In this document: piece by piece, positions 1 through 64,000 of the stretch
Position numbering within the stretch: the stretch's first letter is position 1
Layout of the letters: each line of letters starts with the position of its first letter
The notes under the pieces: model-generated
Database searches by the model: none
Seen by the model: only the letters and a program-made list of their open reading frames with translations
What the model was told of the DNA's origin: nothing
DNA from: Somniosus microcephalus
Lineage: Eukaryota
Reading direction: 5' to 3'
Length of the DNA stretch: 64,000 bases
Assembly: GCA_052327205.1 (NCBI GenBank)
Contig: CM126225.1
Coordinates: 6,510,001-6,574,000 of the forward strand
Translations under genes and position numbers: made by a program

Positions 1-42
1 ACTTTTCATCATCACTAAAGCAAATCTAAGAACCGAGGCTGC

Positions 43-1213
43 ATGATAATGCTGAGTGCTGATCCACTAACACCTCATCATTGGAACTGACAAGTTGAAC
101 ATTTTGAAGACAAATTGCCCAAGTTACAGAGAACCTTCTTCTAAAGCCATCCACAGCCCCTTTTCTGGTTCTGGACGTGGTAACCCTGCCATTACCTTGT
201 ACAGGGCCAGCTGTGGCTCAGCTGTTAGCACTCTTGCCTCTGAATCAGAAGATTGTGGGTTCAAGTCTCATTCCAAAGACTTCAGTATGAAATTTAGGCT
301 GACGCTCCCAGTGCAGTACTAAGGGAGTGCTGCACTGTTGGAGGTTCTGTCTTTTGGCATGAGATATTAAACCAAGCTCCTGTCTGCTCTCTCATGTGGA
401 TGGGAAAGATCCCATGGCATTCTTTTAAAGAACAGTAGGGTTAACATTTATCTCGCAATTAACATCACTATACAACTTATCTGCACATTACCAGATTGCT
501 GTTTGTGGGTGCTTGCTGTGCACAAATCGGTTGCCGCGTTTCCTACATTACAACAGTGACTGCACTTCAAAAGTACTTTAGGACGTCCTGACGCCATGAA
601 TGGTGCTATGTAAATGCAAGTCTTTCTATTTACACCCCTGAACACCATGCAAGTGCCCTGCTCCCAATCCTTGGCCAATTTCGAGCTGACGGCTGACTGT
701 CCTAGTTACACGTAACTGAGAATACCCGCTCGTGGTATGGTGTTGCAGGAGCCCCCTGTGCTAGCTGCATTACAATCTTTAATTGTGTTGTCTACGCTCC
801 TCTATTTAAACATCCTTCCCACGCCTGGATTCAATAGCTGAAAATGAACGTCTGTTTACAATGTCAGGCAGCCTTATCACTGCGTAAGGAAATCTGTTTG
901 TGCTTCAGTTTTGAGCGAGTGCTGATGGCAGTAACAAGCTGAAGGGTGCGTGTATGCCAATAGCAAGGCTTTTCTTCACAAAGAAAAATGTTTGCCAATC
1001 TTTTTCTTTCTTCACCCCTCAGTTTTCTGCCCTTCCCTTCTCCTGAAGGTGCTGGACTGTAAGGGTCTCCTCACGTGCCAGGAGAACGTATCACATAATT
1101 TCATACATAATATATGATAATGCTGAGTGCTGATGCACTAATACCTCATCAATGGAACTGACAAGTTGAACATTTTGAAGAAAAATTGTCCAATTCACAG
1201 AGAACGTTCTTCT
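43..1213 (+). repeat. Dispersed 100-bp direct repeat (43-142 and 1114-1213)
   Basis: atgataatgctgagtgctgat...ttcttct occurs twice, ungapped, with about 10 substitutions. Confidence 0.85.
207..628 (+). mobile_element. tRNA-derived Deu-domain SINE (SacSINE1-like)
   Basis: A box TGGCTCAGCTG and B box GGTTCAAGTC; Deu-like core (gatcccatggca, gctgtttgtggg); tail aatgcaagtctttc. Homologous copies at 13568 and 17349. Confidence 0.8.
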
Positions 1214-1766
1214 GACGAACTCACCTGCACACTGCTACCAGATGACCCAGAAATGAGTCCAGAGATAAATTACACTTAAGTGGAGTGACGTGTACATCCC
1301 CTCTTCATGCTATCTCCTGCTCAGTCAGCACCCTTAAGTGTTCTCACACTCCTGACCCATGCAAGGCCCTCAGGTTCATGTGGATTAAAGTCTCGTCACA
1401 GCTCTTCAGACCATGGCACCAGCTGAGTTGTGTCTTGATAAAGTTGCAAGGGAGACAATCAAATACAATAACGTCAGGGGAGATTTGTCGCGCCCAGTCC
1501 GCAATCCCTTTTGGATGACATCATGTAATTGTGCTTTTCTGAGTCCCAATTCGGCTAATCTTTTCCTTTATTTTATTTTTCTTAGTTGGAGGGACTGACT
1601 CTTTCAGGGGTTCCATTTTATAGATCAGACAATCTTATGATACCTTGCCCGAAAGGCTTTCCTTCATTTGTGAGCCTAAACAATGAGTATGGCTGGGCTA
1701 TTTGGCAATGAGGAGCATCACCGCCAACAACAACAACAACTTGCTGTAAAGCGCCTTGGGGCATCC

Positions 1767-3030
1767 TTTTATTTTATTTGTTCCTGTGATGTGGGTGTCG
1801 CTGGCAATGCCAGCATTTATTGCCCATCCCTAGTTGCCTTTGAGAAGGTGGTGGTGAGCCACCTTCTCGAACCGCTGCAGTCCGTGTGGTGAAGGTACTC
1901 CCACAGTGCTGTTAGGGAGGGAGTTCCAGGATTTTGACCCAGCGACGATGAAGGATCGGCAATATACTTCTAAGTCAGGATGGTGTGTGACTTAGAGGGG
2001 AACTTTGAGGTGGTGGTGTTCCTATGCGCCTGCTGCCCTTGTCCTTCTAGGTGGAAGAAGTTGCGGGTTTGGGAGGTGCTGCCGAAGAAGCCTTGGCGAG
2101 TTGCTGCAGTGCACCTTGTAGATGGTACACACTGCAGCCACGGTATACCGGTGGTGGAGGGAGTGAATGTTTAAGGTGGTGGATGGGGTGCCAATCAAGC
2201 GGGCTGCTTTGTCCTGGATGGTGTCGAGCTTCTTGAGTGTTGTTGGAGCTGCACTCATCCAGGCAAGTGGAGAGCATTCAATCACACTCCTTACAGGAGT
2301 TGGATATATTTCTTAAGGCTAAAGGGATCAAGGGGTATGGGGAGAAAGCAGGGACCGGGTACTGAATTTGAATGATCAGCCATGATCACATTGAATGGCG
2401 GAGCAGGCTTGAGGGGCCGAATGGCATACTCCTGCTCCTATCTTCTATGTTTCTATGTTTACTCGTGCCTTGTAGATGGTGGAAAGGCTTTGGGGAGTCA
2501 GGAGGTGAGACACTCACCGCAGAATACCCAGCCTCTGACCTGCTCTTGTTGCCACAGTATTTATGTGGCTGGTCCAGTTAAGTTTCTGGTTGATGGTGAC
2601 CCCCAGGATGTTGTTGGTGGGGGAATTCAGCGATGGTAATGCCATTGAATGTCAAGGAGAGGTAGTTAGACTCTCGCTTGTTGGAGATAGTCATTGCCTG
2701 GCACTTCCATGGCGCGAATGTTACTTGCCACTTATCAGCCCAAGCATGAACGTTGTCCAGGTCTTGTTGCATGCGGGCACGGACTGCTTCATTATCTATG
2801 GAGTTGCGAATGGCGCTGAACACTGTGCAGTCATCAGCAAACATCCCCATTTCTAACCTTATGTTGGCGGGAAGGTCATTGATGAAGCAGCTGAAGATGG
2901 TTGGGCCTAGGACACTGCCCTGAGAAACTCCTGCAGCGATGTCCTGGGGCTGTGATGATTGACCTTTGACCACCACAACCGTCTTCCTTTGTGCTAGGTG
3001 TGACTCCAGCCAGTGGAGCATTTTCCCCCT
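1767..3030 (-). mobile_element. 5'-truncated CR1/L2-group LINE (RT C-terminal part and 3' tail)
   Basis: ORF 2578-3021 has QGSVLGP..FINDLP..MFADDC RT motifs; frameshifted continuation in 2022-2285; A-rich tail. Confidence 0.9.
2295..2460 (+). mobile_element. CR1 (HER1-like) 3' tail nested in the LINE above
   Basis: gaggggccgaatggc..actcctgctcct..(tctatgtt)n tail; 'ttac' at both junctions. Confidence 0.8.
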
Positions 3031-3882
3031 GAGGTTGTGAAGGGCGCTATATTATTGCAGGACCTTTTTTCCAACAATCGCTGTTTCGAGCTTTTGCATG
3101 CAAGTTTCCGAGTTCCAGATGTTGACGCTGTCTTCGATGAGCTCCACTGGCAGCAGGGACTCTGTGTACAGATATCTTGCACTGATATGGAGTCGGTGTC
3201 TGGGATGTCACCCAGAGGGCTATGCTGCCAGCCAGGGCTGGCTTTTTTTCTTTGTTTGTTTATACTAACAACAGATGAAGACACTTTTCACCATGTCCCA
3301 AAGGACTGTACACCAATTAAGCCTCTTGCGTTCTTCCATTTCAGGGTTGTCATTGGAAGAAAACTCTTGAATTTGAGATTTTTCTATAAAGTGCAAGCAT
3401 CATTTAAGGAACAGTACTGGATTAACTCTCTCCCCTCCTTCCCTAATCGTATTGGCTCTCACAGAGGCACAGTTCCACGAGCAGCAGCAGCCCTTAGTTC
3501 CATCCGAGCTGCCAATCTTCATTAGCGAGCTTGGACAGTGATTGCCAGTGGGCTGTTCAACATAGAGGCATCACCAGTAGCCCCAATCTCGTTCCTACAC
3601 AGATATTGCCCAGCTGAAATTAGCAGATAATGTCTTAATCCTCCCTTCCCTGTCTCCCAGAGACTGCAAGACTTCGTATTCACCACCTCAACTGAGATCA
3701 GCTAGCTCGGCATCGACAGGGAGTTGAAGCTGGGACCTGCTGTCTCTTGGGTTGACTCAGTGCTACACCAGCTAGTCCCTTCACTCATTGAGTCACTGGA
3801 TCAGTTAACGCTGAGTTATACTAGCAGCTATGTGTCAATTTCTAGTTGAACAAAGTGGATTTCTGTGCAATAACAGACATTA

Positions 3883-4713
3883 TGGCCGGAATTTTAATTT
3901 GGAGGCGGGGAGGGAGCGGGGGGCGTGAGGGCTGCAATGCGGTCAGGAACCCCGGGAGAACCGGGTTCCCGCAGGCCCTGCCGAATGTAATGTCAGGGCC
4001 TGATTAACATTTTGAATCACTGCCAGATGGAGAGGCTGGCTGGCTGTTGGGCGGGTAGGCCAGGGGCACCAGGCTGCAGAGAGGAGGGAGGGAGGGTTCG
4101 GGGTAGGGGGTGCTGGGGTGGGATGGGATCGGGGGAGGATCGGGGCCAGAGGTGGATAGAGGGCCAGAGGGGGGAGGTTGGAAGGTCGTTGGGGTGATCG
4201 GGGGCTGGGGGGGAGGGGAAGTTGGAAGGCTGTAGGTGGGTGGGGCTTGGGGGCCGGAGTGAGGATCGGGGGCCGGGGGCCAAGGACCGAAGGCCTGGAG
4301 TGGGGATTAGAGATCGGATGCCTTGGGGGGAAGTCGGGGGGGGTGGGATTGGAAGGGTCGGGGGGTGTCTGATCATGGGGACTTGGTGAGGCAGAGACGC
4401 TGGATCCAGCAGGTCAGTGGAAAGGCACTTAGCTCCTGGATCCAGTAGTCCTCGCCTCCCTTTAGCTGACAGCTGATCACCATGAGCTTAATTATGATAT
4501 TTAACATGCCAACCTCCCTCCTGGCAGTGGGTTGGCTGCCCACCACCGCCCCTCCCCACCCCACGCTCCGTCCCACCCTCCCCACCCCACGCTCCGTCGT
4601 GCCTCCATTAAAACCGGAATTGAGCAGGTTGGGGTCGGGATTCAAATTTTTAACTCTTTAACCACCCACCTGACCCCAACCCACCTATTTTTGGAGGGTT
4701 TAAAACTCCCCCC
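3883..4713. mobile_element. Possible non-autonomous DNA element with a G-rich interior
   Basis: GC-rich block with loosely inverted ends (ggccggaattttaa... / ...ttaaaactcccc); G-run arm then C-run arm. Confidence 0.4.
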
Positions 4714-5259
4714 TGTGACTGGTGTTCAAATTTGTTCCATTTTTTGCCTCAATTTTCTTTCCTGTTTTCCTGGAGACACTGAACCTTGCTGGGATACAGC
4801 TCCCTGGGCACTGGCTGCATTGGGTACCTCAGCCAATATGTGTGAGCCTCGACAGTAAGTATCAGCGAGCTGTTCAGCAATGGTGTGCATCACATCTGAG
4901 CTCAATCCAGGCAGCAGGAACTGAGATGGGAGCTGAATTGGCTGTTTTGGGGTCAGAATTTGCTGTCAAAATAACAGTGAGGCTAATGGCATCGCTGTTA
5001 ATTATGTGCAAATGGTACAGCAACTTCAGGCAAGGGGCAGATGCGTAGTTAAACTCAAAAATCCAAAATTTGCTGTCCCAGTCATTCCAATGTTAGCATC
5101 GCAAAAAATGGCATCTCGCTGTCTGGCTCCCCATTGAAATGCATTGAACAGCGTGAAGTTGCTGGATTTGTGCAGCAGCTACGAACTAAACTCGCCACAG
5201 GAAGTTAAACCTTGTCCATTTCAGGCTGAGCACCCTTTTAACAACATGTGTTAATTACT

Positions 5260-5397
5260 ACAAAAGCAAAATACTGCGGATGCTGGAAATCTGAAATAAA
5301 AGCAGAAAATGCTGGAAATACTCAGCAGGTCAGGCAGCATCTGTGGAGAGAGAAACAGAGTTAACGTTTCAGGTTGATGACCCTTCGTCAGAACTGG
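5260..5397. mobile_element. Abundant short elasmobranch repeat (probably a Penelope-like terminus)
   Basis: gatgctggaaatctgaaataaaagcagaaaatgctgg..., flanked by 'attact'. Related copies at about 9262-9360 and 13125-13205 (opposite strand). Confidence 0.6.
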
Positions 5398-5812
5398 ATT
5401 ACTGCTAGTCAACCTCTCTGGCTCTGAAAATTAACTATTACAAGCGTGGAGTCTCATTCCCTCAGGTTTTAATTGTTCGAGGTTTTTAAAATGTAAATTT
5501 TAAAGTAAATTTTTTTCACTTGTATTTTCTTGTCTCTTTTTTTCTCTCTCTCTTAATCCAATCTTTCTTACCCGCTCTTTCTGTACCTGATTTGACATTG
5601 AATTCACCCTCTCTAATTTACATTTCCTTCTCAGTCCTTGTGGTGGTCATTTCACAATCCTTCAATTTGATTGGTTAAGGAGATGCCCTGTTCACTCAGG
5701 TCCCAGATGCCCGGTTTCCCCTCGCTGCACCCTTATCAGCTCGCACTTTCAGCCACTTTCCACGCAAAAAATTTCAAAACCTAAATGTGCAAGGGAAAGT
5801 CTAACTAGCGGC

Positions 5813-6192
5813 AACAAAAACAACTTGTATTTCTATAGCGTCTTTAACATGGGAAAAACGTCCCAAGGCGCTTCACAGGATCATTAACAAACAAAATTTG
5901 ACACTGAGCCACACAAGGAGATATTAGGACAGGTGACCAAAAGCTTGGTCAAAGAGGCAGGTTTTAAGGAGCGTTTTAAAGGAGGAAAGAGAGGCGGAGA
6001 GGTTTAGGGAGGGAATTCCAGAGCTTCGGGCCCAGGCAGCTGAAGGCACGGCCACCGATGGTGGAGCAATTAAAATCGGGGTTAGTCAAGAGGCCAGAAT
6101 TGGAGGAGCGCAGAGATCTCAGCGGGTTTTAGGGCTGGAGGAGGTTACAGAGATAGGGAGGGATAGGATGAGGCCGTGGAGGGATTTGAAAA
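5813..6192 (-). mobile_element. L2 LINE 3' end
   Basis: Reverse complement matches the 12770-13090 L2 tail; 'cggca' at both junctions. Confidence 0.75.
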
Positions 6193-6640
6193 CGGCAGAC
6201 GCCATTCGATTCCCTGCTACAGCAAAATTATGGCCCATCATAATATAATGACAAAGTCCACATCAGAAAATAACACAGGCTGAATTAGCAGTTGGGGCAG
6301 AGATGGGAGCACTACACTTGTCCCGTCCAGTGAAATATCCACTCATGATCGCTATCTAGTAACCCCAGCTGGAACTTTATTTTGTGGACGTTATGTAAAA
6401 ATATAATCATCTAAGGTGTTATTTACTGCCATGGCTTGTACCTGAATGCAGGTGGTGTCTATGCAACTGTACCACTTGCCTAAATCCCCACCTTCAGGAG
6501 AAAAAGGAAGAAATTGCAGAGGCCAACCCCCATATATATATTTCTACCCTCTCTACTTGTAAAACAATCATTCTTAAGCTTTAACAATCATTTTTGCTTG
6601 GTCCTTCCTGGGGACTTTTTCCCCCTTCAAAGGGAGCAGT

Positions 6641-7992
6641 ATGGTAGCCTAGTTGGTGTGGTACTGGACTAGCAATCTGTAGAAGTTGTGAATTCAAAAT
6701 CTACCAGGGTAAGTTGGGGCATTAAATTTATTCATCTATTGATTTTTTTTCCATGAAAGCTGCTGGATTGTCCTAAAAACCCAACTGGTTCACTAATATC
6801 ATAAAATCCTAGCATCGTATTGCACAGAAGGAGGCCATTCAGCCCATCGTGCCTATGCCGGCACTTTGAAAGAGCTCTCCAATTAGTTCCACTCCCCTGC
6901 TCGTTCCCCATAGCCCTGCAATTTTTCCCCGTCAAGTATTTATCCAATTCCCTTTTGAAAGTTACTATTGAATCTGCTTCCACCGCCCTTTCAGGCAGCG
7001 CATTCCAGATCACAACAACTCGCTGCGTAAAAACAAATTCTCCCCATCTCCCCTCTGATTCTTTTGCCAATTGCCTTAAATCCGTGCCCTCTGGTTACCG
7101 ATCCACCTGCCAGTGGAAACAGTTTCTCCTTATTTACTCTATCAAAACATCTCATAATTTTTGGAACACCGCTATTAAATCTCCCCTTAACATTCTCTGT
7201 TCTAAAGAGAACAATCCCAGTTTCTCGAGTCTCTCCATATAACGGAAGTCCCTCATCCCTGGTACTACTCTAGTAAATCTCCTCTGCACCCTCTCCAAGG
7301 CCTTGACATCCTTCCTAAAGTGTGGTGCCCAGAATTGGACACAATACTCCAGCTGGGGTTATAAGAACATAAGATATAGGAGCAGGAGTCGGCCATTCGG
7401 CCCCTCGAGCCTGCTCCGCCATTCGATAAGATAATGGCTGATCTGATCTTGGCTTCAACTCCACTTCCCTGCCCGCTCCCCATAACCCTTGACTTCCTTA
7501 TTGTTCAAAAATCAGTCTATCTCCACCTTAAATATATTCAATGACCCAGCCTCCACAGCTCTCTGGGGCAGAGAATTCCAAAGATTCACAACCCTCTGAG
7601 AGAAGAAATTCCTCCTCATTTCCGTTTTAAATAGGCGACCCCTTATTCTGAAACTATGCCCCCTAGTTCTAGATTCCCCCACGAGGGGAAACATCCTCTC
7701 TGCATCTACCCTGTCAAGCCCCCTCAGAATCTTTTATGTTCTAATTAGATCACCTCTCATTCTTCTAAACTCCAATGAGTATAGATCCAACCTGCTCAAC
7801 CTTTCTTCATAACAAGTGATTTATAAAGATTTAGCATAACTTCCTTGCTTTTGTACTCTGCGCCTTTATCCCTTCAGGGAAGGGAATTTGCCACCTCTAC
7901 CCAGTCTGGCCTATAGGTGATGCATGGTCGATTCTTAATGCCCTCAGGGGAATAAATGCGGCCTTGCTAGCATCAACCATGTCTCAAGAACA
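6641..7992 (+). mobile_element. tRNA-derived SINE split by nested CR1 fragments (6641-6797 and 7868-7992)
   Basis: tRNA-like head; body resumes after the insert with 'tatc' duplicated; tail aataaatgcggccttgc shared with the LINE at 1767. Confidence 0.6.
6798..7865 (-). mobile_element. CR1 (HER1-like) LINE 3' fragment, itself interrupted by a second CR1 fragment at about 7359-7812
   Basis: FTQRVVVIWNALP and FPLVGESRTRGH..FFSQRVVNLWNSLP CR1 C-terminal motifs; two separate 3' tails. Confidence 0.85.
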
Positions 7993-8970
7993 AATATATC
8001 TGCCTTAAAAAAAAGGTTTTCCGCAGTTAAACCAAGAGTGTAGAGTTATTCTGCTTCAGACCCTATCGGAGGCGATCGTGTCACTGTGTCCTGTCTGTTG
8101 GAGTTCCTCAGCAGGCAGGTTCTCTCTCGACGCACAGGGATGACGATGACACTGTTCTGGAGCGCCTGTCATCCTGTCCACTGCCCCCCTCGAGAAAGCG
8201 CAGTCACTCACGAGATATCTCGTCTGTTGACTGTTCAGATGATCCTCCGTGTGTTGTGGAAGGGAGACGGAGTGCACTATCGAGTGCTCTGCCTGCCTGG
8301 CATCTCTCTCTTGTCACTTTGGCAAGCCTGTGGGAAGAAGCTAAGAATATGGAAAGGATTTTTCCACCTCCTATAAGCTTAAAGCATTAGAGATTCGATA
8401 TCATGGTTTGTGGGAAATGTAAACACTGTTTTAAATCTCAAATATTTTCTTCCTTCAGTTTCAACAGAAGCTGTTATAATAAGATTTTTCATGGTGGAGT
8501 ACATTTTAATTCTTACTGTGTCTCTCAGATTTAGAGTAAAATTGCAATAATTTTATCAAAATACCTGGTCTGATTGATTGTTGCTTAGTGGGCAATATTG
8601 TAACTTACATTACTCTAATTTTGTAGTAAAAATGAATTGAATTTGCACTGTGCATTATCAGTTACAAATGTACTAACACGTCATATGAAATTCCTCTGTC
8701 TGACGTTCTAATCAAGACATTAACCAATTTAAAATAAACACACTAATGCCTTCATTTAAAGGGCAGTCGAAGGAATTTCATACAAGTGCATTCCATTTAT
8801 TACTAATATTAAAAAGCACAATTCCAACCCCTTGGAAAGTAATGACAGCTCAGCTGGTAAATGCATGGTGTGGTACAGAGCAGGGATAGTGCCAGGTTCA
8901 ATTCCTGGCCTGTGCAGAGTTAGTGTGATCTCTGCTGGCCTGAATTTGGGGTGCTAAAATTGACCACAGT

Positions 8971-9219
8971 GGGTCTAAATATTGATGCGATATTGAATTT
9001 TCTGCCTGATCTAATGGGCGTAATTTTGACTCAGCGTGATAGTGTAAAATGGGCGATATTGATTCAGCCGCCTGTTACATGTCTCTCCACATTTTCACAT
9101 CCATGATCTTGAATAGAAAATAAAATCAGGAGCGATGTATCGCCCATTTTACATTATCACACAAAGTTATGCCCAGTAGATCATGCAGAAAACCCAATAT
9201 TGCATCAATGTTTAAACTC
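8971..9219. mobile_element. Nested short foldback (MITE-like) elements
   Basis: Inverted pairs 8971-9013/9176-9219 and 9016-9060/9133-9174; a further arm at 9790-9855. Confidence 0.55.
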
Positions 9220-9224
9220 ACGTG

Positions 9225-9790
9225 GATCAGAAATTACGAGGAGAGATTACACAAATTGGGAATAACAACAGAAAATGCTGGAAAAACTCAGCAGGCCAGG
9301 CAACATCCGTGGAGAGAAAATAGAGTCAACGTTTCAGCTCAACCCTTTGTCAAGACTAAAGAAGCACAGGAAATGAAATAGATTACACAAATTAGGGTTG
9401 TATTCCCTGGAATTTAGAAGGTTAAGGGGTGATCTGATCGAAGTTTTCAGGATATTAAGGGGAACGGATAGGGTAGATAGAGAGAAACTATTTCCGCTGG
9501 TTGGGGATTCTAGGACTAGGGGGGCATCGTCTAAAAATTTGAGCCACAAAGGGTGGTAGAAGTTTGGAACTCTCTTCCGCAAACAGAAATTGATGCTAGA
9601 TCAATTGTTAATTTTAAATCTGGGATTGATAGATTTTTGTTAACCAAAGGTACTAAGGGCTATGGGCCAAAGGCAGGTATATGGAGTTAGGTCACAGATC
9701 AACCATGATCTCGTTGAATGGCGGAACAGGCTCGAGGGGCTGAATGGCCTCCTCCTGTTCCTATGTTCCTGCGTTCCTACGTTCCTATGT
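9225..9790 (+). mobile_element. CR1 3' fragment with a short nested insertion
   Basis: NYEERLHKLG / REKLFPLVG motifs and (gttcctat)n tail. Insert flanked by a 14-bp duplication, agattacacaaatt (9244-9257, 9380-9393). Confidence 0.8.
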
Positions 9791-11385
9791 ATAACAGGCG
9801 GCTGTATCAATATCGTCTGCTTTACACTATCATGCAAAGGCAGTATTACCCCCCACTAACTCTAGATGATATCAGTTCTCATGTTATGTCTGGTGTGTTC
9901 AGCCTAGCAGAGTAACTCAGAGAGTAGCTGGAAGTCCAGAGGTGGTGAGTTACTATGAGTTTTTGAGATGGTGTGGGTCAGAAAACAGATGTGCATTTTT
10001 TTGTGCAGTGGTGGAAACTTAGTACTGAAAAGGTTAAATGATTCGTACACAATTCTGTGATGGCCCTGTTGGTTAAATCCTCTTTCCAGCATGGAACTGA
10101 GTCATGTAGATAACCAAGGTCCCACATCTGATCCCCAGTCTATGTTGATTAATCTGATCTGCGAGGAAAAATCAGCTCCTGCTCCTGATCAATATTCAGT
10201 GGCTCCCACTAAAAGTGTGTTGGGTGAGGACAGAATGTGGCTCAGCTGTGATGCTGCACATGGTTGAATTTCTGCCAGGACTCGTTCCATCAGGCTCATA
10301 CACAGAGAATGGCCACTTGGCCAAAGCACTAGAAAGTAACTGGTATCAGTGGAACTGAACCCCGAGCAGAGTCAGAGGCGGTTAGAAAATTGCAGGGGCA
10401 AAAATAAGGAAATAAACCTGCTCTGCTACATTTGTTCACTAAAATAAATATTCTGTCATAACTTTACAGAATGGAAAAGAAAGTTAAACTGCAAACTGCA
10501 CTGTGTCAAAATCTTTAATAATAGCCAAGTGTCAAATTGGTAGCACGCTCGCCTCTGAGTGAGAAGGTTATGGATTCAACACCATTCCAAGATTGTGTAT
10601 GCAATCTAGGCTGACACTCTCGTGCAGTTCCCTAGAAGTGGTAGGTTTTAGAAGTTGTCTCCTTTAAGATGAATGTTTAAACTCTTAAAATAGCCCCGGC
10701 CTGATTTCGGGAGCAGCAGATGCGTTTCCAAATCACTTCGCTGCCCACTCACTCGAAACCTGCCCGGAGGAGATAAAATCCAGGCCAATATCTTAAGGTG
10801 GTTTAGCTTCATCCAGAGGCAATAGCCTCGGCTCATTTACATTGCTGGCACTAGTGTTATACATAGCTTAGAAAACAAATACTTTTTCTTCACCCCTAAG
10901 GCAAAAAATATGGTTCTTTGGCACAGGTAGTTTTACACCTACGTCAGTCAGACAAGCAGACCATACATAAACAAATCTAATATGACAAATTCTTGTTTCG
11001 ACTACAGAAAGAAGCAGAAAAGGAAGAGTGTTCTTTCAAACCACGTTAGTTTGCATACGCTTTGAAATTTAAATGCACTGAGTGCTTGGTGTGGATTTCT
11101 TGCTCTGGCTCCAGATTAGATAAAGAAAAAAAAGCATATGTCCTAGTATCACTTTTACACTGGTCTCTGATATACCAGTGAAATTATCTGGCTGGTACAA
11201 ATGCAAAGGGGTTTTGCTTTCATGTTCACACAAGCCATATAATATATAGTGTAACTCAGACATGAGTTTAGGCAAGCAGTGTGAGGCTACATTACAGCAG
11301 TGACTACACTTCAGGAAGTATTTCATTGGCTGTAAAACACGCTGGGATGTCCCAAGGCCATGAAAAGCACTATAGAAATGAACAT

Positions 11386-11476
11386 TCTTTCTTTTTCTTC
11401 TTTCCTTTCTTTCTTTCCTTTCCTTCTTTCTTTCTTTCCTTTCTTTCTTTCTTTTTCTTTTCCTTCATTCTTTCTT
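11386..11476 (+). repeat. (TTTC)n microsatellite grown from a SINE tail
   Basis: Follows a Deu-SINE 3' remnant at about 11280-11385. Confidence 0.85.
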
Positions 11477-12029
11477 GAGTTTGGGTGAGGACATGATAGG
11501 AGTTGGCGGTGATACCTTCTATTGTCAAATAGCCTGCTGGCACTCATTGCCTAGTCTCCCACATGAAGAACAGCCACTTGGGTAAGCTTCTGAAGGGTGC
11601 ATGATGCCTGTAGAACCATAATCCAGCACCTTAGGAGAGGAGGGAACAAAGCTGGCAAATAAAAAAGTTTCAATGGAAAAAAAAAGACACCGACATCCAG
11701 ATGCTAGTTTTCAGACTATACAGCATGGAGATTAGAGCCGAGATGCAATGGCCTGATTCTAATGCCTGCCATTTATCTCCCTAAAGGAAAATGCTGGCAT
11801 ATGCTGTCAGACTTGCAATCTGATCCCTGTCCAATGCATGCACTAGTTCAAAGAAAATGTGAACTATAAACAGTGCTGGGTTGATTAGTGTAAATTCCAT
11901 TCAATATAATCTGAATTTCAAACAATTGGTTGTGTAAAAGGGAGTAATAGATAATTGTTTATGACACATACAAGCCTGACATCAACTAACATATTGGGAC
12001 TTATCATAACTCCAGCTAATCACAGGCTA

Positions 12030-12250
12030 AAAGAAAGAACTTGCATCTATATAGCACTTTATCAGTCTCAACGTGCTTCACAAGCAATTAATTCCTTTTG
12101 AAGTGCAGTCATTCTTGCTGTGTGCGCAAACACAATAGCCAATTTGCACACAGCAAGGCCCCAGAAAGCACACTGACACGAATGACCAGTAAATATGTTT
12201 CTGGTGTTAGTTGAGGGAGGAATGTTGGCCGGAACATTGGGAGAACTGTC
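12030..12250 (-). mobile_element. Degenerate Deu-SINE 3' half
   Basis: Reverse complement resembles 15600-15829. Confidence 0.55.
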
Positions 12251-12315
12251 AGGATCTGTGGTGAGAACAAGTAAGTTAACATTTCATGTGTAGAACCTTC
12301 ATCGGAGCTCAGAGG

Positions 12316-13110
12316 CTAATTAAATTTTGAGAAGAGTGAAGCCATTGTTTTTGGTCCCCGCCACAAACTCCGTTCCCTAGCCACCGACTCCATCCCTCTC
12401 CCTGGCAACTGTCTGAGGCTAAACCAGACTCTTCGCAACCTTGGTGTCATATTTGACTCTGAGCTGAGCTTCCGGCCACATATCCTCTCCATCACCAAGA
12501 TTACCTACTTCCACCTCTGTAACATTGCCCATCTCCACCCTTGCCTCAGCTCATCTGCTGCTGAAAAGCTCATCCATGCCTTTGTTACCTCTAAACTTGA
12601 TTATTCCAATTCTCTCCTGGTCGGCCTCTCACCTTGTATCCTCTGTAAACTTGAGCTCATCCAAAACTCTGCTGCCATATGTTAACCCACGCCAAGCCCC
12701 ATGCACCCATTCCCCCTGTGCTCGCTGAGCTACATTTGCTCCTGGTCCAACAATGTCTCAATTTAAAAATTCTCATCCTTGTTTTCAAATCTATCCATAG
12801 CCTTGCCCCGCCGAGATCTCTGCTCTCCTCCAATTCTGGTCTCTTATGCATCCCCAATTTTCATCGCTCCACCTTTGGCAGCTGTGCCTTCAGCTGCCTA
12901 CACCCTATGCTCTGCAATTCCCTCCCTAAACCTCTCTACCTCACTCTCCTTTAAGCCGCTCCTTAAAACCTATCTCTTTGAGCAAGCTTTTGGTCACCTG
13001 TCCTGATATTTCCTTAAGTGGCTCAGTGTCAAATTTTGTTTGATAATCGTTCCTGTGAAGCGCCTTGGGACATTTTACTATGTTAAAGGCACTGTTGTCA
13101 TTGTTATTGT
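12316..13110 (+). mobile_element. L2 LINE 3' fragment
   Basis: Reads RNLGVIFDSELSF..LIHAFVTSKLDYSNSLL..LIQNSAA, typical of the L2 ORF2 C-terminus; L2 tail gtgaagcgccttggga. Confidence 0.85.
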
Positions 13111-13675
13111 CTACACCGGAATTATTAACTTACCTGTTCTCCCCATAGATGCTGCCTGACCTTCTGAGTGTTTGAAGCATTTTTTATTTGGCTTCAAGTT
13201 TACAGCAGTTTCTGCAGTTTTTATTTGCCTTTTGTATGCTTTTCCTTGAATGGAGTCATGAGTAATTTTATGTCCATCTGAACTATCGGACATAGGCCTT
13301 GATATCCTGTCAGCCACAACACACCTAAGAATATTAACCTGGAAATTACATCTGATATTTGTCTATTATTTTCTTGGAGCCATTAGCTTAGTTAATAGTG
13401 TTAACATAGCTGCAATGAAAGGCTGTATGAACACGATAAGTGTTTGTATCAAATATTGCACACAAGACGATGAGAACAAACTACTTTTTGAAGCAGATCG
13501 GCATAATTGTAATGTGTCATAAAACTTCATAAAGGAAAACTGCTACAAAAACTCTTCCTGACTTCTGTCAGCTGTGGCTCAGAGTGTAGCACCCTCGCCT
13601 CTGAGTCAGAAGATTCTGCATTTAAATCCCACGCCAGAGACTTGAGCACAAAAATCCAGGCTGACAATCCCAGTG

Positions 13676-14302
13676 CAGTACTGAGGGTGTGCTGCACTGT
13701 CGGAGGGTCAGTACTGAGGGAGCGCTGCACTGTCGGAGGGACAGTACTGAGGGAGTGCTGCACTGTCGGAGGGGCAGTACTGAGGGAGCGCCGCACTGTC
13801 GGAGGGGCAGTACTGAGGGAGCGCCGCACTGTCAGAGGGGCAGTACTGAGGGAGTGCTGCACTGTCGGAGGTGCAGTACTGAGGGAGTGCTGCACTGTCG
13901 GAGGGGCAGTACTGAGGGAGTGCTGCACTGTCAGAGGGGCAGTACTGAGGGTGTGCTGCACTGTCGGAGGGGCAGTACTGAGGGAGCGCTGCACTGTCGG
14001 AGGGGCAGTACTGAGGGAGTGCTGCACTGTCGGAGGGGCAGTACTGAGGGAGCGCCGCACTGTTGGAGGGGCAGTACTGAGGGAGCGCCGCACTGTCAGA
14101 GGGGCAGTACTGAGGGAGTGCTGCACTGTCGGAGGTGCAGTACTGAGGGAGTGCTGCACTGTCGGAGGGGCAGTACTGAGGGAGTGCTGCACTGTCGGAG
14201 GGGCAGTACTGAGGGAGTGCTGCACTGTCGAAGGGGCAGTACTGAGGGAATGCTGCACTGTCAGAGGGGCAGTACTGAGGGAGTGCTGCACTGTTGGAGG
14301 TG
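13676..14302 (+). repeat. 33-bp minisatellite, 19 copies
   Basis: Unit cagtactgagggagtgctgcactgtcggagggg; 627/33 = 19. Confidence 0.95.
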
Positions 14303-14317
14303 CCGTTTTTCGGATGA

Positions 14318-15515
14318 ACCGATGAGTGGTGTACATGGACTTCCAAAAGGCGTTCGATAAAGTGCCACATAATAGGTTTACCAGCAAAGCTGAAGCCAAT
14401 GGAATAAAAGGGACAGTGGCAGCATGGATATGAAATTAGCTAAGTGACAGGAAACAGAGAGTAGAGGTGAATGGTTGTTTTTCGGACTGGAGGAAGGTAT
14501 ACAGTGGTGTTCCCCGGGTTCGGTACTAGCACCAGTGCTTTTCTATATATATAGTAATGACTTGGACTTGGGTGTACAGGGCACAATTTCAAAATTTGCA
14601 GATGACACAAAACTTGGAAGTATAGTGAACAGTGAGGAGGATAGTAATAGACTTCAAGAGCACATAGACAGGCTGGTGAAATGGGCAGGCATGTGGCAAA
14701 TGAAATTTAATGCAGAAAAGTGCGAAGTGATACATTTTGGGAGGAAGAATGAGGAGAGGCAATATAAATTAAAGGGTACAATCCTAAAGAGGGTGCATGA
14801 ACAGAGAGACCTGGGGTATATGTGCACAAATCGTTGAAGGTGGCAGGGCAGGTTGAGAAAGCGGTTAAAAAAGCATACAGGATTCTGGGCTTCATAAATA
14901 GAGGCATAGAATACAAAAGCAAGGAAGTTATGATGAATCTTTATAAAACACTGGTTCAGCCTCAACTGGAGTATTGTGTCCAATTCTGGGCACCGCACTT
15001 TAGGAAGGATGTGAAGGCCTTAGAAAGGGTGCAGAAAAGATTTACGAGAATGATTCCAGGGATGAACGACTTCAGTTACGTGGATAGACTAGAGAAGCTG
15101 GTTGTTCTCCTTAGAGCAGAGAATGTTGAGAGGAGTTTTGATAGAGGTGTTCAAAATCATGAGGGGTATAGAGAGGGTAGATAGAGAGAAACTGTTCCCA
15201 TTGGCGGAAGGGTGGAGAACCAGAGGACACAGATTTAAGGTGATTGGCAGAAAAACCAAAGGCGACATGAGGAAAAACTTAGTTACGCAGCGAATGTTTA
15301 GGATCTGGAATGCACTGCCTGAAAGGGTGGTGGAGACAGACTCAATTGTGGCTTTCAAAAGGGAATTGGATAAGTACCTGAAAGAAAAAAATTTGCAGGG
15401 CTACGGGAAAGGGCGGGGCAGTGGGACTATCTGAAGTGCTCTTGCAGAGAGCCAGCATGGGCTTGATGGGCTGAATGGCCTCCTTCTGTGCTGTAACCAT
15501 TCTATGATTCTATGA
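14318..15515 (+). mobile_element. 5'-truncated CR1 (HER1-like) LINE
   Basis: [33 protein letters not shown] motifs with frameshifts; (attctatg)n tail. Confidence 0.92.
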
Positions 15516-17098
15516 GATGTTAAACCAAGGCCCCGTCTGCTCTCTCAGGTGGATGTAAAAGATCCCATGGCACTATTTCAAAGAAGAGCAGGAGTGTTAT
15601 CCCCGGTGTCCTGGCCAATATTTATCCCTCAATCAACATCACTAAAACAGATTATCTGGTGATTATCACATTGCTGTTTGTGGGAGCTTGCTGTGCACAA
15701 TATTGCTGCTGCATTTCCTACATTACAACAGTGACTACAATTCAAAAGTACTTCATTGGCTGTAAAGTACTTTGGGATGTCCAGTGGTCGTGAAAGGCGC
15801 TGGAAAAATGCAAGTCTTTCTTTCTTTCTGATCCCAGGAGGTGAGTTAAAACTGTTAGAATATCAGTACACAATGTAAACTATTATAATGGGATAAAGAT
15901 ATATATACAGAGCTCTCAAATCCTCGGATTGCAGCCTCTTGTGAATCTCCTCCCCACCGCAACACCCCCCCCCCCACCACCACACCACCCACCCCCCACC
16001 CCCACCCACCCAATCATTTCACTCCATTAGCAGCCATGCCTTCAGTTTCCTGGGCACAGTTCTCTGGAATTTCCTCTCCTGTACCTTTCCATTTCTTCCT
16101 TCTCCTCCTTTAGGCCCCTCCTTAAAGCCTACCTAATCTTTCCATCTTTGGCTTGGTGCTAAATTTTCCTTACACCTCTCTGAAGCATATTGGTGCACAA
16201 AAAATAATTCTGGAACTGGGCTATCATCCTTCTCACACAGACACCAATGGAAACCTGGGAGCAAGTTCCAAGAGGAGTTTGTATATACAGAGCACTGAAT
16301 TACATAGAATTTACAGCACACAAATAGGCCATTTGGCCCAACTGGTCTGTACCGGTGTTTATGCTCCACATGAGCCTCCTCTCACCCTATCTCATCTCGC
16401 CCTATCAGCACAACCTTCTAATACTCAGCATTGAGTGACAAAATGGCATCTAATTGAGGGTTTCAGGTGGTTTATATATAGAATAACAGGAGTAACAGGC
16501 TGGAATCTAATATATAGGTATGGATTATAAATATATATATTTAGATATATTGATATATAGGATAATGGATTCACCTGAACTTTAGGATTAAGTTGCTGTC
16601 ATGAACTCATGGCTGGCATTTGGTATTTTCTGTAATATATACTGCTTATGTTATTAAAGTTGTTAACTTCCTATCATTATACAGAAAGTCCTGATACCGC
16701 AGTGCAATTACATTGACAGGGTATTAGATCACTATGTTAGTGATAAGATTCATGCGATTACATGTGTGTTCATAATGAGTGTCACATTTAGATGATTAAA
16801 TTATAGTTTCTTTAAATCTTTGTAAGTGTTATGCCCAGAGCTGTCACTGTTATTACCGGTTTAAAAGTCATGCCGCTGATTTATATCGTTCATTGTGGTT
16901 TTTATACTGCAGGTAGCAGTTTGATGCCAGTATTTGCTTTTGCAATATTGACCAATGGCATCCTTGCTTACTACAGCCAGCTCTGCACTACTCTGCAGTC
17001 AGGCAAAGCAGAACTCCTTGCACATAAGTTTAAACAAGCACAGAGCTCCAATCAGTGCAAATGGAATGCTGTCAAATGTACAATGTTCGTCCAGTAAA

Positions 17099-17350
17099 AA
17101 AAGGAAAGGAAGGAACCTCCATTTCCAAAACACCTTTCGCCATCTCAGGACGTCCCAAAGCACTTTACAGCCCATGAAGTACTTTTGAAATGTAGTCACT
17201 GTTTTAATGTAGGAAAGGCGCCAGCCAGTTTTGCGCACAGCAAGCTCCCACAAACAGCAATGTGATAATGACCAGATCATCTGTTTTAGTGATGTCGGTT
17301 GAGGGATAACTTGGGAGAACTCTCCTGCTCTTCTTTGAAATAGTGCCATG
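17099..17350 (-). mobile_element. Deu-SINE 3' half
   Basis: Reverse complement matches 15565-15829. Confidence 0.8.
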
Positions 17351-17790
17351 GCTCAGTGGGTAGCAATCCCATCTCTGAGTGAAAAGGCTGTGGGTTCATG
17401 GTCCCACTCCTGAGACTTGAGCCCTATAACCTAGGCTGATTATTCAGTGCAGCACTGATGGAGCACTGCCCTGTCAAAGGTGCTGTCTATTGGATGAGAC
17501 GTTAAACCAAGGCCCCATCTGCCCTCTCAGGTGGACATAAAAGACCTCAGGGCACTACTTGAAGAAGGACAGGGAGTTTCCCCCCCACTGTTCTGGCTAA
17601 TATTTATCCCTCAACCGACAAGTAATACAAATGATCTAGTCATTTATCTCATTGCTGTTTGTGGGAGCTTGCTGTGCGCAAATTTTCTGCCACATTTCCT
17701 ACATTTCAAAAGTAGTTAATTGGCTGTAAAATGCTTTTGATGCCCTGAGGTCGTGAAAGGTGCTATATAAATGCAAGTTCGTTCTTTTTA
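17349..17790 (+). mobile_element. Near-complete Deu-SINE
   Basis: A box, B-box remnant, single copy of the 33-mer region, Deu core and tail. Confidence 0.8.
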
Positions 17791-18249
17791 GTACTGGAGG
17801 GACCACAGGTTTAGACACCAGTGGCACGAAATCGTGCTGTGCAATATAAGTGTAAAGGCATGTTAATGTCTTCATATGTAATTCCCCTGTCTGCTATTGT
17901 AACAAAGACATTAATCCATCTAAAATAAAAGAGTTAAAGCCTCTGTTAGCATCGCAGAGAAGCAGAATTTCAGTCTGGTCATTTGTACAGTGTAATTTCA
18001 CACCCTTTATTTCAGTGCTTGGTTGAGAAGCCAAAGGTGAGAATGCAGGATCTATGGCAGGGGCGTCCAACCTGTAACCCGAGAGCCACATGTGGTTCCT
18101 GAGCCCTGGCAATCCAGTTCCTGAAGCCCACAAGGCCTGAATCCTATTCACAATTTATTCCTTATTGGCTGGCGTGTCTTGTTTTAATTTTGTGGACCTG
18201 GAGGTTTAGAAAAGGCTGTTCATAAAGCCAGTCTCATTGAGAAATAAAG

Positions 18250-18605
18250 ACAGGGTTTGATAGGGTAGATGCAGAGAAGATGTTTCCACTTGTGAGTGAG
18301 TCCAAAACTAGGGGCCATAAATATAAGATAATCACTAATAAATCCAATAAAGAATTCAGGAGAAACTTCTTTACCCAGAGAGTGGTGAGAATGTGGAACT
18401 CGCTACCACAGGGAGTGGTTGAGGGAAATAGCAGAGATACATTTAAGGGGAAGCTAGGTAAGTACATGAGGGAGAAAGGAATAGAAGGATATGCTGATGG
18501 GGTGAGATGAAGTAGGGTGGGAGGAGAATGGTGTGGAGCATAAACACCGGCACCAACCAGTGGGGACGAATGGCCTGTTTCTGTGCTGTAAACTCTATGT
18601 AATCC
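18250..18605 (+). mobile_element. CR1 3' fragment
   Basis: MFPLVSESKTRGH..FFTQRVVRMWNSLP; same subfamily as 25360-25676 and about 16295-16420. Confidence 0.85.
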
Positions 18606-18659
18606 TGTGTAAATCACAACACATCTGTCAGTATCAGCAACTTGAGATATATACAAGTT

Positions 18660-19667
18660 AATCAGAGCATGGGTTCAAATCAGAGCATGGGTTCAAATCA
18701 GAGAATGGGTTCAAATCAGAGAATGGGTTCAAATCAGAGCGTGGGTTCAAATCAGAGAATGGGTTCAAATCAGAGCGTGGGTTCAAATCAGAGCATGGGT
18801 TCAAATCAGAGCATGGGTTCAAATCAGAGAATGGGTTCAAATCAGAGCGTGGGTTCAAGTCAGAGAATGGGTTCAAATCAGAGCATGGGTTCAAATCAGA
18901 GCATGGGTTCAAATCAGAGCATGGGCTCAAATCAGAGCATGGGTTCAAATCAGAGAATGGGTTCAAATCAGAGCGTGGGTTCAAATCAGAGCATGTGTTC
19001 AAATCAGAGCATGTGTTCAAATCAGAGAATGGGTTCAAATCAGAGCATGGGTTCAAATCAGAGAATGGGCTCAAATCAGAGAATGGGTTCAAATCAGAGA
19101 ATGGGTTCAAATCAGAGCGTGGGTTCAAATCAGAGAATGGGTTCAAAGCAGAGCGTGGGTTCAAATCAGAGCGTGGGTTCAAATCAGAGCATGGGTTCAA
19201 ATCAGAGCGTGGGTTCAAATCAGAGAATGGGTTCAAATCAGAGCATGGGCTCAAATCAGAGCATGGGCTCAAATCAGAGCATGGGTTCAAATCAGAGCGT
19301 GGGTTCAAATCAGAGTGTGGGTTCAAATCAGAGCGTGGGTTCAAATCAGAGCGTGGGCTCAAATCAGAGCATGGGTCCAAATCAGAGCATGGGTTCAAAT
19401 CAGAGCATGGGTTCAAATCAGAGCATGGGTTCAAATCAGAGCATGGGTTCAAATCAGAGCATGGGTCCAAATCAGAGCGTGGGTTCAAATCAGAGCATTG
19501 GTTCAAATCAGAGCATTGGCTCAAATCAGAGCGTGGGTTCAAATCAGAGCGTGGGTTCAAATCAGAGCATGGGTTCAAATCAGAGCATGGGTTCAAATCA
19601 GAGCGTGGGTTCAAATCAGAGCATGGGTTCAAATCAGAGAATGGGTTCAAATCAGAGCATGGGTTCA
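18660..19667 (+). repeat. 18-bp minisatellite, 56 copies, containing a Pol III B-box
   Basis: Unit aatcagagcatgggttca; 1008/18 = 56. Runs into gggttcaaatcccaccatggcag, a SINE B-box region. Confidence 0.95.
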
Positions 19668-19808
19668 AATCCCACCATGGCAGCTTGAGAATTTGAATTC
19701 AGTCTTTCAAGAAGCCGTTCAAGAAGGCGGCCCATGACAACCTTCTCAAAGAGCAATAAATGCCGGCCTGGCCTGCGACGCCCCCATCTCGAGAATTAAT
19801 GACAAAAA
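19661..19808 (+). mobile_element. SINE remnant (B box, short body, LINE-derived tail)
   Basis: GGTTCAAATCCC then ..ccttctcaaagagcaataaatgccggcc.., similar to the reverse complement of 1780-1875 and to 7950-7990. Confidence 0.6.
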
Positions 19809-22800
19809 CTTAACATGTAGCCTTGGAGGCTTCATAGTCTGTATCTGTATGGCCCACCGATACAAAGGCGTGGACATCCTTGCTCAATTAGACTGATGTC
19901 TCAAACACAGAATCTCCCCATAACTTTGTGGATTTTTAGCCATGGCAGTGATTCAACCAGCGCAGGTCATTGCCTCATACCAAAGTAATCAGTGGCAGAT
20001 TAAACCCCACAATATGGGTTTCACATTCTTTATTCGGTAATTAACCTCTTCGGTGACATCATTAGTGCAGTATTACCAGAAATCATTTGCTGTATATTAC
20101 TGGGAAATTCTAAGCACTCTATATATTATAACGGATTACATGATATTGTCATAAATATCTGTCCCATTACTTAAGAAAGGTCGCGACATTAATTTCTCAG
20201 AAACCTAAATGCTAATCAAGAATTAGATTACATCGAGCAAATATACTTTTGGCTCGTTATCAAGAATCATCGATTGTCGAACAAAAGGCTTTATTTTTTT
20301 GGTGTTGGTTCTGGATTTCTGCCTTGCTGATAAAACCCAATAAAGCGAGTTGACTTAATCGCGGTTGGTTTTCAAGTCTCCTCTTTTACAAGTGCCTGAT
20401 GTGGTTTTAATAGTGTGTGCAGACGCCCAGGGTGCACAGCCAACAAATATGCTGCGAATCACATCTGTTTTTCTTCAAACAGGTTTTACTGAGTCCAAGC
20501 ATTTACACAGTGATAACCTTTCAACCCAACCCCTCCGAAAAGGGTTTGATTGTATTTTCACTCCGATAAAAAGAAGCAATAGGCAGAGAATAGATTTGGA
20601 ACCACACGGAAACCCGTCACAAACACAGAACACCCTCAGATACTTCGATTTTTTAAAGTCCCATTATAATTTTCCTGATTATTATATTTTTGAGGATGTG
20701 CGTGATTTGAAACACGATACAGACAGGGGTTAATGCCATGCAGAAACTGTTTATTTTATTCAATGTTTAAGGTTTATATTTCACATCACCCGTTGAAAGT
20801 TTTCCAAGGCAATCAAGGCGGAAGTCTGAAGCGAGCGCGTCAGTTTGTCATAAGCTTTATTCTTCCATATACACCTACATTAAACATTTATATATCAGCT
20901 CTTGACACTGGCTTTTTCCGGCATTAGCTGTGATTCATTTTCTGCATTCCTGCTGTCTCCGTTTATATTCATTGCGTCTCGTGTTTCGCACCTGTAAGGA
21001 CACCATCAGCGACTCATGGAAGCGCTGCCTCTTGTGATTGTGTGGATCTCTGGGTCCAGCCCTCTGCCAAGCGTTTAACAACTTGGAGCCGGTCCTGAGG
21101 TTTGAGGAAATCAAAGTGCATTTTTTCGTGCTGTGACACCCGGTGTTTACCATTAAAAGGATTCCATTTATTCCCATGTTTTTCGCACGATTTTTTAGTT
21201 TGTTTTATAAAATATTAGATTTCTTCAATGCAAAGTATTTCTTGCTCTACTTGGCTCAATCATCATCTTATAATAGATATGTTTTTTTCTTGCTTGTAGT
21301 TGGCCAATGCTGTACAGTGCTCAGGTAAACAATGTTCAGTTCAACAAATAGCAGTGAAGTAGAGAGAAAACTAAATATAGGACAACTCTAAAACCGTTCC
21401 AAAATGTTAATAACTGAACTTTGTACAGCAGAGAAACATGAACGGTTCTTTTGGCAACCATTTGCGCAGAGAATATAGTGTCGATAGACAGATAGATGAT
21501 AGCAAATGTGATATGGGCAGATAGCTATTTATGTTCATTTAAGCATTAGATAGCATAAAAAGATACAGAAATAATATATACATTATGTATATATGGGTGC
21601 ATCTATGGATAAAATAAATTATATCCATAATATTGTAGTCTGTAGTTACAGTTATCTGTAGATTATATATAAATTGTTGCCTACATATTTCTGTCTGTGC
21701 TTATGCAGACCTATATATTTATATCTATCTCTAACCATGTCAATGTTCCGTTATAATATTCAATAGTGACGATTTGGTGAGTGGTTACATAAGAAAAGTG
21801 AAATTGAAATTGACTAAAAGGATGACATCAAATGGAATTGTCACTGGCTGCCTCTTTAAAGGGGAAAGTCAGAGTGAGTCCACTTTAAGACTAACAAACG
21901 AAAAATTAGTTCCTAACTGGTGCTCCGGGATATTGTATATAAATCGCTGCTGAATATTTTTTTAAGGTTACCACTATTGGCATGATTTTTGGAAAGTCTG
22001 AGGATTTTCAAACAATTCAATGATAAACGCGGTCACCGGCTCCAATAACAGCAGCAGTGAAGTAACCTAGCTGGACCTGTAATAAATGGTAAAATAGTAA
22101 AGGTTTAATTTCTGACTGGATCCGCTGGATCTTGCGGGGGAGCTCGTTAACGACACTTACTCTACATGGGATGCATTATTTACCGAATATACACACATTC
22201 CCGTTCCATTTGGGGTGAAAGGTTGCTATCGTATTGAAAAAAGTCGAGACTATTGAAAGTGTGAAGGAATATAACAGAAATCAGCGTTCAAGTGCAGAGT
22301 TAAAGCCAAACTCGCTCCCTAGCACCGTCCCGAACTCTGGACTCAAAACATAACACATGGAATCAGAGTCACTTCTAACTTTTCCTACCGAAATGATTCG
22401 CCTTTTTAAGGCTGGCTAATTTGATATTTTTGGACTATTGTTTAAATCTTTGGCTGACAGTTTCAGTAGAATGAGGGCTATGGTGTATACAGCAAGACTT
22501 TATTCGGGATCAGAAATTAATTCTACCTTTAAACCAAAGTGAAAGTGTTAGCTGGTGAGAACTGATAGCAACACTTCAGACATTGGGTCCTGTGCGTTCC
22601 TCTGGAAGCTAATGCCCTGATTGTATAAATTGCAATGGGTTCTCAGGTTAGAATTGAAAACGAATACAAGTTTTAAGGTCGTCAGTAGGGATATTTGTGC
22701 CTGGTGTCAAACCTGAGGGAACGCTCTCCGCTTTGAGCTCCCCAATGTAACACCACAATTATATTAAATGCATGTATGTTTAAAAGGCATGCGCCTCACA

Positions 22801-25281
22801 GATGATTCACATAATGGAAATGGCACGCCCATTCCCCCATATTTCATGACTGTAATTGTTAGTTCCTGCCAGAATCCATAATTATGATTACAGAAACGAA
22901 ACTCAAAGATTCCCAAAATATTAAGCAAAAATGCATGTTAAAAATGTTCTACTGGGGTTATTATTGCCCGCTTTCTCTTAGTTCGATCACAAAAGTTGAG
23001 AATGAACTAACAATTTTGAAATTAAACCCACCAATTTTTCCACCCATTTCAATGTTCTTGTGTTCGTTTTATGATGATCTAGCAACATTTATTCACCTTC
23101 TGGTCAGTGCAGAGAGGGTTCATTCCCATTCCCAAATACATGCATAACGCAACGATTTGACTTTTAATATCTTACCTTGAAAAAGCTCTTTGATGATGGA
23201 AACCGCTGCGAGGTTTGTGCGATTTTACAATATTTCAAACTTTAACTCTGGGCAAGGCCACCTGCAACTCCAGTATTTAATTGATTATAGTTCTTCGGAG
23301 AGAGGGGCCCGTTCACTGCCCATTTCACCGTGAATGGCTTTCGATTTATATGCAGATATAGATTATTAATTTTTACATATTTATAATTCCTCGTTGCCTG
23401 CAATTCATAATCTGCAGTTCTTTCCCCTGTTGTATTCCTGGGATTGGGGTTAGTCTGTAATAGATTAAAGGGAGTCGGGTTCATGTTTTAAAAGTGGAAT
23501 GACCCGCTAATATTTCGGGGCGTTGGTTTTATCACTGCGTTTCAGTTTAAGAGTTTTGAAAATGTACCGATCGGTTTTTTAATCTAGTGAAAGGAAACAA
23601 TTACATTAAAATGAATTCACTAAAAATTGATCCCGAAATTGTTTTGTTTAACAGCCTATTTTTGGTACAGGAGTTGGTGCGAGAGATCAGGACTCTAACT
23701 TTAATATCGAATGCAAGTCTTTCTTTGCTGAGTTAAGCCAGTTTAACGCGGTGTGATTAAAGGGGATAAGGACTGCCAATTATTATTTTTATAAATGTAT
23801 CACCTGCTCTAGAAACCAATAACAGAACACAACAACGCGAGTTATATATCTGCTCATTTTGAGTGTGTATTTTTAAGATTAACCAAATGCTCCTCGTTCT
23901 CAGTTTTATTTCACGATGGGACATAAAATTCAGGATATCTTAATGGAATCCAAGACTTGCAACAAATCTGCGGAATATTTGAATTAAGTTATAATTGTGG
24001 GCGATAGGATTTCGAGGTATATTTACGGGATTTGGGCGAACATTCATGGGATGTAGTTGGTGGGATATATTTATGGAATGCGGGGTTCTGATTGTGTTGG
24101 GGATTGTGGACATTGGGATATTCTGTCGATTAAGATGCCGTAGGTGACCCCAACCCTGGCCACTCCGACCTCGGATTACCCGTTTCTGCTACCCAAGGTC
24201 CCATCACACCAGGAGGACCACCTGGAAAACAGGGGCGCGGGCCGCCGCCTTCTCTTATTTATAGTTATGATGAATGTTAGGCACTGTAATCTAGATCAAG
24301 TCAGCGTTTTAACCCGAGAGGTTTTGAATTCTGATGTGCCCTGTCAATTATTTAAGTGTGTTTATTCAAGGTATACCTGAGAACTCATTTTTAATGTGGA
24401 AAGAAGTCATCCTCGGTTCCGAGGGACTGCCTAAGAAGAAGACACTGTCGGAATTAAAACACACAGTTAGAATCGTCTGTCTAATTATTTAAACAATCCT
24501 TCACTCTCCGTTTTACACATACTGTACTAATCTAGAGAGGTTATGTAGAATTAGCTTCACATATAAAGAGATAGAAAGGAGATGTCTACCTATTTATCCA
24601 ATTCACTTTATTTACACGTGCATATTTCGGTAAATCAAGAATTTTTGATCGAGAGTAATCTATGTATGTGTCTCTTCATTTGCCAATCAACACTTAAATA
24701 AAGTTTCTTGGAGGTGAGTTTTGGAAGAGATAACAAGGTACAATGTACTGATGTGTCGCATTTCTTTTCCAGCCCAATGTTGACAGGCTGCTTTGGTCGG
24801 GAGTGTAGTGAGTCCTCCTCCTGGAGGCGTGCGTTTGTTTATGCAAGTGTGTATGCAAATAACGGCGGTGGGAGCGACCCGACTCTCTGAAGTGAGAGAT
24901 GATGATAACTCGGTTACCCTCCTCAGACAGGGAGCTGACACGCCGCATCCTCAACACAAGTTCCTGACAACGGGTGCAAGGGCTGCAGACACATCAAGGG
25001 ATTTGGTTTTCGTATCTGCAATGTAGACAGAGGCTGGAATTAAAATGAAGTAATAACTGTTCACAAAGGGATTGTGATTTAAAAAACATGAACTCTCCAC
25101 CCAAGAATAGAAGCAAATCCATGAATGGATATGTTCCACACTGCATTGCAAAGGGTGTTATCGGAAATGTCTCAATTCATATAATATATATATATATACC
25201 TAGTCGTATACTATGTATGTATGCATATATATAAATATGCATATGTATATATACTATTTTTTATTATATATCTATATACGA

Positions 25282-25676
25282 AGAGAGGTGGGAGGAGGGT
25301 CGTTTGGAGCATAAACACCGGCATAGACCAGTGGGGCCGAGTGGCCTGTTTTACATATTAGTATTTACTGCACAGAAACAGGCCATTCGGACCAACAGGT
25401 CTGTGCCGGTGTTTATGCCCCACTCGAGCCTCCTCCCACCCTACTTCATCCAACCCCATCACCATATCCTTCTATTCCTTTCTCCCTCATGTGTTTATCC
25501 AGCTTCCTCTTAAATGTATCTACACTATTCGCCTCAACTACTCCCTGTGGTAGCGAGTGCCACATTCCAACCACTCTGTGGGTAAAGAAGTTTCTCCTGA
25601 ATTCCCTATTGGATTTATTAATGACTGTCTTATATTTATGGCCCCCAGTTCTGGTCTCCCCCACAAGTGGAAACAC
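25282..25676. mobile_element. Two CR1 3' ends, tail to tail (25282-25352 plus; 25360-25676 minus)
   Basis: ORF 25446-25676 has CR1 C-terminal motifs; the two tails are mutually inverted. Confidence 0.8.
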
Positions 25677-25712
25677 GTTGTGTTGTAACGTTCTATGTAA
25701 TATATATACTAA

Positions 25713-25878
25713 NNNNNNNNNNNNNNNNNNNNNNNNNNNNNNNNNNNNNNNNNNNNNNNNNNNNNNNNNNNNNNNNNNNNNNNNNNNNNNNNNNNNNNNN
25801 NNNNNNNNNNNNNNNNNNNNNNNNNNNNNNNNNNNNNNNNNNNNNNNNNNNNNNNNNNNNNNNNNNNNNNNNNNNNNN
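25713..25878. other. Assembly gap (166 N)
   Basis: Run of N. Confidence 1.
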
Positions 25879-27406
25879 AAATATTTCTAAACTTGACCCA
25901 TATTTTTTAGAACAAAATTGTGTCAGGAAATGTATTTTACCAGTTGACGGCCAAATAATATAAATATTTCAAGAATATGCTCCCCAACAAAATATATGCT
26001 CAATAAATGTGTTTTAAAATAATCGTCTGTAATCTCCATGATCGCAGTTTTATAATGTCTTCTCCCACGGTGCATTGGCTCCACAAACTGAGCTAAAAAA
26101 AAGGTTTCATGATATTTTTCAAAGAAAATAATCAACTTCCTACAAATTTATTGCTATATAAGTTTTCTGTATGCGGGGGTTTGGTATCATAATGGAGACA
26201 TGAGGCTAAGGTTTAGTTTAGATGATGCCGCATTGAATGAACGGAAACTTTTAACTTTGTTTTAACCTGAATTTTGTTTCTGTGTCTTGACTGTTGATGG
26301 AGGCGGGAGGCGTGAAGTCGCCTCTGTTGTCAGATATTTCCGGGAACTTAAGAGAAAAATCTTCCAAGCCACATTTTAGTCTTTTCTCATTTAAATAAAA
26401 TGGAATTAAATTATTTCTGACCGGAATTTGCGACGAGATGAACCTTTTCGTCAATCTTTTAAATGAGCTGTACTGGTGCTTCTCGTTCCTTAGAAGAAAA
26501 TAGTCATCATTTGTGATAAATAATGCTTAAATTTCAGATGCTGTATTTTCTGCAGTAATTTCCTTTTCCCTCCTGTTTTTCATAATATAATGAATAAGAA
26601 TTTATGGCTGTAATAATACATTGCTGGAGCAGTTCATCGCTGCTGTGTTATTACCGTAACGTCTTGTTTCTTTGATAGATGAGAGCTAAGCTATTGTGAC
26701 CCCGGTACAAAAAATAAGCCAAATGAGAACATTCATTAATGCAATAAAGATTCATCTGAGGCAGACTTTGCTGCGAATATTTTAGCGCTGTAGTGTTGAG
26801 TTAAATCAAATATTGATGGATTTTGATATAATATAGTGGATAATGTTTAAATAATTAAACTGATTGCACCACACATAAACCAAATAATTTTTTTGAAATA
26901 TGGAAAAGAAAGCATTTGGAAATTTCAAAAATTACCTTCCAATCCCCCCTCTTATTTAAAAAAAAGTGTTTCCCATTGCAGCTCCATGATCAGTCCACTT
27001 CACATCAGATAAAGTATCAGTTTGTATAAATGATCTGATTTTAAAAAGGTCACTTATTATTAGGATTCTAATATCCCCATTTCCATATCCTGGGGTTGCG
27101 ACAGGCGTGGCTAACGCAATCCATAAACCACCATTAACTATTCATTTATTCAGTGTAGATGCGACCTTTGACCTTCCCAAATCTAAATGAGTTGCTATTT
27201 GCTCTCTATCTTGACACTTCCAAACCTTGCTAAATCATTTTGAGTTTGGTTTGAAATAGAGGAGTTTTTTTTAAAAACCGCATTGCCCCTTGGACTGACT
27301 GGAGGGAGAGGAGAGAGAAGGTTCCTACTAGTCCAAAGTTGACCCTAAGCGAGGAGCTACCAACGCTTAATCAAGAGTGACCCAGACTGCTGAATTAATT
27401 TCGGCG

Positions 27407-27423
27407 TGAACTCTCCGTGAACC
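27407..27423 (-). promoter_or_regulatory. HoxB1 distal 3' DR5 RARE
   Basis: GGTTCA-cggag-AGTTCA on minus; same half-sites and relative position as the Hoxb1/Hoxa1 3' DR5 RAREs. Confidence 0.85.
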
Positions 27424-30182
27424 AAAGACTGGAGAGAAGGAGAGCTGACTTCTTGTGGCTGGCCCTGGGCAAACCTTTCAGCCTGAGTAAATATTGAACG
27501 AGTCCATCTGATGGCCGGAATGAAATGGCCCTGTCAGGCAAAAGTAAACTTAAAGGGGGTAAAACCACAAGGAGCTGAAAATTGTACGGCCACCTCCTCA
27601 TTGTTTTCCATTCAGGTCAAACTCTCCTTCACCTGCCTGCTAAGTAAAGATACACGGAGGTGATCGGTAATTAAATTGAAAAGAGTAGTGCTGTCATATG
27701 ACCCTCCCCCCTCCCCATTCTCTCAGTAACATTTTAAAATATTGTCTTTAACTGAAAACACAGGAAACAGCTGATGGGTAGAACTAACATGCATACATAC
27801 ACATTTAAAAGTTTCATTTCTGTAGTTTTTGAAGGGGCTGAAAGTTAGATAAGTCACCGCTCGGATCTGCCCTTCTAAATAAATAATCTGGATTGAAAGC
27901 TGACAATTATTTTAATGATCCAAGACACACATAAGATGCAACATGGAATCCTGATGAATGTGTAACTATCCTGCCAAAGTAATACTGTTGTGTTCAGTTT
28001 AGAATTTTCCTTGATTCTAGATTTCTTCTCTTCAATGGGACTGAATGAAAAAGTTATCCCGTTTGATTGTTTACCTTGATCACCTATGCATTATTCCCCG
28101 CACCCTAATCATATCCACGTGGGTTATTTGAAATGGGGGTAAGATAGAAATAGTACTGATTGAGATTGTAAATTGCACTTTAGGCAATTCTAAAATCACG
28201 TTCCATACGCCTATGGAGTAATCAGTTCTCCTTCAATTGCCTGGTCCGCTATCGATCGCTATAATTCCTTGGTGTAATTCCCCCTCTCTGGTGCTGTGCA
28301 GGCTGTAGTAACCAGGACTGTACGGGACTCTCCCGACCAATATTTGATGTAGCATTTTCAGGGAAATATTTTTTACGATAATAGACTAAATTGATAGATA
28401 CATATTATTGAAGGTGCTAAAGGACCCTCGATGCTTAAAGGGTGAAATAGAAATGTCAGGGGGTTAATATCAATGAGGAGGAGCTGAAATGCTGAAAGTT
28501 ATTTAAACTCTTGCATATTGTTGTTTAGTGGGTTTTTTTTAAAGCTGGTTACAAGCTCCACGTTTGTTTTTTGTTAAACTAAAAACGCGTGAAGTTGCAG
28601 CCAATGCAACTCCGAACTGGTACAGAGAGAAACACACAAATAACAAAGGTCTGTTGATAGTTCAAAGGGAACCGTCATAAATTTTATGAGCGCGGTTTGC
28701 TTTACATCAAAAGGCATCGCATGGGGAGGGTAAAAGCTCCCACAAAACAAGTGCAATTAGCACAAAGTCGTCAGGAGCAGATGGCTGTAGTCTCTGTTCG
28801 CTCAGGATAGGAGTCAGTCCCTTTGAAATTACTTTTTTTTTTAAAAAACCTTCCCTACAGCCATCAAGAACAAGAGATTTCCTAACCTTCGCCTTTTATT
28901 TATCTCCAGCTTTCCCAGGATGTTTTGGGGTGAATACCAGAGCCATTTATTTCTTTATTTATTTATATATTTATAGGGAGGGGTGGGGGAGGGGCAAGAC
29001 CAGGGCTCTTACAACTTTTGCTAAAGTCACTCACTCCCAATACTTTTTGTTTCATTCAATGAATTTCAAAGGCACGTTTGTAAACGTGTGGCATGAGAAG
29101 TATATCATTCACACCAGTGCTTGCAGTCAGAGGGAGGGTTAGAGCTGTGTGTGCTTGCTTGCAAAGGAAAATAAAATGTTGATCTAAGAGGCCATGTACA
29201 TAAAAACGGGCAAACAGTATTACGTGGCAACATTGTACAGTCGGCGAAATGCTTAGATGTTTACATTACAGTAACCATGCACAAAAAACTCGCACCATGG
29301 AGAAACCCAGCAGTTTGCAACTATTTCCGGTAACAACTCCCCGATTTCAGTGGAAAGCTGTACTTGTCTTTTGTTATGCTCCGCACCACAAGCGAGATCA
29401 GAAAGGATTCCCTGGTTACATCATTGTTCTCCGGCACATATATTCGATTGAAATGCATTGTCCATGCATGCGGTTTTACACAGTGTGTTGGTTCGGGCGA
29501 AGTTTGTAGCATTCTTAAGGACACCTAGAAAATCAACATGCTTTCAAATGAAAATAACTGGAGGAGGCAACCAAGTTTACACTGAACATTTCTTTCCCAA
29601 AAAGCAGCACAGCTTCTCTTTGGTCTCAAGAATTGTTTCCCTCGGGCTCGCCAACTCTAATTCTTTCCTTCCTCTGCTTTTTAGAAACATATATTTGTTC
29701 CCTTCCCGAATCTAATATATTTATACGACATTCAGGAAGGGAACAAATGCATTTTCCCCAGTTTCAGAAATTCGAGCTTTGCCCCCTCGATCAAGCTGTC
29801 TCTGGTCTAACTTTTCTTGCAGAGTTTTCCGCGGAAATAAACTTCGCTGAAGGTGACGGCAGCACCGGTCAAACCTTTCCCAGAGATCTTTAAAGCGCTT
29901 TATTTGGCTGAAATATGGGGTAAAATGTCTCGAGCTTATGTTTGTCAGGACCTCTGTGAGAAGAGGTCTGGATGTGTGTGTGTGTGTGTGTTGAAAGTGT
30001 GATTTATATTTCTGTACCTCTGTGTGCATGTGTATATAACTGTGTGATAGTGTGTTTGGAATTAATGTATGAATGTGCGCATTTTGTGCGAATCCATACG
30101 TGTGTGCGCGAGTGTATGTGAGAGGGGAACTGTACCTCTGTGCGGGATTCGACTTAGTACTGAACAATGTGTATTAGTTTAC

Positions 30183-30408
30183 AGAAACATAGAAACATAG
30201 AAGATAGGAGCAGGAGTAGGCCATTCGGCCCCTCGAGCCTGCTCCGCCATTTAATGAGATCATGGCTGATCATCCAAATTCAGTGCCCTGTCCCTGCTTT
30301 CTCCCCGTATCCCTTGATCCCTTTAGCCTTAATAAATATATTTAACTCCTTCTTGAATATATTTAATGAATTGGCCTCAACTGCTTTGTGTGGTAGAGAA
30401 TTCCACAG
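30183..30408 (-). mobile_element. CR1 3' tail between the two HoxB1 3' RAREs
   Basis: (agaaacat)2 agaagataggagcaggagtaggccattcggcccctcgag; same family as 2295-2460 and 7359-7580. Confidence 0.85.
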
Positions 30409-30867
30409 TTATATAAGTCACCGTGTATATGTTGGGGGGTTAATTGAGTTAGACATTAAAAAGTTATGCATGGTTTTAAATTCAACATAGAAATCTGCTC
30501 GCTTCCAGTCAGTGGCAGTTGTAGAAAAGTGGTTTAATTTAACTGAGTACATGTTCTCCATTCAGATTTATGTCATTAGAACTAAAACTAGCAATAGAAA
30601 TAGAAATTAGAACCTCTTCTGGGTGATTACATTTACATCAGTCCTATTTAATGCATTAATTGTACCCTACAGTTTATTCTGAATTTTGCCAGTCTCCCTG
30701 CCTTCTCTTGCTCCCACCCTCCCCTCTCTCCATTATCTCGCTCTCTTTTATATATATCTGTATGTATATATATATATAAAGTTTGAGAGTTCTCTGCCTG
30801 AGATGGACAACGGTGTCATCTTCAGGCGGCTTTTGTTGACTTGTTTGTTAATCCCAGAGGCGTTTGG

Positions 30868-30881
30868 AGGTAAAAAGGTCA
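30868..30881 (+). promoter_or_regulatory. HoxB1 3' DR2 retinoic acid response element
   Basis: AGGTAA-aa-AGGTCA, matching the known Hoxb1 3' DR2 RARE; 1.7 kb past the stop codon. Confidence 0.88.
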
Positions 30882-31452
30882 CTGGTACATCCGGAGTTTG
30901 CTGTTGCATTCCTCGCTTCGTCGCTACATTTATTTTAAAGACGTGGCCGAGGAGTGTTTGTTTAATGTCGTTCACGGAGGATAATGAGCACTTCCTTTCA
31001 GATTCCAGCGAAGCTGAGCAGCATTGAAGGGAACATTTCTTGAAATTATCCGCATTTGCAGACCCCGGATGGGTCTTTTTAAGCTGTTTGACTTTAATTG
31101 CACATTTTAACGCTCTGGTATTTGTTTTCTAACGATTTTGTCAATATAAGGTCAATCTCATGTGCTAAAAAGCAACCATCCAGTAATCTCGTTGTGTGCT
31201 TTGGTTTATTTATGGGCTGCCAACAGACAGATTACTGACTATGGATTGGAATACTTCACAGTGGTCAAAGTGCAATAACTACAGGAAATAAAACATGGCT
31301 CCGGATCATTGTATTGTCATAGATATTATAGCTCCATCATAGGCCATCCCTAGAAAGATGCATCCTACATAACGTGTCTTATTTTGAGGGAAAATAGCCA
31401 AGAGAAATGAAAACAGTCAAGAAACAAAGTGTGTTATAATAATCAATTCGAT

Positions 31453-31458
31453 TTTATT
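31453..31458 (-). terminator. Probable HoxB1 polyadenylation signal
   Basis: AATAAA on minus 1.1 kb after the stop, followed by a U/GU-rich tract. Confidence 0.55.
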
Positions 31459-32569
31459 GGCATGAGGTAGCTGAGCACTCGGGTTGCAGACTGAGCGTGG
31501 TGAGCACGTTTGGAGGGCTGCTAACGAGCGGAGAGACAAAACTGATAAAACTCAGTAAAAGATTTGAATCACAGCATCTTCACCTGGGGTAGGATTGCTC
31601 TGGCAGCCATGTCTAGCGACAGCGGCGATGCCCTTTTTTTGGTGAAGAGGTCCTCTGGTCGGCATTACTGGCGAACTGGTCATCTCGAGCAGTAATGTCC
31701 AGAGATCTTCATAGATGCATTTTGCCACGTTATAACACATGTGCCACCAGAGCACACCCAATCCCATGTTGAATCCAGCCTTCCTCACAATAATATCAAA
31801 AGATACCTGCACCAAGGCTTAAAAGCAATCGAAAAGTCCAATATTCTCGGAATTATCACTTTTGTTGGAAATATTTGGTTCTGCCGCAACGAAACATCTA
31901 ATCACAGTTTCTGATTTAAGCTTTTATCAAGCAACAGAAAGAACAGAAAATGCCACAAAAAGTGAACGAACGATATTAGTATTTGTCTGTTAACATTTAA
32001 CATGCGCCTGCTACAACCAATTTCTTAAACTCTCCATTTCCTCTCTACACCTAGCATGTATCTTTTTAATCGATAACCCTGTTACAGTATTAGTAGTGCA
32101 ATCACAAAAAGTACCACAGATCTCATAAACACACTTCACACTGCAGAATAAAGGTGTTTCATCGCAATTTCCGATATATACAAACAATCCCGCTTGAAAT
32201 CGGGATTCTTAAATACAAAATAGACTGAAATCTACACCTATGCATAGACAGCGAGGCTCTATGAAGCCAGACTCCCTGCAAAGTTAACAATAACAAGGCT
32301 GGCAGTCAAAATCGCAAGCTAAAAATATATATACAACCAGCCGGACAGTATGTCGTATTACAATCATCGGTATCAAAATATGGGATTCTCGCATTGTAAA
32401 CATGTGAAAAGTGCAATGCTAACTTTTTTTTTTGGTAATTTCCCTGAGTTTATTACAAGTATAACACAGAAAGGGAGGGCCATTAACATCAGTAAAATGT
32501 AATGATGGAAATTAAAGTCATATTCTCCCTTTTTTTGAAAGGTATTGCTCTTTGTTTTGATAGCTTGAG

Positions 32570-32913
32570 TTAAGAGGTGTGGATGTTCTCTGATGTCGAC
32601 GATCTGGGCGATGTGGATGGCGAGGTAGTTGATGACTTGTCTGATCCGTCCCCCGGCTCCTTTGCAGCGTTGGCGGGGAAGTGGGGAGCGAATCCTTCCT
32701 TTTCTCGCTTCTTCTGCTTCATCCTGCGGTTCTGAAACCAGATCTTCACTTGGGTTTCGTTCAGCTCCAGCGTGGCCGCTATCTCCACTCTCCTGGCGCG
32801 GGTTAGGTACTTGTTAAAGTGGAATTCCTTCTCCAGCTCAGTCAACTGCTTGGTGGTGAAATTGGTTCGTATGGTGTTGGTCTGGCCACCCAATCCGTAT
32901 TCAGCAATTTTGG
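32570..32913 (-). CDS. hoxb1: HoxB1 coding exon 2 (homeodomain)
   Basis: Acceptor ttttcag|CC. Labial-type homeodomain [59 protein letters not shown]; AATLELNE is B1-like. Joined CDS is 936 nt, 311 aa. Confidence 0.95.
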
Positions 32914-33710
32914 CTGAAAAAAATAAAAGGGAAAACAATTAGATGGACCCTACATGAGCAAACGCCCCCACAGCCCGCCCCAACCACCATTAACCAACAA
33001 CTTCAGCACTTGACTGTCCCGGAACTTGATAGAAGCAAAAGATAAAAAAGAGCACACGGCTTTTAGGCTGAATCCAACTCATCTTATTCAAGGACAGGAC
33101 TCTTAAAACAGAACATTAACTCTTAATTAAGCCACTGCAACGCAAATGCGAAATACTCGCTCCCTCCCGTTGGGTTTTATCTAATAAATGTTGGGCCCAA
33201 CTTCTTTTGTGAAGTGCACTAAACCAACTCACTGTGAAACACACATCTTAAAATGGGTAACTTATACACAGAGATCAAGTTTCGCCGAGTGGAGTTACAC
33301 GGACAGGCCTGTGCACTTCACAGTTAAAGCTACAGACCCGCTTTCCACACCAACCTGCCTGTCATTTTCAGGTCAGTTTCATAAATTCAGAATCAACCGG
33401 CCGCTTAGCTCTTATTTACTGAAATTGATTCCGGGAGGGGGGAGGGGCGTCAGCAAATGGGTTACTGCAAAACCATTCGAATACTGTAGCTCTTAATTTG
33501 CAAAGTTCAAAGAGAGGGCAAAGAACTTTTTAAAAATGTACTTTAGACGTTTTCAGAAGCCAATGAATGTTAACGTCAATGATATTTTACAATTTGAAAG
33601 AATTACATTGTGAAAGTTGGAAAGTGCTTGAATTGGATTTCCGCCACTTCCTTGGCTCACTTACAGGTAAGGTAAGGATTAGGGTTAAGGTTAGAGCTGC
33701 TCATACTAAC

Positions 33711-34302
33711 CTGTTTTAGGAGGGTTTCTTTTCACTTTCATCCAGTCAAACGTCTGGCCCGAAGAGGATGAATCAGAGATGCAGCCAGGTTCCTTTTCCC
33801 CCTCTTGAGATGGAGACAGATTAACATAAGTCCCGTACGCCAAACCCTGTTGCTCTTGGCCGTAGGAATGCTGATATTGGCTTGGCCCTGAGACAGCACA
33901 ATAACCGTCTGAAAGCGGATTGACAGTGGATGCTACATTGCCAGTGTACCCCGAGGTTTGAAAGTACGCCCCATCCGATTCTTGATTGAAAAAATAATGG
34001 TGATTGTAACCCGGGTTGCAAGTTTGGGCGGTGTAGTTGTTGGGGCCTGAACCGGTGTATGGGTTTCCTAGACTGGAATGATGCGAGTAACTGGGTGGCT
34101 GGTGCTGATGCTGGAGTGCATTGTGCGCGCTTCCTCCTACTAAGAATCGTCCATCACCATTGCAATTGTCAACGTTACCTGCAGAAGGAGCGAAAGCTGT
34201 TATCCCTTGTTCTGAATGGTGGTAACCCTTGGATGAGTAGGCGCTCGTCCCACGATTACAAATTGCGTACTCTAAGAAGGAGTTCATCCTGGTATTGTCC
34301 AT
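33711..34302 (-). CDS. hoxb1: HoxB1 coding exon 1
   Basis: ATG at 34302 gives MDNTRMNSFLEYAICNRG (PG1 N-terminus) and hexapeptide TFDWMKVKRNPPKT. Donor G|GTTAGT at 33711/33710. 592 nt, phase 1. Confidence 0.95.
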
Positions 34303-34424
34303 CTGCCAGTGATGGACGGTCAACCTGTTCGGTATCTCCCTGCCCCTGAAACGCCAGGCACTATGTCACCCAGTAAACTTCGTCCATGGCTCGCTGGCAA
34401 TCAAACGATCTCACTCAAGAGGAC

Positions 34425-34449
34425 ATTCACGTGACCCCGAGTCGCCAAT
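34425..34449. promoter_or_regulatory. HoxB1 proximal promoter E-box plus CCAAT
   Basis: ATTCACGTGAC (34425-34435) and CCAAT (34445-34449), between the ARE and the ATG. Confidence 0.6.
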
Positions 34450-34486
34450 GGCAAGGGACCTCCTGATGTTAGTGAACTGCATGAGG

Positions 34487-34551
34487 TGATCCATCACCCC
34501 GCTGACATTTACATCACAAAAGCTTTCAATCAAAGTTATCCGCATCAATCT
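34487..34551 (-). promoter_or_regulatory. HoxB1 rhombomere-4 autoregulatory element (R1, R2, Sox/Oct, R3)
   Basis: On minus: AGATTGATG (34551-34543), TGATTGAAAG (34532-34523), CTTTTGTGATGTAAAT (34522-34507), GGGG-TGATGGATCA (34496-34487). Same order as the mouse b1-ARE, about 190-250 bp upstream of the ATG. Confidence 0.9.
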
Positions 34552-36335
34552 GATAGCAACACTTAAACGTCAAATCAGCCTTCAGAAAAAGGGAGGGGGG
34601 AGAGAAAGTTGGAATTATTCAAGATTGTCTTTAAAGTGTTAAAAAGATTTGTTCAAACCAAGAACCACAGCTGCCTACAAAACCTGGGCATATTATCTTC
34701 CTGCAGCCCAGCAGAGCTCAAGTAGGTAATTTAATATATATTTTAATGTTTTATTTGAATAATGCAACATTGCAAGGAACAAACCATTGCATTATAGTCG
34801 ATTTGAGCCGTTTTTAGTTTTAAAAAGTAAACAAGTTGAAAGGTGCCCAGCATCTCGCTTAACTTTGTTCTAAAAGTCTGGAGTAGGCGGAAATGAATCT
34901 AACATATCACAGCACGGATACAGAGAAAAATAGAGCCAATTGTATGGGGGAGGGGTTATAAAATAAAGCATCCGTTTTGAATGAATTGCAACGATCTTTT
35001 GGTGAATTCTGTAGTACATTAAAAGCTATGAGATGTCCATATGATTTTTGGAAAGGTAATGTTGCTCATGGGATGTTTGATAAAAGGTCTCATAACAAAT
35101 GTAATATAGATGAGCATTACCCAGTTAGAATTGCATGTTGCTTAATTACCGTTTTTTATGTCCCAATTTTGTAATTCGCTGGGATCTGCTAAAGAGTCAT
35201 AAAACCATGGGTTAAATTTAGAATTGTAATGCAATAAAACATACCCATGCTGTCATTCCTATTCCTTCAGTGAAACTGTGTAGGGAATTCAATGAAAGAC
35301 GAAACATAAAAAATACGATGCCAATCCGATAGAATCCTTTCTATAATTTGAGAGTTCAGCCTGGTTACACCATTAAAACAAAGATAATGTATATTTAAGA
35401 GGCTTATTTCCACTGTGAAGAAGTGATTGCCTTGCAAAAGTAATACATCCAATCAATTCATCAATAATATATTAAATCAAGAATGTAAGTTGAATAGCCT
35501 ATATGCTTTTGAATTTAAAAAAACATTTTTGTTTCTAAAAAACCTTTGAAATGTTCATCTTATATACTCTTAGCCTTGTCATAAAGCTTATGGGTACCTG
35601 TAATAGATGCAGTGCTGACAGCACTACGGGAGAAATCAGTCATTTCATTTCTCAGTGGGTGCCATATATTACTTTCCAGCACTCAGACTGAAGTTTCGAC
35701 GATTCTACCGGGGTGGGGGTTATTCTATGGATCATAAATAGTTCCTCGTTTAAAGTTTTGAGATGTATCTTACCTAAGTCAGCAAACCCAAGTTAACTAA
35801 AAGTGGCAGACTAGCTTGACAAAGTGAATGGTGATTATTCATATTTTGCCGGAATTGAAGGCATCTCACACAATGTCCTTCACAGTCTAGTTTCGTGAGC
35901 TGTCAGGATATGTACTATTATCTCAGCATTTAAGCACGTTTAATATGTTTGACATAATAAGATGGTTTTCCCTTTACATTCTGGGTTATCACATATATAC
36001 ACACAGTTTAGTGGTGATTAGCTAGAAGCCCGGGGCCTACAATTATACTAATTTACTCAGTTAACAGAAAAAGATTAATTGTACAGTATGTGATGTGTCA
36101 CTGTTGCACCTAGACATTCGAGCTGCTCGTCGCCCGCCATCTGTTAGGTTCATGGAGAGCTTATATTTTCTACATAATGATACCTTATCACTGTCACCGA
36201 ATTCAAGAAACATTATTTTTGCCTTCACTCATTCAGTCGGTGGATCCATATGTCAAAGGCAGCTCTGGCAGCCAGCAATTTAAATGTTTGATGTAAGCTC
36301 CATTTTGCTACTGCTTACTGCACTTTTCCCTTTAG

Positions 36336-36600
36336 GGAGAGAGAGAGAGAAAGAATGAGAGGGAAATGAGGATATAGATGGATACGTACAGATAGAAAGG
36401 GAGCGCTACAGAGGGAAAGATACAGAGAGGGGAAAGGGATAGGAACTGAGAAGTACATAGAGGAGAGAGGCACAGACGAATAAGTACAGAGAGAAAGAAA
36501 GAGAGGCAAAGAGGGGACTGTATACAGAGAAAGGTACACAGAAACATGAGAACCAGAGAGATACAGAGAGAACGAGAAAGCAAAAGAGAAGAAAGAACAA
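36336..36600 (+). repeat. GA-rich low-complexity tract
   Basis: Degenerate (GA)n purine strand. Confidence 0.7.
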
Positions 36601-39600
36601 TGGGTGCACGAAGTGAGCTGGGCAGAGACAGAGATACGTTACTTAAAGCATATCGCCATAACAGGTATATTACATCTAGACTAGACCTGCAGATGTAATT
36701 TTAACTGTCAGAATCCCGATCGGGGTCCCTAACACTGAATGATGATCTAATGTATTGGTTTGCAATACATTGTATAAGTAACTCAACAAAGTTTCATGAC
36801 AGCAATGTCCCAAATACAGCCACTTGCTGGGGTTTCACTGGGGCTAATGATTTAACAGGTGCTGGCACAGGATTGGGAGTGAGCGCCACAAATGCGGTGC
36901 ATCTACCAGCTGCTCATGCACGATGTCAGATGCAGACAGTGTTGGTTGAATAAAGGAAGCTTTGGCGAGTAAAACTTTTGGGCCAGTAATACTGTCCAAT
37001 GTCCAACCACAATGAAGCAGAAAGCCCTGCTCGTGTTTTCGATATGTGTTACATTTTGACAAACTAGATCTGTGTCCGACTTTGCACCCACGTGCAACCT
37101 GCCACCTAGTATGAACGACGTTTAATTAATCATTTGAAAATAACTGTACTGACACGAATTACTTAATAAACTAGCAATTTCCATTTTAAGCTGCGTGTAA
37201 ATGGAAAGAAGGTGGTTGACAGAAATGAATAGTACTTTCAAGCCATACTGGATTATTTTATTGATTAGGATAGTTGGGAAGCGGGGATGATGTATTTGAT
37301 ACCATATTATACAATATTACTTACAAGTATTCAGTTGAAGTGAACTAAAATACGTTCACTTTCACTGGTCCAGATTCTAATCTGTTTTGTTAAAAGCAAA
37401 GAACGCATCAGCTAACGTCTATCATGCACTGAAACTAATTGAACCATACTAACTGGTCATAACTGCAACTGTGTGTTCAGAATCCGTTTTCGTTCTCTTT
37501 AAATGCCACTGGCAGTAGTTATTATCAGTGCAGCAGAGACATGGAAACTTGACTGATTCAGGATTGGAGAACCCGCTTTTCAATGAGATGTTACAAGTTT
37601 GTTTTGCCCCTGCTGCCGCGGGTTACAGATTTGTAACATTCTTAGAGAGTGACTGAAGCCCTCAGTCAATATTTTAAATCGCTGTTACAGATCTTCGGTG
37701 ATTCCCCAACAGTGACACAATCCTTGATGTCGATCTCATTTTTATGTCAACCTCCTTTAACAATGTGATTGCACAAATCATATCTCTGTGAGTCCTTTTA
37801 TCTGAGTGTCTATCAAAGCTATAGTGTTGGATTAAGTTCACTGAGAGACGCTAATACCCACTTCTTTACCCCTTTATTGTTCTGAATATATATTTACGAA
37901 AATGTAAGCCTGTCCCCTTTTCGTGTCAAGCCTTTATTTCAGAATAGTATGACCTCTTGTATTGTAGTAGAGGAAGAATATTTACAGTAAACAATATTTT
38001 GCAAAGAATACAAAAGTGCCTTATTTAAGAAATATAAAATGTGCTTTTTTAATTTTTGCATCAAAAACTTCATGACCTTTTTGCAAAGCGAAAAGTAGTT
38101 CCATCTCCTCATCAATGTATCAACTTGGTACTGATACCCTAATGCCGTCTTGACGGGGCACTGATGGCTGAGGTACCACATGATGTCCCATCTGCCCTAC
38201 TCAATAAGCGATAAGCATGCCATGGCTCTAATCACAGAGCAGAGTTAAGCATTGTGCTGTGACCCCCTTAAAAATCCTCTTCTGTACCCTGTTCCCCCAC
38301 CCCCAAGGCTCCAATCTAAACCAGATGTGAAATCCCATTGGGTTATCTTGTTGAAAGATCTCGAATACAATAATCCAATAAATCAGAAACATTTTAATGG
38401 AAAAAAACTAGACGAAGGGTCAAAACCGGTATGTAAACAAGCTTGAAAATATTAAGATAGATAATGAATGAAGATGAGATAACTGAAGAAGAAGAAGTAG
38501 TTAGGTGACATCAAGCCAGTAGATTATAAGAGGAAGGAAGGGGGAAGGCCGAGAGAAAAAGAGCACGAGGTCCTGGTAGAGAATGGGTTAAAGAGCCGAC
38601 GGGATTGTCTGTTAGGGTAATAGCGAGAAAGGCGAGATGCTGCACTGTTAAAGTTGGTGTCTTGTCTAAAATCTGTTGTAATGCATTATTTTCAGGCAAA
38701 AGCTTCGGGCGCTTCAGTTGCTATAGTGACGTGTGTGCTAGCGGTGTGTGTCCATGTTGGAAGGTCTGATGGGATAGCATATGTGCACAAATACACTTAT
38801 GGTCGTTAGTACTTCCCCCTCTATATAATGGGAAGTGAAGCGATGTGAAAAAAAAGAAATGGAACATTTCAAAAACGAGAAACCATGCGGTGTGTTGCAG
38901 GCTGTAATGTTTCAGCCACCATTAATGGACGGCTCAATATGGAGAAGCAATAGGAGTCCTTCACTCTGGCACATGATTTGTAGATTTCTGTGTAACCAAC
39001 AGGCCGCCCCTTTAAAGCACTATTCACTGTATCCCAAGGCTTTTAAAGGTCTAATTTAGAGACTAGTAATATACAAATCCAGTACCTGGCATTTGTCATT
39101 CTGACTCATGTAATCGTTTTATTATTGGCATTTAGTGTTTAATTGTTAAATTTATTATAGAATTAAAAAAAAATTATATTTAAGTTTTATTTCAGCTATC
39201 TGTTTATTGACTTCCCAGTTTCCAAGCCAATCAGAGTACATGGAGAAATATGTCTGAACGATTGATTTTAAATTTATGAAATTGATCAGAAATTGACAAG
39301 TAGGAGGAGAAAAAAGGGATACACTATGTCTTTAAGGAAGGTCGGATTGAGTGGTTAGTTCCCATTTATTAAAGCTGTTCTGTGGGCGTAGAATTGATTT
39401 GTAATTGTCACTGGCGTGTTCCCTGGACGTGGAGCAAGTTTTACTGGTCATTATGCTATGTAAAGAAGCGCTCGTTAGAGATTTGTATTGATAACACGTC
39501 AAGCTTTGCACACGTAAGTTGAAGGAGTTTCTACTCAATTAAACTGTCATGCATTTATACCGGAATAAAGAAGAGCACATAACTCCATGGCAAGACTAAA

Positions 39601-42119
39601 TCCTAGAATTTCCTGGAGTCCCCGCGCTCAAACTGTATTAAACACGTGAACAGAATTCCTCTGTACAAGGGAGCCAATTCTGCCATCTGCTCTTAGAATC
39701 TCTTAATAGCCATGGAGCTTTCTCTCTCTTCACATGTTTCTATCTGTCCTTCTCATTGTGTCTGTCTCTGCCTTTTCCTGTTTTTCTCCATCTCTTAGTA
39801 TATTTCTCTATGTGTCACTTTGTATGTCTTGGCCTCAAACTTCTTCTCTTTCGCTTTTGGGTCCTTCTCTGGCTATTTAAAAAAATTGCTTATTCGTACG
39901 TTTATTTATTCTTCCTCTCTGTCTCTGCATCTTTTTTATGTCTGTTTTTCACTGTGCTCACCACTCTTCCATTTAGATGCTGAAAACCCGAAGCGTGCTA
40001 TTGTTATAGAAACACCACAAACGCTGCCTTGCCTCTAGTGACCAGGCGAGAATGTTTCCTTGTGTGATTTGTATTTTTTGAAAACCCATTGCGCACTAAC
40101 AGGCTAACTGCAGCCTGTAATATAAGTAGCGTTAGACGGGAGGCAGAGAGTTATTCAAATAGGAACAGCGCCTAAAATACGAAAGATGAAGCAAAGATCG
40201 ATAAACGAAAAGAATAATTGAAGGAACACGAGACAAAGGGGGGGGGGGAGGATAGCGCTGAAAAGTTAAGACATGAGGGAGTGTAAAAGAGAATTCGATT
40301 GTGTAAGTGCTTCAAAGTATCTTAAGAAGCATAAATAGGAAGCAAAACTTGAGATTTTAAAATACAATGGAACAAAGACAACAAAAAACCGGTGCAGATG
40401 AAAATATTGTAGAATAAATCAGTAAACAGTAGAGTGTTTTCTGCCTGGTACACGCACGGCGCCATTTTGAAGGGACAAGGCGGATCCGGTGATCCTGGTC
40501 TAAGCAGAATTTCCCAAGGCACGGCCAAATTTCTGCCTTTGCTTGGGGAACACCCGTGACTAGGCAAATGCGTAATATGATTTATTTTTTGTGTCACTGC
40601 GATTGATTTCTCGAGATGACCCCCCCCCCCCCCATTCATAAAGCAGCTTGATGTATGAGTTTAAGTTAAAAAAAATTACATCTTGTAAATAAAGCTCCCC
40701 TGGCAGGGCGTGGGGTGGGGGGGGGGGGGGGGGGGAAAGTAGAGCACAATTGCAAATTAAAAAAATGAACTGATGATCGATGTTGTTAGTTATTTTCTGG
40801 CGAAGATTTCCCACTCAGGCTCGGACAATGTTTCTCCTGTCTTAACCTAGGTCTTGGCCTCTGTTAATGTCTCAGCACCTCCTCTTGCTTTTATTCCCTA
40901 ACTTCTTTTATCCTTTTTCCTGGTTCGCCAAAGTTTACGTTTTAATTTCCTCGCGGTCTCAGCCTCTCTCGCCATTCATTTTTCGCCATAGTGTTATATA
41001 TCAGAGAGAGAGAGAGAGAGAGAAAGAACTTGGCAATTACACCAATACATACAATCCCGGGGCATTGGAAACAACACATTGCACCAACTAAACAAGGTTA
41101 AATTTCAGGAGATCCTCACAGAATGAGATATTTATTATCTTTTAAAAGTGTCCTTTAAATTCTTTCAGCCAGCAATGGTTAGTGAAAAGAAGCGGATTCG
41201 TTTGGAAGGATGGGCAAGGAATCACATTGAGCCCCTCCCCATAGGTCTGTATTTATAATAATTGTTTTCCACATTTTTGGTGGCTTGTTTTATGTTTTAA
41301 GTTGCTTAAATACTGTTTTAAGCTAAAAATTAAAATAGAAATTCTATCGAATAACATACATTTCAGCACAGGGGGTGGGGTGGCCATTCTGCCCATCGAG
41401 CCTGTGGTGGCCCTTGCTTCATGTTGGAGGCATCTACTTTAACCGAATTTCCCTCATCCTTTCATCTTTTACTTCTTCAAGTAGTTATCTATAGAATCAC
41501 TCTACAATGTTCTTAGAAGATTTATTTTCAGAAATCGGCGAAGTCAGGGAGCTGGGAATCTCATTGAGCGCCTGGATGGGGAGTTGATTGAATAATTGTT
41601 GATTTGTTCATTCACTAACGGGGCGGGGGTGGGGAGAGGGAGGGAGGAGGGTTAAACACAGCGAGAAATTAAATTAACATTCAAACATACAATTATCTTT
41701 TAAAATACACATTTGGTATAGCCGTTTCACTAAGACGTCTTGGAACGTGAAGTGAACGCAAAACATGTACAATTGACAGCAAAAATAGCGGAAAGGAGAG
41801 CTCCAAAGGAGGTTAAAACATATGGTTATCCATCCTGTTTGTTGCTTAAAGCGATGGATTGATACAACCCATTTACTAGACTATATGACACCTGCGATTT
41901 TATTGTTGTAGATCTACCGCGACCAACCTAGTATTCAGGATAGACACATTTCTCCTTAGATAAAAATATTGTGATTTACGTTATTTTTTTTTACAGCGAA
42001 TATTTTCTGCACAAGCTATTGTTGTCTTAAATCACGGTGCATATATTTCTAATAGAGTAAGCACACTAACAGCCACCTTGAAACACAGACAGTGAAGGTT
42101 CATTAAAGAATTAAGTCGT

Positions 42120-42125
42120 TTTATT
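42120..42125 (-). terminator. Probable HoxB2 polyadenylation signal
   Basis: AATAAA on minus 450 nt after the stop, followed by CTGTCTGTGTTT. Other AATAAA hexamers exist in the UTR. Confidence 0.45.
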
Positions 42126-42571
42126 TAAACTATGAAAATAATGTACAATAAATAATTTAAAATTCACTATTTCAGAATTTTCAATAAATATGCTACCTCT
42201 AAAACATGAAATAACTCGTCACAGTTGTCCTTTTGGGAGCTATAAGATAAAGCAGCTTTACTATAAGTACAATTCCGAGATATGTTTTCCTGAGTTAGTG
42301 AAAAGGGGAATCTACAATTTTTTTCCACGGCCTTGACACAATTTACGAAACTGCAACTGAATAAAACCGTATTTAATCAAATACCTGTGCATTAAAGACT
42401 GCAATTCTTGTAGACTCCAGGTCAAGGCTGAAGAATAAATTATTTACTGTGAGATTAATCCTATATCACACAGACTTTTATTATTCCACATTATTGTAAT
42501 TTAAAATAGGAAATACTGAACATTTTTAAACATGGCTGAATTGCTACACTGGCCCTATGTTTGGCGAATCG

Positions 42572-43287
42572 CTATTGATAATTGAGGTGCTGCAAGTCTA
42601 TAGTGCAGAGAGCGCTGGTAAAAAAATCAAAACTGTCCTCGGGGATATCCACAGGACTATCGATGGAACCCTGCAAACTGGGAGATAATCCATCAGAGAA
42701 CGGCAGGTAGGAATCAGAAGAAAACATGTTTAAATCTGGCAGGGAGACCATCTCCAGCGCCTCCGGGCTGAGCGTGTCCAGACCAGCACAATTCTGGCCT
42801 GTTGTAAACCCGTTTTCAGCACTTGCCGTTAGATAAAGGGGGCTCTTGGCTTTACCATCGCTGCCGCCGCACACTGTCAGATCCTGCAGGTTTTGGAGTT
42901 CTTTGCTAAGTGTGTTTTGGCTTTGCTTTCTTGCTTGGTCGGCGCAGTTTTTGTTTTCTAAGTAAGTTCCTGATGCTTCGACGGGTTGGGTGTAAGGCGA
43001 CGAATCCTCGGCTTCGTGTTCTGGAAGCGAGCTGTTGGACAAAATAACTTCCCCGTCTTGATTTTCTTTATACTGTGCTTGCCTCTTGTGCTTCATGCGT
43101 CGGTTCTGGAACCAGACCTTAACTTGCCTCTCGGTCAGGTCGAGTAGGGCGGCGATCTCCACTCGGCGTGGCCTGCACAGATATTTGTTGAAGTGAAATT
43201 CCTTCTCTAGCTCCAAGAGCTGTGTGTTGGTGTAGGCTGTCCTTAATCTCCGGGAGCTGCTGCTGTTATCCTGCTCACCCTGGCTTT
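42572..43287 (-). CDS. hoxb2: HoxB2 coding exon 2 (homeodomain)
   Basis: Polypyrimidine tract and ttag|AA acceptor. PG2 homeodomain [58 protein letters not shown]; C-terminus [17 protein letters not shown]. Joined CDS 359 aa. Confidence 0.95.
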
Positions 43288-43896
43288 CTAACAGGAGAAG
43301 TGGAGAGAGTGAGAAAGAGAAAGAGCGTGAGGAGGAGTGAGAGTAAATGGTTTTTACATGCACATTGAAAAGAATTGAAATCACTTCTGTTGGGCAAAAG
43401 CCATTCTTTCACAAACTACATTGAAATGAGCTTTGTAAAGGTCTCTTTCTTCCAGCTGGTCAACAAGGATCTTTACCCTTTAAATAAATATCCTCAAATT
43501 GACAAATTCGTACAGCAGGGCACATCTTTACCCTTTTCGAGTTCCTGCAGCTTATAAGAGTTTGATCAACATGGCCGCCGAAAATGCAAACGTCAGGATC
43601 TACAATATATCTAAGCACTTTCACAATATAAGACAAATCGCATATTAAAACAACATTAAATAAAATATTGCAATAAATCAGCATTTTAAAGCCAAGCACT
43701 GGATCCGTCAATTAGAAATGCATTTCATAAATCAACCGGCAATAAAATTACAGATTAACCCGTGCTTTATAAGACGTTGTCTAATACAGATACGGTACGC
43801 TAAAGTTTGAGTTTTGTAAACTATGTATTTTTGATTTTTAAAAAAAAAATCCAGATTATATAAACGGTACAGAGAGAGCCTGGGCTCTGGGCAGAC

Positions 43897-44260
43897 CTGT
43901 CGAAGACTCCGCCGCTTGAGAGGACCCAGGGACCGGTGCTGACAATGACAGAGGTGCCTCGCTGTTTTTCTTCGACGCCTTTTTCTCTTTCATCCAGGGG
44001 AACTCGGCCGCGGCAGCAGATAGGAATGGGCCATTTGGAGGCCGCTTTTCGCGACTTGGCCGCGGCTGGTTGCTGCTGGGATTCAGGCTCGGGATGGTCT
44101 GCTCAAAAGGAGGAGGAATTAGTGTCGAGTGTGAAAGCGTCGAGTTCTTGATTGATGAACTTTGAAATGTATCAGCGACAGCAGGGAAGGACGTCAGGCA
44201 CTCGGCGAGCGAAGGCTGGCTGTTAATGAAACCAATCTCTCGCTCCAATTCGAAATTCAT
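43897..44260 (-). CDS. hoxb2: HoxB2 coding exon 1
   Basis: [28 protein letters not shown] and EFPWMKEKK (B2 type; A2 has EYPWM). Donor G|GTCTGC inferred from frame fit (364 nt, phase 1). Confidence 0.92.
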
Positions 44261-44415
44261 GGCCTTCTTAATCCCGAATGGAGAAAGTTATGAATATTGT
44301 AGGTCGAGAAAAAATAATATTTTCAGGCTTTAATTCTGTTTCTCTGATATTACAAGGCGTATGGGGACCGGCTTTATTAAACTGAGGACTAGATTGAAAT
44401 TGGACCAAATTCGTT

Positions 44416-44439
44416 GTCACATGATTGGCGTTGCCCAAT
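44416..44439. promoter_or_regulatory. HoxB2 proximal promoter E-box plus double CCAAT
   Basis: GTCACATG-ATTGG...CCAAT about 160-180 bp upstream of the ATG. Confidence 0.55.
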
Positions 44440-45324
44440 GGCAATTTGGTGTCTAATGAAAAGAAACCATTATCTCTGCAATTGATTCAAAAAAGTGAGA
44501 GAAAAAAATTATTCCACTTTATTTTTACTGTCAGAGTTTTAAATTCACCGTCAGATTTTGTCAATTCTTGTCGTGCATTTTCCTTACTTTTAAGAAGGTT
44601 GAATGTTGATTAACTTTTTAAAAATTATCCCAATCCTATCACAGTATTTTGCAAATCAAGTGAAGACGATTTGCACCTAAAATCTGTCGGCTTGGGTAAT
44701 TAACAATGTACCTCATTAATCTTCAAAGTTTTGACAAGAGGGCCAGTAACAAAATAGAACTTTCACAAGATCAGCCAGGCAGTTGCTATATGTCTGTAGG
44801 AAAGTTCCAATCCCTTTAAATGTCTGTATCTTTGGACACAATTCACAAAATGCGCTTTTTCCGATTGCCGAACGGATATAAATGCTATTACAGTATTTTT
44901 TCAAAGTAGAGAAGAGGTTTCTGAAACCAGGTAAGTATAAGATTTTAATTTGAGGAAGACATGAAACAGTGAGAAACTATTGCGTAACTATTTTAACCTA
45001 TTTTATTTTAGTCCAAATTTAGTGTAACATTTTCTTTCTATCTATTTATCCATCTACCCATTCATTCATCTACTCAGCTATCTGTCCAATCTTTATGGAC
45101 AGAAATTCCATTTTTAGGTTGCTTTAAAATTGTTTTTATCCGAAAACTTGTTTAAAATTACGAGCGTTTATTGAAAATTCATTTGCAATTTACTAGTTTA
45201 TCAAATACTTATGACTGTGTGAAATAAGGACTTTTTAAAAGTTATTGTAAAAAGTAATTAGCATTCATGTTACAATAGATATCTTTTTTAAAAGCTGAAC
45301 CCGGGGAGGAACTGAAAGCGGCCA

Positions 45325-45356
45325 CGATCAATCTTTCCCACAGAAGGGCTTGACAG
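45325..45356 (-). promoter_or_regulatory. HoxB2 r4 enhancer core (Meis/Prep site plus Hoxb1/Pbx site)
   Basis: On minus CTGTCA-(16 nt)-AGATTGATCG, the motif pair of the mouse Hoxb2 r4 enhancer; 1.1 kb upstream of the ATG. Confidence 0.85.
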
Positions 45357-45654
45357 CTAAGGCTCGGGAGCACACACTGAAGAATTTGCCTCCCCATATC
45401 AAATGCCAGGAAGTGAGGCTGGCCTTCCTTTCTGACCATGTTTTTTTTCTAAAAGCGGGGTGGCGAAAAGCATTTATTTTTAAATCTAAAGCCGCAAAAC
45501 ACATTATATAAATAGCAAACCGGTGACTTCAGGAAGACTGAGTGAGGAGAGAAACGAAGACATCTAGTCAGATTAGGGCACTTTTACGTTTTCAAGGGGA
45601 GTCATATAAATCCCATTGGCTTGGCTCGGTTTACAATCCCTCCTGGTAAACACT

Positions 45655-45723
45655 GTGTGGGACGCGCAGTGAATTCGTGCAATGGGGCCTAGAAACCTTT
45701 GTTTGTCAAAACGTGTGTGGGTG
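45655..45723. promoter_or_regulatory. Probable HoxB2 r3/r5 enhancer (Krox20/Egr2 sites plus Box1-like motif)
   Basis: GTGTGGGTG (45715-45723) and GTGTGGGAC (45655-45663) flank CTTTGTTTGTCAA. Lies next to the r4 element, as in tetrapods. Confidence 0.65.
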
Positions 45724-48174
45724 CAAGTGTTTAAGCGCGGGTCTTCACAGGCCTCTGAGTCACTCTTCAGAAAGAAAGAAATCTATTCTTAAATCAGTAA
45801 GAAAATAATTCAAAAAATAGAATATTTGATAGATTTGTAAATATGTGGGATAAAGCCACTAAAATTAGCAGCAATTTTAGTGTGAGGGTTGCACCGGGAG
45901 CATTGGCTGAGGAATAATTGGTTAAAATGTGACGTGAGGTAAAGGCTGTAACATGGCGTGTCGTTTTGTTTTGAATTGGTAGCTGCAGATTTATTTTCAC
46001 AGTGAGCCTAGTCCTCGTCCTGAAAGTGTTTGATCCTTATTAAATACCAATAAATTGCTCGAAATGATTTACGAGTTAAAAAACGCGATGAAGTTAAATA
46101 TTTTCTATTCGTTTCTGATATTGTTTTTGTGCATAGACTATACATTGGTATATACACATATTTAATTGAATCCAATATAAACAGTGAAATACGACTCCTG
46201 ACGCTGAAGACAAGTCTAAAATGCATTGAATAGAGGGGGTTACACATATTAATGCAATGAATTAAACAGATCCAATAAATAAAATTGGTTTCTGCATGTT
46301 AAAAGACTAGGTTAATTTTCACATGAGATCTGAAGAACGCCAAATGATTGAAGCATTTCTGTAGATCGCCATCAAGAGCAAAGTATGTTGCAGATTTTTT
46401 TTTGCTGGGAAGCTGTTTTTTTCTTCCTGGGCGGCGAGAGGTCGAAAATCGAACAATATGGCGCCGAATCTTTTTAGATCTGGTTGACATCAGCTGCAAA
46501 ATTGTATTTGGAAAACCCTGGAGAATTGTTATTCGAGCCCAGGAAAACTTTCACACAGATCTGTGGCTTTTAACTGATCCATATCACTGTGTATATGATT
46601 AGGAACTAATTGAAGGAGCTTTGTCTTTCATTTTGATATCACACAAGCACAAAAAAAAGTTTATTAAAAAAATTCTAATCTAAGTTTTACAAAAATCACA
46701 GGTGATGGTCAAATGACCAGAATTGTGTTTTTAAGGTGGAGAACGTTAGTTAAAGAAATACTAAATATGATTATCAATGTTATTACATAGGATTCTGAAC
46801 TTATAACTGATGTACACTTTAACTCTTGCTGTCTTCACATCTAAACCCGTGATAAATTCGAGTTTTTGTTACTGGTATTACAGGAATCACAACATATCAG
46901 TGAACTCTCGCCTTGAGAAGTATGTATACTTAAAACAAAACTATTAAATTTTTTGTTGTTATATTCCACAATTACTTTTACTTGAACCAAGACTGAACAG
47001 TGCGAAAGATCATTCTTACTGCTTAAACAATTCTATAATTAGTGCACAGAAAGCTTAAAGAGTGAATCAATGCAATTCGTCTATGGGAGGTAAAATTAAC
47101 TTTTATCAGTTGTTAGAAATAAATGCGTGTTTTATATGATTAGGTAACCAGAATCACTATGTGCTTTGCTTTCCCCAGGTCTCTGAGAGGTTAAAACCTA
47201 TTGTGAGTGTGACTATATGCTTGCAGTGGTTACTATAAAAGTTGTGCTTCACGGTGTTTTAGGGCACGCCAAATCCAATAAACTTCATTTTAAAAAGCAC
47301 AGTAAAAGTTTTGTTCGAATAGTAAACTTGTCAACTATTTACAAATATCTGTATTCTGAAATTTCCTATCAGAAACTGAATAACTTGGGAATCAAATTCG
47401 TTTTTCAAGGCGATTAACACTGTTATCCCCCCCCCCCCCCCAATTATTTCCCATGTTTTAGAGTTTATAGAAATCTTGAGTGTAAAATCCATTCTCAAAC
47501 ACAGCCAGGCACATCCTGCTATGATAACATCACTTTAAAACGAGTTGATTGCCAGACCAAGAAAAATATCTTGCATTTTGAATGGAATGAACTGGAAAGG
47601 CCTGTGTACTTTGGCAGGCTGCTCATGCTTTTGTCTTTGTTTCTCTTGCAGGTCCAATAACTACTCGGCCCAGACAGCACGTGGTGTCTCCTTACACCGG
47701 ATGGAAACTTTTTACCCCTTAATTCCCGAATGTTTGTGTAAGTCTCTGGGCCTTGTTTGGTAATAAAGATATTTACAAGCTGGAAAAGTGCTTCTTTCTT
47801 TAGTTTTGTAAGAGGCATTAATCTGAGCACTACCTTCTTCGCACAAATCCCCTCCCCCTTTCTGATATTAGAATAGACGAGACTTAGAACAGCAGAGGAA
47901 TGATTAGGCAATGAAATATAAACGAGGCAGAGCTTCCTATTCATGCCACTGTGTGTATGTGTGATTGTCTGTGTGTGGGAGAGAGAGAGACAGAGAGAGC
48001 TTCAAATGTATGATTTGAATAGTTTTGCCATCACAGTTGTCTAAGACGCGAATGTAAACTGCCTATTAATGGCGTTCTGATGGTTGTATATATATACATA
48101 TAATATAAATATAAAGATTTTCATGTTACGATCATTAATATATACTCCATACAACAAAATCTGTTAACAGGAGA

Positions 48175-48180
48175 TTTATT
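48175..48180 (-). terminator. Probable HoxB3 polyadenylation signal
   Basis: AATAAA on minus 0.9 kb after the stop, followed by TTTTGTTGT. Confidence 0.45.
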
Positions 48181-49078
48181 CCAGAATTGTTTGACAGACA
48201 ACTCTTAGCAAGGAAAATAACTACGAAGAAGGCAAGGAGTGTCAGAAAGGGAGGATTTGCTATATTTTTCTAAATCAAGACTATACAATTACTGTCCTAT
48301 TCTGTCCCCATGCCTTCGATATAACTAATTACATTATTTGTAGGTACAATGGCAACGGAAAACTACATTTTTGTTCTAGTTTACATTAACTAAAATAAAC
48401 TTGTTTACAGTGACATGAATACAACCGCTTCGACAGGTAAATACTAAAAAGTACAGTTTTTTATTTTTTTATATAAATACGTATTGTTGGGGATAAATAA
48501 TACAAAAAAGAAGAAATATTTTCCTGGCATTAATCAATAAATATATCTGAATGTTCACCAGAATACACACATATTGAAAGACGCACCAGCTAATCAGTTT
48601 TAAGATTCCTTCAAGGCCGAGTTGGAGTTGCTTGCCTCATATGAGTTGGTTCACCCATTGAAATGTAAACGATAAGTGCAATACAGGTGTCCAGAGGAAA
48701 CCAAGCATCAGCAAATACCCAAAATGTCTTCACTTTTGCTTTTTTCAAAGGACAGAAGATTTGTTCATTTACCCTGTTTCACGTTAAGTCCAAGAAGAAA
48801 CAAATGTACAACCTTTAGGATTTTGCATGACCAAGTATTGATGGAGCCTAAAGATTGCAATGGGGTGGGTGGTGGGGGAGGGGTGGGGTGGAGCAGGCAT
48901 GCTCTATATAGGAGGGGTGGTTGGGTGAGGGGACAATGTAAGCAACATATATTAATACAAGCCAGCATACATGAAGAAGAAGACACTATTAAGGGAATGG
49001 ATTAAAGAGAGTTCATGAGAAAAGGAAAGGAGAACTCATTGTTTACTTTTCCTCAGTGAAGCTCCCTGCTTACACCTG

Positions 49079-49848
49079 CTACAGATGGGTCAGTTTGGGA
49101 GCTTCCTGAATTCTTCCCTGAGAAGGATGATGCGATGAAAGGTCTGTGTAGGTTGGATGTGGGTCACAAGGTCCATGGTGCTGACTGGGAGCCATCTGAG
49201 CTGCACCGTTGTAGTCCATGTTTGTGGATGCAGGGTGAGAAAGGTGATTGAGGCCGAAGAGAGAAGGCCCCGAAGCGGACATAGAATCCACATAGTTCCC
49301 GCCAACATACACAGGACTGCCCTGCATGTTTGATGTCCCATAGTTGCCATTGCCCTGTAGTGCATGGGGGTCGTATTCTGGAGCCGTCCCAGGATATCTC
49401 TTCTGCTGCTGAGTTGGGCAACTTTTCATCGGGTTTTGGTAACTCGTGGTCATGGCATAAGCGTTCTGATGAGGTTTATTGAAAGGCGGCGGTGAAGGGG
49501 CATCATAGGCAGAGTTGTTAGCAAGCGGGTGCATGGCGTTGACAAAGCCGGCGGGGCCCTGGACGGAAAGCGGGGGGCTGCCCGTGGGCGACGGCCCTCC
49601 GGAAGAACTCACCATGCCTTTCGTTTTTTGATCCTTCTTGTACTTCATCCGGCGGTTCTGGAACCAGATCTTGATCTGCCGTTCACTGAGGTTGAGCAGG
49701 TTCGCCATCTCCACTCGGCGAGGTCTGCAAAGGTAACGGTTAAAATGGAACTCTTTCTCCAGTTCGACCAGCTGCGCGCTGGTGTAGGCAGTGCGCGCTC
49801 GCTTCGAGGCGGAACCCGGCGGGCTTTTGTCCCCACTGATATTTTCAG
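49079..49848 (-). CDS. hoxb3: HoxB3 second coding exon (homeodomain)
   Basis: Acceptor cacag|[63 protein letters not shown]; PG3 C-terminus [13 protein letters not shown]. Joined CDS 394 aa. Confidence 0.95.
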
Positions 49849-50661
49849 CTGTGAGCAATAAAATAAAGATAATTACCTCTTTAAAAGTGTACGCATCTGA
49901 ACAAGAAAACTCGCCAGATAATAAATGTAATAAGTCTTGAAAGATAAACACCTTGAACACATCAAGGACCATCATTTTCACATCAATTGTTATTAAAAGT
50001 TCCATACCCCCCCCCCCCACACCAGAAATATGACGTGGCATCCCCAGAGCTCAGAAAATTGAATCATAATCATATTGACACAATGTTCAGAACAATATAT
50101 TCTACAGTTGAATTGATACACTTAAAGAGGACAGGGCAAATGATGATTTGCAACAGAGGCAACTGCATTATATAATTATGGCCCATTCAAGGTTATTATG
50201 CTTATAATCAAGAACTGCTACATCCGATATGTTTAATATTACTATTCAGAAGCGGCATTAGTAGTAGTTATAGGCTTGTAGCAATTTCTTGCATTACCTG
50301 CTTTTTAATACTTCACTTTTTTTGATGTCATGTCAACTTTCTGGTTTCACAGTCAACCAGTACGTGACCTTTGTGCATTCTGAGCTGTTTAGAAGCAGTG
50401 ACACAGTGTATATATTTATTGCAATTACATGTTACAACATGTTTCAGTTTCAAAGCAGAATAATAACTATTTGAGAAATTGGAAAAAGTGGGGTGGGGGG
50501 GGGCAGGCCAATATGCTTAAATGTTAACGATCTATCAACAAAGGCTTTAACGTGCTGCAGATATTTGAAAATCGTGTTTTTTAATGCTTTGATTTAAATA
50601 ATCGTGCCGCCTTTTCATTTGATGCGTAGGTACCTAGAGCTGCAAAAGAAAGCTGGTGTAC

Positions 50662-51076
50662 CTGTGCTGGGACAGTTGTTATTTTTTTGCTTGGAGTTTT
50701 GCCGTGACTCTTTCATCCATGGGAATATCTGCTTGGTGAGGCTGGGTGTGGAGGTGTGGGAAGACTTGGGCAGAGTCTTGCTGGTGCCTGGCTGTGTCGA
50801 GTTGCTGCTGGGGTTTTGGGGAGGTGAGACAGGTGGAGGTTGGCGGTGCTCGGGGAGGTTCGAACGCATGCAGCTCCCATTGATGTCTTTAGATTTGGGA
50901 TGCGGAGCACTGGTGCCAGCTGGCTGAAGGGAACAGGCCGACCTCTGATAATCACTTTCAACGTGAGAAGATGGTGGATAGGGTTCCTGCGCCACTTCAT
51001 AGCTGAAACCATTTGCTCCCTGGTATGTGTATCCACCGAATAGAGTACAGTTGTCGTAGTATGTCGTTTTTTGCAT
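50662..51076 (-). CDS. hoxb3: HoxB3 first coding exon
   Basis: [15 protein letters not shown]-terminus and hexapeptide [13 protein letters not shown]. Donor G|GTACAC, 415 nt, phase 1. Syntenic with B1 and B2. Confidence 0.93.
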
Positions 51077-51332
51077 CTCGCAGTTTCCCAATATTTATTT
51101 CACAAACTGTCAGGGTCCTGACACCCTTATCGAATAACATTGGCACCCCGATTCACGTGACGTTTTCTTCCAATAGCCTCCTGGCAGTTGACCTAAGGTT
51201 AGAAGAACCACAGAATAATAGTGGAACGGGTGTGGATCCATCTTACACATTCAAAAGCAAATGACATGAATAGCTTTCACCAAACAGGCAGCGCAGATGC
51301 CATGGCTGATCCTGATTCCTGGCTATTTGGGA

Positions 51333-51360
51333 CTGTAGAGGACGAGAAGGGGGGGAAAAA
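51333..51360 (-). other. Splice acceptor opening the HoxB3 first coding exon; implies upstream non-coding exon(s)
   Basis: Long pyrimidine tract ending ctctacag|TCCC (exon would start at 51332). Hox3 genes are known to have spliced 5' leaders. Confidence 0.55.
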
Positions 51361-54115
51361 CCCACTCTCGCTTTGAGCTCTGGTCGAAAACGACCAATTT
51401 ATATAGCCATCTGCAAAACTATTTTAATAGAGATCAGATTCGGCATTAGCTCACAGCTAAATTCTTTTGGTTTAGGCAATGTTCCAAAAATGATAATTAT
51501 TTATGAAAAAACTTCAGACAAACTCGGGTTTGCTATCTCACAGGCAGTTTCATAAACTTTCACAATCAGCCCAGTTAAAATACACCCCAAAAAATTTCGT
51601 CCCATTTGATTTTATTGCCCCTTGCTTGATTAAGTGCCATGCTGTCAATATTCTAGATTAAAAATCTGACCTACCGCCTAAAATTAGGTTTACATTTATT
51701 GATATGAAACGGAGCTGCCAAAGTCTCAACATTTAAACGTACAGCGAACATGGCGGGATGAGATTTCCCCTGAAAACATCTGGTTTAAATAGAAGGAAAC
51801 TTATGGATGTTTCAGTAGCCATGTATTCAAACTCTAATCTGAAACACACTTTTATAGCCACCATAATTTCTTGCTTAACGCGGCAATCTAAAATTCACAT
51901 CTCTCTTTACTGCTAAAAGGCCCTGATAATGTCGGCGAAAATCGCAGGAAAATCACACAAATTATGTAGGGCTAAGAAACAATCAAAACGACCATTAAAT
52001 ACACAGGAATCAGACTCTCTTAACCATTTGATTTAAGTTTGGTTACATGGCATTCTGAATATATATATGCATATGTATTTAACGTGGCCTTTTAGAATGT
52101 ATTACTTTGTCAAGGCGAAGGTGAAGAAGTAAGTGCTTTTGTTTCTGCCTTTCTGTGCCCATGTGTAAACTGGATACTGGTTTTGGACGGCTCATGCTTA
52201 GCCTTGCGGCGATATTTTTGGACCCTTTTCCTCTTCCCCGCCACAGCTTTAACTATCCATGATGGATCGACAAAGTATTTCAAACCTGAAAAACAGGGGT
52301 TTGTGTTCTCTATGACCAGCATTTGAACCTTTCTCTTAACCAAGAAACAAAACGGATAATAGGTACTGTCTTGGAAGGTGCTCTATAGTTTGATGTATGA
52401 GGGGGTCAGCCGACCAATAAAGATTTTTTTTGTGTAAAAAAAATCGGGCCAAGGACTCCCGGAGCGGCTCAAACGCAGAGAGTAAACGGCGAGACGGCCC
52501 CGGCACAATCCCGACACTCCTAAAATATGCAGGCTTTTCACTTCTGCTCCACACTCGCACCGCAATTTAAAATTTCTGTTTTAAGCACAGTTTCAGATTG
52601 ATGTACCTTCTTTTTTTAAAAAAATGATCCGAAGCAATTGCCAGAATTATAAACCGCACAGCAGAAACTCGGCGAGAAACGTTCGAGAACCGCCGCGTTC
52701 TTTCTAAAACTTGCACGTATTTCCAATTTTTATATAATATATATATTACTCGTCATTTCGAAATGTTAATTTTGGTGTCTGGTGCTGATTAATTATAGTG
52801 TAAAACAAAATTATTAGATTAAATGCAAACACCTTACAATGCAAATGCCTGCCTATGTCGCATGCAATACTTCTCTCCCGTGTTAAATAGGATTTAATAT
52901 TTATAAAGAGACTAATGTTTTTTTTTATAGTTTAATTCAGCGAAGGATTCACTGTCAGACGATACGGCGTTGGAAATATATTAAAGATCTGTCTTTCTGA
53001 AAGAGAGAATTAAAATGTGTTCACAAAATCGATTTTTGCTTCATGGAATGTTTATTATGGTATAGGCTCTCACACTTCGCGCTAAAATTATATTTAATTT
53101 ATTCAGAGTAAACTAGCCAAGTAAAAGGTTGAAAAATGTATTTAAAATATCAAAACAAAGCATTCATTCAAATCAATGCACATTTCTGGGAAAGGAAAAC
53201 GGAATGGATTTCTAAAAAATATATATAACGCCGTCATTTACGGGCTCCGTGATTCGAAATACATACTTTAAAAATGGTAACATCGAATTTTATAATTCTG
53301 TAGTTTACAGCTCTGCTCATGTGTACTTCGCGGGGTTACAGGCGGTAGTCGGATAATAGCTTTGTTCTGTAAGGCAGGGCCAGAGTTCCTTATTATTTAC
53401 AATCAGAAGTTAAAATACACACTGAAATTTCAGGCTTTTCATTCAAGGCCGGGCCAGAGCAATATCATTTTCCCCCTTTGCCACAGAGAGAAAACGTTGT
53501 AAAGTTTTATTTACCAATACACACACACAAAATGATAAAATCTAATAAAATGACCCGTCTTCAGCTGGGTGCCACGGCTGCACTTAAGGAAGCTCCAGAC
53601 ACTAACGGAGCTGAAGCGCGCCACTAAAACTAGAATTTTACAGCAAAATAAATGGACGTTTCTATTTCAAGTGGTGCTTTGAGAAACATTGAACAAAGCC
53701 AGAAAAGTCAGGCGCGCTCCAGTCGCCGTTTGCCACCATGTTTCGGAGAAACACAGAGGCTTGAGGAGTAATGTGCTAAGATTTCTCTCTCCATAATCCG
53801 GACACACGGTACCTGCAGCCCCCAAGCCCTCGCAGTGCTATATAAGCGAAGGGGCCGTTTGATTGCCCAAAATGTGTAAAATATACAGAAAAGAACCATC
53901 CTAGCTAATGGGACAACAATAGGGGAAGTCGTCATACACCTTAAATTATAGAGCACCGTAAGACGCCCACGTAAATATGTCTCAAATCACAACTGAGAGC
54001 TTGGTTTTGAAAAATACTCCAAATTAGCCCCCCAAAAAAGGCACAGGGAACGGGTTCCGTGTTGAATTCAGATGCAATGTGTAACAGTCGCTGCGTGAAA
54101 GGAAGCTATAGCTTG

Positions 54116-54132
54116 TGAACTCTTCTTGAACC
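54116..54132 (-). promoter_or_regulatory. DR5 RARE upstream of HoxB3
   Basis: Perfect GGTTCA-agaag-AGTTCA, with Pbx/Hox site TGATTTATGAC at 54160-54150. Confidence 0.8.
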
Positions 54133-57100
54133 GAGATTGAAGTCATATGGTCATAAATCACTGGGACATATACTCCGCCATTCACGAGTGATAGCCTATT
54201 TGAGTCCAGCTTACCTTAGCCACTGACGATAGAAGCAGAGCCAGACATAATATTTCAGATTCACCACGCAATCGATAAGCAGGAGTTCCCAAATTCTTTT
54301 TTATACATATATAAAAAAAAGGAAGGATAAAACAGCTGGTTATGGCGCTGAAATTCACTCGTTGAAGGCAACGGCAAAGAAAGGCGAGATGGTACAGCTT
54401 CAAAGAACTGTAGAAAGCTCAAGGCTTGAATGGACAGCCCTGATATTATTGAGCCCTAGACTGGTACGCCCTGCTCACAGATAACAATGGTTTCTCAGCT
54501 CTACAGGGCAGAGTGAACTAGAAAGAAAACCCATATATTCGGTATGTTTGTTATGAATCTATATATAGATATATACACAAAATATTAAAAGCACGGTTTT
54601 AAGGGGAAAAATACGATTTCTTTCTTGAATGCTGGGCAGGCAACGAGTGTTAATCCCCTCGAAACACAGCGTCACAAGTGAAAAATTATGCTAATTAGCG
54701 ACGTGGTGGACAAGGCCCAGACTGGGATGCCAAGCTCGCTATTTGCTTCACGTGTTTGGCAATTATGTGTCAGTTTATGCTAATATATTTTTCCGGCGAA
54801 GTGAAACCTTTCGCCAGCCAAAATATTATTAATGCAAGATATAATAATAATAATCATAAAAAAGTGAACTTCACATTACACAACTCCGCGAAGAAATACA
54901 TTTCCCTCTATCCGCATTGTTTACTTAACTCGTGGTCCGAATCATTAATTAATAATTTATTCATGACCCCCAAAAAAAACTTTTGTTCCAGACTGGGTGC
55001 GGTAGAAGGAAAAGAAAATGGACGCAGCGAAGGGGAGGAAGGAGGAGGGGGGGATAATTCTGTTGTATTTAACATAGGGCAACGCACTAGATGCAACAGC
55101 CTCTCTCTAAACTTTTAATGTGGGTTGTGTGTTGAACTTGCTTGGACACTTATGGTGATTTTTAAAAAATTAAAATAAAAAAAATGCTCTCCCGACAATG
55201 GAGAGAGAATTGTCACATGAGTGAAAGCCAATGGAAAAAGAATTTGGAACTTAAGCTCTTTTTTATGCATGCCACTGCTTCTGTCGTTTATGGCCGCGTA
55301 AGATTTATGACTTCATGGCACCATAGCTGTAAACAGTGCAAAAGGGATAGATGTTGCACTAGTTAGGTACATGAAAGGAGAGCTTGTACGGCGTAGGAGG
55401 AAGACGGGCGAAAGAATCTACAACTCTGCAACTTTTTAACGCCTTCATACTATTCTTTTATTTTTTTTGCAAACTATGTCTTTTTTTGGGTTTGTTAAAG
55501 AAGCAATTCAGAGGTCCGAGGCCCTCGTCAATGCTTCACTTCTGTTCGGAATAAGTGAGAGGAAAGGTTGATTTTTTTTAACGTGCAGTGATTTTTCTAC
55601 AACACACTGATCAGCTGCCAAATGTATAACTTCACAAAGTGAGACTCGGATTCTGGCCGTCTAAGAAACAAGTTCCTCCCGCTTAGAAGCAGGACAGGCT
55701 AAAGAATGTCAGACAGTATCGTATGTTATTTTTTCCATCGCGAGGTGGCTGAATATATAACTTTGCAACTTTGCAACTTGTATAACTGGACGATTTCTCA
55801 CTTTTTCCTGCACCTATTGTTTTGCCTGTAAACTCCTTCCGCGACTGGGGGAAGATTCAATTTCACTTCGGTGATCTCAACAATGAACTTTTTTTTTAAC
55901 ATCTGCTTCTAGATGGAAACCATATTTTGAAAATAGAGGTTTTAATTTGATCTTTTATGTGGTGGTAAGATTTTTTTAAAGTACCAAGTATAATTGAAAA
56001 TGCTAACACAATTGCAAAATGTGTCTGTATTATGCTTGTAGAACAAGTGATTCCAGATCGTTGCCAACAAAATATCTGATTTTAATCTAAATCGGACCTT
56101 AACAAAAAAAACTTTAGCAATTGAAAACTTTGCATGCGGTATTAAGGAGTTATGTAGCTTGAACAATGTGCATAGTATACACCTCTGTATAATTTATGTC
56201 TGTTTATCTAACGATAGCTTTATCTTTCTATCTATCTATCTATCTGTTAATAAACAGGACGCTGAACTGTGGGAAATGGTTCAGGTGTTAAATAAATATA
56301 GTCTGACTTACCGCAATAATGCTGCTAGTTCCCGATCCAAGGTATAGCTGCTGATGGGGTCTTTATAAAAAGCGAAGACTGCAAAAAGGAAAGAAAAAAG
56401 ACAAACCTTCGATCAAGGAAATCGTTACAAAATCGAATTCGTTGCACACGACCTCTGAGGAAATCGACAGAGTATTCGAGCAAATGACAGAAAGAAGCAA
56501 CAAAAAGTGGAGCGTCAGGAATTAGGAATACAATATGCATTATTAATAATATATTAGAAATGGGCACCCTAATGTGCTCAAATATAAACATTATTAAGTG
56601 TAAATACGTTTAACTTATATGTCGGTCTGCTCACCCAACCAGAATCTTGACATTATTAACTTAAGTAAAATGCTGTGTATATTTTTGAAATTGCTCATGT
56701 AATGGCATTTGTGCTTAATCATTAAATAAAGTTGTATTTCATATATGTTTGTGGTTTTCTTTCTCAAAGTGGTTGATAAATTAAATGTATATTTACCACC
56801 CTACATTTCACGGAGGGCACTTAATTGCCTTGTTTTAGTGTCTCCTAATTAATGGCAGTTTATCTTTAGTTAAAACACACAACATTTAGCCAGTTTTATT
56901 TAATATTTGGGTCAAATAGGCTTGTGGTTAAATGCCGGGCCTGCAACAAACATCATATATTAAAAATATACGTCATTTTAAGCGTTTCAAATTTCCAATG
57001 TGTCTTTATTTGTTATTTTACATTGAGCGGTAATACAAAATTCGAATGACGACATTGAATGATTTGAACATTGGATTCATATTATAAAATCAATTGTTTC

Positions 57101-60100
57101 ATTATATCCCAGCCCTCCTGTATAAAAAAAACTAAAGTAGGGTCGCTGATGTCTTTAATAGTGAAAATAATAACATTCTTTTGTGTATGGCTTCTGTTAT
57201 TGGTCTGGTGTAAAAAATTCGTTACATTTTGCCCCAAAAGGTAACAATTTCGGAAAGATTACGCGCACCAGGCTTTGTGACCTCCCAGTGTAAAAATGAT
57301 TTGTTTCATCCAAACGCGGCAACAGTTACGCGTGTTGAATCTGTAGCTTCGTTTACTATCGAATTACTTACATATATAAATATTTATAAATGGTTAAATG
57401 CGATTGGGAGAAACGGAGAAGTAATATAGTTCGACTAATGTTAATAATAAAGGTTAAGTACTTATATCTGACTAAACGCCAGCACCGTAACAGAACAAAG
57501 GAGAAAGACGGGGATACGGGTTAATGCAGGGATTCACCTGCTACTGAATAATAAACCAAAACCTTTCGTGTTTTCATATAAAACGTTAAAATGCGTTGAA
57601 TTATACATATATGTTAACTTTAATGGATTTCCGCGGTATTTATTCGTGGGCAGGATTCGAGCGGTGGGAGAAAAAGGGCTAGCTCTTCGCTGCTAAATTC
57701 ATAAATTATTTACCTTGTCTGGGAAACAAATGTTCATGAATCATTGGGTGTCATGAACGGCTATGTTTAAAATTCGTTTTATTTTCTTTTGCTAAATTAA
57801 TGTGAGGACTTTCAAAGAAAAAAAAAGGGGGACGGGAAAGAGTATTTCTATCAATGCATGAAGAGGGGTCTGACTCAGGAGTCCTGAATCCAACACACAC
57901 AGACTCACTCACATACGCGCGTTACAGTTGAGTAAAATGCATTGAGTATCGTTCGCCCCTTGAACTAATTTACAGTCTTTGAGTATCAGGAGGATATTTA
58001 AACATTTGCAGTTGGACTAAGTGGATAAAAAACTAAAGGAAAAGAAATAAAATATGTCTTGGCTCATTGTGACAGATATAAGCCTCTCTCTGAATGACCT
58101 TTCCTTGAATAGTAATAACTCACCACATTAATGATCAATCAACGGGACGGTTTGAAATGACTCCAAAATAACAATCCGTCCCACTATCCCGGGCTTTCTC
58201 TGCGATCGCATATAATCCTTTTATAAGAGATATTGGACGGCACGCATCTCTTCCCCCTGACCCGATTTGTTTTTTAAATGGCCTTCTGTAAATAATCTGA
58301 GTACTGACTGGGTGATCACAGCCCGGAGACACAGGCGAAGGCCTTCCATCCAAATGCCAGAGTAATACGCTTGGATTATGCATTCACGTGGTCAGTACGT
58401 CAACGTTTCCCCATTTTATACAGACTTTAGCAATTGTTAATTGAACTCTTCATTTTTTTTTAGTGTTGGATCGCTGAAACTTGCAGCTTCACGCATTTCA
58501 GAAACTTCTCTCTTTATAGCGGATGACGAGAGATACTCTACAATCTTATTTCGGTAGAAGCTGTTTGCAAAGGTAGGTTGTTTTTTTTTTTTAAAAACCA
58601 AAATGATATAATTAGCTTTTTCCAAGAAATCCAGGACAGGGACAGAATGAAGTTTGAGTAACTTTTTTTGCTGCTCACCACCACCCACCGCCCCCCCCCC
58701 CCTCTCTCCAGCTTTCTCTGTTAAGGCAAACCAGCAGTTTGAATTTTGAGAAAACAAGCGTTGCTGGGACGCCTGTTTTGGATCAGCACTGATAACCTGT
58801 GGTCTCCCCACTCTGCTCTGTAAAACGCCTGTGATAGTGGGCTTGGTTTTACACCCACGCACAGTCTTTCAAAGAAATGGGTGACTCCAAAATTAAACGC
58901 CTTATTTATTCTTAACAAGCAAAGGATTAGTTCACAGCAGAGCACGTCCTTTAGCAATGCGGTCATAGATCCGATAGTAAAATTAGCAGCATGCCTCTGA
59001 TTTAAGGAAGCCCTTTATGTTCATACTCGGTATATTTAATGTAAGCTACATGTAAACATATTTTTTTAGCATAATTCACATCATAATTTATGGAACAGTC
59101 GTAAAACATGTAATATATGCGTATATATATTACACCATGCTTACTAGTTTGTCTCTTTTATTTAGGTGTCGCTTGAATTGTGATTTCAAACAAGAACTAT
59201 TCATCAAATTGCAATGTGTTGGTGCGCTATGCACCCATCGGAATGTGTTCAGGCGTCTAATGTTAGGCCGGAGTGTTAAAATGTTTTTAAAAAATGTCGC
59301 CTTCATTAGATAATGTGTTCTTCCATATTTAAATAAATTTTTACTATAATAGTGAATGCCAGCCGTGCAAAACGTGTGACATAATGTACACTGGCGCGTT
59401 TCCAAATGTACCTTCTCATCTGACCTATTAATGCATAACTTGTGTTTAATGTGACACTTGACCTGCAACACAGTGACGTGCTATGGAGCGCTTTGCGCTC
59501 TGCAACTTGCCTTGTATCACTGCCTCTTCATTTTACTTTTCAAACGGCTGAGAAATTAAGGGAAACCTAAAAATAACACACTAAAATAAATAAAGATATT
59601 GATTTAAATTAACGAGAGCGCAGTTTTGGGGGTTTGAGAATGCCTGGCATGAGTCAGAGAGAGATCAATAGGGTTACTGTACAACTAGGAACAGAGGGCC
59701 TTTGATCTGCGAAGCTAAGCGGAATTACAGTGACAAACTCCTCGCTTAACTTGCTAGATAATGCACCAGGAGAGGCTGTGCAACAGGAAAGAGTTAATTT
59801 TAATAAGAGTAAAAAGAAGCGTTTTAATGCCACTGTCCTTTTAACAAATACTGTGCAGCCCAGCACATAGAAAGAACAGTTCGGCTTGAACTTAAGAATC
59901 TCTAAATGGCTTAGATTGTTTTGGCAGTCAACAAGAAAAAAAGGTATCGAGAAAAAAAATGACTCGAGTTTTCCAGTTTGCTGCATATTATCACCCATAA
60001 AAAGAGCCCTCTGCTGTAAAACAGTTAGTTCTGCTTGTGTGCCAAGAACGATAAAATTCAATTTGATTATTTCTAGATCCATTCTGACGCCTGCAGTTCA

Positions 60101-63100
60101 AACTATCTTCCTCGGCATACCAAACACTTGGTGCATTTTCATCTTGCTGGAGGCTGTCCGCAGCACGTAAAATGATTTGTTAAAAAAAGGGGGAGCGAGG
60201 AATTTAATGGAAAGCAATTTTCTGCGAACATCAAACGCCACCTTATCGCGGGTCGTCTATCTGGCTACAGATGCCTAAGGAAATGGAAGCCTATTAAAAC
60301 CTTTTCCGTTTAACAAAACGTTGTACTCCCATAAATGAGCGAATGGTCCAGCATTTTTTGTTGCTATTTTAAGGTGGCGCACGCTTTACCAGTGATAGTA
60401 AGTCACTCTGCTGTAGGCTAAAATAATTGCTATATTCTCCGCAGTGTTCAGTAAAACGGAAATCACCTTCAGATGGAATAAAAGTGGAGATGAAACAATT
60501 CTAGAAAGTTAAAAGAGACACATTTTCTCTCTCAATTTTTCAATTAAAAGGCCAAGAGATTGAGTTGAAGAACTTTAAAGCCGACCAACAGTCGATGGGA
60601 CTTTAGTTCGGGAACTTAAAAAGTCGCGAGTACAATAGGTAAACATTGTTTACCCAGGTCATAAATCATGTGCACATTCATCTGGAGGATAACACCCTAT
60701 ATAAAAATGCGTTTGAAGCTTCTTCCACGAACTCGGAGGTGTCAACAGCCATCAAAGGTAGACCCAAACCAAACGTTTAACTGTTTGTAAGATCTTTCGG
60801 AAGTTTGAGGAGGAAAAGAGTTTTCTGAAGTATTCTTCACCGCCTTCTGCAAAAAAGAGCACTATTATGGGGGGTTGGGGGGTTGGTGCGAGAGGCCACG
60901 TCTGTCTCAATCCGTTACACACAAAAAAGTCAGCAATAGTTCACGGAAACCAACCGGGGACCTCTCTCTCAGGTCAAGCTATGGGCCATTAATTATATCC
61001 ACCCTGGAATTCATGGCGAGCTGCAGAGGGGGGGGGGGGGGTTGTTTAAACTGCAGTTTCCGTGGTTCGCTTACCTGTTGGATCACTGCAATGGAACTTG
61101 GAAAAAGATCACTGAATTTGCTATTTCATCACAGGTGGTGGAGCTCAGCTCTACCCCCCCCCCTCCCCCCCACCCCCAGCCCACGGGAGGAAAAATGTTT
61201 ATTGGACTCTGGTAGATTTTTAAAAAATGCATTCTGGAAAATCTCGAGAGTGTCATCGAAAGAAGCATGGGCTATGACAGGAATGAATTCAACCAGCAGC
61301 AGTACTGGGAAGTTATATACAGCCGTTACACAACTAGGCCTCTGCCTGAACGGACTATCAGGAAAAACGCGAGTAGTTTGATTATTTCAGAAGCTTAATT
61401 CTGTATATGTTGTTCAAAAAGAACTCCAACAAAGACAATGTATTATTACAAATCCAACATGATTTAAAGATTGCTAATGGAGGCCAAACGACTACGCCAG
61501 AATGTTAAATGGAACACAAAATAACGATGTGAGTTAACGTGTCCAATAGGAGCTGGCCTGGTCGATGGATGTTGGAAATGACTGCTATATGAGCTCAGGG
61601 TTGGCAGAGCGACAGTAGCAGGACTCCTGCCTTTAAATACCGACCACGCTAATTAAATATGCTGTGATATATAGCAACGGACGACATTGAATAAAAGAGA
61701 TATAGAAAGAGAGAAAGAATGGGAGAGAAACATACAGAAAGGAAGATACAGAGGAGAAAGCAACAGCGAGAGAGAGAGAGAGAGAGTTAAATAAAGGCAA
61801 TGTTAGTTCCTGAGCACAATGATACAGTCGCACTATATCAATTTCCTAACAATGTCAATGTGATTTAAAAAATGATTACAGTCATTACTTTCAAGCAAAT
61901 AAACCTCAAACCTCTATGGAGTGCGAACAGGGCACCACCTTATCCTATTTTTGTTCTTGCAATTGCAACAATTTCGGACAATTGCTCCTTAGAGACCGAC
62001 CGCATTTCAACACAAAGGAATGGGAAAAACATGGAAAATTTGGCACCAGAAATACTAGCTTCTCGGCGATCTGAAGCTTTCATTGAAAAAACCCCCCAAT
62101 AATAACAATCAAAAATCATCATCACTATTAAAACAGATCTATATACCATTGGAGCCTTCAAGTGAATTGCGCCTCAAAATTTGTTTCGTTTTGTATTATC
62201 AGTGAAAGGTCAGAGGTTAGAGTTATTGCATTTTCACTTTTCTAATAGCCAGTCTGGGAGCAGGGAGCAGCAGCAATATAATTTATTACCTTGTCTTTAC
62301 TGGAGCTAATTTGATCGTTTGTTGAGAGGCGTTGAAACGCTATGAGTTGCAAAGTCAGGAACACTACATACCTACCTACAATGCTGATCGTTCAATTATA
62401 TATTCTTTTCTTTAAGAAAATATGTGCATTTATATTGAACATGTAAACTCACATTAACTGCGATTTTACTTATCTGGGCTATCTTTGTCAATGTTTACAA
62501 ATTTTAATTTACAAAAGATTACCAACGAAATAAGGCCTGTTTGTAGCATGGTATTTGTGACCTTATCGTGTGTATTTGATCCATTCTGAACATTAATTTT
62601 CCATTAAATGCTTTTTACAATCTTGTCCTTCTATGTATGAACAAATTATGTATGATTACGCCATCGGGGCCATTTTTAAAGGGCTATTTGTTTATACATT
62701 GTAGCGGTGTGTACTTTTTTGTGGTTCTTATCACCGTTCAAATATTAGGAAATATAAACGTGATTTCACCCTCGCCCACTCTTCTGCACGGTGCCCAGAT
62801 ATGTTATGGTAGAGTTCTCAAGGAAAAAAAGGTCGTAATTTTTCATCAATTTGAAATAGCCATGCACGGCCCAGCAAAATATATTAACAGGGAGAAGGGA
62901 CATGATTTATTATGAGGAGTATAATTACCTGTACATTAAATAGCCATCTTATGAGAGCAACGGTTACTCTCGAGTGTACGTAGGGTTGTTTCCTTACAAC
63001 CCGTAATGCATTATCATCCCGTTAAAAGGATTTTATTTAAAGTGTATCTGCCCAGTTTGAAGGATATCAACGCCAATGAACGATGTAAATAAGGGAGAGA

Positions 63101-64000
63101 GCAAAGCAATTCTGAAATGAAACACTACAAATAAATCTTAGACTCGTTCACAAAGTTAATTCTGTCAGCTGATGGATCGAGAGAGCGAGAGAAATATTAC
63201 GGTGAAAAGAGTCCAGAAATCACAAAACTTGAGCAATTTCCCTTCGTGTTTGCATAATGTTGTTGCTCTTTCATGTAGTGGAATGTGATCTGTAGGAGAG
63301 AAAAATTAGTAGATAATTTGATACACATTTCAACATGAACTGAAAGGAATAATATACAAAATATTGTTCAATACAACGGCGCGGTTTCGTTCAGTAGTAC
63401 GGTGTCATCAGCGTCTTTCCAGTTTTAAAATATATTAACCCCAGTCTTTATGTTTTGCTTTCTATAGAAGTCAGTGAACCGCTCGTTAAAGAGAGGCGAA
63501 GGAACAAAGCCTTTAGGAGGGGCTTTTCGCTGGGTGAATCGGCAAGGCATTGTCAGGGTTGTTTTTAAAGCACAGTTACCGTATTTAAAGAAGGGGCTGT
63601 AAATTCTACGGATAGAACAAACAGCCTTTAAGCCTTAACATTTTCATAATATAAGAGCGTATTTCGCCTTTCCGTGGCATAAATTATTTCTGAAAAAATT
63701 ACATATTGCTATAAGCGCCTCTGAACGAACGCAGTGCTACTGAGAATGATTCATGTGTGTTGAGGGCATCGAGTCACATTATTTTTCCATTTTGGTGCTG
63801 GGAGTTATCAATTAATAAAGCCTCAATTGAATCCAGGGTCAGACTTGCAAAGAAATTTACACATCTTTGCTATGGAAGCTAAGCAATATCCAGTTGTGTT
63901 CTAATATCGATTTGCTCCTGCCTTCCCCCTTTCTCTTTTCTCATGAGCCTTTTTTTTGGCAAATGAAGAAAATCGACATCCCGAAGGCCTGTCAATCATA

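What the first reader, a model, noticed from the sequence alone, without database searches (positions are those of the whole stretch)
18660..19808. Tandem array of about 48 intact Pol III B-boxes at the edge of the HoxB domain: candidate SINE-born TFIIIC barrier
Seen: 56 copies of an 18-mer, of which about 48 keep GTTCAANNC (B-box consensus GWTCRANNC). The commonest variants (CA/AA/CG) fall outside that motif. The last unit runs into GGTTCAAATCCC and a SINE-like body and tail, so the array is an amplified SINE B-box; I see no A box ahead of it. It lies where dense repeats stop. Known: TFIIIC bound to B-boxes (tDNAs, ETC sites, some SINEs) can act as a chromatin boundary. Inference: this may be an exapted multivalent barrier for the 3' end of HoxB. 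It could equally be neutral slippage. Each unit also carries a GGTTCA nuclear-receptor half-site at 18-bp period.
Basis: partly seen in the sequence, partly recalled or inferred. Interest (0 to 1): 0.7.

Follow-up and report, generated by a model that had tools for sequence, protein, structure and literature searches.

The report
SINE-born minisatellite beside shark HoxB
An 18-base piece of an old jumping element is repeated 56 times just outside a shark Hox gene cluster; similar repeats are common in this genome and the other two Hox clusters have equally sharp edges without one, so it is likely an ordinary, functionless copying accident rather than a chromatin barrier.

Summary
The array is real: 56 units of 18 bp, 48 with GTTCAANNC, running into a truncated tRNA-type SINE at the point where repeats thin out and CpG rises, 13 kb 3' of HoxB1. 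The barrier reading is not supported. Two full-length copies of the same SINE elsewhere carry this unit once, between two AATC words, so the array is likely a slippage expansion. It sits in a headless SINE that is itself nested in a MITE-like element. Variation is not significantly lower inside the B box (2 of 9 variant alleles in 7 of 18 positions, P=0.25). Tandem B-box-consensus triplets are common genome-wide (3,834 overlapping matches), including a 10-copy sister array from the same SINE. HoxA and HoxD show similar repeat edges with no array. Tandem arrays occur about once per 30 kb here. It fits the SINE-derived satellites described in reptiles, and this scan reported other SINE-born minisatellites in this genome before. 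TFIIIC binding, methylation and Hi-C are untested, so a barrier role keeps about 6%.

The parts
18660..19671 (+). Minisatellite, 56.2 x 18 bp, consensus AATCAGAGCATGGGTTCA; 48 B-box core matches, 46 GGTTCA half-sites
19650..19808 (+). Parent tRNA-type SINE copy: last unit with the full B box (19662), short body with a large internal deletion, 3' end and A-rich tail; A-box head missing
   Evidence: family head
18058..18662 (+). Left part of a short dispersed MITE-like element (imperfect terminal inverted repeat at 18058-18069), interrupted by a LINE fragment
   Evidence: MITE label is my inference from the inverted ends
18242..18612 (-). High-copy repeat nested in the MITE-like element, likely a CR1-type LINE 3' fragment (family label and strand recalled/inferred)
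   Evidence: interval 18242-18612
19806..19882 (+). Right part of the same MITE-like element, ending in the matching inverted repeat (19871-19882; 9 of 12 letters match the left end)
   Evidence: 4 of 11 family copies align here above the best of 200 shuffles
27407..27423 (-). Perfect DR5 retinoic-acid-response-type element, beside sequence conserved with the HoxA and HoxD 3' flanks; context, not part of the array
   Evidence: identity with the known Hox1 3' RARE is recalled
30868..30881 (+). DR2 element with one mismatch, likely the Hoxb1 3' DR2 RARE (recalled); context
32570..34365 (-). HoxB1, two exons (ORF bounds); nearest gene, about 13 kb from the array
   Evidence: paralogue name from cluster gene set (recalled)

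Best explanation
The array is a SINE-derived minisatellite that likely grew by replication slippage and unequal exchange from a single 18-bp stretch bounded by two AATC words around the SINE's B box, and it likely has no selected function. Shown: the nested anatomy (MITE-like element > headless SINE > array) and the single-copy precursor state in two other SINE copies. Inferred steps: (1) the SINE landed in the MITE-like element; (2) its head was lost, at insertion or later, through mispairing with a MITE stretch that matches the unit at 13 of 18 letters, which explains the junction at AAT, about 14 missing MITE letters and no target-site duplication; (3) the AATC...AATC stretch was duplicated; (4) the array expanded and shuffled its variants. 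Its place at the edge likely reflects the edge being set by constraint on the HoxB 3' regulatory DNA, with this nest the last tolerated insertion.
For: Full SINEs L112 and L113 carry the unit once behind an intact head. A sister array at C6:4.67 Mb amplifies the same SINE's B box 10 times with another 20-bp unit. No significant B-box sparing: 2 of 9 variant alleles in 7 of 18 positions, 3.5 expected, P=0.25; positions 5-8 and 11 outside the box are also invariant. Tandem GGTTCRANNC triplets: 3,834 overlapping matches genome-wide, 6 loci in the first 100 rows. Arrays of 5 or more copies and 200 bp or more: 8 in 220 kb beside HoxB, 7 in 200 kb of arbitrary stretches, 1 each in 70 kb at HoxA and HoxD. 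HoxA and HoxD repeat edges lie about 9 and 7 kb from Hox1 with no array and background B-box density. The anatomy matches the sSat pattern in PMC10702118.
Against: The position is striking: the CpG change point (19715, range 18251-20563) includes the array. This unit type is unique in 6.45 Gb. One search gave 2.6 times more B-box triplets than the reversed control (3,834 vs 1,448), although went the other way (536 vs 996). The per-position test has only 9 alleles and little power. The SINE tail is shared with a related organism 2.3% diverged, so the parent copy has persisted at this edge. No chromatin data were available.
Confidence: 0.85

Rival explanations
1. Exapted multivalent TFIIIC barrier: tauB binds several units without Pol III (ETC-like) and blocks spread of heterochromatin or methylation into the HoxB 3' domain.
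For: 48 core matches; by my mapping most units keep 4 of the 5 base-contacted positions named for human tauB; the position coincides with the CpG and repeat edge; five B boxes contribute to the S. pombe IR boundary (PMC4502379); deleting the B boxes abolishes ALOXE3 barrier activity (PMC11436800).
Against: No significant B-box sparing; all units have A at the contacted G70 position and only 1 has the final CC (A is within the consensus, so binding is not excluded); tauB covers about 35 bp against an 18-bp period, so at most every second unit could be bound (inference); HoxA/D edges lack arrays; B-box-consensus arrays are common elsewhere.
Confidence: 0.06
2. The SINE copy or the array fixes the methylation edge passively, as a methylated repeat that limits the hypomethylated domain, like polymorphic mouse B2 copies, with or without TFIIIC.
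For: B2 insertions can set methylation boundaries in cis, mostly without CTCF (PMC8136502 passages); CG, CA and TG all occur at unit positions 9-10, as CpG decay would give; the SINE tail is shared with organism A.
Against: The CA state could also come from the MITE stretch at the junction; CpG depletion is a long-term germline signal, not a map of the present boundary; the change point is loose (2.3 kb range).
Confidence: 0.06
3. Multimeric nuclear-receptor element: 46 GGTTCA half-sites recruit RAR/RXR or orphan receptors and tune HoxB1.
For: 46 half-sites; HoxB1 is retinoic-acid responsive (established knowledge).
Against: An 18-bp period gives a 12-bp spacer, not DR1, DR2 or DR5; proper DR5 and DR2 elements lie at 27407 and 30868 in constrained DNA; the half-site is simply part of the B box.
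Confidence: 0.02

Closest known systems
SINE-derived satellites (sSat) of squamates, Vassetzky et al. 2023, PMC10702118 (seen: abstract, find passages, sections 5 and 19)
   Same: Tandem units from part of a SINE with a longer terminal unit running on to the SINE end; snake sSat3 also includes box B; about 90% unit similarity; locus-specific variants; many single-locus instances; preference for distal chromosome regions (this array is 6.5 Mb from the end of a 68 Mb contig).
   Different: Unit is 18 bp, not 67-215 nt; single-locus unit, not a multi-locus family; shark host; lies next to a Hox cluster.
ETC sites and the S. pombe IR-L/IR-R five-B-box boundary (PMC12409998 and PMC4502379, passages seen)
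   Same: B boxes without an A box, clustered, at a domain edge.
   Different: Those are defined by shown TFIIIC occupancy and extended B boxes, five within 327 bp; here the units lack the final C, are spaced below the tauB footprint, and binding is untested.
Mouse B2 SINE boundary copies (PMC8136502, passages seen)
   Same: tRNA-type SINE at a methylation edge.
   Different: Those are intact SINEs with allele-level evidence; this copy is headless and internally deleted, and no methylome is available.

Membership tests
SINE-derived satellite (sSat) | Tandem unit derives from part of a SINE | tested here: met
   The unit matches the once-present stretch of L112/L113; 17 of 18 letters for the CG variant against L113
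SINE-derived satellite (sSat) | Longer terminal unit continues to the SINE end | tested here: met
   Last unit runs into body and tail
SINE-derived satellite (sSat) | High unit similarity, at least 4 units | tested here: met
   56 units, mean pairwise difference 7.1%
SINE-derived satellite (sSat) | Multi-locus family of one unit (only the major sSats) | tested here: not met
   Unit arrays found only here; the paper also counts single-locus instances, so this makes it a minor type, not a non-member
ETC / TFIIIC boundary element | B-box core present | tested here: met
   48 of 56 units
ETC / TFIIIC boundary element | Extended or full 11-bp B box | tested here: not met
   1 of 56 has GGTTCRANNCC, 0 have GGTTCGA; the vertebrate extended motif itself could not be read (paper not held)
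ETC / TFIIIC boundary element | Selective conservation of the motif | tested here: inconclusive
   P=0.25 for sparing, 9 alleles only
ETC / TFIIIC boundary element | TFIIIC bound without TFIIIB and Pol III | not testable with these tools
   Needs ChIP or EMSA
ETC / TFIIIC boundary element | Barrier or enhancer-blocking activity dependent on the B box | not testable with these tools
   Needs reporter assay
Retinoic acid response element | Half-sites spaced DR1, DR2 or DR5 | tested here: not met
   No DR1/2/5 match (up to 1 mismatch) inside the array

The most novel reading that the evidence does not exclude
A young SINE B-box array was captured at the HoxB 3' edge in one shark lineage and now loads a row of up to about 28 TFIIIC complexes that sharpens the methylation boundary: a lineage-specific, length-tunable Pol III-type insulator at a vertebrate Hox cluster.
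Probability: 0.06. Interest if true: 0.65.

Novelty: new member of a known kind. Interest (0 to 1): 0.15.

Why it matters
As read here it is a tidy example of how a SINE fragment becomes a minisatellite, with the unamplified precursor and an independent sister expansion visible in the same genome; it extends the reptile sSat pattern to a shark. If the barrier reading were true, it would be a naturally multimerised TFIIIC insulator at a Hox cluster, with copy number as a dial. My searches (listings only) showed no paper on either point.

Tried and rejected
Orthologous array in a relative: contigs of organism A (runs X5, X1; 55% and 95% of the runs read) gave no cover of the tandem units at 18680-18713, while organisms D and E (X8, X10) did. 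This hints that the array is younger than the SINE, but it is a hole, no contig joins across it, and all four runs also miss 18600-18619, so I do not count it as evidence. Summed depth over the units was about 61 and 99 times single-copy depth in X8 and X10; the tool states this is no copy number, so length polymorphism is not claimed. CTCF: a recalled consensus with up to 1 mismatch found 0 sites in the window and 1 in 70 kb of HoxA/D flank; too crude to use. Single change-point fits for HoxA and HoxD were captured by CpG-rich repeats and are uninformative. No tRNA gene and no Rfam family at the array. Long open frames across the array follow from a stop-free 18-bp unit and were rejected as genes; no RNA data were examined. 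Look-alike stretches in other scanned genomes: none. Three papers on vertebrate tDNA/ETC insulators were not held. No supplements were read. SKAP1 synteny was not checked.

Full report
Observation. Tandem Repeats Finder gives 18660-19671, period 18, 56.2 copies, 93% matches, no indels. Of 56 full units, 48 give GTTCAANNC and 46 GGTTCA; 13 unit types occur, three of them making up 42 copies. Only the last unit has the longer GGTTCRANNCC and none has GGTTCGA. Three recalled A-box patterns found nothing in 18401-19680.

Setting. The window holds Hox1, Hox2 and Hox3 on the minus strand. The genome is 6.45 Gb. A homeodomain search shows this cluster on C24 with ten close genes and an eleventh about 78 kb further on, and two other compact clusters on C5 and C4. 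From the recalled shark gene sets and the N-termini these are HoxB, HoxA and HoxD. Against a 559-kb library of genome stretches, repeats cover much of 1-19.8 kb and then only three short stretches in 44 kb. The chance that C is followed by G rises from 8.5% to 13.1% at 19715 (range 18251-20563; array masked). So the edge is real and the array lies at it.

Anatomy. The sequence after the array belongs to an abundant SINE family (1,118 first-look candidates, 40 scored; about 10 copies per 200 kb). Two full-length copies elsewhere, L112 and L113, carry the same 18-bp stretch once, between two AATC words and behind an intact head. The window copy lacks that head and most of the body. Both flanks belong to one short dispersed element: the left flank matches 26 other places, the right flank continues it in 4 of 11 copies above the best of 200 shuffles (7 of 11 did not), and the ends at 18058 and 19882 are imperfect inverted repeats. 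I call it MITE-like by inference. About 14 of its letters are missing at the junction (copy L138), and that stretch aligns without gaps to the first unit (13 of 18 letters by hand count). This suggests the SINE head was lost by mispairing with the target. The array is therefore not the last repeat: the SINE tail and the MITE-like end, about 210 bp, lie between it and unique DNA.

Is the B box spared? Nine variant alleles occur. Two fall in the seven constrained positions against 3.5 expected (P=0.25); by position, 2 of 7 against 6 of 11 vary (P=0.37). One core-breaking allele has spread to 6 units on four backgrounds, as unequal exchange or conversion would give.

How common are such arrays? 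This unit is arrayed only here. Three tandem exact GTTCAAATCC occur at 6 other loci. One, at C6:4.67 Mb, is the same SINE family with its B box repeated 10 times in a different 20-bp unit; another, at C3:88.04 Mb, is a 1.2-kb array of B-box-like units. The broader GGTTCRANNC triplet gives 3,834 overlapping matches against 1,448 for the reversed control, with 6 loci in the 100 rows shown; the GTTCAAAT triplet gives 536 against 996. These counts are dominated by a few long arrays, so I read them as common, with no consistent enrichment. Tandem arrays of any kind (period 10 or more, 5 or more copies, 200 bp or more) number 8 in 220 kb beside HoxB, 7 in 20 arbitrary 10-kb stretches, and 1 each in 70 kb at HoxA and HoxD. 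At roughly one per 30 kb, an array within a kilobase or so of a given edge is a several-percent event, and it was noticed after the fact.

Other Hox edges. HoxA turns repeat-dense about 9 kb past Hox1 and HoxD about 7 kb past it, the latter more gradually. Neither has an array there, and B-box matches near the edges (6 in 12 kb, 7 in 16 kb) are near background, 0.33 per kb. Gnathostome Hox clusters are known to be nearly free of repeats (PMC5504073, passages). In the window, the repeat-poor 3' zone holds a perfect DR5 at 27407-27423 beside sequence conserved with the HoxA and HoxD flanks, and a DR2 at 30868; I recall these as the Hox1 3' retinoic acid elements. Constraint on such DNA is enough to explain the edge.

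Relatives. Contigs of organism A cover 19753-22000 with 52-53 substitutions in 2,248 bases, including the SINE tail and the MITE-like end, so the parent insertion is shared with it. Contigs of organisms D and E cover the tandem units; X8 may be the source of the assembly. Whether organism A has the array remains open.

Could TFIIIC bind? The human tauB structure resolves 35 bp and names base contacts at G66, T68, C69, G70 and G74 (bioRxiv 2023.05.16.540835, passages). By my mapping most units keep four of these and carry A at the fifth, which the consensus allows. Binding is possible, but an 18-bp period would let at most every second unit be occupied. B-box clusters do contribute to boundaries in S. 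pombe (PMC4502379, passages) and at ALOXE3 (PMC11436800, passages), and mouse B2 copies can set methylation edges (PMC8136502, passages), so the idea is plausible in principle. Nothing here shows it for this locus.

Comparison. [quoted passage not shown] I reached that paper through earlier notes of this scan, which report other SINE-born minisatellites in this genome. Listings showed no paper on shark SINE minisatellites or on TFIIIC at a Hox boundary; this library lacks most subscription papers. PMC12409998 and PMC7786948 were seen as passages only.

Verdict. Observation confirmed; origin confirmed and refined; barrier function not supported. Neutral SINE-derived minisatellite about 85%, TFIIIC barrier about 6%. 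Interest 0.15.

Noticed in passing
window 13675-14300; L060, L061, L062: Five arrays of one 33-bp unit within 220 kb 3' of HoxB, up to 70 copies; the same family was noted earlier by this scan.
   Followed up: partly
L055 2283-3224: 57 copies of a 17-mer, same size class as the B-box array but with no B box; a natural matched control.
   Followed up: no
L087 4930-5131 (G000 C6): Ten copies of a 20-bp unit with a full B box and CpG-rich spacer, 99% identical, inside a copy of the same SINE family; a very young sister expansion.
   Followed up: partly
window 40440-40686: Rfam HOTAIRM1_2 match (40.8 bits, gathering 37) between Hox1 and Hox2 of this HoxB cluster; part of it aligns to the HoxA flank, so likely a paralogous conserved element.
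   Followed up: partly
window 20020-20260: Extra contigs lay here at 85% likeness in all four runs although the repeat library shows nothing; a low-copy repeat or old conserved element just inside the edge.
   Followed up: no
window 20723: Organism A carries 27 extra letters here relative to the window.
   Followed up: no
G000 C33:38.05-38.37 Mb: A fourth, loose group of Hox-like homeoboxes spread over 320 kb, one with an in-frame stop; likely the HoxC remnants.
   Followed up: no
G000 C1:234.55, 281.80 and 447.17 Mb: A multi-locus tandem family whose unit carries GGTTCGAGTCC, a closer B-box match than the present array.
   Followed up: no
window 23106: A further DR5-like site with one mismatch, 3.4 kb inside the edge.
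   Followed up: no
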